Positions 1-64,000 of a DNA stretch of 64,000 bases are shown piece after piece. This DNA comes from Spirochaetota bacterium (GTDB taxonomy: Bacteria; Spirochaetota; Spirochaetia; Treponematales; UBA12059). The stretch is from NCBI GenBank assembly GCA_029560805.1, contig JAKQKE010000019.1, forward strand, positions 2,684 to 66,683. The letters run 5' to 3'. The translations under genes were made by a program, and so were the position numbers. Position 1 is the first letter of the stretch; each line of letters begins with the position of its first letter. The notes beneath the pieces were generated by a model that worked only from the letters and a program-made list of their open reading frames with translations, was not told the origin of the DNA and did not search any database.

Positions 1-1
1 C

Positions 2-124
2 CAGCCGGGGCCGCTGCGCCAGCGGCTGATCGGACGGTCGGACGCCAGGGTGGAGGCTCTGCCCGACGCGCTCGAACGGGCCCTGCTACCGGCGAGCGCC
101 AAGCGCGCCGGGGGCGCGCTATGA
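2..124 (+). CDS. 3' end of an upstream gene truncated by the window edge (product unknown)
   Basis: Frame 2 is open from the window edge (...RVEALPDALERALLPASAKRAGGAL*). Its TGA (122-124) overlaps the ATG at 121 (ATGA junction), which suggests translational coupling to the next gene. Confidence 0.4.
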   Translation, partial: QPGPLRQRLIGRSDARVEALPDALERALLPASAKRAGGAL

Positions 125-2592
125 GCCGCACCGTCCTCAAGCCCTTCCAGGGCGCCGCCGTCGACAACGCCGCGGCCGTGCTGGGCGGCTGCCTGCGCAT
201 GCTCGACGCCCTGCGCGGCTCGGCCGACTACGAAGGTCGGCGGGGCGCGGTCATACGCGATTCCGGTTCCATACTGATAGAGGCGCCCACGGGCATAGGT
301 AAGACGCTGATGGCCGCGCACGCCGTCTCCAGGCTGGCCGCCGACAGGCCCATGCTGTGGCTGTGGTTCGCGCCGTTCTCGTCGGTCGTATCGCAGACCG
401 AGTCGGTCCTCGCCGACGAGACGGAGAACCTCCGGCCCCGCGACCCGCACACGGACCGGGCCGTGGAGGAACTGCGGCCCGGCGACGTCTTCATATCCAC
501 CTGGGCCTCCGTCGCCGTCACCGACGCCGAGATACGCAAGACGCGCTCCACCACCGAGAACATGCCGTCCCTGGACCTGCTCGTCGCGCACTCCAAGGCC
601 GCCGGCTGGTACGTCGGCGTCGTGATAGACGAGGCCCACCACTCCTTCCGCGGCCAGTCCAAGGCCTACGACTTCTTCCGCGAGGTGCTCGACCCGGACC
701 TGAGCCTGCTCGTCACCGCGACCCCGAGGGACGAGGACATAGAGAGCTTCAAGAGCGGCGTCCACCTCGGGAACCTGCGGCGCATACGCGTCAGGCGGCA
801 GGAGGGCGTCGACGCGGGACTCCTCAAAGTGGGGGTCAAGACCGCGGTCTTCAAGGCGCCCGACAGCGTCGCGGAGCTGCTGGACTTCAAGCTGACGGCC
901 CTGCAGCAGGGCGTCGCGGTGCATAGGCGGCTCAAGGCCAGGCTCGCCGACTCGGGCGTAGCCATGACGCCCCTCCTCATGGTGCAGGTCGACTCCGCCG
1001 ACGACGCCGTGCGCGAGGCCGAGGCCTGGCTCAAGGACCTGGGCTTTGCGAAGAACCAGGTCATGGTGCATACGGCCAAGGAGCCCGACCCCTTCCTCAA
1101 CTCGGTGCAGGGCGACGACGAGGTCGAGGTCCTGGTCTTCAAAATGGCGGTCGCCCTCGGCTTCGACGCGCCGCGCGCCTTTACGCTGGTCAGCTTCCGT
1201 TCCAGCCGCGACCCGGACTTCGGCCTCCAGATCGTCGGCCGCCTCATGCGCGTCGACCGCCGGCTCCAACGTATCCTGCCCGTGGCGCCAGAGCTGATGC
1301 ACGGCTACGTCTTCCTCTCCGACAAGTCGTCCCAGGAGGGCATCGTCACGGCGGGAGACCGCATCAACGCCATCAGGAACGAACTGGCCTCGCTCGAGAC
1401 GTCGGTGGACGTCATAGCCCTCGGAACGGACGACGCCGCGCTGGTGAGCGTGCGGAATGGCCAGCCTGAGCTACCCGGCGTAAGCTATGGGAGCGATCAC
1501 GCCGGCTTCCCGGCTGGCGAGCCTCGTCAGCCGGCCTACGCCGAACGATCGCTGTTCGCCGAATGGGGCTTGACTCCGGGCGGGACCGGCTCCGGTTCCA
1601 TCGCTAAGGTACCCGCGGCCGTATCTCGGCCCGTCCAAGCTTCATCCGGTTTCAGCTGGGCCCTCAAGCAGTCCGCGCCGCGCGCCTTTACCCGCGCCGA
1701 GGTGGATGTGCTGTCTTTCGACGCACTGACGGACATCTATAACCGGTTCAGGTGGGACGCCGATACGCTGTTGCTCGCCAAGATCGATAGCGGCAAGGTG
1801 CTGATGGAGCGTTACGAGGTCTTTAGCCACCTGCGGGAGGCTCCCGAGGAGATACGGGCGAGGCTGTTCAAGGACGAGCTGTCGCGACGTTCGCAACTAT
1901 GCCTGAGAAACGCGGACCGGGACGGCTTCCTGGATCAGCGAGCCCTCTACGCCGGCTTGATGGATCGGCTCGCGGCCGAGGCGTCCGACAAGGGTATATC
2001 CGGGTTGGAGAGCCGCGAAGAACTTGAAGACGGGTTGGCGCATATACTCGCGCTCAGGCCGGACCTCCTGACCAAGGCTGTCAGCGAATCCTTCGCCGCG
2101 CATACGGTTTCAGTCCAGGCTGACGACCTTCCGTCCGCTATCGTATCCTCCGAGCCGCTCATCGGTTCCCGGCTCAATATCTATGGCGTGTACCCTTCGG
2201 ACCTGAATAACTGGGAGCGGCCATTCGCCGAGCGCCTGGACAACGACCTGTCGGGCGCCGTGCTCTGGTGGCACCGGAATCCTGTGCACAAGAGGCATTC
2301 AGTGTCTTTGCCGGTGGCCGGCCACGGTTTCTACTTCCCCGATTTCATCGTCGGCGTCAAGGGCCGCTCCACGCCGGGCGGCGTCATCCTCGTGGAGATC
2401 AAGTACCAGATAAACGACCCGATAGGCAACGCCGCGGCCAAGAGCCGCGCCTGTCACCCGGACTACGGTTCTGTCTTGATGCTCTACCTCGACGATAAGA
2501 GCGGCCAGTGGATGACCGTCGTCTACGACGAGCGTAAAGGCCAGAACGTCCTCGACCGCGTGTTCCGCGAGGACCAGCTCGTCACGTTCTAG
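121..2592 (+). CDS. SF2 (DEAH-type) helicase with C-terminal PD-(D/E)xK-like nuclease domain; type III Res-like / defence-type helicase-nuclease
   Basis: 823-aa ORF. Motifs read directly: Walker A APTGIGKT, motif II VIDEAHH, motif III TATP, motif VI QIVGRLMRV. The C-terminal pattern WWHRNP...FYFPDFIV...ILVEIKYQ fits a restriction-endonuclease-like D...ExK core. Confidence 0.7.
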   Translation: MSRTVLKPFQGAAVDNAAAVLGGCLRMLDALRGSADYEGRRGAVIRDSGSILIEAPTGIGKTLMAAHAVSRLAADRPMLWLWFAPFSSVVSQTESVLADETENLRPRDPHTDRAVEELRPGDVFISTWASVAVTDAEIRKTRSTTENMPSLDLLVAHSKAAGWYVGVVIDEAHHSFRGQSKAYDFFREVLDPDLSLLVTATPRDEDIESFKSGVHLGNLRRIRVRRQEGVDAGLLKVGVKTAVFKAPDSVAELLDFKLTALQQGVAVHRRLKARLADSGVAMTPLLMVQVDSADDAVREAEAWLKDLGFAKNQVMVHTAKEPDPFLNSVQGDDEVEVLVFKMAVALGFDAPRAFTLVSFRSSRDPDFGLQIVGRLMRVDRRLQRILPVAPELMHGYVFLSDKSSQEGIVTAGDRINAIRNELASLETSVDVIALGTDDAALVSVRNGQPELPGVSYGSDHAGFPAGEPRQPAYAERSLFAEWGLTPGGTGSGSIAKVPAAVSRPVQASSGFSWALKQSAPRAFTRAEVDVLSFDALTDIYNRFRWDADTLLLAKIDSGKVLMERYEVFSHLREAPEEIRARLFKDELSRRSQLCLRNADRDGFLDQRALYAGLMDRLAAEASDKGISGLESREELEDGLAHILALRPDLLTKAVSESFAAHTVSVQADDLPSAIVSSEPLIGSRLNIYGVYPSDLNNWERPFAERLDNDLSGAVLWWHRNPVHKRHSVSLPVAGHGFYFPDFIVGVKGRSTPGGVILVEIKYQINDPIGNAAAKSRACHPDYGSVLMLYLDDKSGQWMTVVYDERKGQNVLDRVFREDQLVTF

Positions 2593-2838
2593 GCCAGGAC
2601 CAACGTTATCTTCCAGTCGAGTCTCCGCATAACACGACGGTGTCAGTATTTTATCGGATCATGAACGAGCATCATCCGGAAGCGCTTGAGTATCTCTAGG
2701 ATGCGACTGAATAGTACGCAGGCCAACGCCGGCCCGTTTACGAGTACCGTTAGCTGATACTCTACCTACTAACATCAACGACGCGCCGCCCCGAGAACCT
2801 TGTTCGTACAAAGGCCTCGCATACACGCGGAGGCGAGT

Positions 2839-2980
2839 GTCCAGGAGACGGCGCCCCTCGCGTAGCGAGGGGATCGCCTCCTGGACAGGCCCTGCCGAGA
2901 TGATCGCGACCGCCGACTCATCGCGGCCATCGCCGGCCGTCGCTTAACCTGACTCGCTTCCGCTCGCAGGTTAACGGCGG
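2839..2980. other. Cluster of three GC-rich stem-loops in the convergent spacer between the helicase gene and csrA
   Basis: Nested inverted repeat 2839-2886 (GTCCAGGAG..CCCCTCGC gta GCGAGGGG..CTCCTGGAC), a weaker stem around 2899-2933, and the stem CCGTCGCTTAACCTG/CAGGTTAACGGCGG at 2937-2980. No U-tract follows any of them. Confidence 0.5.
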
Positions 2981-3052
2981 CGAGGCCCGTATTCATTCTC
3001 GAACCCGGCCCGGGGCGGCGCGTCGTGTGATACTCGCGGCGCGTCGGGTTGC

Positions 3053-3271
3053 TTACTGGGGAAGCTCCAGGGCCGGCAGCTCGGCGGCGGAGCCGGCGGC
3101 CAGGCGGTTCTCGTCCTGGATGGCGTCGTAGACTTCCTGCCTGAAGACTTTGACGCTCCTCGGGGCCTCGATGCCGAGCTTCACCTGGTCGCCCCGGATC
3201 TCGACGATCGACACGACCACGCCGTCTCCGATCACGACTTTCTCGTTGAGCTTGCGCGACAGTATGAGCAT
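3053..3271 (-). CDS. csrA: Carbon storage regulator CsrA
   Basis: 72 aa, [48 protein letters not shown], a near-consensus CsrA sequence. It lies directly downstream of fliW, as in the FliW-CsrA partner-switch loci. Confidence 0.95.
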
Positions 3272-3275
3272 CGCG

Positions 3276-3716
3276 CTACTTCCTCGAGGCGGCCATCTCC
3301 GCCATCACGTCGTGTTTGGTGCGCCAGCGGGGGTCGGCGAGCACCACCTGGGCGCCGCGCCGGCTCTTGCGCCCGATGACGAGGGGGCCCATCAGGTTGG
3401 CGGTGACGGGGCCGCCGTCCGGCGGCACCGTGACGAGGGACAGCACGAGCGCGTCGTCGGGGCCGGTCACGCCGAGCGCCGACATCGCCTCGTCCGCCGC
3501 GTCGACCGAGTAATCGGGCCTGAACAGGAACGGGTCGAGCAGGATGAAGCACAGCTCGGCCAGCTCGGTCGACTGCAGGAAGAAGTACGGCTTCTGGGGC
3601 GCGTCGAGCAGCGCGTACTTGGTGAATTTCTTGAAGCCGATGAGGCCGTCGGGGATGTCTATCACCTGTCGCTCGTCGACGTCCAGCTCGCCGAGGATCT
3701 TGGTTTGTATCTTCAT
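3276..3716 (-). CDS. fliW: Flagellar assembly factor FliW
   Basis: [38 protein letters not shown]...FFLQS matches the FliW N-terminus. I set the start at the ATG at 3716 rather than the ORF-track start at 3755, which would overlap flgL. Confidence 0.9.
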
Positions 3717-3738
3717 GATGCCGCCAAATCTGCCGGAT

Positions 3739-4980
3739 TCATCGCAGGAAGTCAAGGAGCGACTTGGGCAGCACGCGGCCGGCCATCTGGAGCGTCGCGT
3801 TGCGGGCGTATTCCATCATCTTGAAGTCGGTGATGGCCTGGGTCATGTCGAGGTCCTTCTCCGCGGCCAGGAGCTTGGTCACGTCGGGTATCTCGCGGTT
3901 CAGCCGCAGGGCCGCCATGTCCAGGCGCTCCGACAGCGAGCCGGCCTCGGCCAGGCGCCTGCCGAGGTTCTCCATGCCGGCGTCGAGGCTGGCGAGCACG
4001 CGCCCGCCGACGTCGATGAAGTCGCCCTTGTTGAGCGCGTCGCGCAGGGCTATCACCGAGTCGAACAGCGAGCCGCCCGAGACGCGGGCGGTCGGCGCGT
4101 AGTCCGACGGCACGCGCGAGCCCGACAGCACGCCGAGGTCGGCGAGCACGCTCGAGCCGGCCCCGTCCTCGAGCCGGACGCGGTGGGCGTCGGTCGCCTC
4201 GAGCACGAGCGCGTTCTTGGCCGGGTCGAGGGACGCCTTGACGGCCGCCCCGGAGCCGTTGATCTTGGCGATGATCGCCTGGACGGTGTCGCCGGGGCGG
4301 AGGGCCACCTCGTGGCCGTCCACGAACAGGCTGGCGCTGTCCATCACCCGGTAAGCCGAGGCGTCCGCCGCCGACGCGATGCGCTGGCGCTCGGACCAGA
4401 AGACCGAGTCGCCGGCCAGGTTCAACGGCAGGTAGGAGCCCTCGGCTATCTCCGCCTTCGGGGTGCCGAGGCCGCCGAGGTAGTCGACGCCGACCGTGGT
4501 CGCGGCTCCAGCGCCTTCCGCGTAGCCCTGGAGCGCCCTGAACGGCTCGGTCTTGGCCTTGTCGCCGGCGAACAGGAAGTCGCCGTCGGGGCCGCGCGCG
4601 TTGCCCAGGCTGACGAGCTCGGCCAGGAGCTGGTCGACCTCGACCGCCATCGCCTGGCTGTCCTCCTTGGTGAAGGTACCGGTCGCGCCGGTGATGGCCA
4701 GCTCGCGGACGCGCTGCATGATGTCCATGCCCTGGCGCATGTAGCCCTCGGCGATGTCGGCGCGGTCCTTGGCGTACAGGACGTTCTCCTCGTAGCGCGA
4801 GAGCCGCCCGACGAACGACTCGTAGCGCACGGCGCGGGCGGCGGCCATGGGGTCGTCGCGCGGGCTCTCGAGCCGTTCCTGGCGGGACAGCTTGGACTGC
4901 ATGGACGCCATGCGGTCCTCGTTGCGCCTGAGCCAGTACTGCATGTCGGTATTCATGAATTCCGAGCTTACCCTACGCAT
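3739..4980 (-). CDS. flgL: Flagellar hook-associated protein 3 FlgL
   Basis: 413 aa with a flagellin-type N-terminus (MRRVSSEFM...LSRQERLESPRDDPMAAARAV) and C-terminal helices. It sits between flgK and fliW. SD AGGGGG lies 6 nt before the ATG. Confidence 0.9.
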   Translation of the reverse strand: MRRVSSEFMNTDMQYWLRRNEDRMASMQSKLSRQERLESPRDDPMAAARAVRYESFVGRLSRYEENVLYAKDRADIAEGYMRQGMDIMQRVRELAITGATGTFTKEDSQAMAVEVDQLLAELVSLGNARGPDGDFLFAGDKAKTEPFRALQGYAEGAGAATTVGVDYLGGLGTPKAEIAEGSYLPLNLAGDSVFWSERQRIASAADASAYRVMDSASLFVDGHEVALRPGDTVQAIIAKINGSGAAVKASLDPAKNALVLEATDAHRVRLEDGAGSSVLADLGVLSGSRVPSDYAPTARVSGGSLFDSVIALRDALNKGDFIDVGGRVLASLDAGMENLGRRLAEAGSLSERLDMAALRLNREIPDVTKLLAAEKDLDMTQAITDFKMMEYARNATLQMAGRVLPKSLLDFLR

Positions 4981-5017
4981 CTGAACCCCCTGGGACTGCG
5001 ATAGATAGGTATTTGAA

Positions 5018-5146
5018 CCACGGAGACACGGAGGCGCGGAGGAAGAACATAAGGGGGATGAAGATGAATAGAAGCATGAAAACTGGAACCCTTGATTCCA
5101 CTCCTAGTCATCTCTCCCTCCTCTCCGTGTCTCCGTGCCTCCGTGG
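5018..5146. repeat. Octamer-armed inverted-repeat element, copy A (REP/MITE-like), in the flgK-flgL spacer
   Basis: Left arm is CCACGGAG ACACGGAG GCGCGGAG. The reverse complement of the right arm is CCACGGAG GCACGGAG ACACGGAG. The interior is lower-GC, purine-rich then pyrimidine-rich, and contains TCATCTCTC. A second copy lies at 45001-45118. Confidence 0.7.
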
Positions 5147-5169
5147 CCAAGACTTTTAGTACGCAAACG

Positions 5170-7044
5170 CTAGCCGCGCAGGCGGTTGATGATGGTGTCG
5201 AGCATCGAGTCCATCGTCGACACGAACTTGGCCGCCGCGGAGTAGCCGTGCTGGAACTTGATCATATTGGACAGTTCCTCGTCCATGTTGACGCCGGAGA
5301 TGGAGTCGCGCGTATCGGTCAGGTTCTTGACGACGCGGGACTGCGTGTCGGCCATGCGGCCCGCGCGCTCGCCCTTGAGCCCGACCGAGGCTACGGCGTC
5401 GGCGAAGTAGTCGTCGAAGGTCTTCTGCGAGCCGACCATGACCGGCGCGACGCGCAGCCTGGCTATCGCGATGGCGGCGCTCCCGTCGCCGGCTTCGGCG
5501 GGCCGGCCGTTGGAGCCGAAGCCGGCCGCGACGCTCGTCAGGTCGCGGGTAACGGCGCTCGACACCTCGATCCAGCCGGACGGGTGGGCGAGCGGGGCCA
5601 CCGCGTAGTCGACGCCGCCGCGCAGGCCGGTCACCGCGTCGGCGCGGTCCCAGGAATAGGCGGCGTCGGGTCCCGAGGCCGCGAGCAGGCCGGCGTAGCC
5701 GACGAGGAACTCGCCGGAGTCCTCGACGTGCCGGATGACGAAGTCGGGGCTCTCGCCATCGGAGGCGGTCTTGGCGCGCAGCTGCAGGGCACCGGTCGAG
5801 GTCAGCCGGGCCGTCACGTCGGCGCCCGAGTCGTTGATGCGGCGGACCAGGTCGCCGACGGTGTCGGTCGGTCGGTACTCCACGTCGACGAGGCCCCGGG
5901 GGCCGGACAGGCGCATCGTGCCGGCCAGGCCGAGCTGCTCCTGCGCGTCAAGGGCGTTCCCGCCTGACAGGCGGTACACGTAGCTGTGGTCGTAGGCGCC
6001 GTCGCCGTCGCGGTCGTAGTTGCCCGCTATGTTGTTGACGCTCGGCAGCTCGGTGAAGAAGTCCACGCCGGTCTTGCCGTTGAGCCCGTAGGCGGAGCGG
6101 TGCACCTCGTTGACGAGGTCGGTGAAGGTCAGCGTCATCGTGTCGAGCGAGGCTATTTCTTCCTTAAGATCGACGTCGCGCATCTCGAGCATGGCGCCGA
6201 GCGAGCCGCCGGGTATGACGGCCTCGTCGCCGGTGTCGGCCCAGAGCACGCGCGGGTAGCCGCCCGACTCCGCGCCGGTCGACAGCTCGAAGCCGCGCGC
6301 GATCTTGCCCTGCACCAGGATATGGCCGTCGACGTGTACCATGAACTCGTCCGGGTCGCGGCGATCCACCGAGACCGGTACGATGGTCGCCAGCTTCTCG
6401 ACGAGCACGTCGCGGCGGTCGTAGAGGTCGTTCGGGTTGTCGCCCATCGCCTCGCTCTTGATGATCTCGGCGTTGAGCGCGGCTATCTGCCTGGACAGGT
6501 CGTTGGCCTGGGCGGCGCTGATCTCGATGTCGTCCTGGACCATGTCGCGGGTGGCGGACAGGCGCTGGTACTGGCCATGGATCGAGTCGATGAGGGTCTT
6601 GCCGCGCTGGACGACGGCCTCGCGCGGGGCGAGCTCCGAGGGGTGGAGCGACAGCTCCTGCCAGGCGTCCCAGAACCTGTCCATCTGGGTGCGCGTCGAC
6701 ACCTCGGTCGGCTCGTTGTGGATCTGCTCGAGCAGGCGCATATACTTGTCGCGGGTGTCCCAGTAGCCGAGCCCGCCGGTCTGGGCGACGATGCGCCGAT
6801 CCAGGAGCTCGTCCCGCATGCGCTCGACGCGCACCGCGACCACGCCCTGGCCGACCTGGCCCGGAGTCTCCTCGCGGTTCAGGTGGGGCGCGTACAGCGG
6901 CTCCATCGTGCCGAGCTCGACCCGCTGGCGCGAATAGCCCTCGGTCGCGGCGTTCGTCAGGTTATGGCCTATGGTCTGGAGCCCCTGGTTATGCGCGACG
7001 AGGCCGCGCTTGCCTAGTTCAATGCCAGCGAAAGTCGATTGCAC
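5170..7044 (-). CDS. flgK: Flagellar hook-associated protein 1 FlgK
   Basis: 624 aa; the N-terminus MQSTFAGIELGKRGLVAHNQGLQTIGHNLTNAATEGYSRQRV is the canonical FlgK rod/hook motif. GTG start with SD GGAGG 5 nt upstream. Confidence 0.95.
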   Translation of the reverse strand: MQSTFAGIELGKRGLVAHNQGLQTIGHNLTNAATEGYSRQRVELGTMEPLYAPHLNREETPGQVGQGVVAVRVERMRDELLDRRIVAQTGGLGYWDTRDKYMRLLEQIHNEPTEVSTRTQMDRFWDAWQELSLHPSELAPREAVVQRGKTLIDSIHGQYQRLSATRDMVQDDIEISAAQANDLSRQIAALNAEIIKSEAMGDNPNDLYDRRDVLVEKLATIVPVSVDRRDPDEFMVHVDGHILVQGKIARGFELSTGAESGGYPRVLWADTGDEAVIPGGSLGAMLEMRDVDLKEEIASLDTMTLTFTDLVNEVHRSAYGLNGKTGVDFFTELPSVNNIAGNYDRDGDGAYDHSYVYRLSGGNALDAQEQLGLAGTMRLSGPRGLVDVEYRPTDTVGDLVRRINDSGADVTARLTSTGALQLRAKTASDGESPDFVIRHVEDSGEFLVGYAGLLAASGPDAAYSWDRADAVTGLRGGVDYAVAPLAHPSGWIEVSSAVTRDLTSVAAGFGSNGRPAEAGDGSAAIAIARLRVAPVMVGSQKTFDDYFADAVASVGLKGERAGRMADTQSRVVKNLTDTRDSISGVNMDEELSNMIKFQHGYSAAAKFVSTMDSMLDTIINRLRG

Positions 7045-7058
7045 GATAGCCTCCTAAA

Positions 7059-7556
7059 TCAGAGAGCCGTGTCCAGGATCATGGCGCCCGAGCCGGCGTG
7101 CCTCGGCAGGCCGGTCCGGCCGTAGATGCGGCCCTTCCGCTCCGGGAAGGCCGCTTCCATCGCCTCGCGCAATGTCGAGGCGGCGCTGCCGACGAAGCCC
7201 GACAGCGCGTCGTTCTCTATCCTGGCGCGCATGGCCGACAGCCTCAGGGAGCGGTAGGACTCGTTCAGCGTCGAGCGGAATTCGAGCGGCAGCAGGAGCG
7301 AGGCCCTGAACACGCTCGAGTCGGCCGGCAGGCCCAGTCCGAAGACGAGGCTCTCCCAGGCCGCGACGCGGAGGGCTTCCGCGGACGATACGCGACCGGC
7401 CGAGGCGCCGGCCCGTTCGAGGGCTCTCTCGAGCGCCGGCCAGTCCCTGGCCCTGACCGCGCCGGCCACGGCCCGCTGGTCCTCGACGAACGCGTCGAGG
7501 GCCTCTATCTGCTCCCCGACTCTGGCTATGAATGTCATCAACGCTTCGATGTTCAT
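7059..7556 (-). CDS. Hypothetical helical protein in the FlgN-chaperone position upstream of flgK
   Basis: 165-aa Ala/Leu/Glu-rich ORF, 14 nt upstream of flgK on the same strand. The call rests on position only; no diagnostic motif was recognised. Confidence 0.35.
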   Translation of the reverse strand: MNIEALMTFIARVGEQIEALDAFVEDQRAVAGAVRARDWPALERALERAGASAGRVSSAEALRVAAWESLVFGLGLPADSSVFRASLLLPLEFRSTLNESYRSLRLSAMRARIENDALSGFVGSAASTLREAMEAAFPERKGRIYGRTGLPRHAGSGAMILDTAL

Positions 7557-7685
7557 ATCTACCCTCGCTTCATTATCGGTACTGGAAACGAGGAGTTTAC
7601 GCCGATATAGTAGGTAGGCCCGCGTACGGGGGCGAATTTCTAATGGGGGACGGGGGCGCTAGCCGCTTCCGGGCTCGAGGGATCG

Positions 7686-8552
7686 ATGTTCAAAGCGCTG
7701 ACCAACCTGTATTGGCTCGCCCGCGGCGTGCGCGTCTTCGCGCTCGTCGGCGGTAGCGGCACCGGCAAGAGCTTCCGCGCCAAGCTCGTCGCCCAGAAGT
7801 TCGGCATCGATATGATCATCGACGACGGACTGCTGATCAGCGGCGACGCCATCGTGGCCGGCAAGTCGGCCAAGCGCGAGAAACTGTACATGGCGGCGGT
7901 CAAGACCGCCCTGTTCCACGAGAAGGCCCATCGCGACGAGGTGGCCCGCGTGCTCCAGAAGACGCGCTGGAAGAAGATCCTCATCATCGGCACGTCAGAG
8001 AAGATGACGATGAAGATCGCCGAGCGCCTCCAGATACCGTACCCGGCCAAGACCATCAAGATCGAGGACATAGCCAGCCGCGAGGAGATCGACACCGCGA
8101 TCCGCGCCCGCAAGGTCGAGGGCAAGCACGTCATCCCCGTGCCGGCCATCGAGATCAAGCGCAGCTACCCCCGTATCTTCTACGACAGCATACGGGTGTT
8201 CCTGCAGCGCAACCTGTCGCCCGGGGGCCTCACGACGCCGAAGCTGTACGAGAAGTCGGTGGTGCGCCCCGAATTCTCGAAGCGCGGCCGCGTCGCCATT
8301 TCCGAGTCGGCGCTGTCGCAGATGGTCATCCACTGCATCGACGAATTCGACGATGCGATCCGTATCCAGAAGATCACCGTCCGGTCGGACTCGCAAGGCT
8401 ACAGGCTGACCGTCGTGATAGAGGTACCGTTCGGCTCTCAGCTGTCCGGCAAGATCCACAATCTGCAGCAGTACATCATCGACAACATCGAGCGCTTCAC
8501 CGGTATCCTGATCGAGGAGGTGAACCTGGTCATCGACCGGTTCTCCAAGTAG
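7686..8552 (+). CDS. P-loop NTPase domain fused to an Asp23/Gls24-family (alkaline shock protein-like) domain
   Basis: 288 aa. The N-terminus has Walker A GGSGTGKS. The C-terminal ~110 aa (ISESALSQMVIHCIDEFDDAIRIQKITVRSDSQGYRLTVVIEV...IEEVNLVIDRF) looks like an Asp23 family domain. Confidence 0.55.
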   Translation: MFKALTNLYWLARGVRVFALVGGSGTGKSFRAKLVAQKFGIDMIIDDGLLISGDAIVAGKSAKREKLYMAAVKTALFHEKAHRDEVARVLQKTRWKKILIIGTSEKMTMKIAERLQIPYPAKTIKIEDIASREEIDTAIRARKVEGKHVIPVPAIEIKRSYPRIFYDSIRVFLQRNLSPGGLTTPKLYEKSVVRPEFSKRGRVAISESALSQMVIHCIDEFDDAIRIQKITVRSDSQGYRLTVVIEVPFGSQLSGKIHNLQQYIIDNIERFTGILIEEVNLVIDRFSK

Positions 8553-8620
8553 GATGTTCGGTCCCGTTTGACAACGGACTGGACGGGGTTTAGGATAAAC
8601 GTACCATGGAGGGTACCATA

Positions 8621-9904
8621 GTGAAGAAAATACTGAGCTTCGCGGTCATCGCCCTGGCGCTGGCCGTGTGCGCCGGCGCGCAGGATGCCGCGGGCGTGAC
8701 CAATCCCGCTCCGGCGGCGGCGCCGGTAGCCGCTCCCGCGGCTACCGCCGAGGTCGTGGCCGTTCCGGCCGCGCAGCCGACCGCTTTCAGCAGCGCCAGC
8801 TCCCTGCGCTACGCCGTCTGGTCCGACGCCGGCAAGGATGACGCCGTCAGGCTCGCGACGACCCTCGACGGGCTCTTCGCCGTGTACAACGAGTACTTCC
8901 GCTTCGACGAATCGGCCCTCAAGGCCCCGTTGACGGTCAGGAAGTTCGCCGAGAAGGCCTCGTTCGACGCCTACCTGGCCAAGGTGATAGGCGAGACCAA
9001 GGACGACTTCGTCTACCTGCACTACCCGACGATCGAGCGCTCCGAGCTGGTCATCTTCGGCAAGGCCAGCGCCGACGACTTCGACGCCTCGCTCGCCCAC
9101 CAGGCCTTCGTGCAGTTCCTCAAGGCCTTCGTCCCGGAGCCTCCGCTCTGGATCCGGGAAGGCTTCGCCGTATTCTTCGAGCGCACCCGGGCCAATCCGT
9201 CCACCGGCGTCGTAGCCTACGCCGAGAACCAGTCCTGGCTCGAGACCATCAAGCTGCTCAAGTCGCAGGATCGGCTCTACACCGTCTCCGAGCTGATGCT
9301 CCTGTCCTCCGACGAGGCCAAGAGCGGGCTCGACGTGTTCTACCCGCAGTCCTGGGCCCTCGTCTCGTTCTTCATCAACAGCCCCGACCGGCGCTATAAC
9401 CGTTTCGTCTGGGACGCCATCGGCCTCCTGGCCCGCGACGCGACGCTCGAGCAGAACCAGAACGCCGTCCGGGACTTCTTCCTGCGCTGGCACGGGCAGG
9501 AAGCGGCGGAGTCGGACTTCCTGACCTACCTGGACGGCCAGAAGACCTTCGCCGAGCTGGTGACCTCCGGGGTTCGCTCCTACGGCGACAAGGACCTCGA
9601 GACCGCCTACAAGGCCTTCTCCCAAGCCCTGACCAAGAACGCCGCCAGCTACATCCCGCACTACTACCTGGGCCTGATCGCCTACGCCCGCGGCGACTAC
9701 GCGCTGGCGCAGGACTACTATCTCAAGGCCCTCGAGCTCGGTAGCGACGCGCCCATCACCAACTACGCGCTCGGCATCAACGCCTACGCCTCCAGGCGCT
9801 TCGACGAGGCCCGGGCCTACCTGCAGAAGGCCTCGGACGGCGATCCGACCAAGTACCAGGAGAAGGCCGGCGAGATCATCACCCGCATCTCCAGCGGCAT
9901 GTGA
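8621..9904 (+). CDS. Secreted protein with C-terminal TPR repeats and a DUF1570-like N-domain
   Basis: GTG at 8621 is preceded by GGAGG (8-nt spacer) and gives MKKILSFAVIALALAVCAGAQD, a signal peptide. TPR-like ...YYLGLIAYARGDYALAQDYYLKALELG.... The ORF-track ATG at 8606 is an alternative start. Confidence 0.5.
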   Translation: MKKILSFAVIALALAVCAGAQDAAGVTNPAPAAAPVAAPAATAEVVAVPAAQPTAFSSASSLRYAVWSDAGKDDAVRLATTLDGLFAVYNEYFRFDESALKAPLTVRKFAEKASFDAYLAKVIGETKDDFVYLHYPTIERSELVIFGKASADDFDASLAHQAFVQFLKAFVPEPPLWIREGFAVFFERTRANPSTGVVAYAENQSWLETIKLLKSQDRLYTVSELMLLSSDEAKSGLDVFYPQSWALVSFFINSPDRRYNRFVWDAIGLLARDATLEQNQNAVRDFFLRWHGQEAAESDFLTYLDGQKTFAELVTSGVRSYGDKDLETAYKAFSQALTKNAASYIPHYYLGLIAYARGDYALAQDYYLKALELGSDAPITNYALGINAYASRRFDEARAYLQKASDGDPTKYQEKAGEIITRISSGM

Positions 9905-9936
9905 TACGAACGAGCCGAGCGTATCGAGCTACAAAA

Positions 9937-9962
9937 GCCGCCCCGAGAGGGGCGGCTTTTTT
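9937..9962 (+). terminator. Rho-independent terminator
   Basis: GCCGCCCC gaga GGGGCGGC followed by TTTTTT. An A-run upstream could let it act on the convergent minus-strand gene as well. Confidence 0.85.
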
Positions 9963-10001
9963 GTGGCGAACGCTTGCATATGGGGCTTTTCCGGCCGGCG
10001 C

Positions 10002-10799
10002 TTAGACCTCGAGCTCGAGCCCGTCGTAGGCCGGGCCGGCCGGGAAGGGCAGGCCGGCGTCGTCGCAGTAGCTCTGGAGCCGCTCATGGGACAGGTCGTG
10101 GCAGATATGGGTCAGGAGCAGCCTGGCCGGCCGCAGCTCGAGGGCCAGCGCCAGCGCCTCGTCCACCGACAGGTGCGTCGGGTGCGGCCTGAGCCTCAGC
10201 GCGCCGAGCACGAGCAGGTCGAGGCCGCGTAGCATAGCCTTCGACGAGTCCGGGACGGACGAGCAGTCGGTCGCGTAGGCCAGGCCGTCGAGCCTATAGC
10301 CGAGGACGCGCCGCCCGCCGTGCGAGAGCGGAACGGGGCGGACGACGAGCGAGCCGACGCTGACCTGCCGCGGCGCGGAGCCCGTTCCGTCCGGCCCGTC
10401 GAGGTCGAGGAGCTCGAGCCGCGGCTTGCCGCCTCCGGCCTGGCCGGCCGAGAACACGTACGAAAAGCGGTGCCGCAGCTCGGACGCGTCCAGTCCGGAG
10501 GCGTAGACCGGTAGCGGCCGGCCCCGCGTCAGCGGGCGCACGTCGTCTATACCATGCACATGGTCGGCGTGGGCGTGGGTGACGAGGAGCGCGTCGAGGG
10601 CGTCGAGGTGGGCGGCGAGCGCCTGTAACCGGAATTCGGGGCCCGCGTCGAGCAGGATGCGCTCGCCGCCGTCGCCGGTCACCAGGGCGGAGGAGCGGTA
10701 GCGCGTGTCGCGCGGGTCGGTGGACGAGCATACGGGGCAGGAGCAGCCGAGCACCGGCACGCCGTGGCTCGTGCCGGTGCCGAGGAAGCGTATCCTCAC
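10002..10799 (-). CDS. MBL-fold metallo-hydrolase (PhnP-like)
   Basis: 265 aa; FLGTGTSHGVPVLGCSCPVC and the HxHxDH motif THAHADHVHG. The GTG start overlaps the upstream stop (GTGA). Confidence 0.8.
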   Translation of the reverse strand: MRIRFLGTGTSHGVPVLGCSCPVCSSTDPRDTRYRSSALVTGDGGERILLDAGPEFRLQALAAHLDALDALLVTHAHADHVHGIDDVRPLTRGRPLPVYASGLDASELRHRFSYVFSAGQAGGGKPRLELLDLDGPDGTGSAPRQVSVGSLVVRPVPLSHGGRRVLGYRLDGLAYATDCSSVPDSSKAMLRGLDLLVLGALRLRPHPTHLSVDEALALALELRPARLLLTHICHDLSHERLQSYCDDAGLPFPAGPAYDGLELEV

Positions 10800-12193
10800 G
10801 GTCGGTCCAGGGCCTGGGGTTCGAAGCGGCTAGCCGCCGGCATGCGCACGAGCTTGACGAACTCGTAGCCGCGCCGCGTCACCGCGTCGAGGGACGTCTC
10901 CGCCGCGCTCTCGAAGACCGCCACCCTGAAGGCGCCGTCCTCGTCGAAGTACGGGAAGAGGGCGGCGATATGGAAATAGCGCCGCAGGTTGGGTGGGGCG
11001 CTCTCGCGGGCGTTGAACTGGGCGAGGTAGAAGCGGCCGGGCTCGGAGGATGCCAGCATGAACAGCACGGCCTTGAGGCCGCGCACGTCGAGGCCGGCGT
11101 CGTCGAAGTTGTCCGAATACGGCTCGTAGGCCGAGCCGCCGTTGACCGGATCGGCGTCGGAGACGCGCAGCGCGAACGGCGCCTCGGCGACGTCGTTGGC
11201 GAGCGGCGACTCGTCGCGCAGCGACGGGTAGAAGGCGGACCAGGCCGCCCGGGCCAACGCGCGCGACCAGTCGAGCCCGAAGAACGGGTCGTATCGCTCC
11301 TCGAAGCCGATGGTGAACGAGGAGCCGCGGCGGTCGAGCATGCGTTCCTTGAGCCTGCCCACCGCCAGGTAGTTCCCCGTAATAGGATGCAACATCCCGT
11401 CGACCAGCCATTTCACGAAGCCCGAGCAGTTGAGGCCGGCGGGTTTCGCCTGGTCGGCGAGCGTCGAGATGAGGACGGCCCGCCCGTCGGCGTCTATCGC
11501 TCCGTCGTCGGCGTAGCGCAGCGACGGCAGCCCGGCGCGAACCGAGGCCATGAGGCCGCGCAGGTCCCGATACAGCGCCGGGTCGGGCGAGAATCTGCTC
11601 CAGTCGATCACGTCGGAGGTCAGGCCGACGATCCGCGAGAACGGCGAGCGCAGCAGCTCCTCGAAGGGGAGCGGTATGATCGCCTTGTGGTAGAGGACGC
11701 CGCCATAGGCCACGACGTCGATCCTGGAGCGCGAGCCGTAGGGGTACAGCCTGACGAAGGTGCCGGGGTCGCTCCGGACGAAGACCTTGGCCTGCAGGAC
11801 CGAGCCGTCGGCGGCGGATCGCTTGATGATCCAGCTACCCTGGGCGTAGAGCGGCCCGCCGCCCGGCTTGGCCCCGCCCGAGCCAGGCGCGAAGACGACG
11901 TAGAAGGCGTCGCCGCCGTCGATCACCGAGATCGACCAGGGGCCCCAGCCGTTCCTGGCCGCGGCGCCAGGGTAGGCGAGCGCCTGGGCCTTGGGGCCTT
12001 CGATGAGCCTGGCCCAAGCGCCGATCCGTATGTCGTCGTTCTCGGGCATGGACGAGATGGGCCTGTCGCCGCCGAGCGAGCCGGCCGCGCCATCGGCCCG
12101 GGCCGGCGCGACGGACGACAAGGCCGCGAGCATCGTGAGCGCCGCTACGAGGGCGCGGCAGCAAGGTCGACTATCGTGCTTCAATGGTGCCAT
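10796..12193 (-). CDS. Secreted hypothetical protein (possible papain-like/NlpC-P60-like Cys motif)
   Basis: 465 aa with an N-terminal signal-like segment ALVAALTMLAALSSVAPARADG. The internal GLNCSGFVKW resembles catalytic-Cys motifs of NlpC/P60-type peptidases (weak). Confidence 0.3.
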   Translation of the reverse strand: MAPLKHDSRPCCRALVAALTMLAALSSVAPARADGAAGSLGGDRPISSMPENDDIRIGAWARLIEGPKAQALAYPGAAARNGWGPWSISVIDGGDAFYVVFAPGSGGAKPGGGPLYAQGSWIIKRSAADGSVLQAKVFVRSDPGTFVRLYPYGSRSRIDVVAYGGVLYHKAIIPLPFEELLRSPFSRIVGLTSDVIDWSRFSPDPALYRDLRGLMASVRAGLPSLRYADDGAIDADGRAVLISTLADQAKPAGLNCSGFVKWLVDGMLHPITGNYLAVGRLKERMLDRRGSSFTIGFEERYDPFFGLDWSRALARAAWSAFYPSLRDESPLANDVAEAPFALRVSDADPVNGGSAYEPYSDNFDDAGLDVRGLKAVLFMLASSEPGRFYLAQFNARESAPPNLRRYFHIAALFPYFDEDGAFRVAVFESAAETSLDAVTRRGYEFVKLVRMPAASRFEPQALDRP

Positions 12194-12316
12194 CGCTCAT
12201 AGTATCGGCCCGATCGGCCGAATAGGCGAGTGCCGCCTGGGCCGTAGCGTCAGCGGTTCAGGTTCTACCGACCCGAGCCGATAGTCTAAGGGAATAACGC
12301 CGATCAAGGATGGTCC

Positions 12317-13507
12317 ATGCCCGCGTCCCCCATGCATAGGTCAACGCTCGTATCTATCGCGGTGTTCGTATCCGCCGCCCTCGTCAGCCTCGGTTCGTCG
12401 TCTCAGTTCTCCGAGAGCGTCGGCGCCGGCCCCGAAGCCGCTTCGGCCTCGGGACCGGAAGCGGCGCAGGCGGCGGCCGGCTCTGCCTCGACCTCGGCCT
12501 CGACCTCGTCGACGGCGATGGCGATGGCGATGGCGACCCGGCCCGCTACGGCGGACGCCTCGTCAGCGAGGACGGCGGAGCCGTACCGGCTGTTCCCGGC
12601 CCTACTCGGAGCCGTACCCGAGCCGAGCTCGGAGGGCCGCGTCGTCTACGGTCCGCGTCCGCCCATGAGCGCCGAGGACGCCGAGGCTCTCAGACGGTCC
12701 ACCGAGCTCGCGGCCGCCGAGGCGGCCGAGCGTACGCCCGTGCTCGCCGGCAACCAGGTGCTCGCCTTCTACGGCAAGCCCGGAGCCCCCTCGATGGGCA
12801 TACTCGGGGAGTATACCAAGGAACAGCTGGCGCCGCTGCTCGACGGCTACGCTAGGCTGTACGACGGCGTCAACGGCGATCTCGGGGTGGTGCCGGCCTT
12901 CTATATCATCTACGGCACCTGCTGGCCGGCCGGGGAGATAGGCATCCTCAAGGACTCGGTCGTCCGCTCGTATATCGAGTTCGCCGCGGAGCGCGGCTGG
13001 CTCGTCTTCCTCGACCACCAGCTCGGTAAGTACGGGGTGGAGGAGTCGGTCCGCTCGATGCTGCCGTACCTGTCCTACCCGAACGTGCACCTGGCGATCG
13101 ACCCGGAATGGCGAACCCTCAAGCCGATGGAGGAGATAGGCTCGATCACCGGCGCTGAGCTCAATGAGGCCCAGCGCCTCATCGACGCCTACCTGCGCGA
13201 CCACGGGCTGCCGGGGATACGCATGCTCGTCGTCCATCAGTTCAAGCCGACGATGATACGCGACTCGGGGAGCGTGAAGGCCGGTTTCGACCGGGTCGTG
13301 CTCGTCCATACCGCCGACGGCTTCGGCTCCCCGGCCCTGAAGCGCCTGACCTACGCGAGCAACGCGCGCCTGTCCAACATGCCGGTCAAGGGCTTCAAGC
13401 TGTTCTTCGAGTCGAAGGTCGTGGGCGCCGGCTGGGACAAGCCCCTGATGAAGCCGGAAGAGGTGCTGGCCCTCGACCCGATGCCCCTCGTCATCATGTA
13501 CCAGTGA
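12317..13507 (+). CDS. Secreted or membrane-anchored hypothetical protein
   Basis: 396 aa with a hydrophobic N-terminus (STLVSIAVFVSAALVSLGSS), a low-complexity Ala/Ser/Thr linker and a conserved-looking C-terminal domain. Function not recognised. Confidence 0.3.
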   Translation: MPASPMHRSTLVSIAVFVSAALVSLGSSSQFSESVGAGPEAASASGPEAAQAAAGSASTSASTSSTAMAMAMATRPATADASSARTAEPYRLFPALLGAVPEPSSEGRVVYGPRPPMSAEDAEALRRSTELAAAEAAERTPVLAGNQVLAFYGKPGAPSMGILGEYTKEQLAPLLDGYARLYDGVNGDLGVVPAFYIIYGTCWPAGEIGILKDSVVRSYIEFAAERGWLVFLDHQLGKYGVEESVRSMLPYLSYPNVHLAIDPEWRTLKPMEEIGSITGAELNEAQRLIDAYLRDHGLPGIRMLVVHQFKPTMIRDSGSVKAGFDRVVLVHTADGFGSPALKRLTYASNARLSNMPVKGFKLFFESKVVGAGWDKPLMKPEEVLALDPMPLVIMYQ

Positions 13508-13578
13508 TGAGTGTAACCGTTCCGCGCGGCATTGCATTATACTGTTAACCGTACCCCGTCTTGAGAAGGAGCGCCCGT

Positions 13579-16500
13579 ATGATCCTCCGAGCAAAGCCCC
13601 TGGCCTTGATCGCCATAGCGTCGTTGGCCCTGTCGCTGGCGGCGGCCTACGACCCGCCTAGCGGCGCCGAGACGGCCGCCTCGCTCGCCTCACCCGCGCT
13701 CCTCGCAGGAGGCTACTCGGCCGCCTCGACCGAATCGCCGATGGCGGATCTGGCCAATCCGGCCGCTTCGGCCGCGCAACAGCGCCTGACCCTCGATCTG
13801 AGCTACGGCGCCCTCGTCGGCCTGGCCGACGATACCGGTTGGGGCAGCGCCCTGAACCTCGGCATAGCCGTACCTCGGGCCTACGGCGTCTGGACCGGCT
13901 ATCTCGGTCTCCTGTCGTCGCCCTTCGGCTCGATGCCCCTCGGCACCGTGGTCACGGGCCGCGTCGGGCTGGCCAAGGATCTGTACCCGGACCTGCTGCT
14001 CGGACTGGCCGTCGATACGCGGCTCGGCTCGAACGGAGGTTTCGGCTGGGGCCTCGCCGCCGACCTCGGCGTGATAGGCCTGGCCGGCGACGTCGGCGCG
14101 CTCAAGAACCTCGTCTGGGGCGCCTCGCTGCGCAACATGGGCAAGGCGTTCGAGGCTCCCGGCGCGGTGGGGCTGTCGGGCGGGCTCGCCTCGGCCTATG
14201 ACGCTCCGTTCACCCCGCAGGTCGGCGCCTCCGCCGACCTCATACGGGCCGACAAGGCCGGCCTCAAGCTGTCGGCCAACGCCGACCTATGGTTGCCCAC
14301 CTTCCAGAACGCCGTCTTCGCGACGGGCCTGAGGCTCGGCTGGCGCGACCGCGCCTTCCTCAGGCTCGGCTGGGACTTCAACCTGCGCGAGGCGATCGCC
14401 GGCGTCGACCAGGGCCTGCTACCCAGCTTCGGCCTCGGCGCGAGCTTCGCCATCGACCGCGAGAGCGACGATTCGCTCCTCTCGAAGGCCGGCCTGGACC
14501 GTTCGGAGATTCGCCCATCCTTCTCGGCCGCCGAGCTGTACGGCGGCGTATGGGCCTTCTCGGGCGGAGCGAACGTGCCGGTCGGCGTACTCGATCGGGT
14601 CCCGCCCAGGATCACCGTGAGCTATCCCGCGGTCGAGCATGACGCCTACTACATCAGCCCCAACAGCGACGGCGCTCGCGACCTTCTGACGCTGCCGCTC
14701 TCGATCACCGACCAGCGCTACGTCCAGAGCTTCTCGCTCAAGGTACTCGACGAGTCGGGCGCCGTGGTCAAGACCATGGCCAATAAGGAGTCCAGGCCCG
14801 AGAACCAGGACCTGAAGGGCCTCCTGGGACGCCTGCTCTACGTGAAGAAGGGAGTCGACGTCCCGGCCGAGCTCGAGTGGAACGGCCTAACCGACTCCGG
14901 CGCCGCGGCCCCGGATGGGCGCTACTTCGTCGTCATCGAGGCGGTCGACGATAACGGCAACGTGGCCTCCACCGAGCGCTGGCCGGTCGTCATCGATACT
15001 GTCCCGCCGAGCGTCAAGGCCTCGGGTCCCGCCGGGGACGCCTTGATTTTCAGCCCGGACGGCGATGGCAGCAAGGACGAGTTCGCCATAGCGCAGGAAG
15101 GGTCCGTCGAGGACTCCTGGGTTGCCGTCGTCACCGACGCCGCCGGAGCGACGGTACGCTCCTGGACGACCGCGTCGGCCGCCCCGTCGGCCCTGCGCTG
15201 GGACGGCAAGAACGACTCCGGCAAGGTGGTGCCTGATGGCGTGTACTCCTACCGTGTCGCCGCCGTCGACCGGGCCGGTAACCAGGGCTCCGCCAGGATA
15301 GACAACATCATCGTCAATACCCAGCAGCCGCCGGTCGGCGTGTCCATCGACCTGGCCGCCTTCAGCCCCGACGGCGACGGCGTCAAGGACTCTCTGACGC
15401 TGACGCCGAACGTGCCGGTCAAGGCCGGCCTCGCGTCGTGGCGCCTCGCCGTCCTCGACGACAAGGGCGTCGAGCGCTGGGCCGCCTCTGGCGTCGGCGC
15501 CGATTCGATCGAGCCGGCCTACCGTTTCTCGGGTAAGGACGCCTCCGGGGCGGCCCTGCCCGAGGGGACCTACCGGACCCGGTTGTCGGTCTCCTACGTG
15601 AACGGCCACGGCCCCGTGGCGCATTCTCCGAATTTCGTCATAGACGTCACGCCGCCGGCGGCCTCCGTCTCGGTGGGCCGCGCCGCGTTCAACCCGCTCG
15701 GCGACGCCGACGCGACGCTGACCCTGAGCCAGGCCGGCTCGACCGAGGAACGCTGGGCCGGCGAGCTACTCGACGCGTCCGGCGCCCCGGTCAAGACGTG
15801 GATCTTCATAGGCAAGCCCGATCCGACCGTCATCTGGGACGGCTCCGACGACGCCGGCAAGGTGGTGCCCGACGGCTCGTACGCGTACCGTCTGTCGGCC
15901 ACCGACAAGGCCGGCAACTCGGGTTCCGCGACCGGTCCGGCTATCGTCGTCGACACGCAGAACAAGGCCGTACGGCTATCGCTCGACCGTCGCGCGTTCA
16001 GTCCGAATGGCGACGGCGTCGCCGATACGGTGGCGATGGTCCCGGAGAGCCAATCCGCCACGGCCGTGCAGTCGTGGTCCCTGACCGTGGTCGACGCGGC
16101 CGACGCCAAGGTCCGCGGCTACTCGGGCTCCGGCTCGCTGCCGGCGCGCCTGAGCTGGGATGGCCGTAGGGACGACGGCTCGAAGGCCCCCGACGGTATC
16201 TACCGGGCCGCCCTCGAGGTGCGCTTCGTCACCGCCGAGGTCGAGAGCGCCCGCTCGGTCGACCTGGCGCTCGACGTCACGCCGCCCGCCATAGAGCTGT
16301 CCGCCGCCGAGACCCTGTTCAGCCCGAATGGCGACGGCCGCAAGGATGTCCTCTCCATACGCCAGACGTCGACGCCCGGTGACACCTGGGAAGGGGCCAT
16401 CCTCGACTCGGCCGGCCGCGTCATGCGCGCCTGGACCTGGAAGGACGCCGCCGTCGACTTCGACTGGGACGGCGCCGATTCCGAGGGGAATAAGGTCGCC

Positions 16501-17685
16501 GACGGCGCCTACCGCTACGTCGTGCGATCCGAGGACCCGGCCGGCAACAAGACCGAGAAAGCCATCCAGAGGATGGTCGTCGATACCAGGCAGACTCAGG
16601 CCTTCGTCACCGCCAGCGCAGCCGGCTTCAGCCCGAACGGCGACGGCATGTTCGACGAGATGTCCTTCGGCCTGGTCGTGAAGTTGACCGACGGCATCGA
16701 TTCCTGGAAGCTGGCCATGGTCGGCGATGACGGCGTCACGCGCCGCTCGTTCACGGGCAAGGGCGCGACCATTCCCGCCAAGCTGGCCTGGGACGGCAAG
16801 TCCGACGACGGTCAGCTCAGGCAGGGCGCCTATACCGCCGTCTTCACGGTCGATTACCTCAAGGGCGACCGCGCGCAGGCCTCCAGCGCGACATTCTCCC
16901 TCGATACCGAGGGGCCGAAGGTCGCCATGACGACCTCGCCCCGTTATTTCAGCCCCGATAACGATGGCGTCGACGACGAGCTCAGGATATCGCTCGCCGT
17001 CTCCGACGCCAGCGTGATCGACTCCTGGCGCTTCGACATCGTCGAGGTGGCCGTGAGCGAGAGCGCCGGCGCCAAGCGGGCGGAGCGCGTCTTCTTCTCG
17101 TGGAGCGGCCGCGGCAAGCCGGCCGAGCGCCTGGCCTGGGACGGCCGCTCGCAGAAGGGCGAGCTGGTCGAGGCCGCGACCGATTACCCGTACCGCTTGA
17201 CCATCGTCGACGAGCTGGGCAATCAGACGGTCTCCGAGGGGCTCATCTCCGTGGACGTCCTGGTCATCCGCGACGGCGACCGGCTCAAGATCAAGGTCCC
17301 GTCGATCGTGTTCAGGCCGGACTTCGCCGACTTCAAGGACCTGCCGCAGGAGACCCTCGACCGCAACGCCGAGGTGCTCAAGCGCATCGCCCAGATCCTC
17401 AACCGCTTCAAGGACTACAAGATCCGGGTGGAGGGCCACGCCAACTCGATCGCCAAGATGACCGGGGCAGGCCAGCCGGCGATCGACCGGGAGGAGACCA
17501 GGGAGCTCCTGCCGCTGTCGGAGAATCGGGCCGCGCTCGTGATGCAGAAGCTCATCGAGTACGGCGTCGACCCGAAACGCCTGTCGGTACGGGGGCTGGG
17601 CTCCTCCGAGCCGGTCGTGCCGTTCACCGACGCCGAGAACCGGTGGAAGAACCGCCGCGTCGAATTCATCCTGATCAAGGAATAG
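13579..17685 (+). CDS. Giant envelope protein: N-terminal domain, ~8 FlgD-Ig-like repeats and a C-terminal OmpA/MotB peptidoglycan-binding domain
   Basis: ATG at 13579 with SD AAGGAG 7 nt upstream; signal peptide MILRAKPLALIAIASLALSLAAA. Recurring FSP(D/N)GDGxKD...WDGxxDxGxxxPDGxY modules. C-terminus RVEGHANS...NRAALV...NRRVEFILIKE is OmpA-like. Confidence 0.85.
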   Translation: MILRAKPLALIAIASLALSLAAAYDPPSGAETAASLASPALLAGGYSAASTESPMADLANPAASAAQQRLTLDLSYGALVGLADDTGWGSALNLGIAVPRAYGVWTGYLGLLSSPFGSMPLGTVVTGRVGLAKDLYPDLLLGLAVDTRLGSNGGFGWGLAADLGVIGLAGDVGALKNLVWGASLRNMGKAFEAPGAVGLSGGLASAYDAPFTPQVGASADLIRADKAGLKLSANADLWLPTFQNAVFATGLRLGWRDRAFLRLGWDFNLREAIAGVDQGLLPSFGLGASFAIDRESDDSLLSKAGLDRSEIRPSFSAAELYGGVWAFSGGANVPVGVLDRVPPRITVSYPAVEHDAYYISPNSDGARDLLTLPLSITDQRYVQSFSLKVLDESGAVVKTMANKESRPENQDLKGLLGRLLYVKKGVDVPAELEWNGLTDSGAAAPDGRYFVVIEAVDDNGNVASTERWPVVIDTVPPSVKASGPAGDALIFSPDGDGSKDEFAIAQEGSVEDSWVAVVTDAAGATVRSWTTASAAPSALRWDGKNDSGKVVPDGVYSYRVAAVDRAGNQGSARIDNIIVNTQQPPVGVSIDLAAFSPDGDGVKDSLTLTPNVPVKAGLASWRLAVLDDKGVERWAASGVGADSIEPAYRFSGKDASGAALPEGTYRTRLSVSYVNGHGPVAHSPNFVIDVTPPAASVSVGRAAFNPLGDADATLTLSQAGSTEERWAGELLDASGAPVKTWIFIGKPDPTVIWDGSDDAGKVVPDGSYAYRLSATDKAGNSGSATGPAIVVDTQNKAVRLSLDRRAFSPNGDGVADTVAMVPESQSATAVQSWSLTVVDAADAKVRGYSGSGSLPARLSWDGRRDDGSKAPDGIYRAALEVRFVTAEVESARSVDLALDVTPPAIELSAAETLFSPNGDGRKDVLSIRQTSTPGDTWEGAILDSAGRVMRAWTWKDAAVDFDWDGADSEGNKVADGAYRYVVRSEDPAGNKTEKAIQRMVVDTRQTQAFVTASAAGFSPNGDGMFDEMSFGLVVKLTDGIDSWKLAMVGDDGVTRRSFTGKGATIPAKLAWDGKSDDGQLRQGAYTAVFTVDYLKGDRAQASSATFSLDTEGPKVAMTTSPRYFSPDNDGVDDELRISLAVSDASVIDSWRFDIVEVAVSESAGAKRAERVFFSWSGRGKPAERLAWDGRSQKGELVEAATDYPYRLTIVDELGNQTVSEGLISVDVLVIRDGDRLKIKVPSIVFRPDFADFKDLPQETLDRNAEVLKRIAQILNRFKDYKIRVEGHANSIAKMTGAGQPAIDREETRELLPLSENRAALVMQKLIEYGVDPKRLSVRGLGSSEPVVPFTDAENRWKNRRVEFILIKE
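14600..17260 (+). repeat. Intragenic array of ~8 divergent Ig-like domain repeats (~100-110 codons each); boundaries approximate
   Basis: Anchor motifs occur in order: ISPNSDGARD, FSPDGDGSKD, FSPDGDGVKD, FNPLGDADA, FSPNGDGVAD, FSPNGDGRKD, FSPNGDGMFD, FSPDNDGVDD. Each is followed by a W(D/N)G...PDG(x)Y motif. Confidence 0.75.
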
Positions 17686-17688
17686 AGC

Positions 17689-17925
17689 ATGCCGTACGAG
17701 GGAGTCCTGGCCATCGTGTCCATCTTCATAGTGGCGCCGTGCATCGTGTTCGGCTTCATCCTGCTCGCCAAGCGCGGCCGCAATCGGGTGGACCTGGCCC
17801 GTTGCGCTGTCCGCGAGAAGGAGCTCGAGCTGGAGCGCGAGCGCCTGCGCCTCGAGGCCCTGCAGCTCGAGAACCGCAAGCTCGACCTGATGATCGAGCA
17901 TCGGATCGACTCCCTCAAACCCTAG
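17689..17925 (+). CDS. Small single-pass membrane protein with cytoplasmic coiled-coil
   Basis: 78 aa, starting 4 nt after the OmpA-gene stop. TM segment LAIVSIFIVAPCIVFGFILLA, then REKELELERERLRLEALQLENRKLDLMIE. Confidence 0.5.
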   Translation: MPYEGVLAIVSIFIVAPCIVFGFILLAKRGRNRVDLARCAVREKELELERERLRLEALQLENRKLDLMIEHRIDSLKP

Positions 17926-18020
17926 CCGGGGCGATCGCCTCATCAAGGCCCGGGACGCGCGTTCATCGCGGCCCGGGCCTTTCCTTGATTCTATCGGGAA
18001 TTTTGCATATAGTCGTAGGC

Positions 18021-18917
18021 ATGCCAATACCAGAATACCCTGAATTCGCCCCGGTGACCGTCGACATGCGCGACGACCTCTACCCGGCCCTCAACCTGCT
18101 AGCGGACGGCGTGTCGGAGTTCACCTTCTCCGGCCTCTACCTGTTCCGGGACACCTACAAGTACACCGCGTCGCATATCAGCGGCTCCACCTACGTAATC
18201 TCCGGCGAGAAGCGCGGGGAGCGCTTCTTCTTCACGCCGTGCTGCATCCCGCCGAACGCCACGCTCGAGCGCCTGTTCGAGGATCACTGCTACCTCAAGA
18301 ACATGTCCGAGAGCCAGTGCAAGGCCGAGCGCATCCGCCTCGAGGCCGCCGGCTACGAGGTCCACGAGGACCGCGACAACTTCGACTACCTGTACGACCG
18401 TAAGGATCTCGCCGAGCTGTCGGGCAAGGCGTACCATAAGAAGCGCAACCTGGTGAACGCCTTCCTGAACTCGTACTCGTACGAGCAGAAGGAGCTCGAC
18501 GCCTCGAACGTCGCCGACGCTATCCGCGTCCTGGACGCGTGGCGGGTCGAGAAAGGCATAGACGGCGACTATGCGGCCGCCAGGGAAGCGCTCGAGCTGT
18601 ACGAACGCCTGGGCATGCGCGGCGCGGTCTACTACGTCGACGGCAAGCCGGCCGGCTACGCGCTCGGCGAGCCTATCGCCAAGGCCCGCATGTTCGCCGT
18701 GCACTTCGAGAAGGCGACCGGCGACTATAAGGGCATCTACCAGTTCATCAACCAGGCCTTCGCCCAGGCCCTGCCGCCCTACTTCAGGCAGGTCAACCGC
18801 GAACAGGACCTCGGCGACGAGGGGCTCAGGCAGGCCAAGATGACCTACCGCCCCAGCGGCTTCGTGCGCAAGTACCGCGTCATGCCGACGAAGCCGTCCT
18901 TCCTGCCCGAGGCTTAG
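18021..18917 (+). CDS. DUF2156 domain protein (MprF C-terminal / aminoacyl-lipid synthase-like GNAT fold)
   Basis: The in-frame ATG at 18021 gives 298 aa. FDYLYDRKDLAELSGKAYHKKRNLVNAF and the following region match my recollection of the DUF2156 family signature. The upstream part of ORF 17100-18917 overlaps the OmpA gene and was discarded. Confidence 0.6.
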   Translation: MPIPEYPEFAPVTVDMRDDLYPALNLLADGVSEFTFSGLYLFRDTYKYTASHISGSTYVISGEKRGERFFFTPCCIPPNATLERLFEDHCYLKNMSESQCKAERIRLEAAGYEVHEDRDNFDYLYDRKDLAELSGKAYHKKRNLVNAFLNSYSYEQKELDASNVADAIRVLDAWRVEKGIDGDYAAAREALELYERLGMRGAVYYVDGKPAGYALGEPIAKARMFAVHFEKATGDYKGIYQFINQAFAQALPPYFRQVNREQDLGDEGLRQAKMTYRPSGFVRKYRVMPTKPSFLPEA

Positions 18918-18920
18918 GCG

Positions 18921-19997
18921 ATGGGCGGGCGGATGAGCTTCGACGAGTTGACGACGACCGGCCTGTCGCGGGCCTTCTCGGCCCGTCGTGGCCTGCCTGA
19001 GGCGGCCGCGTCGACGCTAGGAGTCCGGGACTCGGACGGGCTGGCGCTCGAGCTCGCTGGGCGGACCTGTTGCCTGACCATGCTCGCCGGCTCGGGCTCG
19101 CGCTGGGTAGCCTCGCTGGAGGCGGCCAGGGCGGCCGGCCGGGATATGGGCGCCGATCCCAGAGCGCCGCGCGGCCTCTATCCCGTCCGTAACGCCATGC
19201 CCTTCGGGCCGGACCCGGCGCCGATCGCCTCGTACGCGCTCGCGGCCGTACGCGACCTCGGCCACCACGTCATCGTCGTGCGGGGCTGGGAGCGCGAGAT
19301 CGAGGAGCGCATCCTCGGGCCGTTCGGCTTCGCGCCAGGCTCGTATCGCTTCGCGACCCAGGGCGCCCCCGGCGGTAAGCCGCGCGGCCATGGCGACGCC
19401 GCGTTCCAGACGCTCGGCCTATGGTCCGGCTACGACTACGTGACGGTGAACTTCGGCGGCGACGCCTCGAGCCCGTTGACCGCCTTGGCCTCGCTCGCCG
19501 CGATGGCCGCGCTGGAGCGCGAACTCGGCGACCGGGCCCCGGGGCTCCTCCTGCCGGCGGCCCTCGTCGACTCGCCGGCCTACCCGATAGGCCTAGGGCC
19601 CGGCGGCCTACCGGCGAGCTTCGGGCACGCCAAGCTGCGGGGGGGCGCCGCGAAAGCGGGCGGGGCGGTCGAAAGCGGCGCCGCCGGCTACACCAACGTC
19701 GGCCTGCGCGTCTACCGCGCCGAGGCGCTACGCGAGGCCATCGAGTCGATACGGGAACGCTACTGGAGCCCGGACGGGGGCTACGCGATACCGGGCAACG
19801 CTCCTGCCTCGGACGACCTGGGCGGCGAGTTCGCCCTGGACAACGTCGACGCGCTACTCGCGGCCGAGGGGCGCGCGCGCCTCCTTCCCATTGCCAAACC
19901 CGAGGAGCTGTCGCCGGTCAAGAGCCTCGACGATCTGCCGCGCTTCGAGCGGGACGTCGGCTCGGTGTGTCGAGACTGGTCCGGGCCCGGCCGCTGA
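18921..19997 (+). CDS. Putative UDPGP-family nucleotidyltransferase (sugar-1-phosphate uridylyltransferase-like)
   Basis: 358 aa, starting 3 nt after the DUF2156 stop. The glycine loop LTMLAGSGSRW and KPRGHGDA resemble the LxGGxGT and PxGHGD motifs of UDPGP enzymes. Confidence 0.4.
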   Translation: MGGRMSFDELTTTGLSRAFSARRGLPEAAASTLGVRDSDGLALELAGRTCCLTMLAGSGSRWVASLEAARAAGRDMGADPRAPRGLYPVRNAMPFGPDPAPIASYALAAVRDLGHHVIVVRGWEREIEERILGPFGFAPGSYRFATQGAPGGKPRGHGDAAFQTLGLWSGYDYVTVNFGGDASSPLTALASLAAMAALERELGDRAPGLLLPAALVDSPAYPIGLGPGGLPASFGHAKLRGGAAKAGGAVESGAAGYTNVGLRVYRAEALREAIESIRERYWSPDGGYAIPGNAPASDDLGGEFALDNVDALLAAEGRARLLPIAKPEELSPVKSLDDLPRFERDVGSVCRDWSGPGR

Positions 19998-19998
19998 C

Positions 19999-22047
19999 CT
20001 AGTCGAACAGCGGCAGCGGCTTGGAGAAGTGGTAACCCTGGCCGTAGTCGACGCCCAGCTCCACCAGCTTGTCCTTGATCGCCGGGCCCTTGACGAATTC
20101 GGCTATCGTCTTGAGGCCCATCACGTGGCCGATCGAGTTGATCGATTCGACCATCGTGTAACTGACCGGGCTCTCGTCGATGTTCTGCACGAACGAGCCG
20201 TCGATCTTGATGTAGTCGACGGGTAGCGTACGTAGGTAGCCGAAGGACGAGAAACCGGCGCCGAAGTCGTCGAGGGCGAAGGTGAAGCCCTCGACCTTGA
20301 GGCGGTTCATGAAGCGCGTCGCGTAGGACAGGTTCTGGATCGCCGCGGTCTCGGTAATCTCGAAGCAGAAATCGCTGGCCTTGAGCGAGTACTTGTTCAG
20401 ATAGTACAGGATGGTGTCGATCAGCGCGTCGTCGAGCAGCGCCGGGCCCGAGAGGTTGATCGAGAAGATCCGGTCGGCCAGCGGCGACCCCTGGTCGGAC
20501 AATAGCCTGAACGCCCGCATCGAGTTCTCGAGCACCCAGCGGTCGACCTGAGGCATCAGGTTGTAGCGCTCGGCCGCCGGGATGAAGTCGGTAGGCCCGG
20601 AGATGCTGCCGTCCTCGTTGACCAGGCGCAGTAGTATCTCGATCTTCGGCTCGGCGCCCGCGCCGAGCGGCTCGATGGGCTGGTAGTAGAGCAGGAAGCG
20701 GTTCTCCTCGACGGCCCGGTTGATCTTGCCGATCCACTCCATGTCGCCGCGCCGCCGCTTGAACTTGCTGTCCTGGGCGCTGAAGATCGTTATCTTGTTG
20801 CCGCCTTCCTCCTTGGAGATGTGGCAGGAATCGTCCGCGGCCGCGAGCACCGCGTGGATGTCGCCGGCGTCGCGGTCGATCGGCACGATGCCGATGCTCA
20901 GGGTGATGGGAAACGTGGTCGCCTGCCATTGGAAGCGCTGGCGCTGTACCGCGCCCTGGAGGCGGTTGCCCACGTTGATCGTGTCCTCGAGCTCGCAGTT
21001 CATCAGGATGATGGCGAACTCGTCGGCGCCTATGCGCGCCGAGAGGTCGTTGCGCTGGATATTGGTCTGGACGTGGCTGGCTATCTGCCTGAGGAGCTCG
21101 TCGCCGGCGAGGGTGCCGCAGGTGTCGTTGACCGCCTTGAAGCGGTCGATGTCCAGCACGAGCAGGGCGTGCGAGCCGCCGACCATCTTGACGTTCTTGA
21201 GTATCTCGCTGAGCTTGTAGCTGAATTCCTCGCGGTTCGAGAGGCCGGTCAGGCTGTCGTGGCTCGACTGGTAGTTGAGCGAGTCCGATAGGCGCCTGAG
21301 CTCGGTGATGTCGCGCATCGTGATGAGGTAGCCGTCGGTCGAGTTGGCCTGCTCGTGGATCTTCGTGATCGCCCCGTCGAGCACCACGGTCTGGCCCGCC
21401 AGGTTCCTGAGCGACACGTCGGTGAAGAAGGTGGAGCGCTTGCCGACGTTGATCATGCCGGTGAGCATGTCGCTCTTCGTCGCCGGGTCGAGGATCGATA
21501 GGATGGTGCCGACGTGCTTGCCCTTGGCCTCGCGCTCGCTCGTCCCGACGATATCCTCGGCCACCTGGTTCATGAAGCTGACGTTCAGGTCGGTGTCCAG
21601 GGCGACGATGCCGTCGTTGATGGACTGCAGGATGGCGCTGAACAAGCGCTCTTGGCGGGTCAGCCGACTGGCCATCTCGTGCTTATAGAGGGCTATGTCT
21701 ATCGTCGTATAGAGCTCGCGCTCCTTGAACGGCTTCAGGATATAGCCGTACGGCTCCACTTCCTTGGCGCGCTCGAGCGTCCTCTCGTCGGTGTAGGCGG
21801 TCAGGAAGATGATCGGGATATCCTTGGACGCCTTGACGGCCTTGGCGGCCTCGACGCCGTCCATGTCGCCGGCCAGCATTATGTCCATCAGAATGATGTC
21901 GGGGGTGAGCTCGAGCGCCATCGCGACGGCTTCGGTCCCTTCGCCGGCCATTCCGACGACGTCGTATCCGAAGCGCTCCAGCCTGCGCTGGAGGTCTATC
22001 GCGATGATCTTCTCGTCCTCGACTATCATGATGCGTTCGTTATTCAT
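19999..22047 (-). CDS. Response regulator with REC-PAS-GGDEF(degenerate)-EAL architecture (c-di-GMP phosphodiesterase type)
   Basis: 682 aa. REC domain (MIVEDEKII...ILMDIMLAGDMDG); GGDEF domain with the A-site changed to RIGADEF; EAL domain with EILLR, EITE, DDFGAGFSS, KIDG and QGY motifs intact. Confidence 0.85.
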   Translation of the reverse strand: MNNERIMIVEDEKIIAIDLQRRLERFGYDVVGMAGEGTEAVAMALELTPDIILMDIMLAGDMDGVEAAKAVKASKDIPIIFLTAYTDERTLERAKEVEPYGYILKPFKERELYTTIDIALYKHEMASRLTRQERLFSAILQSINDGIVALDTDLNVSFMNQVAEDIVGTSEREAKGKHVGTILSILDPATKSDMLTGMINVGKRSTFFTDVSLRNLAGQTVVLDGAITKIHEQANSTDGYLITMRDITELRRLSDSLNYQSSHDSLTGLSNREEFSYKLSEILKNVKMVGGSHALLVLDIDRFKAVNDTCGTLAGDELLRQIASHVQTNIQRNDLSARIGADEFAIILMNCELEDTINVGNRLQGAVQRQRFQWQATTFPITLSIGIVPIDRDAGDIHAVLAAADDSCHISKEEGGNKITIFSAQDSKFKRRRGDMEWIGKINRAVEENRFLLYYQPIEPLGAGAEPKIEILLRLVNEDGSISGPTDFIPAAERYNLMPQVDRWVLENSMRAFRLLSDQGSPLADRIFSINLSGPALLDDALIDTILYYLNKYSLKASDFCFEITETAAIQNLSYATRFMNRLKVEGFTFALDDFGAGFSSFGYLRTLPVDYIKIDGSFVQNIDESPVSYTMVESINSIGHVMGLKTIAEFVKGPAIKDKLVELGVDYGQGYHFSKPLPLFD

Positions 22048-22124
22048 CGACTCGTCTCCACGAAGCGTCGAAGCGCGCGTAATGAGTCAAGTATACGCTA
22101 TCTATCGTATAAAGCGAGCGCATA

Positions 22125-22640
22125 TTATCCTAAAAACGCCCGCGTCGCGGCGCCGATGACGCCCGAGCCGAGGATGATCCACAGCGGGTTGATCCTGGTG
22201 AAGGCCGAGACGGCGAAGGCCGTCAGCGCTATGGCGACGTTCAGCCCTGACGAGACGGCCGCCGGCGCGAAGGCCCAGACCGTCATCGCGATCAGGCCTA
22301 TGGTACCCGTCTTGAGCGCCTCGGTCAGCCTGGCGCCGCTCTTGGTCGCCTTGGCGAAGAAGCCGCCGATGAGCAGGGACAGGGCGACCGGGGCCGCGAC
22401 GACCGCCAGCGTGGAGACCGCGGCGCCGAGCAGCCCGTGCAGCCTGTAGCCGACGAGGGTCGCCGCGTTGAGGGCCACCGGCCCCGGGGTGATCTGCGCC
22501 ATCGCGACGAGCTTCGCGAATTCCTCGGCGCTCATCCAGGCCCGCCCGACGATCTCGGTCCGGATTATGCCGACGATGGTCCAGCCGCCGCCGTAGGCCG
22601 CGACGCCTATCTTGAGGAATACGAGCGCCAGCCTCAGCAT
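22125..22640 (-). CDS. Chromate transporter family protein (short-chain CHR, second of a pair)
   Basis: 171 aa, multi-TM; FLKIGVAAYGGGWTIVG...FAKLVAMAQITPGP is typical of the CHR family. It overlaps the partner gene by 7 nt. Confidence 0.75.
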   Translation of the reverse strand: MLRLALVFLKIGVAAYGGGWTIVGIIRTEIVGRAWMSAEEFAKLVAMAQITPGPVALNAATLVGYRLHGLLGAAVSTLAVVAAPVALSLLIGGFFAKATKSGARLTEALKTGTIGLIAMTVWAFAPAAVSSGLNVAIALTAFAVSAFTRINPLWIILGSGVIGAATRAFLG

Positions 22641-23194
22641 GCGCCCTTCCTTTCGGCGAAGGCGGACACGGCGACGACGGCGAAGAAGGTCGGTACCGCC
22701 CAGGTGCCCGCGAGCGTTATCGCGACGGCCGACGCCACGGTCATGACAGCCCTGAGCGGCGTCCAGCGGCGCTTCCGTATCATGTTGAACGCGAGCGCGG
22801 CGGTCAGGCCGGGAACGACCGCGAAGGCCCCGTCCAGGAAGCCCTGGACGACGGGCCAGTCCCCGATAGCGCCGAGCAGGGCCGCGAGCAGCAGTATGGC
22901 CGCGAACGGCGGCAGCAGTATGCCGAGGAAGGCGGCCAGGAAGCCGGGCAGCCCGGCGACCCTGCGCCCCGCGAACATCGCGGTGTTCAGCGCCAGGGGA
23001 CCGGGTACGCTCTGGGCGGTCGCGAACAGGTCGTAGAACTCGTCCTCCGGTAGCCAGCCGCGCTTCTCGAGGGCTCGCTGGATGACCGGCACCATGACGT
23101 AGCCGCCGCCTATGGTAATGGCCGAGATACCGAAGAAGAAGCCGAAGATGGAGAAGAAGCCCGGTCGCTTGACCGGCGGTGAGGTGTCGTTCAC
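22634..23194 (-). CDS. Chromate transporter family protein (short-chain CHR, first of a pair)
   Basis: 186 aa; FFFGISAITIGGGYVMVPV...FATAQSVPGPLALN. GTG start with GAAAGG upstream. Confidence 0.75.
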   Translation of the reverse strand: MNDTSPPVKRPGFFSIFGFFFGISAITIGGGYVMVPVIQRALEKRGWLPEDEFYDLFATAQSVPGPLALNTAMFAGRRVAGLPGFLAAFLGILLPPFAAILLLAALLGAIGDWPVVQGFLDGAFAVVPGLTAALAFNMIRKRRWTPLRAVMTVASAVAITLAGTWAVPTFFAVVAVSAFAERKGAC

Positions 23195-23256
23195 GGGCGT
23201 ACCTTTCGCGCGGCGGCTGGCGCCGTGCCTAGGCTCAATTTATTGCTATGTTTTAG

Positions 23257-23360
23257 TGCACGAAGAACGGCACGCTGGATGCGGGGCCGTGTTGGGTACA
23301 GACATCGGGCTGGATGCGCGGCGTAACGAAGGTGTAGTGCCGCGTGCCATTCTTCGTTCC
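23257..23360 (-). promoter_or_regulatory. Candidate structured 5' leader upstream of the split chrA pair
   Basis: TGCACGAAGAACGGCACGC (23257-23275) pairs with GCGTGCCATTCTTCGTTC (23342-23359), one mismatch. The stem encloses ~66 nt containing two direct GCTGGATGCG repeats. An AT-rich promoter-like tract lies at 23381-23432. Confidence 0.3.
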
Positions 23361-23432
23361 AGCAGTATGGCAGACAATCCATTCTTAGTCTAGTATTTTT
23401 TTGATTATTTGGAGCAACTAGATAAAAAAACA

Positions 23433-26906
<3,474 letters not shown>

Positions 26907-26908
26907 GC

Positions 26909-29620
26909 CTACCTCACCGCGTAGCGGGCGCGGCAGACCGGCCGCAGCTCGCACCCTTCGCAGACGTCGTCCCGGTCGCGCACGGCCGGGACGTAGATCG
27001 AGCCCCGCTCGATGATGGCCGCGGTCTTGGCGGCCGCCGCTTCCACGGCCGGCCCGAGCGCACCGAGGCAGTCGGCGGGGATGACCGGTTTGGCACCCGG
27101 GCCGAAGACCTCGAGCAGCCCCTTGCCGCCCTCGCCGGCCTTTTCGACGGACAGGTAGTACGCCGCGAAGGGCTCGAGGCCCGCCGCGCGTATGAGCACC
27201 GTATAGGCCGGTATCTGGATGGCGCCCACCGAGCCGTCCTCGGCCGGCTGTAGCTCGGCCCGCTTCGGGATCTTGGACTTCTTGTAGTCGACGATGACGG
27301 CCTTGAGTCGATCGGCGACCGGGGCTGTACCGGGCGGCAGGCAGACGAGGTCCGGACGACCATAGAGGTCGGCGTCGACGCCCCGTAGCGCTGCGATCAG
27401 GTCCTCGTCGTCGACCATGGTCGGCACGAGGCCATCCAGGGCCGGGACGAGGGCGGCGACCGCGCGAGCGAAGTCCCGGCGCAGAGCCGGCTTCGCGGTC
27501 GATACGAGCACGGCGGCCATCGGCCCGAGCTCGGCGCCGGCGCCGGTTATGGCGGCGGCTATGGCAGCGTCGACGTCGGCGCCCGAGGGACGAGCTTCCT
27601 CGCCGGCGGCTTCCGGCGCGACGATCGTGCGGCCGGCCGCCGCCAGCGGCCTGAAAAGGCGGCCGAACGCGTCATGGTAGATGCCGCCGACGAGCAAGCT
27701 GTCGATAAACGACAGGCCGGATTCCATAGCTTCGACCTTCAGCGTCCGCGCGAAGACCCGGCGGAAGGCGCAGGAGGCGTAGCCCTCGATCGCCGTGGCC
27801 GATAGCCTGAGGCGGCCGTCGCGGCTCATGGAGGCACGGACGGCCTCGGTGGCCCACCGGCCCATCGTCGCCGGGGCGTCGGGCGTCGCTCCGGACCAGT
27901 CCGGCGAGGACGGGGAAACGACGGTGACGGCCGCCGCCCGAGCGCAGGCCGCCTGGGTCGGGAAGGCCTCGGCTATCGCCTGGCCGTCGGCCTCGAGGTT
28001 CGGTAGCCAGCGGTCGCGTTCGTAGACGAGGCCCGACGACTCGGGCGGGACGGCGTAGACGGCGGGGTGGGGCGGCCGCACACCGTCCGGCCCGTCTTCC
28101 GAGTAGCTCATGAAGACGCGGCCGCCGGATCGGGCCAGGAGCCGCACGAGTCCGGCTGACAGGTCGCGGTCCTCCGCGCCCAGCCTGGCCCGTTCGTCGG
28201 CCCGCATGAACGCTAGCGGCCTCGAGGCGGCGACGGCCGCTCCCTGGGCCAGGTTGACGACGAAGTGCAGGTCGGGCATCGCGCCGGCGGCCACCGGGAA
28301 GCGGTACACCGCGATACCGCCCGAGGTGGATGCCGGCACGTAGCGCGTCTCGGACAGCTGCTCGAGCCACGCGTCCACGGCGCCCGGTACGCGCTCGAGC
28401 CCGGCGGTTGACGCCGCCTCGTCGAGCTCGTCGAGCGCGGCCAGACACCGGGCCATCTCGTCGTCCTGGCGCGGCGACCAGAGCGCCTCGTCTAAAAAGG
28501 CGCGTTTGAACGCGTCGAACGCCGCGCGGAGGGATCGGAAGTCGGTCGAGCCCGCTATCCTCGAACTGGCGGTCCTGAGGCCGCGGTACAGGCGCCGCGC
28601 CGGCTCGTCGTCGCCTATCGAGGCCTCCCAGACGTCGCGCCCTCCGGGGAGCGGCGCGACGATATGGGCTCGTACGCCTATGGCGAGCAGCCTGCGGGCG
28701 GCCTCGGCCTCCTTCCAGGGGATGGAGGCGTCGAGGAGAAGGCGTCTGAGCGCCTCGAAAGACATGCCGCTGTCGGCCAAGGCCTTGGCGTCGGCGAGTA
28801 GCCGGCCGCCCGAGCTCTCGGACAGCGGCCGGCCCTCGCGCACATCGAGCGGCACTCCGGCGACCGCGGCCTCGCGTTCAAGCAGGGGCAGGGTCGATTC
28901 TGGCGCGGCGGCGCTGATGACGATGCCGGCCGGGTCGGCGCCGGAGGCGACCTCGTCGCGTATGGCGAGTAGCACGGCGCGGATCTCCTCGACCGCGGTG
29001 CCGAACCTCGCGGCGCGGACCGGCTCTGCGCCGAGGCGGTCGGACAGAATGGCGGATGAGCCTGGCAGGGCGAGTACGGCCTCGGCGTAGTCGTCCCAGT
29101 CCTCGGTCAGGTCCGGGTACAGGAGCACCCAGCGGGCTACGGGACGCGATGCGGAGCGGCCGAGCCAGGCGGCCTCGTAGAGGCCCCGCGCGCCCATGAA
29201 CAGCTCGTAGCGTCGGCGTATCTCTCGCCAGTCGGCCAGATGGTCGCCCGGACCGTCCGGCACGGCGCGTAGGGCTGGGAGAGCCGCCGCAAGGGAGCGC
29301 GCGAACCTGAGCGACGAGGCGGCCGACTGGGCGGGTATGACGGAGCGTAGGAAGGGCGAGCGAGCGTTTTCGGCCGCGAGCGCCCGCGCGAAGACGGCGC
29401 GCACGGCCTTGGTCGACGGCCGACCCTCAGCGTCGCCGGCGAACACCTCGGACTTGAACGCGTCCCAGCCGAGAAAGCGCCGGGACGGCAGCGCCCTCCT
29501 CCCGGTGGCGGCCAGGGCCGCGGTCAGCGCCGACGCGGCGGCTATCTCGCTCGGGAAGACGAACCTGGCGCTCGGGTCATCGAGCTCGCCGAGCAACTCC
29601 TCGGGCAGTCGGCTCCGCAC
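26909..29620 (-). CDS. addB: AddB-type helicase-nuclease subunit (PD-(D/E)xK nuclease with Fe-S cysteines)
   Basis: 903 aa, directly upstream of addA. C-terminal nuclease region IVDYKKSK plus cysteines (ASCAF ... CEGCELRPVC) fit the AddB Fe-S staple pattern. Confidence 0.7.
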   Translation of the reverse strand: MRSRLPEELLGELDDPSARFVFPSEIAAASALTAALAATGRRALPSRRFLGWDAFKSEVFAGDAEGRPSTKAVRAVFARALAAENARSPFLRSVIPAQSAASSLRFARSLAAALPALRAVPDGPGDHLADWREIRRRYELFMGARGLYEAAWLGRSASRPVARWVLLYPDLTEDWDDYAEAVLALPGSSAILSDRLGAEPVRAARFGTAVEEIRAVLLAIRDEVASGADPAGIVISAAAPESTLPLLEREAAVAGVPLDVREGRPLSESSGGRLLADAKALADSGMSFEALRRLLLDASIPWKEAEAARRLLAIGVRAHIVAPLPGGRDVWEASIGDDEPARRLYRGLRTASSRIAGSTDFRSLRAAFDAFKRAFLDEALWSPRQDDEMARCLAALDELDEAASTAGLERVPGAVDAWLEQLSETRYVPASTSGGIAVYRFPVAAGAMPDLHFVVNLAQGAAVAASRPLAFMRADERARLGAEDRDLSAGLVRLLARSGGRVFMSYSEDGPDGVRPPHPAVYAVPPESSGLVYERDRWLPNLEADGQAIAEAFPTQAACARAAAVTVVSPSSPDWSGATPDAPATMGRWATEAVRASMSRDGRLRLSATAIEGYASCAFRRVFARTLKVEAMESGLSFIDSLLVGGIYHDAFGRLFRPLAAAGRTIVAPEAAGEEARPSGADVDAAIAAAITGAGAELGPMAAVLVSTAKPALRRDFARAVAALVPALDGLVPTMVDDEDLIAALRGVDADLYGRPDLVCLPPGTAPVADRLKAVIVDYKKSKIPKRAELQPAEDGSVGAIQIPAYTVLIRAAGLEPFAAYYLSVEKAGEGGKGLLEVFGPGAKPVIPADCLGALGPAVEAAAAKTAAIIERGSIYVPAVRDRDDVCEGCELRPVCRARYAVR

Positions 29621-29625
29621 GGGCT

Positions 29626-30129
29626 CTACGCGCGGGCCAGGGCCGCGACGATCTCCGCGACGTAGACCCGGTGGTAATCGCCGTCGTAGTGCCCCTCGAG
29701 CGAGCCGTCGACGAAGCCGGCCGGGTCGATGTCCTGCTTATGGATCACGCGGCAGGCGAAGGTCAGGTCGGCCTGTTCGAAACCTATGAAGCCTGGCCGA
29801 GGCTCGGCCGGCTTGAGCCCGGTCAAACCGGCCTTGTCGACGTCGCGGCCAGACATCGTGCCGCAGACGGTCAGCGCGTCGCGCCATTCCTCCCCGAAGA
29901 ACGACAGGGTCAGGAGGCCGGTCCTTTCGATGAACGCATAGGTGTAGCGCGTAGGGCGCACGAATACGAAGGCGACATCGCGGTTCCACAGGTGGCCGAA
30001 CCCGCCCCAGTTGGCGGTCATCGTGTTCCAGGAAGCCTTCGTCCCGGCAGTGACGAGCATCCAGGTCTTCTGGACGCGGTCGAACACGTTGCCTTCGACG
30101 GCCCGCGGGCTGATCTCGTAGAATGCCAT
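29626..30129 (-). CDS. Flavin reductase-like FMN-binding (split-barrel) protein
   Basis: 167 aa; WMLVTAGTKASWNTMTANWGGFGHLW is typical of flavin reductase/flavoredoxin family proteins. Confidence 0.65.
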   Translation of the reverse strand: MAFYEISPRAVEGNVFDRVQKTWMLVTAGTKASWNTMTANWGGFGHLWNRDVAFVFVRPTRYTYAFIERTGLLTLSFFGEEWRDALTVCGTMSGRDVDKAGLTGLKPAEPRPGFIGFEQADLTFACRVIHKQDIDPAGFVDGSLEGHYDGDYHRVYVAEIVAALARA

Positions 30130-30132
30130 ACG

Positions 30133-33100
30133 CTACTCCTCGCTGTTCGTGTCTGTCGGCAGCCCCGTGGGAACGTCTTCGCCCGCCGCCTTGCTCGAGG
30201 CCTTATTCGAAGCCTTATTCGAAGCCTTGTTAGAAGCCTTGTTAGAAGCCGGGCGCGTAGCCGCGGCCGATGCCCCATGGGCGCTTATAGCGCGGTCCAG
30301 GCTCCAGAGCGAGCCCTCGAGCACCCGGTCGGTCGCGGACAGCGAGCGGACCGCCTCGGCGGCGCCGAGCCCGCCGAACGCCACAGCCGCCACGGCGTAC
30401 AGCGTCGAGCCGAGCCGGTACCGGTCGGCGTCTATCCAGCTCTCGTTATTCCAGCGGTTCACCCTGAATAGGGCGCGGGCTTCGTCGTCGGCCAGGATGA
30501 CCCTGGCCGTAGCGCGTCCCGAGATGCCGCCCGGGCCGCCTCCCAGCCGTTCGGAGACCCTGCCCAGGCGTCCGAGCATCGCCATGGCGAAGCCGGAGGC
30601 AGCGTCGGCCAGGCCTGGATCGAGCCCGGCCTCGGCCATCGCCTCGCGTAGCTTGCGTCCCAAGCCGGCCGACTCGGCTAGCGCCCGCGCCTTCGGGGCC
30701 TCGGCGAGTCCGCCCGCCAGTTCCGCTATCGGTAGCAGGGCTGCGAGCGCGGCCACGGCCTCGCGGGCGCCCGGTACGGCGGCGACCCTGGCGGCGAGCG
30801 GCGCCGTGGAGGCGGACGATGCGCGCTCGAGGCGCTCGCGGCCTTCGATGGCCGCCATCGCCATGGCCCGGTAGTCGGGCGACGCGGACTCGCCGGTCGG
30901 GGCCGCAGTCCCGATCGGTAGCGCGGCGGCGGCCAGCGCCTCGATGAAGGCGGCCGTAGCCTCTTGGTCCGGCTCGGGCCGAGGCTCCCGTCCGAAGTAG
31001 CCGACGCCGAGGGCGGCCTTCCAGGCATCGTAGGCCGGCGCGAACTCGAGATCCTGGAGCGCCCAGCCGAGGTCGGGAACGCCGCGTCCGCCGAGCGCGT
31101 CGCAGAGCCTCGCGTAGGAGCCGGCCTCGTCGTCGTCCACCTCGGTTACGTCGACGAAAACCTGGCACTGGAAGCCCTCGAGGGCGACCCGCAGGCCGTC
31201 GCGGGCCAGCTCGTCCGAGCGCCTGAGGTAGCGCTTCCAGGTGCCGGCCTCGGTCATCATCACGAAGCGGCCGGGTCGGCCGGACAGGCCGAGGCCCTCG
31301 GCCAGGCTCCTCGTCGTCCCGGGCCTGGTCCCGTCGGGACGTTTGTCGGCGAAGGGGCAGGAGCGGCGTATCGTCCCCGCGGTCCGCTCCCACTCGTTGT
31401 TGAACAGCACGAGGGCCCGCTCCGGCCCGTGGCCGTTCGAGTAGGCGAACACGTTCTCGTCGACCGAGCCGTCGTCACGGACCAGGTCGAAGAGCAGGAA
31501 ATGCTCGACGCCGGAGAAGAGGCGGCGGCGCTTGAGGAGCGGCACGATATCGCGCTCATGGCGACGGACCAGGGCCTCGTTCGGTCTCTCGTCGCGGTAG
31601 GCCCGGCGGTACTCCATGCCGTACTTCTCCGAGAAGCCCTCGAACTGGCCGTGGCCGAACATCGGCAGGCCGGGCATCGTGGCCATCATCGCGCAGACGC
31701 CGAAGTAGCGGTCTCCGTCGCCGAACTGAGCGATGGCCGTCTCCTCGTCGGGGTTATTCATGAAGTTGACGAAGCGCTTGAGGATGTCCTTGTCGAACTC
31801 GACGGTGTTGCGTATCGTCGCTCGGTACTCCGCGTTCTTCTTGTCCTTGAGCATGTTCATGAAGGCCGAGTTGTACACGCGGTGCATGCCCAGGGTCCGT
31901 ACGAAGTAGCCCTCCATCATCCAGAAGGCCTCGGCCAAGAGGAGGGTGTCTGGCGCCTCGGCCGCGCAGAGGTCGACCACCTCGCGCCAGAATTCCTCCG
32001 GTATCGCCGCGTTGAAGTCCTCGGTCGTCATCGCCGACTCGAAGCGGCTCGCGATCGCGCCGCCGGAGCCCGGCTCGGGGTACCAGAGGCGGCGTAGCGA
32101 GCGCTTGGCCAGCACCATCGCCGCGTCGAAGCGTATGATGGGGAAGTTCCTGGCCACGTGCAGGATGCGTTCCCTCACCGCCTCGCGGGCGGCCGGGTTC
32201 AGGAAGTCTATCTGGGCGGTGTCGTTCCAGGGCATGCTCGTGCCATCGTTGCCGTGGTAGACGTAGCTCGTCTCGCCGGAGCGGAAGTCGACGCGCTTGA
32301 AGGTGACGGCCGCGTCTCGCCGGTCGTAGTAGTGGTCCTCGAGCCAGACGCCGATCGCGCCGTCGCCGGACAGGTTCTCGCCCGTGTACGAGTACGACGG
32401 GAAGGGCGGGTTAGGCCGACGCACGAATAGGTCGGGCCGGTCGCGCACCCAGGCGGAGTCCAGGCCGGTATGGTTCGGCACCATGTCGGCGGCGAGCCGT
32501 ATGCCCCGCGCCAGCGCGCGTTCCCGGAGCGAGCCGAGCGCGTCCCAGCCGCCGAGTTCCCAGGCTATCTCGTAGTCGAACAGCGAATAGGCGCTCGGCG
32601 CCGCCTCCGGGTTGCCGCACAGCTCCTTGATGCGGCGCGAGGCCTGGCTGCGTTCCCAGAGGCCTATGAGCCACAGCGCGTTGAAGCCCCGGGCGGCGAG
32701 CAGGTCGAGCTCCTCGTCGGGGATGGCGTCGAGGGTGCGTATGGCGCGGCCGTAGGCCTTGGACAGCTGGTCCAGCCAGACGAGGGTGCTCTTGGCCATC
32801 ATCACGACGCGGGGCATCCAGTCCTTGTCCTCGCTGAAGCGCTCGTACTCGGCGTCGAGCGCGGCGTAGGACGGCACCCGTATCGGCCCCGGCCCCGGCG
32901 CGAAGCCTTGCCTGTCGTCCTCGGCGAGCATGTCGGCGGCGCCGAGTAGCCTGGACAGGCGGTCGCCGAGCAGGAGGCCCCAGCGGCGGCGCACGTACTC
33001 GAGCTGGCCGGCGAGCGAGCGGGGGCTGGCCCGCATCGGCGCGCGTAGGAGGTCGGGCAGGCTGAGCGAGTCGGGGCCGAAGGGCGGCATGGCGGCGAGC

Positions 33101-33738
33101 GCCGCCTCGGCCGCGTCGAGGCTGGCGTCCACCGGCGCGCGCGAGCGGAGCGCGGCGTCGTCGAACAGGAAGCGGTAGGGTTCCAGGGCCGGGTTCTCGT
33201 TGGCCAGCCTGAGGAGGAGGAGCTCCTCGAGGGCTACGGCCCGCTTGCCGCGGCCGTCGTCGAGCCCGTCGAGCCAGGCTTCAGGCTCCAAGCGGCCCGC
33301 GTAGACGTCGCCGGTCGGGAAGGCGCGCGAGAACGCTACGAGGCTCGAGCGGACCCGGCTCGCGCCGATAGCTGCGCCTGCCGAGGCGAGCGCCGTATCG
33401 AAAGCCGTCGCGTCGACCCGTTCGCGGTACAGCGCGCAGACGGCGTGCAGGATTTCGTCGAGGAGGCCCATCGCGTTGATCGCGCCGGCCTTGACGACGG
33501 GTCCGCCGTTCGCCGCCGCGTGGTCGTTGATGGCCGCGGCGAAGGCCCTGGCCTCATGGTAGTCCGCGAAGGTCACCCCACCGGCGGTCGCGTAGGGTAC
33601 GCCGGCCAGGCCGAAGCGGTCGCGAGCCGCCTTGGATACGTGGAATTCCACCCGGCCGGCGGGACGGCCGCCCTCCTCGGCCGTCCCGCCGAGGGCTCCG
33701 AGCTCGATCACGAATTCCCTGGCGCCGCGCTTGTCCAT
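30133..33738 (-). CDS. Large alpha-amylase family (GH13) protein with long uncharacterised N- and C-terminal regions
   Basis: GH13 conserved regions GFNALWLIGLWE, RLAADMVPNHTG, IIRFDAAM and LLAEAFW. I chose the start MDKRGAREF at 33738 (SD GGAG 8 nt upstream). The C-terminal tail is (ASNK)4. Confidence 0.75.
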   Translation of the reverse strand: MDKRGAREFVIELGALGGTAEEGGRPAGRVEFHVSKAARDRFGLAGVPYATAGGVTFADYHEARAFAAAINDHAAANGGPVVKAGAINAMGLLDEILHAVCALYRERVDATAFDTALASAGAAIGASRVRSSLVAFSRAFPTGDVYAGRLEPEAWLDGLDDGRGKRAVALEELLLLRLANENPALEPYRFLFDDAALRSRAPVDASLDAAEAALAAMPPFGPDSLSLPDLLRAPMRASPRSLAGQLEYVRRRWGLLLGDRLSRLLGAADMLAEDDRQGFAPGPGPIRVPSYAALDAEYERFSEDKDWMPRVVMMAKSTLVWLDQLSKAYGRAIRTLDAIPDEELDLLAARGFNALWLIGLWERSQASRRIKELCGNPEAAPSAYSLFDYEIAWELGGWDALGSLRERALARGIRLAADMVPNHTGLDSAWVRDRPDLFVRRPNPPFPSYSYTGENLSGDGAIGVWLEDHYYDRRDAAVTFKRVDFRSGETSYVYHGNDGTSMPWNDTAQIDFLNPAAREAVRERILHVARNFPIIRFDAAMVLAKRSLRRLWYPEPGSGGAIASRFESAMTTEDFNAAIPEEFWREVVDLCAAEAPDTLLLAEAFWMMEGYFVRTLGMHRVYNSAFMNMLKDKKNAEYRATIRNTVEFDKDILKRFVNFMNNPDEETAIAQFGDGDRYFGVCAMMATMPGLPMFGHGQFEGFSEKYGMEYRRAYRDERPNEALVRRHERDIVPLLKRRRLFSGVEHFLLFDLVRDDGSVDENVFAYSNGHGPERALVLFNNEWERTAGTIRRSCPFADKRPDGTRPGTTRSLAEGLGLSGRPGRFVMMTEAGTWKRYLRRSDELARDGLRVALEGFQCQVFVDVTEVDDDEAGSYARLCDALGGRGVPDLGWALQDLEFAPAYDAWKAALGVGYFGREPRPEPDQEATAAFIEALAAAALPIGTAAPTGESASPDYRAMAMAAIEGRERLERASSASTAPLAARVAAVPGAREAVAALAALLPIAELAGGLAEAPKARALAESAGLGRKLREAMAEAGLDPGLADAASGFAMAMLGRLGRVSERLGGGPGGISGRATARVILADDEARALFRVNRWNNESWIDADRYRLGSTLYAVAAVAFGGLGAAEAVRSLSATDRVLEGSLWSLDRAISAHGASAAATRPASNKASNKASNKASNKASSKAAGEDVPTGLPTDTNSEE
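30188..30247. repeat. 12-bp in-frame tandem repeat (5 units) encoding the ASSK(ASNK)4 tail of the GH13 protein
   Basis: GCCTTGCTCGAG, GCCTTATTCGAA x2, GCCTTGTTAGAA x2, read directly from the sequence. Confidence 0.9.
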
Positions 33739-33849
33739 CGTTCGTACTCCGTTCCTGCCGTCGCGACGCTCGATCGCGCCGACCCGCCCTTCGATGATAA
33801 CCGATGCGCCGGGCGGGGACAAGGACGGGTTCTTCCGCGCGGTCCGTCC

Positions 33850-34602
33850 CTATCGGGATGCCCTCTGGGCGACGAGCCAACCGATGCCGTAGAGGACGGG
33901 CAGGTGGACGAGGTACACGGGGAGCGAGAGCCTGCCTATGGCGGCTAACGCCGCGACGATAGGCCAGCCCTTCGCGGCCGGCGCCGGGGGGCCGGCCGCC
34001 CGGCGTCCCGCCGGGCCGTTCCGTTCGGCTATCGGCCGCCTCGATAGCAGATCGCGGGCCGCGGCGCCGAGGGCGACGAACGCGAACCACGGGGCGAGCG
34101 GCAGGTAATCGGCGGGGTAGAGGCCGGCCGGCCTGAGGCCGAGCCAGGCCAGGTACGGCCACCCGAAGCGCGGCTCGGCGAGCAGGACTCCCGCTACCAG
34201 CGCCGCGGCGCCCGCTACGATGGCGAGGGCCGGCCTCCCCAGGAGGGGGTAGGCGATCAGCGACGACAGCGCCAGTAGATGGATCACCCCGAAGAACACG
34301 AAGCCCTCGCCGAGGACGGGCCGGGTCGCGGCGCTGATCGCCAGCGCGACAAGGCCGAGCTTGCCCGCCCGCTTCGCGAAGGAGCCGAAGCCTGAGCCGG
34401 CGGCCCGCTTGCCGGCCAGGTTCCAGCCGGATACCGCCACGAAGCCGGCCGCGATTACCCGTGGGAACATCCACCAGAAGCCGGAGAATAGCTCGAGCCG
34501 GGCCAGGTCGAACATCGCCCCGACGTAGCAGGCGTGGTAGGCTATCATGGCTAGGACGAGGCCGCCTTTGATGGCGTCGTTGGTGATCGAACGTCGGTGC
34601 AT
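33850..34602 (-). CDS. DUF1624-like (heparan-alpha-glucosaminide N-acetyltransferase-like) membrane protein
   Basis: 250 aa, polytopic. The N-terminus RSITNDAIKGGLVLAMIAYHACY resembles the DUF1624 acyltransferase-like family. Confidence 0.45.
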   Translation of the reverse strand: MHRRSITNDAIKGGLVLAMIAYHACYVGAMFDLARLELFSGFWWMFPRVIAAGFVAVSGWNLAGKRAAGSGFGSFAKRAGKLGLVALAISAATRPVLGEGFVFFGVIHLLALSSLIAYPLLGRPALAIVAGAAALVAGVLLAEPRFGWPYLAWLGLRPAGLYPADYLPLAPWFAFVALGAAARDLLSRRPIAERNGPAGRRAAGPPAPAAKGWPIVAALAAIGRLSLPVYLVHLPVLYGIGWLVAQRASR

Positions 34603-34682
34603 CGGGGCAGTATACGCCTCGCCGCGGCGGGTGGTAAAGCGCGCTTGAGCCGCCCGTCGTCCCGGTGCTATAGTCGCCGGCG

Positions 34683-35390
34683 ATGGAAACCGAAATCCGT
34701 ATCGACCAGGCCTTCTTTTCCGACCTCGAGCGGCCCGCGAGCTTCTATATCCTCAGGCATGGCGAGACGGTCGCCAACGCCGAGAGCCGCATCCAGGGCC
34801 GTTCGGAGTACCCTCTGAACGAGAACGGGCGAGCCCAGGCCGCGGACCTAGCCAGGCACCTCGAGGGAGCGGGCGTGCGCCGCCTGCTGTACTCGCCGCT
34901 CTCACGCGCCCGCGAGACGGCGGCCATCGTCGCGGCGGCCCTCGGCCTCGACGGCTCGGAACTCGCGGCTGAGCCTGCCCTCGTCGAGCTGGACACGGGG
35001 CGTTTCTCCGGGCTTACCTTGACGGAGATACGGGAGCGTTTCCCGGCGGAGCACGAGGCCTTCGGGTACCGCAGTTGGGAGGCCGTGCCGGACGCCGAAC
35101 GCGCGGAGGAGCTCTACCGACGCGCGTCGCTCGCCTGGTCCAGGCTCAAGGCCGAGGCTAAGGCCTCGGGCGGCAACGTGGCGGCCGTGTCGCACGGCGG
35201 CATGATCCAGTGGCTCGTCCGCGCAACCTTCGGCTGCCGTAGCTGGATGCCGCTTCTGTCCACGGGCAACTGCGGCGTCTTCGAGCTGTTCGTCGACCCG
35301 GTGGGCGGAGGCCGCCCCGCCTATCTGCAGTGGAAGGAACTGAATCGGCTACCCGGCGGTACGGCGGGCCGTACGCCGCCGGTGTTCTAG
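34683..35390 (+). CDS. Histidine phosphatase family protein (phosphoglycerate mutase-like)
   Basis: 235 aa; catalytic RHG motif FYILRHGETVANAESRIQG and a later SHGG. Confidence 0.8.
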   Translation: METEIRIDQAFFSDLERPASFYILRHGETVANAESRIQGRSEYPLNENGRAQAADLARHLEGAGVRRLLYSPLSRARETAAIVAAALGLDGSELAAEPALVELDTGRFSGLTLTEIRERFPAEHEAFGYRSWEAVPDAERAEELYRRASLAWSRLKAEAKASGGNVAAVSHGGMIQWLVRATFGCRSWMPLLSTGNCGVFELFVDPVGGGRPAYLQWKELNRLPGGTAGRTPPVF

Positions 35391-36067
35391 TTCACGTTCT
35401 GCGGGTCCTCGACGAAGGCCTCCCAGAGGGGCTCGTCCGGGGGCGGGTCGGCCGTGACATATACGCGGCGGCGGTCAGGCATCTCGAAACTCAGCTCGCG
35501 GGCGTGCAGCATAATCAGGCCGTTCCGCGTCGATCGCCTGGAGCCGTACTTCAGGTCGCCGCGCACCGGGAAGCCTGCCGCGGACAGCTGGGCCCGTATC
35601 TGGTGCGTCTTGCCCGACAGGGGCCGTACCGCCAGCAGAAAGTACCGGTCGCTCCGGCCGACCAGCTCGTAGGTCAGTACCGCTACATCGCCTCCGCGGT
35701 CGCCGTTGGCCGGTACGGCCTTGGCCTGGTTGCGTCGCTTGTCGTGGACCAGCCGGTGCCGCAGTGTGCCGGCGGCCGGCTCGGGGGCGCGCTCGGTGAC
35801 GGCCCAGTAGGTCTTGGTCACGCGGCGTTCGCGGAAGGCCTCGGATAGGGCCGCCAGGCTGTGCTTCGACTTGGCGAAGGCGACCGCGCCGCTCGTGCGT
35901 CGGTCGAGCCTGTGGGCCGGCTCGACGAAGCGGCCCGGCCTCGACTCGGCGACGAAATCCTTCAGGGACGAGTCGCCGCTCTTATCGGGCAGGGTCGGCA
36001 CCGCGGCGAGCTTATTGACGATGACGACGTCGCCATCTTCGTAGATCACGTCAAAGATGCCGGACAT
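35387..36067 (-). CDS. RluA-family pseudouridine synthase
   Basis: 226 aa; VIVNKLAAVPT and the catalytic-Asp motif HRLDRRTSGAVAFAKS. Confidence 0.8.
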   Translation of the reverse strand: MSGIFDVIYEDGDVVIVNKLAAVPTLPDKSGDSSLKDFVAESRPGRFVEPAHRLDRRTSGAVAFAKSKHSLAALSEAFRERRVTKTYWAVTERAPEPAAGTLRHRLVHDKRRNQAKAVPANGDRGGDVAVLTYELVGRSDRYFLLAVRPLSGKTHQIRAQLSAAGFPVRGDLKYGSRRSTRNGLIMLHARELSFEMPDRRRVYVTADPPPDEPLWEAFVEDPQNVN

Positions 36068-36109
36068 GGCACGATAGTACCATATCCGGCGCTTCTTTGG
36101 CTAGAATTC

Positions 36110-38275
36110 TTACGCGGTTTTACCGGAGTCGACGCGCTTCCGTATCACCTGGGAGACCACGCCCACTACGATGAGGCCGATGCCGATGATGTCGGTCACG
36201 GCACCGGGATCGATCATCAGCACGCCGCCTGCGGCCATCAGGACGCGCTCCCACCACAGCGAGCGGCAGAGCAGGTAGCCCATGATGCCGGACGATACGC
36301 CGATGATGCCGAGCATCGAGGTTGCGACCATCAGGAGGCCGGACCAGAAGGTCACGTCTATCATCAGCATCATCGGGTTCATGACGAAGATATACGGCAC
36401 GAGGAAGGCCGCGATGGCCAGCTTGGACGCGGCGAGGCCGGTCTTCATCGGGTTGGCCTTGGCGATGCCCGCGCCGGCGAAGGCCGCGAGCGCCACCGGA
36501 GGCGTCACGTCGGCGATGATGCCGAAGTAGAACGCGAACATGTGGGCGGGCAGCACGATCGAGATGGAGTCGATGGGCAGCTCGGGGAATTTCATCCTGA
36601 GCAGCATGATGATGGCCGGGGCCGCTATCGTCGAGGTGATGATGTAGTTCGCGGTCGTCGGCACGCCCATGCCCAGGATGATACTGGTGATCATCGTGAA
36701 GAACAGGGTCAGGATCAGGTTGCCGTTGGCCAGGCTGACGAGCACCGAGCCGAGCTTGAGGCCGAGGCCGGTCTTGGTGACCACGCCGATGATGATACCG
36801 GCGCAGGCCGTCGCGGCGAGTACGCCGATGGCGCCCCTGGCGCCCGACTCGAGGCCGCCCACGATCTCCTTGAAGCCGATGTTCGGCTTCTTCTTGAGGA
36901 TCGCGAAGCCGAGTAGGATGGCGCCGAGCACCGCGAGGGCGCCGAGCGGGGTCATCTGGGTCAGGTACCTGAGCGCGCCGTCGGCGCCGTAGGGGCCGAC
37001 CTTGAAGATCGGTTTCATGATCGCGAAGACGACGAGCATGCCGCCTATCGGCAGCGGGGCCCACCAGCCGAGCACGGCGGCCGCTATCGACAGCACGATG
37101 GCGTAGAACGCCGCCAGCATCGGGGTATAACCGGTGACGAGCAGCCAGACGATGCCGACGAGCGGGATCATCAGGTAGCCGCGCCCGAAGAAGATCTCCT
37201 TGAGGTTCGGTAGCTCTTCCTTGGTCATGCCGCGCAGGCCGAGCTTCATGGCCTCGAAGTGAACGCCGGCCCAGACGCCGAAGTAGTAGAGCAGGGCCGG
37301 TATCACGGCCGCGCCTATGATGCGCACGTAGGGTATACCGGTCATCTCCGACATCAGGAAGGCCGCGGCGCCCATGATAGGCGGCATCAGCTGGCCTCCG
37401 GTCGACGCGGTGGCCTCGACGGCTCCGGCAAACTCGGGCTTGTAGCCCAGGCGCTTCATCATGGGGATAGTAAAGGAGCCCGTGCCGACGACGTTGGCGA
37501 CCGAGCTGCCCGAGACCGTACCCATCAGGCCGCTCGACAGGACGGCGACCTTCGCGGGGCCGCCGGCGGAGCGGCCGGCTATCGAGTTGGCCAGGTCGAT
37601 GAAGTACTGACCGAGGCCGGTCTTCTCGAGGTAGGCGCCGAACAGTATGAACAGGAAGATGAAGGTGCTCGACACGCCGAGCGGTATGCCGAAGACGCCC
37701 TCGGTGGTGAAGTACAGGTGCTGCACCAGGTCTCCGACGTCGACGCCTCGGTGCGCCAGCTGGCCGGGAAGCCAGGGGCCGGCGAAGGCGTAGGCTATGA
37801 AGACGCCCGCGATGATGACGATGGGCAGGCCGACGATGCGCCTGGCCGCCTCGAGTACCAACAGGATGCCTACGACGCCGACGATCATGTCCATCGTCGT
37901 CGCCGTGCCGGCGCGCAGTACGAGCTGCCCATAGTTGGCTATGATGTACATAGGCGTGATGGCGCCTAGTACCGCGAGGCCCAGGTCGAGCGGGTGGAGC
38001 CGGTCCTTGGACCATTTCTTGCTGGTCGGGTAGAGCAGGAAGATCAGCGCCATGCCGAACGCGAGGTGGACCGCGCGCTGGAGCATCGCATCAAGTACGC
38101 CGAACAGGGCTGTGTACAGCTGAAAACAGGTGAAGGTGATGGCTATGGCCGAGATCACCTTGGCCATGAGGCCCGAGTAGACGCGGAAATTCGATTCCTT
38201 GTCATACTTCTTGAGGATCGCTTGGCTATCGGCCTCTGCCGTCGCGATCGCATCGTTCGTCGTCGATTCACTCAT
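36110..38275 (-). CDS. TRAP transporter fused permease (TAXI-type, 4TM/12TM fusion)
   Basis: 721 aa, highly hydrophobic. It is downstream of a TAXI binding protein and a DUF1850 gene, the usual TAXI-TRAP operon layout. Confidence 0.8.
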   Translation of the reverse strand: MSESTTNDAIATAEADSQAILKKYDKESNFRVYSGLMAKVISAIAITFTCFQLYTALFGVLDAMLQRAVHLAFGMALIFLLYPTSKKWSKDRLHPLDLGLAVLGAITPMYIIANYGQLVLRAGTATTMDMIVGVVGILLVLEAARRIVGLPIVIIAGVFIAYAFAGPWLPGQLAHRGVDVGDLVQHLYFTTEGVFGIPLGVSSTFIFLFILFGAYLEKTGLGQYFIDLANSIAGRSAGGPAKVAVLSSGLMGTVSGSSVANVVGTGSFTIPMMKRLGYKPEFAGAVEATASTGGQLMPPIMGAAAFLMSEMTGIPYVRIIGAAVIPALLYYFGVWAGVHFEAMKLGLRGMTKEELPNLKEIFFGRGYLMIPLVGIVWLLVTGYTPMLAAFYAIVLSIAAAVLGWWAPLPIGGMLVVFAIMKPIFKVGPYGADGALRYLTQMTPLGALAVLGAILLGFAILKKKPNIGFKEIVGGLESGARGAIGVLAATACAGIIIGVVTKTGLGLKLGSVLVSLANGNLILTLFFTMITSIILGMGVPTTANYIITSTIAAPAIIMLLRMKFPELPIDSISIVLPAHMFAFYFGIIADVTPPVALAAFAGAGIAKANPMKTGLAASKLAIAAFLVPYIFVMNPMMLMIDVTFWSGLLMVATSMLGIIGVSSGIMGYLLCRSLWWERVLMAAGGVLMIDPGAVTDIIGIGLIVVGVVSQVIRKRVDSGKTA

Positions 38276-38293
38276 CGATCGATCTCCTTAAGG

Positions 38294-38740
38294 TTAATCG
38301 GATTCGCGCGAAGCGCTGAATCGTACCATGTTCCCCGTGGGCGCCCAGTAGGTCAGTGGCCGCACGCGGCCGTCGACCCGTAGCTCGTGGCCGGGGATCG
38401 GCGAGACCCGGACGGCTATCTCGTCAAAGCGCCTGCCTGGCCTCGTCTCGAAGCGCCCGTCCACGACGCAGAACCCGTCTTCGTCACCCGACGGCATGCC
38501 GGTCGACAGCTGGTCGAACAGCACGCGCTCGAGCGTCAGGCCGCCGCCCACGGAGAACTCCTCGTCCACGCGGGACAGGTTGACCGAGTGCATGAAGGAT
38601 AGGGTGAAGGTGGCTGGGACTGCTATCGTCGCGAGCGGGCGCCCCGCCTCGTCGCGGATCCGCAGTGCCCGAGCGGGGCCGAACCTGGTCAGTAGCGAGG
38701 CCGCGCACGCGAGCGCGACGGCCGCGCTACGGTATCTCAT
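38294..38740 (-). CDS. DUF1850 domain protein (TAXI-TRAP associated)
   Basis: 148 aa; FTLSFMHSVNLSRVDEEF...LSTGMPSG resembles the DUF1850 signature. It lies between the binding protein and the permease. Confidence 0.65.
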   Translation of the reverse strand: MRYRSAAVALACAASLLTRFGPARALRIRDEAGRPLATIAVPATFTLSFMHSVNLSRVDEEFSVGGGLTLERVLFDQLSTGMPSGDEDGFCVVDGRFETRPGRRFDEIAVRVSPIPGHELRVDGRVRPLTYWAPTGNMVRFSASRESD

Positions 38741-38787
38741 ACGAGTCGCCGGCGCCCCATCGATGGGCCGCCGGCTCCTTCCTCTCG

Positions 38788-39738
38788 TTACTTCTTGCCG
38801 TAGAACTTCTCGGCGCCCGGATGCAGCGGCAACGACATGCCGGCCTGGGCGTTCTCGAGCTTGATCATCGCGCCGGCCTTGGCGTGGGCGGCGGTCAGGC
38901 GCTCGGTACCGGCGGCCGAGAACATCGTCTGGAGCATCTTCTCGACGGTGGCGGCGTCGAGCGAGGCGGAGACGGCGAGCATGGCCTGGACGGCCACGGT
39001 CTGCGTGTCGGCGTCTACGCCCTTATAGGTGTTCGCCGGGATGACCGTCTTCGTGTAGAAGGGGTAGGTCGACTGGAGCTTCGCGACGACGGCATCGTCG
39101 ATCTTGACGACCCTGATGTCCTTGGTCGCGGAGATGTCCTGGACGGCGGCGGTCGGGTGACCGGCGGTCAGGAAGGCCGCGTCGATGTTGCCGTCCTTCA
39201 GGTTGCTGGCGGCCTCGTTGAACGACAGGTACTGAACCTGGATGTCGGCGTAGGTGACGCCGGCGGCTTCCATGATCTGGCGGGCGTTGGCCTCGACGCC
39301 TGAACCGGCGGCGCCCACGGCTACCTTCTTACCCTTGAGCCCGGCTACGGAGTTGATGCCGGAGTTGGCGAGCGTGATCAGCTGGCAGGTTTCGGGATAG
39401 AGGATGGCCATGCCCTTCAGCTCGGGGAAGGCCTTGTCCTTGAACAGCTCGAGGCCGTTGACGGCGTAGTAGGCGATGTCGTTCTGCACCATGATCACGT
39501 CGGCCTTGCCCTCGCGGAGCAGGTTGACGTTGGCCACCGAGGCGCCGGTCGCCTGGGCGGTGGCGTTCATGCCCTTGACGCCCTCGTTCCAGATGGTCGC
39601 CATGGCGCCCGCGAGTGGGTAGTAGGTGCCGCCGGTGCCGCCGGAAGCGATGGATACGAATGACTGCTTGGGGGCTCCGCAGCCCGAGAGGGCGGCGACG
39701 AGCGCGATCGCGATCAGGAGTATGCTGATCTTCTTCAT
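38788..39738 (-). CDS. TAXI-family TRAP transporter solute-binding protein (lipoprotein)
   Basis: 316 aa; lipobox LSGCG; IASGGTGGTYYPLAGAM is typical of TAXI receptors. SD GGAGGA before the ATG. Confidence 0.85.
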   Translation of the reverse strand: MKKISILLIAIALVAALSGCGAPKQSFVSIASGGTGGTYYPLAGAMATIWNEGVKGMNATAQATGASVANVNLLREGKADVIMVQNDIAYYAVNGLELFKDKAFPELKGMAILYPETCQLITLANSGINSVAGLKGKKVAVGAAGSGVEANARQIMEAAGVTYADIQVQYLSFNEAASNLKDGNIDAAFLTAGHPTAAVQDISATKDIRVVKIDDAVVAKLQSTYPFYTKTVIPANTYKGVDADTQTVAVQAMLAVSASLDAATVEKMLQTMFSAAGTERLTAAHAKAGAMIKLENAQAGMSLPLHPGAEKFYGKK

Positions 39739-39784
39739 TGGAGTTCCTCCTTGTTGAGTGCCGGTGGATATGAATGCGGTATGG

Positions 39785-39856
39785 CACTGTTCCTATGCAC
39801 GCGGCAAGGGAACAGTGTAGTCGTTTGCCGCCGGGAACGCAAGTATTTTTTATTAT
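39785..39856 (-). promoter_or_regulatory. Putative sigma70-type promoter with an overlapping palindromic operator for the TAXI-TRAP operon
   Basis: On the minus strand: A/T-rich UP-like tract, TTGCGT, 17 nt, TACACT (plus coordinates 39837-42 and 39814-19). Inverted repeat CACTGTTCC (39785-93) / GGAACAGTG (39809-17), 15-nt spacer, overlaps the -10 and the transcription start. Confidence 0.4.
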
Positions 39857-39889
39857 CACGCCTCGCTCGGTCGGCGAAGCAACGCCCCG

Positions 39890-41353
39890 TCAGCCGGCGG
39901 CCAGCCGACCGCGCCTCGTCATGGAGACGCCGAGTAGCCGGGCCGTGTCGGGGCCGGAGCCTCCGTCCGCGTACTGGAGCAGGCCATCGGCGCCGCGCTC
40001 CGCCCAGTGGGCCAGTACTGGGTCGACGAGGCGCCAGGCTTCCTCGGTCTCGTCGAAGCGGATGAACAGCGTGGGATCGCCGGCCATGGCGTCGGCCAGC
40101 AGGCGGTCGTAGGGGCCTGAGGCCCTGGCCGCCGAGTCCCTGAGCATGCCGACGAGCTCCTCGCGCTCCGCCTGGGCCGAGTCGGGGGCCTTGGCGTTGA
40201 AGCGCAGCACCACGCCCTCGTCGGGCTGGATGCGGAGTACCAGGTGGTTGGCGTCGAGCGCGGGGCCGGGGACCTCGGTCTCGCCCGGCCTGAAGTGAGC
40301 CACGATCTCGGTCCGGCGGCCGGATAGGGCCTTGCCCGTCTTCAGAATGAAGGGGACGCCGGCCCAACGCCAGTTATCGACCTCGAGGCGCATTGCCACG
40401 AAGGTCTCCGTGGAGGAGTCGGGCCGGACCGACGGCTCGTCGCGGTAGCCGGAGTACTGGCCCCGCACGGCGAGCGTCGCGGCCTCGGCCGGAGACAGCT
40501 GAGGCACGGCCCGTAGCAGCCTGACCTTCTCCTCGCGGACCGCCTCCTGGGACAGGAGGTCGGAAGGCGCCTCCATCGCGCAGAGGCAGAACAGCTGCAT
40601 CAGGTGGTTCTGGAGCATGTCGCGGGCCGCGCCGGTCGCGTCGTAGAAGCCGCCGCGGGAGCCGATGCCGCCCGACTCGGCCACGGTGATCTCGACCCGC
40701 TCGATGTGCTTGCGGTTCCAAAGCGGCTCGAAGATCGAATTCGCGAAGCGGAAGTACAGTATATTCTGGACCGCATCCTTGCCGAGGTAGTGGTCCACCC
40801 TGAAGATGTCGGCCTCGTCGTAACGCTCGTGCAGGCGGCGGTTCAGGTCCCTGGCGCTCGCCAGGTCGGTACCGAAGGGTTTCTCGACGAGCAGGCGGCG
40901 GTAGCCCGACGCGCCGGAGTCGAAACCGGTCAGGCCGGCTTCCGCGAGCCTCGTCGCGGCGTCGCCGAAGCGGTCAGGGGTGCAGGCTAAATAGAAGAGG
41001 CCGTTCGTCGACGCGCGCCGGTAGTGGCGCTCGCGTAGCTCGTCGTAGAGGTTGCGGTCGGAGGCGTCGCCGCGCAGGTACGATACGCCGCGGCTGAACG
41101 CCTTCCAGGCCGCCTCGTCGAAGCCCGGGTCGGCCTCGCGGCAGGCTGGCTCGAGCATGGCCAGGTAGCCTGCGTCGTCGAGCTCGCGCCTCGCCACGCC
41201 TACGAGGGCGAAGCCGTCCGGCAGGCGGCCCGAGCGGTAGAGCCTGAAGAGGGCCGGCGCTATGCGCCTGGTCGCCAGGTCGCCGGCGCCGCCGATCACG
41301 GTCATAACCGTGCGGCGCGTCCGATCGTCATGCATTGAGCCGATTCTCGACAC
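39890..41353 (-). CDS. zwf: Glucose-6-phosphate dehydrogenase
   Basis: VIGGAGDLATRRIAPALFRL (NADP site), EKPFGTDLASARDLN and RVDHYLGKD motifs. The start is uncertain: GTG at 41353, or ATG at 41335 or 41305. Confidence 0.9.
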   Translation of the reverse strand: MSRIGSMHDDRTRRTVMTVIGGAGDLATRRIAPALFRLYRSGRLPDGFALVGVARRELDDAGYLAMLEPACREADPGFDEAAWKAFSRGVSYLRGDASDRNLYDELRERHYRRASTNGLFYLACTPDRFGDAATRLAEAGLTGFDSGASGYRRLLVEKPFGTDLASARDLNRRLHERYDEADIFRVDHYLGKDAVQNILYFRFANSIFEPLWNRKHIERVEITVAESGGIGSRGGFYDATGAARDMLQNHLMQLFCLCAMEAPSDLLSQEAVREEKVRLLRAVPQLSPAEAATLAVRGQYSGYRDEPSVRPDSSTETFVAMRLEVDNWRWAGVPFILKTGKALSGRRTEIVAHFRPGETEVPGPALDANHLVLRIQPDEGVVLRFNAKAPDSAQAEREELVGMLRDSAARASGPYDRLLADAMAGDPTLFIRFDETEEAWRLVDPVLAHWAERGADGLLQYADGGSGPDTARLLGVSMTRRGRLAAG

Positions 41354-41491
41354 GGTCTGTTAGCCCCCCGGCATAAGAACGGGCCCGCGCCTCGCGGCCG
41401 AAGGCGGTCGCGGGAGCTATACGATGCCCCTCGACGATAGTATCGGCGCGCTCTCGCGGATCTTGAGTGTTTTCGTGCGCCGTGGCCCGGG

Positions 41492-42061
41492 TTAGAAGCT
41501 GGCGAGCGCGTAGACGCCTATCAGCAGCTCGAGCATGGCTAGCTCCGGGTCGGCTCGCTCCTGTTCGCGGAGGCGGTCGACGTACCAATAGAAGATGCCG
41601 AGCCGCGGGTCGATGCGGAAGACGTAGTCGATGAAGAGCGGGTCGTCGGCCTCGTCGCCGAACAGCAGCGACGCGACGGCCCTGGCGAGGCCCGCGAAGG
41701 CGGGCACGGCGTTCGGGTAGTCGCCTGCGTCCACCATGCCGACGAAGGAGTCGAGCAGGGCGAGGGCCTCGGACTTGCCGACCTCGTCCTTGCCGTCCAC
41801 CCAGGTCTTGGCGACGAGGAGCCGTACGTTGTCGCGGAAGCGTTCCAGGAGGCGGGCGCGGCAGAGGGCCAGGTCGCCTGTGTTGCCGACTACGTATTTC
41901 CTGAAGGCCCCCGGGCCGCCGATGATGTCGGCCAGGGCCGATCCATACTCGCGGCGAAGCACCGAGTTGTCCGTGCCGACGAGGAGGGGGAAGAGTTCGA
42001 AGGCGGCCTTCTCGACGTCCAGGTCCGCCGGATCGTCGACCGCGTACACGGGTGCGCCCAT
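41492..42061 (-). CDS. Hypothetical protein
   Basis: 189-aa ORF whose composition matches the neighbouring genes. No motif recognised and no clear SD, so the start is uncertain. Confidence 0.3.
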   Translation of the reverse strand: MGAPVYAVDDPADLDVEKAAFELFPLLVGTDNSVLRREYGSALADIIGGPGAFRKYVVGNTGDLALCRARLLERFRDNVRLLVAKTWVDGKDEVGKSEALALLDSFVGMVDAGDYPNAVPAFAGLARAVASLLFGDEADDPLFIDYVFRIDPRLGIFYWYVDRLREQERADPELAMLELLIGVYALASF

Positions 42062-42158
42062 GGGGCAACCATGTCACGCCCTCCGCCGCTTTGTCAATAA
42101 TACCGGTTCGGTCGGTCCCCCGCGACGGCGCTGAGCTGCCTCGGGGCTCGGCCGTGTG

Positions 42159-42187
42159 TTGAAAAGCTAGGCATTAGCGGTTACGAT
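42159..42187 (+). promoter_or_regulatory. Putative sigma70-type promoter for the DUF4954 gene
   Basis: TTGAAA (42159-64), 17 nt, TACGAT (42182-87). It is followed by a short GGGGA/TCCCC hairpin in a ~45-nt leader. Confidence 0.35.
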
Positions 42188-42238
42188 TAAGGTCGAGGGG
42201 AGGCTCGCTCCCCATTACCGAACGTCTGGAAGGCCGCC

Positions 42239-44461
42239 ATGAACGACATCCTTGTACACTCCGAGGCCGTCCTGGGCTATGGGTTCGTCGCCGACAAGTA
42301 CCTCGAGGACGGCGAGAGCGAGTATAGGCTCAGGAACGCCCAGCTCGACAAACCGTCCGACTCGTATCGCCCCCTGCGCCATCTCGACGTCGAGATACTC
42401 ATTAAGAACGGCAACCGCTGCTCCGACTGGGGCAAGCTACTCGTGCGCGAGCCGTTCGACGCCACCCTGATACGCAACAGCGAGTTCGCCGGCCTGGTTC
42501 GCATCGGTAGCCTCGAGCGCGTGGTGCTCGAGCACCACGACATGATGATCCCTGCGGGTATCACGAACTCGCGCATCATTTCCTGCGACATCGGCGACCA
42601 GTGCGCCGTGCACTCGTGCATCTACCTGGCGCACTATATCGTCGGCGACCGCTGCATCCTCATGAACAACGACGATATCCACGTCTCCGACCACGCCAAA
42701 TGGGGCAACGGCGTCATCAAGCAGGGCGAGAGCGAGGACGTTCGTATCCGGCTCGACCTGATGAACGAGGCCGGCGGCCGTTCCGTGCTGCCCTTCGACG
42801 GTATGCTCTGCGCCGACGCCTACCTCTGGGCCAAGCGCCGCGACGACGCCGCGCTCATGGAGCGCTTCGAGGAGATGACCGACGCCGCCTTCGAGCACCG
42901 GCGAGGCGAGTATGGCGTGATCGGCTCCGGTAGCGTGCTCAAGAGCAACCGCATCATCAAGGACGTGCGGGTAGGCGAGTGCGCCTACATCAAGGGCGCC
43001 AACAAGCTCAAGAACCTGACGATCAACTCGAGCGACGCCGAGCGTACCCAGATAGGCGAGGGCGTCGAGCTGGTCAACGGCATCGTCGGCTACGGTTGCC
43101 GCGTGTTCTACGGCTGCAAGGCCGTGCGCTTCGTGATGGGCACGAATTCCGCGCTCAAGTACGGGGCCAGGCTGATACACTCGGTGCTCGGCGACAACTC
43201 GACGGTCTCGTGCTGCGAGATACTCAACAATCTGATCTTCCCGGCCCACGAGCAGCACCACAACACCAGCTTCCTGATCGCCTCGCTGGTCCGGGGGCAG
43301 TCGAACCTGGCCGCCGGCGCGACGATAGGCTCGAACCACAACTCGCGGGCCAACGACGGCGAGATCGACGCCGGGCGCGGCTTCTGGCCGGGCTTGTCCA
43401 CCTCGGTCAAGCATAGCTCGCGCTTCGCCTCGTACTGCCTCTTGGCCAAGGGCGCGTACCGCTTCGAGCTGGACGTGCCGTTCCCCTTCGCGCTGGTGGC
43501 CGACGACGCGGCCCGCGACAGGCTCGAGATCATGCCCGCCTACTGGTGGATGTACAATATGTACGCGCTCCTGCGCAACGAGAGCAAGTTCGTCGCGCGC
43601 GACAAGCGGCAGAGCCGCGGCCAGAACATCGAGTTCTCGCCCTTCGCGCCCGACATCGCCGAGGAGGCCTTCGGCGCCCTCGAGCTGCTCGAGCGTTTCG
43701 TCGGGGTGGCGTGGTACCGCGCGTCCGGCGGCGCCGAGGCCGTCGTCGAGGGATCCGACGACGAGGCGACCCGGGCCAAGGGCCGAGAGCTGCTGCTCGG
43801 CCCCAAGGAGGACGTCGACGCGCTCGAGGTCCTCGGGTACGGCATCGAGAATTCCAGGCGACGCGTGCTGATCCAGAAGCCCAGGCGCGCCTACAAGGCG
43901 TATCGCCATCTGCTCCGCTGGTACGCGATGCGCGTGCTCATCGAGTATTTCGCCGAACGGCCGGACGCCACCTTCCAGGACGCCGGCGACGTGCTCGAGG
44001 GCGAACGGGTGCGCGAGTGGGAGAACCTCGGCGGGCAGCTCGTGCCGCGCTCGAAGGTCGAGGCCCTGGTCGCCGACGTCAAGGACGGCAAGGTGGGGGG
44101 CTGGGGCGAGATGCACGCCGAGTACGCCAGGCTATGGTCGGAGTACCCGCTGGACAAGGCCCAGCACGCCTGGGCGACGATGTGCGACCTGCTCGGCGTC
44201 GAGCGCCTCGAGGAGGCCGCGTTCGCCAAGGAGGTGGTCAGGTTCATGGACACCACCCGCTTCATCGAGGAGCAGGTTTACCTGACCAGGCGCAAGGACT
44301 ACGTCAACGGGTTCAGGCTGGCCACCTTCCGCGGCGAGGCGGAGATGCGGGCCGTGCTCGGCTCGCCGGAGTCGGCCCCGTTCGTCAGGCAGTCGCGGGC
44401 CGACATGGAGCGATGGCGCGCGAGGGCGGACGCCTTGCTCGGTCGCCTATCGGCCGAGTAG
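42239..44461 (+). CDS. DUF4954-like protein (predicted left-handed beta-helix / hexapeptide-repeat core with helical C-terminal region)
   Basis: 740 aa. The N-terminal and central regions have periodic small/hydrophobic residues (e.g. INSSDAERTQIGEGVELVNGIVGYGCRVFYGCKAV) consistent with a beta-helix. The family assignment is from memory, not a search. Confidence 0.45.
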   Translation: MNDILVHSEAVLGYGFVADKYLEDGESEYRLRNAQLDKPSDSYRPLRHLDVEILIKNGNRCSDWGKLLVREPFDATLIRNSEFAGLVRIGSLERVVLEHHDMMIPAGITNSRIISCDIGDQCAVHSCIYLAHYIVGDRCILMNNDDIHVSDHAKWGNGVIKQGESEDVRIRLDLMNEAGGRSVLPFDGMLCADAYLWAKRRDDAALMERFEEMTDAAFEHRRGEYGVIGSGSVLKSNRIIKDVRVGECAYIKGANKLKNLTINSSDAERTQIGEGVELVNGIVGYGCRVFYGCKAVRFVMGTNSALKYGARLIHSVLGDNSTVSCCEILNNLIFPAHEQHHNTSFLIASLVRGQSNLAAGATIGSNHNSRANDGEIDAGRGFWPGLSTSVKHSSRFASYCLLAKGAYRFELDVPFPFALVADDAARDRLEIMPAYWWMYNMYALLRNESKFVARDKRQSRGQNIEFSPFAPDIAEEAFGALELLERFVGVAWYRASGGAEAVVEGSDDEATRAKGRELLLGPKEDVDALEVLGYGIENSRRRVLIQKPRRAYKAYRHLLRWYAMRVLIEYFAERPDATFQDAGDVLEGERVREWENLGGQLVPRSKVEALVADVKDGKVGGWGEMHAEYARLWSEYPLDKAQHAWATMCDLLGVERLEEAAFAKEVVRFMDTTRFIEEQVYLTRRKDYVNGFRLATFRGEAEMRAVLGSPESAPFVRQSRADMERWRARADALLGRLSAE

Positions 44462-44495
44462 GCGGGGATAGGAGCCGTCGGCTCGCGGAGGCGCG

Positions 44496-44963
44496 CTAGC
44501 GCCTCTTCGTCTGCGCCGTATCGTCGCCGGGCTCCGGGAGCAGGTTCCGCCCCGTCGCCGCGGTCAACTCCGGCGAGCCGAAGTGCTCCTGCACGAGCCG
44601 GGCCAGCTCGGCCGCCGCGTTGATCAATGTGAACAGTCGGCTCGATACGAGCTTCAGCTCATCCTCGTCGATCGAGTCGTCGCCCTGGAGGGAGTTGACG
44701 ATGGTCATGTTGAGCTCGGCCGTCTCGTGCATCAGCTCGGCCATGCGCGTCACCAGGGCCTTGTAGGAGTACTCGATCCGCCGGTCGGCCATCGAGGTGA
44801 CCGTCTCGATGATCGACATGATGTTCTTGAGCGAATGGATCATCATCGGGTTGGGCTTGCGTTCCACCTCGACGCGCCAGTTCTCGAACCGTATCATCGT
44901 CTGGTCGAGCATGCGCTTGAGGTCGGCGTTGCTCATCTCCGGTACGTCGCGCTTGCCCTTCAT
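44496..44963 (-). CDS. Hypothetical helical protein
   Basis: 155-aa ORF with lower-GC, Met/Glu/Leu-rich, real-looking composition. No motif recognised. Confidence 0.35.
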   Translation of the reverse strand: MKGKRDVPEMSNADLKRMLDQTMIRFENWRVEVERKPNPMMIHSLKNIMSIIETVTSMADRRIEYSYKALVTRMAELMHETAELNMTIVNSLQGDDSIDEDELKLVSSRLFTLINAAAELARLVQEHFGSPELTAATGRNLLPEPGDDTAQTKRR

Positions 44964-45000
44964 GGATTAACCTGCCTGAACGGAGAGAAGAAGAATCAGA

Positions 45001-45118
45001 CCACGGAGGCACGGAGGCACGAAGGGAAATGAGGTCAAGATAGAGCGCAAAGGAATATTTTCCTTTCTCATCTCTCATCCTCCATTTTCTTCAGCTCCGT
45101 GCCTTCGTGTCTCCGTGG
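45001..45118. repeat. Octamer-armed inverted-repeat element, copy B, in the serC-to-hypothetical-gene spacer
   Basis: Left arm is CCACGGAG GCACGGAG GCACGAAG. The reverse complement of the right arm is CCACGGAG ACACGAAG GCACGGAG. The interior shares TCATCTCTC with copy A (5018-5146). Confidence 0.7.
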
Positions 45119-45142
45119 TAACGTTTTTAAGCTTGCATTATA

Positions 45143-46237
45143 TCAGGCCGGGTTCTTGGCCTTGAAGTCCTGCATGAACTGCACGGTCGTCTCGACGTCC
45201 TTGAGGCTGACCGCGTTATAGCAGGACAGGCGGATGCCGCCCATCGAGCGATAGCCCTTGGTCTGGACTATCCCGGCGGCCTTGGCGTCGGAGACGAACT
45301 TGGCGTCGAGCTCGGGGGTCGGGAGCTTGAAGTCCACGTTCATCCAGGAGCGCGAGTCGGCGTTGGCGGTGCCCTTGAAGTAGCCCGCGGAGCCGTCGAT
45401 CGCGGAGTACAGGAGCCGCTGCTTCTGATCGTTGATCTTCCCCATAGCCTCGAGGCCGCCGTTCTTCTTGAGCCAGCGCAGCACGAGGTTCAGGATGTAG
45501 ATCGAGAAGCAGGGCGGGGTGTTGTGCATGGAGAACTTCTCCTTGAACACCTTGTAGGACAGCATGGTCGGCAGGTCGTCGTGGGCCTTCTGGAGGAAGT
45601 CGTCCTTGACCGCGACCACGGTGACTCCGGACGGGCCGAGGTTCTTCTGGGCGCCGGCGTAGATCATGCTGAATTTCTTGAAGTCGACCGGGCGGCTGAA
45701 GATGTCGCTCGACATGTCGCAGACGAGAGGCTTGCCCTTGACGTCGGGGACGTAGTGCCACTCGGTACCCTCGACGGTGTTGTTCGAGGTGTAGTGGACG
45801 TACTCGGCGGCCGGGTTGAGCTTGAGCTCGCCCTGCTTGGGGATGGCGACGAACATGCCGTCGCCGAGGTGCATGTCGGCGGGGTGGGTGATCTTGCCGT
45901 AGCGTTTGGCTTCCTTGACGGCGGCCTGGGACCAGTTGCCGGTGACGATATAGTCGGCTTCCTTGCCGGCGCCGAGGTAGTTCATCGGCAGCATCAGGAA
46001 CTGGGTGGACGCGCCGCCGGTCGTGAACAGCACGTTATAGTCGGGGCCGAGGCCGGCCAGCTCGCGGAACAGGTCCATCGTGCCCATGTGCAGGGCGTCG
46101 TAGTCCTTGCCGCGGTGCGAGACCTCCATGACGGAACAGCCGGTGCCGTTCCAGTCGAGCATCTCGTCGCGGGCCTGCTCGAGAACCTCTACGGGGATGC
46201 CGGCGGGGCCGGCCGAATAGTTGATTACGCGTTTCAT
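45143..46237 (-). CDS. serC: 3-phosphoserine aminotransferase
   Basis: 364 aa; INYSAGPAGIPVEVLEQARDEMLDWNGTGCSVMEVSHRGKDY is the SerC N-terminal signature. SD AAGGAGG. Confidence 0.9.
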   Translation of the reverse strand: MKRVINYSAGPAGIPVEVLEQARDEMLDWNGTGCSVMEVSHRGKDYDALHMGTMDLFRELAGLGPDYNVLFTTGGASTQFLMLPMNYLGAGKEADYIVTGNWSQAAVKEAKRYGKITHPADMHLGDGMFVAIPKQGELKLNPAAEYVHYTSNNTVEGTEWHYVPDVKGKPLVCDMSSDIFSRPVDFKKFSMIYAGAQKNLGPSGVTVVAVKDDFLQKAHDDLPTMLSYKVFKEKFSMHNTPPCFSIYILNLVLRWLKKNGGLEAMGKINDQKQRLLYSAIDGSAGYFKGTANADSRSWMNVDFKLPTPELDAKFVSDAKAAGIVQTKGYRSMGGIRLSCYNAVSLKDVETTVQFMQDFKAKNPA

Positions 46238-46249
46238 GGTATAGCCTCC

Positions 46250-47122
46250 TTATTTCTTGCAGTACTTCCGTACGCGCTCGACGATGCAGTCGCCGAGCCG
46301 GTCCAGGTTCTCGGCCGTCGAGGCGCCGAGGTGCGGGGTCATGACGACGTGGGGCGCCTTGGCGAGCGGCGTGTTCTCCGGCGGGTCGGAATAGTACACG
46401 TCGGTGCCGTAGCCGGCCAGCTGGCCGCTCTCGAGCGCGGCGACGATGTCCTCCTCGACGACGACCTTGCCGCGGCAGGTGTTGACGAGGTAGGCGCCCT
46501 TCTTCATCGAGGCGAGGGCCTTGGCGTTGATCATGCCCTTGGTCTCGTCGGTCAGCGGGGTGTGGAGGCTGATGTAGTCGGACTGGGCCAGCACCTGCTC
46601 CAGGCTCATCATCTCCGCGGCGTCCGACTTCTCGACGAACTTATCGTAGGCGATGACGCGCATGCCGAAGGCCTTGGCGCGGACGGCGACTTCGCGCGCG
46701 ATGCGGCCGATGCCGACGAGGCCAAGGGTCTTACCGGCCAGCTCGGTACGCTCGAGCTCCTTCTTGAGCCACTTGCCCTGCTTCATCGACGCGTCGGCCT
46801 CGGCGATATGGTTCGGCAGCGATATCATCAGCGCGAAGGCCAACTCGGCGACCGCGAGGCTCGAGGCCTCGGGGGTATTATCGACCGCGACGTTCTTGGA
46901 CTTGGCGTACTCGACGTCTATCGTGTCGACGCCGACGCCGCCACGGATGATGAACTTGAGCTTCGGAGCCTTGTCCATCATCGCCTTGTCGACCTTGGTC
47001 TTCGAGCGGACGATGATGATCTCGGCGTCGGCGACGCGGCCCTGGTCCTGGGTCACCTCTCCGTACGCCTCGAGGCGCTTCGGCAGGTCGGCCTTGAAGG
47101 CGTCGGCGAGCAGTATAAGCAT
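46250..47122 (-). CDS. serA: D-3-phosphoglycerate dehydrogenase-like 2-hydroxyacid dehydrogenase (short form, no ACT domain)
   Basis: I set the start at ATG 47122 (SD AAGGAGG). NAD motif GLVGIGRIAREVA and ...CRG...TPHLGAST catalytic region. Adjacent to serC. Confidence 0.75.
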   Translation of the reverse strand: MLILLADAFKADLPKRLEAYGEVTQDQGRVADAEIIIVRSKTKVDKAMMDKAPKLKFIIRGGVGVDTIDVEYAKSKNVAVDNTPEASSLAVAELAFALMISLPNHIAEADASMKQGKWLKKELERTELAGKTLGLVGIGRIAREVAVRAKAFGMRVIAYDKFVEKSDAAEMMSLEQVLAQSDYISLHTPLTDETKGMINAKALASMKKGAYLVNTCRGKVVVEEDIVAALESGQLAGYGTDVYYSDPPENTPLAKAPHVVMTPHLGASTAENLDRLGDCIVERVRKYCKK

Positions 47123-47362
47123 GGGATCCTCCTTTGTTGTATCGTCGCTCGATCGTAGCGCGTCTCTGGCGATGGACAGTCCGCCCCGGGAGGCCGGTGA
47201 TGGCCCGGGGCGAGACGAACCCATCATGGATTCGTGCTATGAGTGGGACGATGCAGTCATCTTATCATGGAAGGAAGCCTTGTCAAGCCGGGCGGCCGGC
47301 GACCGATGGTAGGCCGACGCCGGCCGCCGCTATTGGCCGCCGCCGGCGGCTCCTGGCCGCCG

Positions 47363-47857
47363 CTATTCCAGGCTCGCTCCCAGCGCCTCGGCGATGGCGC
47401 GGGCGTTCAACTCGAGCTCCGGCCTGCGCTTGACCGGCACCGAGTCGATCATATAGCTCTCGCCGTCCTTCAGGTCGACGAGCAGCCGCGCCTGGGAGCC
47501 GCGCGGTAGCTTGTCGTCCGGCGGCAGGTCGCGCTGGTCGAGCCTGCCTTTGGCGAAGGTATCCAGCCTGAGGCGGGCTACCTCGTCGGCCTTGAACGAA
47601 GGGCCGCGGGCGGCGAAGACGAAGCCCACCCTGCCGGAGCACTCGCCGCTCGCGGCGTCGAAGCTCCAGCGCTCCTGATAGAGCGCTGCCACCGCGGCGA
47701 CGGCCACGACGACGAGCGCGCCGAGGCTCGGGGCGCCGGAGATGGACGATGAGATGGCTAGCGTCAGCGCGATGGCGGATGCGGTTAGACGGTACCAAAG
47801 GGGGATGCCGTAGATCAGCGCGGTTCCGGATCGGCGCATGGAGAGATGGAGTTGCAT
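47363..47857 (-). CDS. Hypothetical membrane protein
   Basis: Two predicted TM segments, then a soluble domain. The ORF-track start (47893) is a TTG; the first ATG (47857) is used here, and the start remains uncertain. Confidence 0.3.
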   Translation of the reverse strand: MQLHLSMRRSGTALIYGIPLWYRLTASAIALTLAISSSISGAPSLGALVVVAVAAVAALYQERWSFDAASGECSGRVGFVFAARGPSFKADEVARLRLDTFAKGRLDQRDLPPDDKLPRGSQARLLVDLKDGESYMIDSVPVKRRPELELNARAIAEALGASLE

Positions 47858-47944
47858 GAGTCGACTATAGCCGTAGCTCCGGTTCCCGGGCAAGGGCCGG
47901 CGCTGGCGGTTGCGCTCGCCGAAGCGGCCGTATAGACTCGCGCC

Positions 47945-48964
47945 ATGAAGGCCTTACCGACTCTGTTGTGCATCCTCGCGGCCACTACGGCGACCGCGGC
48001 GCTCCCCGCCCAGCCCCTGCCTATCCTGGAGCCGCCCGGGGGCATGAGGCGTGGCGAGCCTGGCATCGCCGCCTTGACGCTCCCGGCTATCGACGGCCCA
48101 GCGAGCGCTTATACGCTATCGGTGCGCTACGCCGATGGCGCTGACGGCCCGACCTATCGCGGTTTCGCGGCGCCGCGGGGCGGACCGGGCAAGGCCGGCC
48201 TCGGCCGGGAGATCCCGTTCGCGGGGCCGTCGGCGGCGTCGGTACGGAGCTTCGTCGTCCTGTTCATGCTGTCGGCGCCTCTCGACGCGCCGCTCGGCGA
48301 AGCCTCGATGGTGGCGCGTGGGCCGGACGGCGAGGCCCTAGCCGGCGCCCGCTTCTCCGTCGGCGCCCGCGAGTTCGGCCGACAGGACCTGTGGCTCGAC
48401 GAGGCGTTGACGAGCATCAGGGTCGATCCCGACCCCGCGAAGACCGAGCAGGCCATCCGCTACCAGGCCCTGCTCTCGTCGGTCGACCCCGAGGCGGCCT
48501 TCCTGGACTCCGGGTTCTCGATGCCCGTGGCCACTGAACGACGTACCACTTTGTTCGGCATGAGACGGCGCTATGTCTACGCGGACGGCGGCGTCGAGGC
48601 GTCGACGCATAACGGCATCGATTACGGCCTGCCGACGGGAAGCCCCATCGTCGCCCCGGGACGGGGCAGGGTCGTCATGGTCGAGGACCGTATCGTGACC
48701 GGCAAGACCGTCATCTTGGAGCACCTGCCCGGAACCTACAGTATATATATGCATCTGGACGGCTTCGATCCGAGCCTGGCGCTCGGGGCGGTGGTCCCGC
48801 GAGGCTCGCCGCTCGGTACGGTCGGCATGACCGGACTGGCCACGGGGCCGCATCTGCACTGGGAACTACGCGTCATGGGCCAGGCCTGCGACCCGGAGGC
48901 CCTCGTCGGCCTTGACAAAGTGCCGTGGATCCGTACAATGATGCCCGCTATCGAGGGGAGGTGA
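47945..48964 (+). CDS. M23-family metallopeptidase (secreted)
   Basis: Signal peptide MKALPTLLCILAATTATAALPA. HNGIDYGLPTGSPIVAPGRGRVV and GLATGPHLHWEL (HxxxD / HxH motifs). Confidence 0.85.
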   Translation: MKALPTLLCILAATTATAALPAQPLPILEPPGGMRRGEPGIAALTLPAIDGPASAYTLSVRYADGADGPTYRGFAAPRGGPGKAGLGREIPFAGPSAASVRSFVVLFMLSAPLDAPLGEASMVARGPDGEALAGARFSVGAREFGRQDLWLDEALTSIRVDPDPAKTEQAIRYQALLSSVDPEAAFLDSGFSMPVATERRTTLFGMRRRYVYADGGVEASTHNGIDYGLPTGSPIVAPGRGRVVMVEDRIVTGKTVILEHLPGTYSIYMHLDGFDPSLALGAVVPRGSPLGTVGMTGLATGPHLHWELRVMGQACDPEALVGLDKVPWIRTMMPAIEGR

Positions 48965-48970
48965 TTTTCT

Positions 48971-49180
48971 ATCAGCCAGATACTAGTCGACGATAACGAG
49001 CCGCTCGAGAAGGCCATCAAGCGCTTCAAGCGCATGGTCGAGAAAGAGGGCATCATCCGCGAGTGGAAGAAGCGCGAGTTCTTCGAGAAGCCTTCTACCA
49101 TCCGGAACCGCAAGGAGAAGGCCATGAGGCGCAAGCTCCTTCGTAAGTCCCGCAAGCCCCGCGATGGCAAGTCCTACTAG
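48971..49180 (+). CDS. rpsU: 30S ribosomal protein S21, apparently initiated at a non-canonical ATC codon
   Basis: The frame reads (I)[54 protein letters not shown], a clear S21. It is open only from 48965. There is no ATG/GTG/TTG before the conserved KRFKR motif. SD GGAGGTGA (48957-64) lies 6 nt before the ATC. Confidence 0.8.
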
Positions 49181-49201
49181 GGACTGATTCGGTACACGAC
49201 G

Positions 49202-49227
49202 GACCCCGGCTATGCCGGGGTCTTTTG
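49202..49227 (+). terminator. Rho-independent terminator after rpsU
   Basis: GACCCCGGC tat GCCGGGGTC followed by TTTTGT. Confidence 0.8.
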
Positions 49228-49251
49228 TATGTTGGGATCGAACCCAGCCGC

Positions 49252-50952
49252 CTAGCCGAACCTGGCCAGAGCCGCTGCGAGTACGGCGAGCCCGCCGAGG
49301 AACGCCATGACCAGGCCGGCGAAGCTACGCGGCCGGCCTCGGATGGCCGCCGCCAGACGCTTGCCGGGTTTGGACATGGCCAGGCCGAATACTGCCGCTC
49401 CGAGCGCCAGGGTCTGGAGCGCCTTGAGCAGGTTCGCCGCCGTGAACGCGCCGCCCGCCGGCGGTGGCGCGCCGAGCAGGCGGCTTACGGCGGCAGTCGT
49501 CGCGTCCGCGAATAAACCCGTCGCGACGCACAATGAGGCGAGGATCAGCATGGACGCCTTCATCGTCCCTCCGATCCTGAGGCCCGGTACGGAGCCGGCA
49601 ACGCCGGCGGCATCGGCCGGGGCGCCTCGCCTAGCCGGCAAGAAGATCATCGAGAGCTTCAGGAACGACGCCACGGTGCAGGCTCCCGCGGCGAACAGCG
49701 CCCAGTATCGCCAACCGCCCTTGAACAGGTAGCCGATGGCGTTCTTGCTGGCGAAACCGTTGAGCGGCGGCAGGGCCATGATGGACAGGGCCCCGACGGC
49801 GTAGGCCACGCCGACGAGGCGGAACCGGTCCCCGGACTTGCCGAGCGTCCCGGCGGCGCCACGCAGCTCGTAGACGTTCCGGGTACCGGCCGCGTCCGTA
49901 ATGGTGCCGACGCTCAGGAAGAGGAGGCCCTTGAAGAGCGCGTGGTAGAAGGCGTGCAGGAAGGCGGCCGCCATGGCCGCCGGGGCTCCGAGGCCCCAGG
50001 CCGCCACCACGTACCCGATCTGGCTGATGGAGTGGTACGCCAGTAGGCGCTTGGCATCCTTCTGCGATAGGGCGACGACGACAGCCGCCAGCGCCGTTAC
50101 GACGCCCGCCGAGCCTATCAGCGCCATCGCTTCCTGCCCCGACGGCAGGTAGCCCAGCAACCGGCCGAGGGCGAACAGCGGCGTCTTGATGAGTACGCCG
50201 GACAGGATGGCCGATACCGCATGCGGGGCCAGGGCGTGGGCGTCGGGCAACCAGCCGTAGACCGGCATGACGGCGACGCGTATCGCGATCGCGGCGGCCA
50301 GGCAGGCGGTCGACATCGTCGCGATGGCGCCTCCGCCGTCTGGCAGGGCTACGAGAGCCGCTTGGATTCCCTCGTACGATAAGGTACCCGTCACCCTATA
50401 GAAACCGAACAGCCCGAATAAGAAGAAGACCATGGCGGCCGAACTGACGGCCAGGTAGCTGAACGCCGCCAGGAAGGCGCCGGGCTTCTCGGAGCTGGCG
50501 ACCAGCACGTACGACGCCAGCCCGAGTATCTCCAGGCAGACGAACAGATTGAAGAGGTCGGCCGTCGCGGCGGTCATCGCGAGCGCCGAGGCCTGGATGA
50601 GGTAGACGGTCGTGAAGAGCGGCCCCTTGGGACCGTTGCCGCGCGAGTACAGGTAGGCGGCACCCGCGCCCGTCAACCCCAGGACGTCGACGAGCCAGGT
50701 AAGGCCGTCGAAGCGCTGGGCTATGCCGATGGCGCCGGACCAGCCCGATACGGTAAACGATACGCCGCCGGCCAGCACCCTGGGTAGCATCGCGGCGAGC
50801 GCCGCCCAGGGGAGCGCTAGCCCGATGAAGGCGCCGGAGTCTTCGAGCGCCCGCGCCTTCGCGCCGCCGTGTAGCGCCTTGGCGAGCAAGGACAGGGCGG
50901 CTCCGGCGAGCGGTAGGAATACCGGGAGCATCGCGAGTTCGGAGTCACTCAT
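49252..50952 (-). CDS. mrpD: Mrp/Mbh-type antiporter-like subunit (MrpD/MbhH, NuoM/N family)
   Basis: 566 aa, polytopic. Proton-antiporter-like sequence (e.g. SQIGYVV, FHALFKGLLFL). It is the last gene of the operon. Confidence 0.8.
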   Translation of the reverse strand: MSDSELAMLPVFLPLAGAALSLLAKALHGGAKARALEDSGAFIGLALPWAALAAMLPRVLAGGVSFTVSGWSGAIGIAQRFDGLTWLVDVLGLTGAGAAYLYSRGNGPKGPLFTTVYLIQASALAMTAATADLFNLFVCLEILGLASYVLVASSEKPGAFLAAFSYLAVSSAAMVFFLFGLFGFYRVTGTLSYEGIQAALVALPDGGGAIATMSTACLAAAIAIRVAVMPVYGWLPDAHALAPHAVSAILSGVLIKTPLFALGRLLGYLPSGQEAMALIGSAGVVTALAAVVVALSQKDAKRLLAYHSISQIGYVVAAWGLGAPAAMAAAFLHAFYHALFKGLLFLSVGTITDAAGTRNVYELRGAAGTLGKSGDRFRLVGVAYAVGALSIMALPPLNGFASKNAIGYLFKGGWRYWALFAAGACTVASFLKLSMIFLPARRGAPADAAGVAGSVPGLRIGGTMKASMLILASLCVATGLFADATTAAVSRLLGAPPPAGGAFTAANLLKALQTLALGAAVFGLAMSKPGKRLAAAIRGRPRSFAGLVMAFLGGLAVLAAALARFG

Positions 50953-51283
50953 GACCGATGCGCCTCTTGATCTCGTCGATATCCAGCGTGCCGAAATGGC
51001 GGTACAGCCTATACGCCAGCGTCAACGCCAGGGCCGATACGCATACGCCGACGACGATGGCCGTCAGCATGAGCGCCTGGGGTATGGGATCGACGAACAG
51101 CTTTCCCGCCCCGCCGAGTAGCGGCGCGTCGGACCCGATCGCGGCGCCTTCCAATACGAACAGGATGACGATGGCCGAGTTCATTATTGCCAGGGCATAG
51201 GCCTTCTTAATAAGGTTCCGCTTGGTGACGAGCCCGGCCAGCCCGGTCCCGAACAGCGCGAGGACCAATAAACGACGTATCAT
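50945..51283 (-). CDS. mrpC: Mrp subunit C / NuoK-like (MbhG-like)
   Basis: The start ATG at 51283 overlaps the upstream stop (ATGA). MIRRLLVLALFGTGLAGLVTKRNLIKK is typical of MnhC/NuoK. Confidence 0.75.
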   Translation of the reverse strand: MIRRLLVLALFGTGLAGLVTKRNLIKKAYALAIMNSAIVILFVLEGAAIGSDAPLLGGAGKLFVDPIPQALMLTAIVVGVCVSALALTLAYRLYRHFGTLDIDEIKRRIGHE

Positions 51284-52044
51284 TCCTGGTCGCCCCCGAG
51301 CATCATCACGCACAGCAGCGCGACGCCGGAACCAACCTTAAGGCCTATGCCGATGTTCAGGGCGATGATCGGGCCCACGGCGGCGACGCCTTTAGCGGCG
51401 ACGCCCGCGGATGCGCCGGTAGCCTCGATCAGGCCTGCAAGGGCCGCGCCGGAGCCGGGGAACGACAGCGCCAGGACGGTCGCGAAGGCTATCGCCTCGA
51501 TGACGGACAGCGTGCGCGGTCCGAACGCCGTGATGCTCGGGCTGATCCTGCCTATCCCGCCGGCTCGCCTTCCAATGGCAATGAAGATGACTCCGGACGC
51601 CAGTACGACGCCGCCTTGGAACCCGCCACCCGGCGAGGTGTGGCCGTAGAGCATCACGTAGGTGCCGAAGAGGAGCACTATGGGCGCGAGCTTGCCGGCG
51701 ATGACGTTGATGATGTCGGTGTGGCCGGGGCCGCGAGAGTCGGCCGGCCCCCCGTCCCGGTCCAGGTCGGGACGGCCTGGAGTCGAGGCGACCAGGGCCA
51801 CGGAGCCGGCCAGGGCGACCAGGAGCACTATCGTCTCCCCGAGCGTGTCGAAGGCGCGATACCCGAGGTAGATGGCGCTGACCAGGTTCGTAGCGCCTGT
51901 GGCGGCGTAGCCGTCGGCGGCGATGGTATCCCGAGCCGCGGTCGGCCAATCGACGTCGGACATGACGACCGGCGCCAGAACCGCCAGCGCCAAGGACGCC
52001 GCGGCCAGACCGGTCGCGGCCGAGAGCAGCTTGCCGCGCCTCAC
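51280..52044 (-). CDS. mrpB: MnhB-domain protein with an MbhE-like N-terminal half (MrpB/MbhE-F fusion)
   Basis: NLVSAIYLGYRAFDTLGE (MbhE-like) and GHTSPGGGFQGGVV (MnhB signature). The GTG at 52044 overlaps the upstream stop (GTGA); the ATG at 52080 is an alternative. Confidence 0.7.
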   Translation of the reverse strand: MRRGKLLSAATGLAAASLALAVLAPVVMSDVDWPTAARDTIAADGYAATGATNLVSAIYLGYRAFDTLGETIVLLVALAGSVALVASTPGRPDLDRDGGPADSRGPGHTDIINVIAGKLAPIVLLFGTYVMLYGHTSPGGGFQGGVVLASGVIFIAIGRRAGGIGRISPSITAFGPRTLSVIEAIAFATVLALSFPGSGAALAGLIEATGASAGVAAKGVAAVGPIIALNIGIGLKVGSGVALLCVMMLGGDQE

Positions 52045-52274
52045 GAGCGGTCCGTCCGTTCCGTATTGCGTATCGCCCATACGAAGATGATGGTCGACAG
52101 GCCGGCGCCCACCGCCGCCTCGGTTATGGCGACGTCCGGGGCCGAGGCCAGGAAGAATATCGACGCCGATAGGACGCTGGTCACCGACAGCGCGATGACC
52201 CCATGGAGCAGGTCTCTGGCGAGGATGGCGTAGATCGAGGCCGCCACCACGATGGCGAGTATGGCCTCAATCAT
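52041..52274 (-). CDS. DUF4040/MbhD-like small membrane subunit (equivalent to the MrpA C-terminal segment)
   Basis: 77 aa; ILARDLLHGVIALSVTSVLSASIFFLASAPDVAITEAAVGAGLST resembles MbhD/DUF4040. Confidence 0.6.
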   Translation of the reverse strand: MIEAILAIVVAASIYAILARDLLHGVIALSVTSVLSASIFFLASAPDVAITEAAVGAGLSTIIFVWAIRNTERTDRS

Positions 52275-52638
52275 CGTCGTCTCCCGCCACCTTCGCCCCC
52301 GGCTTCCTGGCCCGAGGCGCCGTCCGCGGCGCTATGCCCGAGTTCCATGCGTACTTGGCGATGATATGAGTCGTGGTAGGGTTCGATATAAGGAAGAACG
52401 CGATGATGACGACCATGCGCGCGGCTATCGCCACGGACGGCGCCGTAACGAGCGCCGCCAGTAATACAGAAAACGTGGCGGTCGTGCCGACGAGCGACGA
52501 AGCCTGGAGCCTCGTATAGGGATCCTTCTGGAGTAGCATGCCGAGGGTCCCGGCGATCGCGAAGACCGAGGCCACCGCGCACAACGCCATGCCCGCTAGG
52601 TCCCTGGCCAGGTTGACCGCGTCGAGGGCTTGGCTCAT
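52267..52638 (-). CDS. mrpG: Mrp subunit G (MnhG/PhaG family)
   Basis: 123 aa; GTLGMLLQKDPYTRLQASSLVGTTA matches the MnhG GxxRxPDxxxRxH-like region. ATGA overlap with mrpF. Confidence 0.75.
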   Translation of the reverse strand: MSQALDAVNLARDLAGMALCAVASVFAIAGTLGMLLQKDPYTRLQASSLVGTTATFSVLLAALVTAPSVAIAARMVVIIAFFLISNPTTTHIIAKYAWNSGIAPRTAPRARKPGAKVAGDDDD

Positions 52639-52922
52639 CGTGGCGCCTCCGGCGGCGACCCGGAACGGCTCGCCCTGGTATAGGTGGCGATGGCCAGGAT
52701 GCCGAGGAAGCCGAAGATGTCGTAGACGAGGGCCACGTCGAGGAAGGCCGCCCTGGCGCCCATGGCTCCGCTGATGGCGAGGATGGCCAGCACGATGGCC
52801 GAGACGGCCGCGAGCGTGGTCAGGCGGTCGACCGTCGTCGGGCCAATCGCCAGGCGCAGCGTCATGGCCATGGCGCAGGCGGCGAAGATCCGGATGGTCC
52901 AGTCGAAGGCGACGGCCATCAT
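52635..52922 (-). CDS. mrpF: Mrp subunit F (MnhF/PhaF family)
   Basis: LRLAIGPTTVDRLTTL...DVALVYDIFGFLGILAIA is typical of MnhF. The ATG at 52922 overlaps the mrpE stop (ATGA). Confidence 0.75.
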   Translation of the reverse strand: MMAVAFDWTIRIFAACAMAMTLRLAIGPTTVDRLTTLAAVSAIVLAILAISGAMGARAAFLDVALVYDIFGFLGILAIATYTRASRSGSPPEAPR

Positions 52923-53431
52923 ACCCACATGCCCCCGATTATCGATTCCAGTCGGCCCTTCACGGTCTCGCCCGCGCGCCTCGAGTGCCTGGTCGTGGAG
53001 TTGAGCCAGTGCACGATCAGGTGGTCCTCGTCCAGGTCGATGACGATGGTGCCCGGCGTGAAGGTGATGGCCTCGGCCAGTACGACGCGCGCGAGGTCCG
53101 ATTTCAGCCGGGTCCTGAAGTGCACGACCCTCGGGGCGGCCGAGCCGGTCATGAGCGTCCGTAGCGTGGCGAAGCTGGACGAGTACATCGCGGCGACCAG
53201 CCTGGCCGGATACGCGAGCGCCGGAAGGAGCCTCGGGAAAACCATGTTCTTGCCGGCCTCATGCTCGTCGATGAAGGTGTCGTACGAGGCCAGTGCGATC
53301 AGGGCCGCGCACGAGGCGCCCGCCAGGATGGATAGCCAGCCGTTGTCGGCCGAGAAGAGGAGCCATACGCCGCACAGGAAGCCGAAGGTCGCGGCGACGC
53401 GAACGAGCGTCCAGAGCTTGCGGGGCGTCAT
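52919..53431 (-). CDS. mrpE: Mrp subunit E (MnhE family)
   Basis: 170 aa; AEAITFTPGTIVIDLDEDHLIVHWL is the MnhE signature. Confidence 0.75.
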   Translation of the reverse strand: MTPRKLWTLVRVAATFGFLCGVWLLFSADNGWLSILAGASCAALIALASYDTFIDEHEAGKNMVFPRLLPALAYPARLVAAMYSSSFATLRTLMTGSAAPRVVHFRTRLKSDLARVVLAEAITFTPGTIVIDLDEDHLIVHWLNSTTRHSRRAGETVKGRLESIIGGMWV

Positions 53432-53436
53432 GGGGC

Positions 53437-53892
53437 TCAGCCCTTTCCCATGATCAGCTCGCCCAGGGCCCGGCCGTCGGCGGCTTCCCTGGCTGCCACC
53501 CTGAACGCCGGGTCGTGCAGGACGCGAATGAGCTTCGAGAGGATGCGCAGATGCTCGCCCGCGCCGTCCCTGGGCCCGACTATGGCGAATACGAGGTCGA
53601 CGGGCCGGCCATCGGAGGCGCCGAAGTCCACCGGCGAGCCGAGCCTCAGGACGGCCATGGACAGGCTCCCGGCCTCGTCTATCAGGGCGTGCGGTATGGC
53701 CACCCCGTTACCGACGCCAGTGGATGAAAGCGTCTCCCGCGCGCCCATGGCCATCTCGACGGCGGCGGCTCCGGCCGCGTCGCCCGATGGGCTGAGCAGC
53801 TCGCTCGCCGCCCGTAGGGCGCCGGCCTTGTCCCGGGCCTCGACGCCGACCCTGATCCGGCCCGGCTCGAGCACGTCCGCGAAACGCATCAT
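53437..53892 (-). CDS. PTS EIIA-2 (EIIA-Ntr/PtsN-like) domain protein
   Basis: STGVGNGVAIPHA (phosphorylatable His) and VDLVFAIVGP. The ATG at 53892 overlaps the stop of the upstream P-II-like gene (ATGA). Confidence 0.7.
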   Translation of the reverse strand: MMRFADVLEPGRIRVGVEARDKAGALRAASELLSPSGDAAGAAAVEMAMGARETLSSTGVGNGVAIPHALIDEAGSLSMAVLRLGSPVDFGASDGRPVDLVFAIVGPRDGAGEHLRILSKLIRVLHDPAFRVAAREAADGRALGELIMGKG

Positions 53893-54254
53893 ACTGTCGG
53901 CTCCTTCAGGTCGCTGGAGCGCGGCTCGGCGAAGCCGTAGCCCCATTCCACCGGTATGGTAAACATGACGCCGGTCCCCGGCTGGGAGATGCCCCCGGTG
54001 ATCTCGTCGAGTATCGGCACGAGGCGCTCGACGGCCTTGTCGTCCTTGACGACCGACAGGATCGTCTTGTTGTAGGGCTTGTTGCCCTTGAGGAATTCCT
54101 TGAAGCCGGCGAATAGCGGTACTTCATAGGCCAGGAAATAGCCGAGGCCCTCCGAGTCGAGGATGGTGGCGCCCGGTAGGCCCGCCTCGACGTAGGCCTC
54201 GAGTACCTCCTCGAGGAGCTCTTCCTTGTTGAGTATGAACACGAGTAGCTTCAT
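53889..54254 (-). CDS. P-II-like (GlnB-fold) small signalling protein
   Basis: MKLLVFILNKEELLEEVLEAYVEAGLPGATILDSEGLG..., then a long loop and a second beta-alpha-beta half, with a P-II-like length (~121 aa). The ATG at 54254 is used; the ORF-track start is a TTG. Confidence 0.55.
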   Translation of the reverse strand: MKLLVFILNKEELLEEVLEAYVEAGLPGATILDSEGLGYFLAYEVPLFAGFKEFLKGNKPYNKTILSVVKDDKAVERLVPILDEITGGISQPGTGVMFTIPVEWGYGFAEPRSSDLKEPTV

Positions 54255-54263
54255 GGATCCAGT

Positions 54264-54355
54264 AGTATCGGCCGGTCCGGCACGGGCTGTCAAGGAAAAG
54301 CTGCCGAGAACTCCCGTACGTCAAGCATTGACGGCGGGGATGCCTACGCTATAGA
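54264..54355. promoter_or_regulatory. Back-to-back putative sigma70-type promoters, each with its -10 hexamer 9 nt from an ATG
   Basis: Plus strand: TTGACG (54328-33), 16 nt, TATAGA (54350-55), ATG at 54365. Minus strand: TTGACA (54293-88), 18 nt, GATACT (54269-64), ATG at 54254. Confidence 0.35.
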
Positions 54356-54364
54356 AAAGATGGG

Positions 54365-55657
54365 ATGGATACGACTGTATACTCGGCGCGGCACCACGAC
54401 TTCGAGGGCGACTCACGACGCGGGAAAAAGCTCGTCGCGGCCCTCGCGCTCTATCTGCTGGCCATAGGCTTAACCTTCTCCGGCTTCGACCCGGCCCGGT
54501 TGCTGAACGGCCTGCGCGTCATCATCGTTTCGCCCGACCTGCTCATAGACGACTATACGAGCATCGCGGGCGTAGGGCCCGCCTTCTTCAACGCGGCCCT
54601 CTGCACGCTCGTGATCGTCCTGCTCCTGAAACGCTCGAGGGTCGAGGTGACCGGGCCTGTCATAGCCGGCGTATTCACGGTCGCTGGCTTCTCCCTGTTC
54701 GGCAAGAACATAGCGAATATCCTGCCCGGTCTGCTCGGCGTCGTGCTGTACGCCAAGGCGAACAATCGGCCGTTCAGCGAGAGCGTCATCGTGGCCTTGT
54801 TCGGGACGGCCTTGGCGCCCCTGTCGAGCAGCGTCGCGTTCGGGCTGGGCATACCCGTCCCGTGGAACATTCCGGTCGCGGTCGCCGCCGGTACGGCCAC
54901 CGGCTTCTTCCTCTCGCCTATAGCCCGGCACGTACTCGACTTCCACCGCGGCTACAACCTCTATAACATGGGCTTCGCAGCCGGGTTCGTCGGCACGGTC
55001 ATCATGTCGACGCTCAAGGCTTTCGGCGTACCGGTCGAGGGCGAGTTCCATTGGGCCCAGCTCGGGCCGGGCTACGTCGCGCCCTGCCTGATCGCCCTGT
55101 TCGTCGCGCTGATCGTCTACGGCATGATCGTCGACCGCGACTGGCGTTCGTCCTACCGCCTGCTACTGGGATCCTCGGGACGGCTCGTCAGCGACTTCGT
55201 CCGCTTCTACGGACTCGGCGCGACGATGGTCAATATGGGGCTGATGGGGCTGATGGCGATGGCCGCGATCCTGTTGATAGGCGCCTCGTGGAACGGCCCG
55301 ATGATAGGCGCCGCGCTGACCATCGTCGGATTCTCCGCGTTCGGGAAGCACCCGCGCAACGCCCTGCCGCCGATGCTCGGCGTGGCGTTCATGGCCTCGC
55401 TGTCCCGTTACGGCCTGTCGTCGCCGTCCAGCCAGCTGGCTGTGCTCTTCTCGAGCACCCTGGCTCCCGTTACGGGCGAGTACGGCTTCGTGCCGGGCTT
55501 CATCTCCGGGATGCTGCACCTCGTGCTCGTGCAGGTGGTCGGATCGCTGCACGGCGGGCTCGACCTGTATAACAACGGCTTCTCCGGAGGCCTGGCGGCC
55601 GGCCTCTTCGTCCCCGTGCTCGAGTGGATCCGCGAATGGAGGAAGCATGAAGCATGA
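54365..55657 (+). CDS. DUF1576-like polytopic membrane protein
   Basis: 430 aa, ~10-12 TM segments. FSLFGKNIANILPGLLGVVLYAK and an internal duplication-like second half (FSAFGKHPRNALPPMLGV). The family name is from memory. Confidence 0.5.
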   Translation: MDTTVYSARHHDFEGDSRRGKKLVAALALYLLAIGLTFSGFDPARLLNGLRVIIVSPDLLIDDYTSIAGVGPAFFNAALCTLVIVLLLKRSRVEVTGPVIAGVFTVAGFSLFGKNIANILPGLLGVVLYAKANNRPFSESVIVALFGTALAPLSSSVAFGLGIPVPWNIPVAVAAGTATGFFLSPIARHVLDFHRGYNLYNMGFAAGFVGTVIMSTLKAFGVPVEGEFHWAQLGPGYVAPCLIALFVALIVYGMIVDRDWRSSYRLLLGSSGRLVSDFVRFYGLGATMVNMGLMGLMAMAAILLIGASWNGPMIGAALTIVGFSAFGKHPRNALPPMLGVAFMASLSRYGLSSPSSQLAVLFSSTLAPVTGEYGFVPGFISGMLHLVLVQVVGSLHGGLDLYNNGFSGGLAAGLFVPVLEWIREWRKHEA

Positions 55658-56018
55658 CGCAGCGCAGTTGATGCGGGTGGCGGAGGAAGTGCTCAAATAT
55701 TTCTATAACAAGGGCGCCAGGTCCGTAAAGGTATCGTACGACTTCGGTGACCAGCGCTCGTTCTGCGCCGTGCACGCGAAGGACCTGGTCCTGTCGCCCG
55801 AGGACGAGGCGTACATCCAGAACGTGTTCGAGGCGCCGGTGCAGCCCGAGATAGCGAGCTATTACGGCATCCTGGTCGGCCGCAGGCGCGACGAGCAGGA
55901 GATGCAGCTGGTAGGCACCATGGCCGACCTCGAGGATCTGAAGAACGAGGAAGGCCTCGGCGTCGTCATCGTGCTGAGCCGGAGGGAGATGGAGTTCCGA
56001 TCGTCGAAGAAAGGGTAG
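55647..56018 (+). CDS. Hypothetical cytoplasmic protein
   Basis: 123 aa. The start overlaps the DUF1576 stop by 11 nt (ATGAAGCATGA). Composition looks genuine (lower GC3, Lys/Glu/Tyr content). Confidence 0.4.
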   Translation: MKHDAAQLMRVAEEVLKYFYNKGARSVKVSYDFGDQRSFCAVHAKDLVLSPEDEAYIQNVFEAPVQPEIASYYGILVGRRRDEQEMQLVGTMADLEDLKNEEGLGVVIVLSRREMEFRSSKKG

Positions 56019-56043
56019 CTTGCCCCGCGGGCGCTAACGGTTT

Positions 56044-56652
56044 ATGCTCGCCTCTCGGGATGGAGGTGCCATGTATCAGGTCGGTCAAAGGCGTTCGATG
56101 GCGCTAACCAGCCGCGTCGCAACCAAGGTCGCGCGGAGAGTCGTCGCGGCCGAAGGCCTCGTTGCGGCTATAGGCCTCGTCGCGCTGCTCGCGTCGATGG
56201 CGCTCGCCTGCGTGCCGTCGGGCGGGCGTGACGAGCCAGCCGAGGCCGCCGCGCCGAGGCCGTCCGGCAAGCCGCAGTCGGGCCTGGCGACTGCCACCCT
56301 ACGCTCGGGCGCGGCGGAGATAGTCGTCGAGCTGGCGGTCAGCCCCGAGGAGCAGGAGATAGGGCTGATGCATCGCACGGAGCTGGCTGACGGCCGCGGC
56401 ATGCTGTTCGTCTACGCCGAGGACCGCAGGCTGGCGTTCTGGATGAAGCATACCCTGATCCCGCTATCGATCGCCTATATCTCCTCGGATGGCGTCATCC
56501 GCGAGATCCGCGACATGGAGCCCCTGTCGCTCGCCCCGGTCGAGAGCGAGCGCTACGTTCGCTACGCCCTCGAGGCGCCGCTCGGCTGGTTCGGCCGCGT
56601 CGGGCTCGCCCCCGGCGACCGCTTCGACCTGTCCGGGCTGCCCGGTCGGTAG
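56044..56652 (+). CDS. DUF192 domain lipoprotein
   Basis: Lipobox-like ASMALAC. GLMHRTELADGRGMLFVY...FWMKHTLIPLSIAYISSDGVI is the DUF192 core. The start is uncertain among in-frame Mets. Confidence 0.65.
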   Translation: MLASRDGGAMYQVGQRRSMALTSRVATKVARRVVAAEGLVAAIGLVALLASMALACVPSGGRDEPAEAAAPRPSGKPQSGLATATLRSGAAEIVVELAVSPEEQEIGLMHRTELADGRGMLFVYAEDRRLAFWMKHTLIPLSIAYISSDGVIREIRDMEPLSLAPVESERYVRYALEAPLGWFGRVGLAPGDRFDLSGLPGR

Positions 56653-56700
56653 TCGAGGCGGCGGCGAAGCCAGTATGTTCATAGTAGGAGAGCCAAGGCC

Positions 56701-57189
56701 ATGATGGATATATATACGATAGGAGCCGACGTGCTACGCGGGAACGCCGCCCCGGTGGAACGCTTCGACGACGAGTTCGCGGCGTTGATAGAGCGGATGT
56801 TCGCGACGATGAAGCAGGGCAAGGGCGTCGGCCTGGCCGCGCCGCAGGTCGGTATCCCGCAGCGCTTCTTCGTCATGCAGATAGACGGCGACAAGCAACG
56901 CGTTTTCGTCAACCCGGAGATCGTCGAGACGAGCCTGGAGCTGGACAGCTTCGAGGAAGGCTGCCTCTCGATACCCGGCGTGTACGCCGACCTGGACCGG
57001 CCGGCGGAGATACGGGTGCAGGCCTGGAACGAGCGCGGGCGCCGTTTCGTGCTGGGGGCGGACGGCTTCCTGGCCCGGGTCATCCAGCACGAGCTGGACC
57101 ACCTGAACGGCGTCCTGTTCGTCGACCGGCTGCCCGAGCGCACCCGCGACCGCCTGCTCAAGCAGTACGAGAAGCGGATGAGGGCCTGA
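56701..57189 (+). CDS. def: Peptide deformylase
   Basis: GVGLAAPQVG, EGCLSIPG and HELDHLNG, the three PDF motifs. Confidence 0.95.
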   Translation: MMDIYTIGADVLRGNAAPVERFDDEFAALIERMFATMKQGKGVGLAAPQVGIPQRFFVMQIDGDKQRVFVNPEIVETSLELDSFEEGCLSIPGVYADLDRPAEIRVQAWNERGRRFVLGADGFLARVIQHELDHLNGVLFVDRLPERTRDRLLKQYEKRMRA

Positions 57190-57194
57190 CGCCG

Positions 57195-58148
57195 GTGCGC
57201 GTCCTGTTCGCCGGTAGCCCCGAGATAGCCCTGCCGGCGCTCGAGGCGATAGGGGCCCGGCATGAGCTGGTCGGCGTGCTGACCAATCCGCCGTCAGCCA
57301 AGGGGCGAGGCTTGTGCTTCTCGTGCACGCCGGTCGCGGAGGCCGCGACGACCCTCGGCGTGCCGGTGCTGTCGCCCGAGCGCCTGGGGCCGGCCGAGCG
57401 GGAGGCCGTCTCATCGCTACGGCCCGAGCTGCTCGCCGTCTTCGCGTACGGCCGCATCTTCGGGCCCAAGTTCATGGCGCTGTTCCCGCTCGGCGGCATC
57501 AACGCGCACCCCTCCCTGCTGCCACGATGGCGCGGCTGCGCGCCGATTCCCTACGCCATACTGAATCGCGACTCGGTCACCGGGGTCTGCGTACAGCGCG
57601 TCGCGCCGCGCATGGACGCAGGGGACATCCTGGCCCGGCGCGAGATCCGCCTGGACGGGCGCGAGACGACCGATAGCCTATCGGCGGTCTCGGCCACCGT
57701 CGGCGCGGAGCTGCTGCTCGAGGCGATGGCGGCCATCGAGGCCGGTACGGCGGTCGGCGAACCCCAGGACGAGGCGGCCGCCACCTACTGCGGCGCGCTC
57801 GCCAAGGGCTCGGGCCTCGTCGACTGGTCGTCGCCGGCCATCGACCTGGACGCCCGCGTGCGAGCCTTCCATCCCTGGCCGGGCGCTTATACCGGCTTCG
57901 GGGGCGAGCGGCTCGCCCTCCTCGAAGCGGCGCCGTACCCGGACGAGCCCGGCCGGGCGGAGCCCGGGACGGTACTTGCGGTAGACAAGTCGAAAGGTAT
58001 AATGGTACAAACGGGACGGGGCCTCATCGCCGTGTCGCGCCTCCAGCTTCGCGGCAAGAAGCCCATGGACTTCAAGGACTTCGCGAATGGCGCGCGCGGC
58101 TTGGTCGGTACGCGCCTGGACGCGCCTCCGCCGAGCGCCGCCCGATAA
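57195..58148 (+). CDS. fmt: Methionyl-tRNA formyltransferase
   Basis: GTG start. VLFAGSPEIALPALEA..., INAHPSLLPRWRG and a C-terminal PUA-like domain. It follows def. Confidence 0.9.
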   Translation: MRVLFAGSPEIALPALEAIGARHELVGVLTNPPSAKGRGLCFSCTPVAEAATTLGVPVLSPERLGPAEREAVSSLRPELLAVFAYGRIFGPKFMALFPLGGINAHPSLLPRWRGCAPIPYAILNRDSVTGVCVQRVAPRMDAGDILARREIRLDGRETTDSLSAVSATVGAELLLEAMAAIEAGTAVGEPQDEAAATYCGALAKGSGLVDWSSPAIDLDARVRAFHPWPGAYTGFGGERLALLEAAPYPDEPGRAEPGTVLAVDKSKGIMVQTGRGLIAVSRLQLRGKKPMDFKDFANGARGLVGTRLDAPPPSAAR

Positions 58149-58166
58149 ACCGGTACGGGAGCACGC

Positions 58167-59177
58167 ATGGACCTTCGTTCGATGTTCAACTTCAAGAAGC
58201 TCGATCAGCTCGATCCCAGACACGCCAAGGCGGCCATCGTGTCGCTCGTGTCGCTCGTGGTGCTGATGGGCTTGTCCGGCCTCATCGCGTTCTTCCTGGC
58301 CCTGCGCGGCGAGGAACAGACGCTCGTGCCGAACGTCGTCGATATGGAGCTGTCCGCGGCCCTCGTCAAGCTCCAGGACAAGGAGCTGTATCCGCGGGTA
58401 TCCCTGCGCTTCTCCGGCGACCCCGAGACCCGAGGGCGCATCCTCGAACAGGATCCGCAGCCGGGAGCCATCGTCAAGGCTGGTCGCCGCATCGCGCTGG
58501 TCGTCTCCAGGGGCGCCGCCCAGGAGGCCGTCGGCGACTATATCGGGCAAACGGTCGACGAGGTGAAGATCCACCTCCAGACGGTGTTCGGGTCGACGCG
58601 CCAGCTCATAACCGTCAAGGAACCGCCGGTCTATGTCTACGACGCCAGCCCGGCAGGCACCATACTCGAGCAGTCGCCGGCGCCTAACGTGGAGCTGTCC
58701 GGCCCGACCCAGCTGAGCTTCGTCGTATCCCGCGGCCCCGAGAAGGCCAAGGTCAAGGTGCCGGACCTCGTCGGCCTGGCGCTGAGCGAGGCCGTGCTGC
58801 AGATCGAGAAGTCGGGCGTGGCCTTCGAGTTCGCGCTGCGGCCGACCGAGGGGCGCGAACGGCCCGGCACCGTCGTAGCCCAGCTGCCCGCGCCGGGTAG
58901 CCTGCTCGACCCCGGCTCGCCGGTATCCATCGTCTACGGGGCGCCCGCCAAGACCGAGGGCCGCGTCTCCGGGCTGTTCCAGCAGGCCCTGCCGGAGTAT
59001 CCGTACCCCCTGCGGGCCGTCTTGTACGCCGAGCCCCCGACCGGCGCCAGGATCCCGCTGATCTCGGTCGACCATCCGGGCCGTTCCTTCACGATGCCGT
59101 ACGACCTGCCCGTGGGCAGCGTGCTCGTGCTCCAGGTGCTCAACAAGGTGGTGGCTCGGGTGGAGGCGGGAAGGTGA
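58167..59177 (+). CDS. PASTA-domain membrane protein
   Basis: N-terminal TM (IVSLVSLVVLMGLSGLIAFFLAL), then three PASTA-like units (e.g. VPNVVDMELSAALVKLQDKEL..., VPDLVGLALSEAVLQIEKSGV...). Confidence 0.7.
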   Translation: MDLRSMFNFKKLDQLDPRHAKAAIVSLVSLVVLMGLSGLIAFFLALRGEEQTLVPNVVDMELSAALVKLQDKELYPRVSLRFSGDPETRGRILEQDPQPGAIVKAGRRIALVVSRGAAQEAVGDYIGQTVDEVKIHLQTVFGSTRQLITVKEPPVYVYDASPAGTILEQSPAPNVELSGPTQLSFVVSRGPEKAKVKVPDLVGLALSEAVLQIEKSGVAFEFALRPTEGRERPGTVVAQLPAPGSLLDPGSPVSIVYGAPAKTEGRVSGLFQQALPEYPYPLRAVLYAEPPTGARIPLISVDHPGRSFTMPYDLPVGSVLVLQVLNKVVARVEAGR

Positions 59178-60322
59178 GCCCGCGGATGATTCCCTCGCCC
59201 AGGCGGAGGCGCAAGGCCCCGACCTATTCCGTCGAGATCGTCCGCATGGCCCTCTACGATATCGGCCGCTCCATCGACCTCAAGAAGGCGGCCGACCTGC
59301 TGCCCGGAGTTCCGGGTATGCGCCTGGCCAGGCGCCGCGATACCCCGACGACCGTTACGATCCCCGCGCCGCTTTGCGTCGATCTGCGCTCGGGCCTCAA
59401 GAAGGTGTATAGCGAGGATTCCATCGAGGGCTTCGCCGCCTCCGCGCGCCTGTACGACGAGGGCGTCATGTCCATCGTCGTCAGGCTCAAGGTCAGCGCC
59501 ACCATCGAAGAGCTGCACGGCATCGAGGCGAAGGAGGTTTCTCCGACCATCCGCGACCTCGACTCCTACATAGCGGAGCGCTACCAGGCCGTGCTCGAGC
59601 AGGTCGGCCCCGCCGTCGCGAACCGGCGCGAGCAGCCGGAGTCGGAGACCTACCTGGCCTATTGCTTCGCCGACGTCGGCTCTGCCCCCGAGGATTTCAT
59701 TAAAGAAAACGAGCTCGCGTTCACCAGGCTCCTCGCCGGCGAGCCAGCCGATTATCCCATCCACGGGTCGCAGGTCCGCAAGACGATGAGCAACCCGTTC
59801 TCCTACAGCGACCGAGACCTGGCAGTCTTCGATATGGACCGATGCCTCATCGTCGACTCGGACCGCGACTACGAGGACGTGCTGCTGATCTGCGAGCTGG
59901 CCAACTACCAGTACCTCGAGCTGCGCGCCCTGGATAAGTGGCTCGATAAATGGCTCGACGAGGCCGAGGACGACGTCAACCTGATAGCCAGGAAGGGAGC
60001 GGGTCGCGGGCTCAAGACCGGTACCCTGCGCAAGAAGCTCGGCAAGATCCAGGCTCTGCGCCTCGACGCGCTGTTCATCCTCGAGAACCTCGAGAACAGT
60101 TCGAAGATCATAGGCGACTATTTCCTGGGCCAGGTCTACGAGCATGTCTGCGGCATCTTCAACACCTCGGGGTGGACCCGCTCGGTCGAGCGGCGCCTCG
60201 ACGCGCTCCAGGATATCTACGAGATCGTCAAGACCGAGAACTCGGAACGCACCATGCTGCTGCTCGAGATCGTGTTCATCGTCGTCTGTATCATTCCCAT
60301 CATCCAGTTCGCGTTCGGCTAG
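59174..60322 (+). CDS. DUF155/RMD1-like protein with a C-terminal TM anchor (tentative)
   Basis: 382 aa. The GTG start overlaps the PASTA-gene stop (GTGA). YDIGRSIDLKKAA..., LAVFDMDRCLIVDS and the terminal TM segment LLLEIVFIVVCIIPIIQFAF resemble RMD1-family organisation. Confidence 0.35.
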   Translation: MSPRMIPSPRRRRKAPTYSVEIVRMALYDIGRSIDLKKAADLLPGVPGMRLARRRDTPTTVTIPAPLCVDLRSGLKKVYSEDSIEGFAASARLYDEGVMSIVVRLKVSATIEELHGIEAKEVSPTIRDLDSYIAERYQAVLEQVGPAVANRREQPESETYLAYCFADVGSAPEDFIKENELAFTRLLAGEPADYPIHGSQVRKTMSNPFSYSDRDLAVFDMDRCLIVDSDRDYEDVLLICELANYQYLELRALDKWLDKWLDEAEDDVNLIARKGAGRGLKTGTLRKKLGKIQALRLDALFILENLENSSKIIGDYFLGQVYEHVCGIFNTSGWTRSVERRLDALQDIYEIVKTENSERTMLLLEIVFIVVCIIPIIQFAFG

Positions 60323-60404
60323 CCAGCGTCCGTCCCGCGCTCTGTAGACCCGCGCTCGCGTCTCTGGTACAGTCTCTCCTGATAACCACGCTAAGGAGAA
60401 CCTC

Positions 60405-61745
60405 ATGGTCATACTTACCCTCAACTGCGGCAGTTCGTCCGTCAAGTACCAGGTCTACGACTGGGACGAGAAGAACGTACTCGCGAGCGGCATCGTCGAG
60501 CGCGTCGGCATCGAAGGCTCGATCATCAACCACAAGGCGCCAGGCGTCGCCGACGTGAGCCTCGAGCACGAGTGCCCCAACCACGTCGTCGCAGTCGAGC
60601 TGATACTCAAGACCATCACCGACCCGCAGCACGGCGTCGTACGGTCGATGAAGGACATCGGCGCGGTCGGCCACCGCATGGTCCACGGCGGCATGAAGTT
60701 CGCCCGCTCGGTGCTGATCACCGATGAGTCCCTGGCTACCTTCAAGGAACTCATCGACCTGGCACCGCTCCATAATCCCGCCAACATCACCGGCGTCGAG
60801 GCGGCCAAGGCCGTGCTTCCGAACGTGCCCCATTGCGCCGTCATGGACACCGCCTGGCACCAGACCATGCCCAGCACCAGCTACACCTACGCATTGCCCC
60901 ACGAATGGCAGGACAAGTACATGGTGCGGCGCTACGGCTTCCACGGCACCAGCTTCCTCTATACGGCCAAGCGCGCCTCGGTGCTGCTCGGCAAGGATCC
61001 CTTCGACTCGAACGTCATCATCGCGCACATCGGCAACGGCTCATCGATCAACGCCGTCAAGGACGGCTGCTCCTACGACACCTCGATGGGCATGACCCCG
61101 CTCGAGGGCCTGGTCATGGGCACCCGCTCCGGCGATATCGACCCCGGCATCGTCTTCCACATGATGAAGAAGGCCGGCCTGTCCGCAGCCGAGGTCGAGA
61201 AGGCGCTGAATAAGGAATCCGGCGTGCTCGGCATCACCGGCCGCTGGTCCGACAGGCGCGACATCGAGAACGCCGCCGCCGAGGGCGATAGGATCGCCAT
61301 CGTCGCCCAGGAGCTCGAGGGCTACCGCATCAAGAAGTACATCGGCGCCTACTACGCCGCGCTCGGCCACGTCGACGCCCTCGTGTTTACCGCTGGCGTC
61401 GGCGAGATGGGTCCGGTCACCCGCCACCTGTCGACCCTCGGCCTCGAGGGTATGGGTATCAAGGTCGACCCCGCCCGCAACGAGAAGGCCAAGTGCCGTA
61501 ACGCCGAGCTGGAGATCAGCGCCCCCGACAGCCCGGTCAAGGTCTACGTGATCCCGACCGACGAGGAGCTCGTGATGACCGAGGACGCCTTCGCGCTGAT
61601 GAACGGCACCTACGACGTCCACACCAACTATACGTACAGCTTCCAGAGCCCCGACTACGTCAACAAGCAGCGAGCCGCCGGGCTGGAGAAGGACCTCGCC
61701 AAGAAGCCGTACCTGGCGGACCTGATAGCGCATCCGAGGCGCTAA
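60405..61745 (+). CDS. ackA: Acetate kinase (with a ~45-aa C-terminal extension)
   Basis: [31 protein letters not shown] and IPTDEELVM motifs. SD AAGGAG. Confidence 0.92.
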
Positions 61746-61748
61746 ACC

Positions 61749-62654
61749 ATGGCAACGAGCCTTCGCGCCGCCTGCATGCGCCGCGTGATCCGCCTGATAT
61801 TCAAGGAGCAGGGTCTCAGCGTCGAGCGGGAGCGCGAACGCTCGCTGGCCACGGGTAAGGCGCACCCTCGGTTTCCGCGCTCGGTGCGCGTAGGCCGATT
61901 CGATATCGACGGCATGCCCTGCGCCTCGATCGAGCCGGCCAGCGCCGGGCGGGTCGGCCCGGTCCGAGTCGTGCTCTACCTGCACGGCGGCGGCTACGTG
62001 ACCGGCTTCATCGACTCGTCGCTGATGCTCTGCGTGCCGATGGCGCGGGAGCTCGGCCTACGCCTGGTGCTTCCAGAGTACCGGCTCGCGCCCGAGCATC
62101 CCTTCCCCGCGGCGATCGACGACGCGCTCAAGGCCTACCGCCGACTTCTGTCCGAAGGCTACGCGCCCGGCGAGATAGCGCTGGCCGGGGACTCGGCGGG
62201 AGGCGGGCTGTGCCTGGCCGTGCTCCAGGCCATCCGCGACTCGGGCGGGCCCGTGCCCGCCGCGGCCCTGTGCCTGTCGCCCTGGGCCGACCTGACGCAC
62301 TCCGGCCGTAGCCACGCCGAGAACGCCGCCACGGATCCCCTCCTGCACCTCGAGATGCTCAAGCAATGGGCGTCGTATTACGCCGGCGGGGCTTCTCTGG
62401 CCGATCCCCTGGTCTCTCCGGTCTTCGCAGATTTCTCCGGCTTCCCGCCTTTACTCCTGCAGGTAGATTCCGGGGAGCTGCTGCTCGACGACTCGTTGGC
62501 GATAGCCGAGCGGGCGAGGGCGGCCGGCGTGGACGCGAGGCTGATACGCCGCGAGGGGCTGTGGCATGTCTGGCCGGCGCTCGGCGACCTGATACCCGAG
62601 AGCCGGCAGGCTTTCGGTGCTATGAAGGCGTTTCTCGCGTCGTTGGGCGGGTGA
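61749..62654 (+). CDS. Alpha/beta hydrolase (HSL-type esterase/lipase)
   Basis: YLHGGGYV oxyanion motif and the nucleophile elbow GDSAGG. Confidence 0.8.
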   Translation: MATSLRAACMRRVIRLIFKEQGLSVERERERSLATGKAHPRFPRSVRVGRFDIDGMPCASIEPASAGRVGPVRVVLYLHGGGYVTGFIDSSLMLCVPMARELGLRLVLPEYRLAPEHPFPAAIDDALKAYRRLLSEGYAPGEIALAGDSAGGGLCLAVLQAIRDSGGPVPAAALCLSPWADLTHSGRSHAENAATDPLLHLEMLKQWASYYAGGASLADPLVSPVFADFSGFPPLLLQVDSGELLLDDSLAIAERARAAGVDARLIRREGLWHVWPALGDLIPESRQAFGAMKAFLASLGG

Positions 62655-62706
62655 CGATCGACCCCAGCCTTGTCCGCGCTCGGCCGTCCGGGGTATACTG
62701 ATCCCC

Positions 62707-63468
62707 ATGAATATCGCCGATTTCGACGACTGGGCCCAGGAGCTCCTGGGCATACAGCGCTTCAAACCCATCGACGACTCGCTCAACGGGCTCCAGGTCG
62801 GCCGATCCGACGGGCCGCTCGAGCGGATAGCCTTCGCGGTCGACGCCAGTGCCGAGACCATACGCCGCGCCAGGGACGCGGGCGCGCAGGCCCTGTTCGT
62901 CCACCACGGTCTCTTCTGGGGCAAGCCGGCGCCGCTGGTGGGCTCGATGCGCGCGCGCGTCGCCGAGCTCCTGTCCGCCGACCTGGCGCTGTACGCCTGC
63001 CACCTGCCGCTCGACGCGCATCCCGAGCTCGGTAACAACGCCGTGCTGGCCAGGCTCCTCGGCATCGTCGACCCGCAGCCCTTCGGCGAGTACCACGGCG
63101 TCAAGCTCGGCTTCAAGGGCCGGCTCGATAGGCCGGCATCCGTCGACGAGGTCGTCAGGCGCGTCTTGCCGTACGGAGACGAGCCCAGGGCGATGCTCCG
63201 CTTCGGCCCGGCCTCGGTGTCGACGGTAGCCGTCGTGTCCGGAGGCGCGCCGTTCGAGGTTCTGCAGGCCATCGCCGAGGGCCTTGACCTCTACGTGACC
63301 GGGGAGCCGTCTCATTCCGTCTACCACGAGGCGATGGAGGCCGGCATCAACTTCGCGGCGGCCGGCCACTACGCCACCGAGGTGCACGGCGTCAAGGCCG
63401 TCGCCGAGCGGGTCGCCCGCGACCTCGGCATACGGACGCTGTTCATCGAGTACCCGACCGGGCTGTAA
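62707..63468 (+). CDS. Nif3-like dinuclear metal centre protein (YbgI/GTP cyclohydrolase 1 type 2 family)
   Basis: 253 aa; LFVHHGLFW, ACHLPLDAHPELGNN and AAAGHYATE are typical of NIF3. Confidence 0.8.
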   Translation: MNIADFDDWAQELLGIQRFKPIDDSLNGLQVGRSDGPLERIAFAVDASAETIRRARDAGAQALFVHHGLFWGKPAPLVGSMRARVAELLSADLALYACHLPLDAHPELGNNAVLARLLGIVDPQPFGEYHGVKLGFKGRLDRPASVDEVVRRVLPYGDEPRAMLRFGPASVSTVAVVSGGAPFEVLQAIAEGLDLYVTGEPSHSVYHEAMEAGINFAAAGHYATEVHGVKAVAERVARDLGIRTLFIEYPTGL

Positions 63469-63501
63469 AGCGCCGGAATACTATCGAAGGCTGGAGCCAT
63501 C

Positions 63502-64000
63502 ATGCCAGAGCAGAAGCTACGTACACCGCTCGCCCCGTTCATCCTGACGGGCGGGATCCTGGCGCTCGACCAGATAACCAAGTTCGCCGTCGTCGCGGCC
63601 GTCAAGCCCGGGCGTATAGCCTGGAGAGCCTTCGGGGACTTCTTCTGGCTCGTGCACCAGAAGAACACCGGCGCTGCCTTCAGCATGGGCGACGGCCTAC
63701 CCGAGCCGTTGCGCGTGGCCATCCTGATCGTGCTGCCGCTCGCCCTGATGGCGGCCCTCTGCGTCTACTATTTCAAGACCGACGAGCTGACGAAGGTCCA
63801 GCGCTGGGCCCTCTGCGGCATAGTCGGAGGCGGGGTCGGTAATATCATCGACCGTATAGCCAGGCCCGATGGCGTCATTGACTTCCTATCGGTTAAATTC
63901 TACGGGCTGTTCGGCCTGGAGCGCTGGCCGACCTTCAACGTGGCCGATTCGGCCGTCGTCGTATGCGGCATCCTGCTGGTCGTCAGCGGTTTCTTCGTAG
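63502..64000 (+). CDS. lspA: Signal peptidase II (lipoprotein signal peptidase), 3'-truncated by the window
   Basis: LALDQITKF..., HQKNTGAAFSMG, GGVGNIIDR and FNVADSAVV motifs. Confidence 0.88.
   Translation, partial: MPEQKLRTPLAPFILTGGILALDQITKFAVVAAVKPGRIAWRAFGDFFWLVHQKNTGAAFSMGDGLPEPLRVAILIVLPLALMAALCVYYFKTDELTKVQRWALCGIVGGGVGNIIDRIARPDGVIDFLSVKFYGLFGLERWPTFNVADSAVVVCGILLVVSGFFV

Follow-up and report, generated by a model that had tools for sequence, protein, structure and literature searches.

Organization of the locus

Nine ORFs of an uncultured spirochaete lie packed on the minus strand between positions 49252 and 54254 of the window (the whole 64-kb stretch of DNA that was analysed), and four public assemblies of this organism have the same gene calls. 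Neighbouring genes are joined by start/stop overlaps of 4 or 8 nt at seven junctions and by a single gap of 5 nt, which separates the stop of the EIIA gene from the start of the MrpE gene. A sequence-only reading of this DNA had described such a packed array, and all of its coordinates and overlaps were verified: ATGA junctions at 53889-92, 52919-22, 52635-38 and 51280-83, a GTGA junction at 52041-44, and the 8-nt overlaps ATGATTGA (52267-74) and ATGAGTGA (50945-52). The starts that the public gene calls place at 52922 and 51283, and that one of the assemblies places at 52044, agree with those implied by that reading.

Upstream of the first gene, a consensus scan picked out a sigma-70-like promoter candidate (TTGACA-18 nt-GATACT; 54264-54293, minus strand), which is a pattern match only. 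Its end lies 10 nt upstream of the ATG that opens the first gene, which would give an mRNA with almost no leader; the 110-nt intergenic region upstream of the operon contains no Rfam element. Past the last gene lies a convergent rpsU gene (S21; 49034-49180), with a GC-rich hairpin at 49201-49223 between the two. Since a T-tract is found on the plus strand only, we assign the hairpin to rpsU as its terminator. As had been noted, the operon has no MrpA N-terminal module and runs up to this terminator with no hydrogenase or Nuo-like genes behind it, and no second antiporter-like gene was found in the window. The locus is one operon, and the recurrence of its gene order and tight spacing in about 50 other species-level genomes argues that the arrangement did not arise by chance.

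A group 3 Mrp-type membrane module

Profile searches agree with the domain order originally read from the DNA (PII-like, EIIA-2, MrpE, MrpF, MrpG, MbhD, MbhE+MrpB, MrpC, MrpD-like). In particular, the membrane genes, all on the minus strand, encode an MrpE/MbhA-like subunit of 170 aa (52919-53431; Pfam MNHE, 92.5 bits), an MrpF/MbhB-like subunit of 95 aa (52635-52922; MrpF_PhaF, 31.5 bits), an MrpG/MbhC-like subunit of 123 aa (52267-52638; PhaG_MnhG_YufB, 61.7 bits), an MbhD-like subunit of 77 aa (52041-52274; MbhD, 73.6 bits), a fusion of MbhE with MbhF/MrpB (51280-52080; MbhE, 29.6 bits, and MnhB, 56.9 bits), a NuoK-like MrpC/MbhG subunit (50945-51283; Oxidored_q2, 75.7 bits), and a single MrpD/MbhH-like antiporter-like subunit of 566 aa (49252-50952; Proton_antipo_M, 152.9 bits). 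The ATGA overlap and public calls of 95 aa indicate that MrpF starts at the ATG at 52922 (a GTG at 52928 is the alternative), and the MrpC-like subunit, read from the ATG at 51283, has 112 aa, as in the public gene calls. The fusion has 266 aa if read from the ATG at 52080 or 254 aa if read from the GTG at 52044; we favour the GTG because an overlap of 4 nt is the commonest one between the MbhD and MbhE/B genes in orthologs. (Note that the MbhD-like subunit corresponds to TM17-21 of the MrpA C-terminal region, the segment represented by MbhD.)

The set and order of these subunits are those of the MbhA-H arm of the Pyrococcus membrane-bound hydrogenase MBH (6CFW) and of MBS (6U8Y), the best PDB matches of the MrpD-like and fused subunits being MbhH (6CFW_H, 127 bits) and MbsE (6U8Y_E), respectively. 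Unlike in MBH and MBS, however, genes for MbhI, J, K, L, M and N are absent here and at orthologous loci, and thus the spirochaete module is not a hydrogenase or a sulfane reductase. A stand-alone group 3 Mrp, the Na+-dependent mrpEFGBB'CD of P. furiosus (PF1147-53), has been studied genetically, and experiments with deletion strains point to a role in pH homeostasis coupled to Na+ (Haja et al. 2021; PMC8415708). The spirochaete operon shares with it the order E-F-G-(MrpA C-terminal/B domains)-C-D and a single MrpD-type subunit, with no MrpA N-terminal or redox module. The two differ in that P. furiosus fuses MbhD to MbhE and keeps MbhF separate, whereas the spirochaete fuses MbhE to MbhF, as in MbsE, and keeps MbhD separate; in addition, the P. 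furiosus operon has neither a PII-like nor an EIIA gene and does not have the arginine that replaces the TM7 lysine in the spirochaete. The membrane part of the operon is a stand-alone group 3 Mrp-type cation/proton antiporter without an MrpA proton module or a redox module. The combination of genes had been put forward as undescribed; the hydrogenase-less, MrpA-less membrane module belongs to a recognised class (PMC8415708) and is not new, and it is the regulatory pairing alone that appears undescribed.

We considered whether the module might instead be the ion-translocating arm of a larger respiratory complex (for example, a hydrogenase or a formate- or CO-dependent system) whose redox genes lie elsewhere in the genome, with the PII-like and EIIA proteins regulating that complex. 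Group 3 Mrp modules often belong to respiratory complexes (PMC8415708), and the subunits find their best structural matches in chains of MBH and MBS. This arrangement is nevertheless highly improbable, given that a stand-alone group 3 Mrp is already an established entity, that the window holds no MbhM/NuoH-, NuoD- or NuoB-type gene beside the operon, and that no such gene recurs beside the cluster at 41 orthologous loci. Nor do those 41 loci share any recurrent neighbour of the hydrogenase, Nuo or MrpA type, in line with the original claim, and the families matched by at least two of the 122 downstream ORFs include no hydrogenase or Nuo family.

The arginine at the TM7 lysine position (Arg225 of the MrpD-like subunit) is invariant in 57/57 orthologs and is present in both copies where a locus has two D genes. 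It is also found in five metagenome loci that have EIIA, while three PII-Mrp loci without EIIA have lysine; MbsH has glutamate, and so the residue at this site differs between functional classes. Ion coupling may differ from that of characterised Mrp systems. Taken further, these observations could mean that the only antiporter-like subunit does not carry out classical Na+/H+ antiport but moves another ion pair (for example, K+/H+) or, in dependence on both regulators, acts as a gated uniporter or channel. We regard this as very unlikely, since the TM5 glutamate, TM8 lysine and TM12 lysine are all conserved and the subunits of the Na+ module are present and conserved.

The PII-like and EIIA proteins

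The first gene of the operon (53889-54254, minus strand) encodes a protein of 121 aa that begins MKLLVF. Its Pfam P-II score of 22.8 bits is under the 25-bit threshold, and this is the sole Pfam assignment of the operon that falls short; its relatives exceed the threshold, and a family profile searched against the PDB matched PII proteins only. An AF2 model of the protein (pLDDT 90) has PII/GlnK structures as its top Foldseek matches (probability 1.0), and PotN is among the structural matches. The protein is a divergent member of the PII superfamily. Profile alignments with PDB entries indicate that the canonical MgATP/2-oxoglutarate residues (Q39, K90, R101 and R103) are not conserved, so that the label "nucleotide-sensing", given to the protein earlier, is unproven.

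The second gene (53437-53892, minus strand) encodes an EIIA-2/PtsN-like protein of 151 aa whose GNGVAIPH motif contains His68 (Pfam PTS_EIIA_2, 96 bits). Its best NCBIfam match is PtsN (TIGR01419), at 86.7 bits and below the cut-off of 138.7, and in the PDB it is matched best by two EIIA-Ntr structures, 2A0J and 1A6J, to which the histidine aligns. The phosphorylatable histidine is kept in 78 of 79 orthologs. A motif search of the window found no genes for EI or HPr/NPr. Taken together, the Pfam, NCBIfam, PDB and Foldseek matches place the two small proteins in the families to which they had first been assigned.

Conserved linkage to Mrp genes

The gene after the PII-like one encodes EIIA in 78/79 species-level genomes, and where enough sequence was available the pair is followed by Mrp genes in 52 of 55 loci, 49 of them with identical gene order. 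Median gaps are 2 nt between PII and EIIA and 1 nt between EIIA and MrpE, and gaps of at most 30 nt were found in 76/78 and 70/70 cases, respectively. The flanking genes, by contrast, are not conserved (the largest cluster of shared flanks comprises 6-7 loci); the PII-EIIA-Mrp unit moves as a block. The linkage of the small genes to Mrp-like genes, a claim that turned on a survey of relatives, is strongly conserved.

A second antiporter class and class-specific T-loops

In 80 metagenome loci seeded with PII-like relatives of 35-50% identity, PTS_EIIA_2 is the neighbour of the PII-like gene upstream in 36/46 cases and downstream in 11/47. Two natural fusions of EIIA_2 with the PII-like protein occur (P0211 and P0251), the first of which sits between two Na_H_Exchanger genes. 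Of the metagenome loci, 25 are well flanked, with 2.5 kb or more on either side; the same-strand run includes Na_H_Exchanger genes in 10 of these and Mrp genes in 6. In Aminicenantes, the pair precedes Na_H_Exchanger (CPA-type) genes in place of Mrp, and EIIA, PII and two exchanger genes follow one another with 4-nt overlaps. One locus (L055) has no separate EIIA but an Na_H_Exchanger+EIIA_2 fusion after the operon. The presence of the pair beside an unrelated antiporter class in other phyla suggests that it is probably an undescribed antiporter control module.

The T-loop of the PII-like protein (residues 33-64), which is confidently predicted to form two short helices in the AF2 model, is 91% identical among Mrp-linked proteins, whose core shows 67% identity. 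With core identity matched at 0.30-0.50, T-loops reach an identity of 0.86 among Mrp-class proteins, 0.63 among exchanger-class proteins and 0.52 across the two classes, a comparison that is confounded by phylogeny. T-loop sequence thus follows antiporter class, and the match persists at loci without EIIA (L146, L148 and L167).

These findings bear on two further explanations. First, the PII-like and EIIA proteins might be structural subunits or assembly factors rather than signal-responsive regulators, forming a cytoplasmic cap at the face that is occupied by the hydrogenase module in MBH and, in classical Mrp, by the MrpA N-terminal module. The tight gene spacing suggests equal dosage, the PII-like protein (approximately 70% identical across Spirochaetota genera) is conserved more strongly than any Mrp subunit, and the P. 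furiosus group 3 Mrp has been described as having no energy-input module. We think such a role quite unlikely, because both genes are absent from the P. furiosus Mrp and from a second Mrp-like cluster in one genome (L021), EIIA is missing from some PII-Mrp loci, the pair also accompanies single-gene CPA exchangers that need no cap, and the conserved phosphorylatable histidine points to signalling.

Second, the pair might be co-transcribed with the antiporter yet have its main targets elsewhere (for example, K+ transporters, transcription factors or metabolic enzymes, in the manner of PtsN and GlnB), the Mrp operon serving only for co-expression under ion or pH stress. PII-EIIA may indeed have other targets, as no antiporter is nearby in 9/25 well-flanked metagenome loci and stand-alone pairs occur (L042, L059 and L071, of which L059 shares a MAG with a full operon). 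Moreover, Ser/Thr kinase genes come after the PII-like gene in six loci, and E. coli PtsN, which in its unphosphorylated form regulates TrkA and KdpD, has many targets (PMC13104625). That such targets are the main ones is unlikely, however, when set against the recurrence of the pair beside two unrelated antiporter classes in different phyla, the fusion of EIIA to an exchanger and the T-loop that tracks antiporter class even without EIIA.

A putative two-protein gate for antiporters

We infer from gene context that the PII-like and EIIA proteins probably constitute a two-protein post-translational gate for cation/proton antiporters, a reading in which we place moderate confidence. The dedicated control originally proposed gains from the second antiporter class, the fusions and the class-specific T-loop; the regulation itself is still read from the context of the genes. 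No description of such a gate was found in the literature searched. The PII-like protein, presumably a trimer, would use its T-loop, which is unusually long, structured and highly conserved, to dock on the antiporter from the cytoplasmic side, much as GlnK does on AmtB and SbtB on SbtA, and might respond to a putative ligand. Whether His68 is phosphorylated would determine the binding of the PtsN-like EIIA to its partners (the PII-like protein, the antiporter, or the two together), and a PEP-dependent EI/HPr(NPr) relay would control this state. The sign of regulation may resemble that in E. coli, where unphosphorylated PtsN binds and inhibits the CPA1-type K+/H+ antiporter YcgO (PMC11808508). 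Both regulators would thereby couple Na+(K+)/H+ exchange to carbon and energy status, and, if so, cytoplasmic pH and ion homeostasis of a fermenting anaerobe would be tied to that status.

Each half of the proposed gate has experimental precedents, but the system thus likened to GlnK-AmtB, SbtB-SbtA and PtsN-YcgO also departs from each of them. As with E. coli PtsN on YcgO/CvrA, a PtsN-like EIIA with a conserved histidine is associated with cation/proton antiporters. Whereas E. coli ptsN lies in the rpoN operon, apart from its target genes, the spirochaete EIIA is encoded with the antiporter, has a PII-like protein encoded alongside and scores under the PtsN equivalog cut-off; PtsN contacts a cytoplasmic CorC/RCK region that is part of YcgO itself, a domain that the antiporters here do not have. 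To our knowledge, no known PII-transporter system features an EIIA protein with which the PII protein is almost always paired or fused. A small PII-fold protein encoded in a transporter operon is common to GlnK-AmtB, SbtB-SbtA, PotN-PotABCD and CPII-DAB (with its NuoL-like DabB), and NuoL-homolog/YbcC operons are reported to end in a PII gene (PMC5700660). Unlike in those systems, the targets here would be antiporters of the Mrp and CPA classes, the T-loop has a greater length and a predicted helical structure, and the canonical ATP/2-oxoglutarate residues are not conserved. The conserved T-loop as a candidate docking element is a theme shared with PII-gated transporters.

A tightly packed operon conserved among Spirochaetota

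ORF calls on the window place nine consecutive genes on the minus strand between positions 49252 and 54254, and inspection of the sequence bore out the start/stop overlaps that the sequence-only reading had described. In particular, ATGA junctions are present at 53889-92, 52919-22, 52635-38 and 51280-83, a GTGA junction is present at 52041-44, and 8-nt overlaps are present at 52267-74 and 50945-52; the EIIA stop codon and the MrpE start are separated by a gap of 5 nt. Four public assemblies of this uncultured spirochaete (GCA_035388065.1 and metagenomes) yield the same nine genes, and their gene calls likewise confirm the convergent S21 gene, rpsU (plus strand, 49034-49180), to which a hairpin at 49201-49223 belongs. 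(Note that rpsU encodes 48 aa when canonical start codons are used and 48 or 53 aa in public gene calls; S21 proteins are expected to be longer than 48-53 aa, and translation may in fact begin at a non-canonical codon.) Elsewhere in the 64-kb window, none of the nine genes has a paralog.

At its other border the operon faces a divergent gene across an intergenic region of 110 nt (54255-54364), which houses a sigma-70-like promoter candidate on the minus strand (TTGACA-18-GATACT, 54293-54264). Because this promoter-like site ends 10 nt ahead of the first ATG and no Shine-Dalgarno sequence is visible before the first gene in 54255-54364, the sequence suggests that the first gene is near-leaderless. 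An E-value scan of 48500-55000 with Rfam for a riboswitch or leader RNA gave only a chance match to RRE (14 bits). The divergent gene (plus strand, 54365-55657) encodes a DUF1576 membrane protein of 430 aa, and its end is overlapped by a 123-aa ORF with no Pfam match (plus strand, 55647-56018). Both are conserved in only the 5 closest loci and so lie outside the unit.

The linkage of the PII-like and EIIA genes to Mrp genes, which had been noticed in this one stretch, is conserved in related genomes. With the PII-like protein as query, a search of GTDB at one genome per species found 230 loci, of which 80 were kept, and the content of each locus was scored by tblastn with the nine window proteins. 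The kept loci come nearly all from Spirochaetota (Breznakiella, Salinispira, Alkalispirochaeta, Sphaerochaeta, Pleomorphochaeta, Oceanispirochaeta and Treponema MAGs), with a few from other lineages (Fermentibacteraceae and Vecturithrix). The PII-like gene is followed directly by the EIIA gene in 78 of the 79 loci that extend far enough. Moreover, among the 55 loci in which more than 5.2 kb of sequence lies beyond the PII start, 52 carry Mrp genes and 49 carry all nine genes in order, with median gaps of 2 nt between the PII-like and EIIA genes and 1 nt between the EIIA and MrpE genes. The flanks are not conserved, the largest common cluster of flanking genes being found in 6-7 loci. Cultured carriers of PII-like homologs, which make experimental tests feasible, include Salinispira pacifica, Sphaerochaeta associata, Breznakiella homolactica, Spirochaeta lutea and Pleomorphochaeta.

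Three loci (L042, 9998-10812; L059, 10001-10826; L071, 10001-10827) contain paralogous PII-EIIA pairs without Mrp genes, and one of these, L059, shares its MAG with a full operon (L003). (The T-loop of the PII-like protein in these three loci reads NKPRNKT in place of NKPYNKT, and in L042 a convergent gene for a SpoIIE-type phosphatase comes after the pair.) A locus from a Candidatus Vecturithrix MAG, L055, has a PII-Mrp operon with no separate EIIA gene and with two copies of D, the gene for the MrpD-like large subunit. Immediately after the two D genes, at L055:16311-18287, lies a gene for a 658-aa protein in which a Na_H_Exchanger domain is fused to a C-terminal PTS_EIIA_2 domain. In a further locus, on a MAG contig (L018:13200-14200), MrpC is followed by a truncated D gene and then by a different gene, for a putative GntR-type regulator; this arrangement reflects either gene loss or a chimeric assembly. 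A Salinispira MAG (L021:17026-20257) carries, about 2 kb 3' of the main operon, a second, distantly related Mrp-like cluster of 27-43% identity that is unaccompanied by PII or EIIA genes.

A membrane module with the layout of a stand-alone group 3 Mrp

All seven membrane genes exceed the Pfam threshold, with matches to MNHE, MrpF_PhaF, PhaG_MnhG, MbhD, MbhE plus MnhB in one protein, Oxidored_q2 and Proton_antipo_M, and NCBIfam concurs in assigning subunit E, F, G, B, C and D families; the domain calls first made by eye are thus upheld by both collections. The absence of an MrpA N-terminal module also stood, since the operon contains one Proton_antipo_M gene, which has no paralog in the window. 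Orthologous loci have one copy of D, or two in the case of three loci (L055, L061 and L062).

The nearest relative of the D subunit (49252-50952, minus strand) is MbhH of MBH (6CFW_H, 127 bits), and the fused MbhE/B subunit is nearest to MbsE of MBS (6U8Y_E). We therefore considered whether the module belongs to a respiratory complex of the MBH/MBS type. As the sequence-only reading had stated, no hydrogenase or Nuo-like genes follow: MbhJ, K, L and N, the NuoH-like MbhM, and MbhI are absent beside the operon in the window, and none of them is a recurring neighbour among 41 orthologous loci. Similarly, hydrogenase, NuoH, NuoD and NuoB are not among the families matched by at least 2 of the 122 ORFs located 3' of D in these 41 loci. 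We rejected membership of such a complex, as the genes of a hydrogenase-type module are missing from the surroundings of the operon. A search for a hydrogenase or MrpA partner by clustering of flanking genes and Pfam counts yielded, as a recurring related gene, only the second MrpD copy, in 3 loci.

The membrane part has the gene order E-F-G-MbhD-MbhE/B-C-D and a single MrpD-type subunit, and it lacks MrpA and redox genes; this layout is that of a stand-alone group 3 Mrp, a class that is already known. The layout is shared with P. furiosus mrpEFGBB'CD (PF1147-53), which deletion strains indicate uses Na+ and supports growth while the medium acidifies (PMC8415708); the Mrp group definitions are also set out in PMC5703873.

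A non-canonical PII-like protein

The first gene (53889-54254, minus strand) encodes a protein of 121 aa that is the most conserved product of the operon, being about 70% identical between spirochaete genera. The earlier assignment of this protein as P-II-like was borne out by its predicted fold but not by the Pfam P-II model, for which it scores 22.8 bits against a cut-off of 25, although its relatives P0126 and P0130 pass the threshold with 32-33 bits. In a search of the PDB with the family profile, PII proteins were the sole matches, with weak E-values (about 1e-3). An AlphaFold2 model built from an alignment of 67 sequences (pLDDT 90, pTM 0.77), which supersedes a model from 16 close homologs with a pLDDT of 63 and weak Foldseek E-values, gave 153 Foldseek matches in the PDB at E<=1e-3. 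The best among the matches listed were structures of GlnB/GlnK-type and PII-like (PotN) proteins, with a probability of 1.0. The model thus predicts the ferredoxin-like (beta-alpha-beta twice) PII fold.

In canonical PII proteins we take Q39, K58, G87-D-G-K90, R101 and R103 to be the sites for MgATP and 2-oxoglutarate, and Tyr51 or Ser49 to be the sites of T-loop modification. In alignments to 2GW8 and 2EG1, K58 is retained as K63, Q39 is replaced by F, GDGK by GTG(I/V), and R101 and R103 have no counterpart. The T-loop is about 8 residues longer than that of canonical PII and is confidently predicted by AlphaFold2 to form two short helices. With no conserved counterparts of Q39, K90, R101 and R103, and with a longer T-loop that is predicted to be helical, the protein is not a canonical PII. 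A YRGAEY motif is absent, and no linkage to amtB, glnA or nif genes was found, the neighbours being EIIA and antiporter genes.

An exhaustive search of 1.84 billion cluster representatives returned 738 clusters of the PII-like family (50% identity) at E<=1e-3, 238 at E<=1e-10 and 5 at E<=1e-30. From these counts at falling E cut-offs, the spirochaete proteins are one tight branch of a sizeable family. Members of this large and strongly conserved subfamily carry no annotation beyond 'P-II family nitrogen regulator' or 'hypothetical', a label that is probably misleading.

The EIIA protein

The second gene (53437-53892, minus strand) encodes a protein of 151 aa that matches PTS_EIIA_2 with 96 bits. 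Its His68, which sits in a G-x-G-[IV]-A-[IV]-P-H motif, aligns with the His of E. coli and N. meningitidis PtsN and is conserved in 78 of 79 orthologs, in agreement with the original call of an EIIA-2 protein with its histidine. By NCBIfam the protein is nearest to PtsN, with scores under the equivalog cut-offs (TIGR01419, 86.7 vs 138.7 bits; NF008145, 72.1 vs 221 bits), and it is encoded in an Mrp operon rather than in the rpoN-hpf-ptsN context of PtsN. Within the 64-kb window, no match was obtained to motifs for HPr His15/Ser46, the EI active site or the HprK P-loop. In T. denticola, as far as the account in a later article goes, HPr and HprK/P are reported and PTS permeases are missing (Gonzalez et al. 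2005 as cited in PMC2937029). We also considered whether the phosphate of EIIA might be handed on to the PII-like protein and rejected this as unlikely, because the sequence of the window protein contains neither His nor Cys.

The pair accompanies two classes of antiporter

A metagenome scan, with an alignment of 8 relatives of 35-50% identity as query, returned 80 loci. In 36 of 46 of these a PTS_EIIA_2 gene adjoins the PII-like gene upstream, and in 11 of 47 it does so downstream. Further along the same strand, the family found most often is Na_H_Exchanger, a CPA-type antiporter (10 members), followed by the Mrp set (MNHE 8, MrpF 8, MnhG 7, MnhB 6, MbhE 6 and MbhD 5). Two main architectures were found: one, of the Aminicenantes type, has EIIA, PII and two exchanger genes, with 4-nt overlaps in public gene calls, and the other has PII, EIIA and then Mrp. 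When only loci with at least 2.5 kb on both sides were counted (n=25), 17 had an adjacent EIIA gene, 10 had exchanger genes and 6 had Mrp genes. A few metagenome loci have PII-Mrp or PII-exchanger arrangements without EIIA. In two family members, P0211 and P0251, PTS_EIIA_2 and PII-like domains are naturally fused, and P0211 is flanked by Na_H_Exchanger genes, one on each side. The existence of these fusions argues that the PII-like protein and EIIA may also contact each other.

Among Mrp-linked PII-like proteins the T-loop (residues 33-64) is 91% identical, compared with 67% for the remainder of the protein. Pairs of proteins matched for a core identity of 30-50% were also compared, a test confounded by shared ancestry: their T-loops have an identity of 0.86 when both proteins are of the Mrp class, 0.63 when both are of the exchanger class and 0.52 when each is of a different class. 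Three PII-Mrp loci without EIIA (L146, L148 and L167) have a T-loop of the same Mrp type, which hints that T-loop sequence may track the antiporter rather than EIIA. A conserved, class-specific T-loop of this kind resembles, by its sequence, the transporter-docking T-loops of GlnK-AmtB and SbtB-SbtA; as in those systems, the PII-like gene is encoded in the operon of its candidate target transporter.

The D subunit also has a distinctive residue. At position 225 (codon about 50278-50280) it has Arg where MbhH, MrpD and NuoM have the TM7 Lys and MbsH has Glu. This Arg is invariant in 57 of 57 orthologs and in both copies in loci with two D genes, and is found in 5 metagenome PII-EIIA-Mrp loci, whereas the three EIIA-less PII-Mrp loci (L146, L148 and L167) have Lys. 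Of the other charged residues typical of such subunits (TM5 Glu, TM8 Lys/His and TM12 Lys/Glu), all are conserved here, as Glu in TM5 and Lys in TM8 and TM12. (Note that D residues about 465-566, encoded by 49252-49560 on the minus strand, form a C-terminal extension of ~100 residues with 2-3 hydrophobic stretches, by which the subunit exceeds MbhH, of 510 aa, and MrpD, of 493 aa. The alignment to E. coli NuoL reaches residue 534, and the extension might be an element like TM15 and the lateral helix.)

A possible post-translational gate

In the mechanism that we favour, the pair acts as a post-translational gate on the antiporter, in which docking and ligand sensing would fall to the PII-like protein and EIIA would be a modulator dependent on phosphorylation. 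A direct precedent comes from E. coli, where PtsN in its unphosphorylated form inhibits the CPA1 K+/H+ antiporter YcgO and binds to its cytoplasmic region, an interaction that weakens once PtsN is phosphorylated (PMC11808508; review PMC13104625). YcgO has a PtsN-binding cytoplasmic region whereas the antiporters of the pair loci lack one, and the PII-like protein may supply the missing region in trans. Given the phenotype of P. furiosus Mrp, the physiological role would probably be homeostasis of pH and Na+(K+), coupled to the flux of fermented carbon.

We tentatively propose, as a possibility to which we give somewhat less than even odds, that a previously unrecognised PII-like subfamily (the 238 clusters at 50% identity and E<=1e-10) and a PtsN-like EIIA are a physically interacting pair that gates group 3 Mrp and CPA-type exchangers, antiporters of unrelated architecture, in several phyla, joining the PTS phosphorelay and PII-type signalling on one transport target; MrpA-less Mrp, in whose single large subunit Arg takes the place of the TM7 Lys, may depend on the pair to function at all. 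The support for this reading is comparative throughout. That PII-like proteins can be encoded in transporter operons, and that PtsN can act on antiporters, was known before. We found no description in the open-access literature of the subfamily, of its near-obligate pairing or fusion with EIIA, or of a link between the pair and Mrp and CPA antiporters. What comes nearest in print is DAB, where PII is found at the end of NuoL-homolog/YbcC operons (PMC5700660), along with PtsN-YcgO.

How a group 3 Mrp without MrpA or a redox module is driven and controlled is a question raised by the P. furiosus study, and a dedicated soluble partner pair gives an experimental handle on it. Bacteria rely mainly on two systems, PTS-Ntr and PII, for carbon/nitrogen/energy signalling and, to our knowledge, each is known to touch ion transport only separately. 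The finding of PTS-type and PII-type genes side by side or fused, and adjoining antiporters, predicts a direct PTS-PII-transporter complex.

Other fusions occur among members of the family (P0183 and P0167): a PII-like domain is joined to PilZ in a protein of 405 aa and to a PrmC-type methyltransferase, which precedes it, in a protein of 422 aa. In 6 metagenome loci, genes for Ser/Thr protein kinases lie directly 3' of the PII-like gene.
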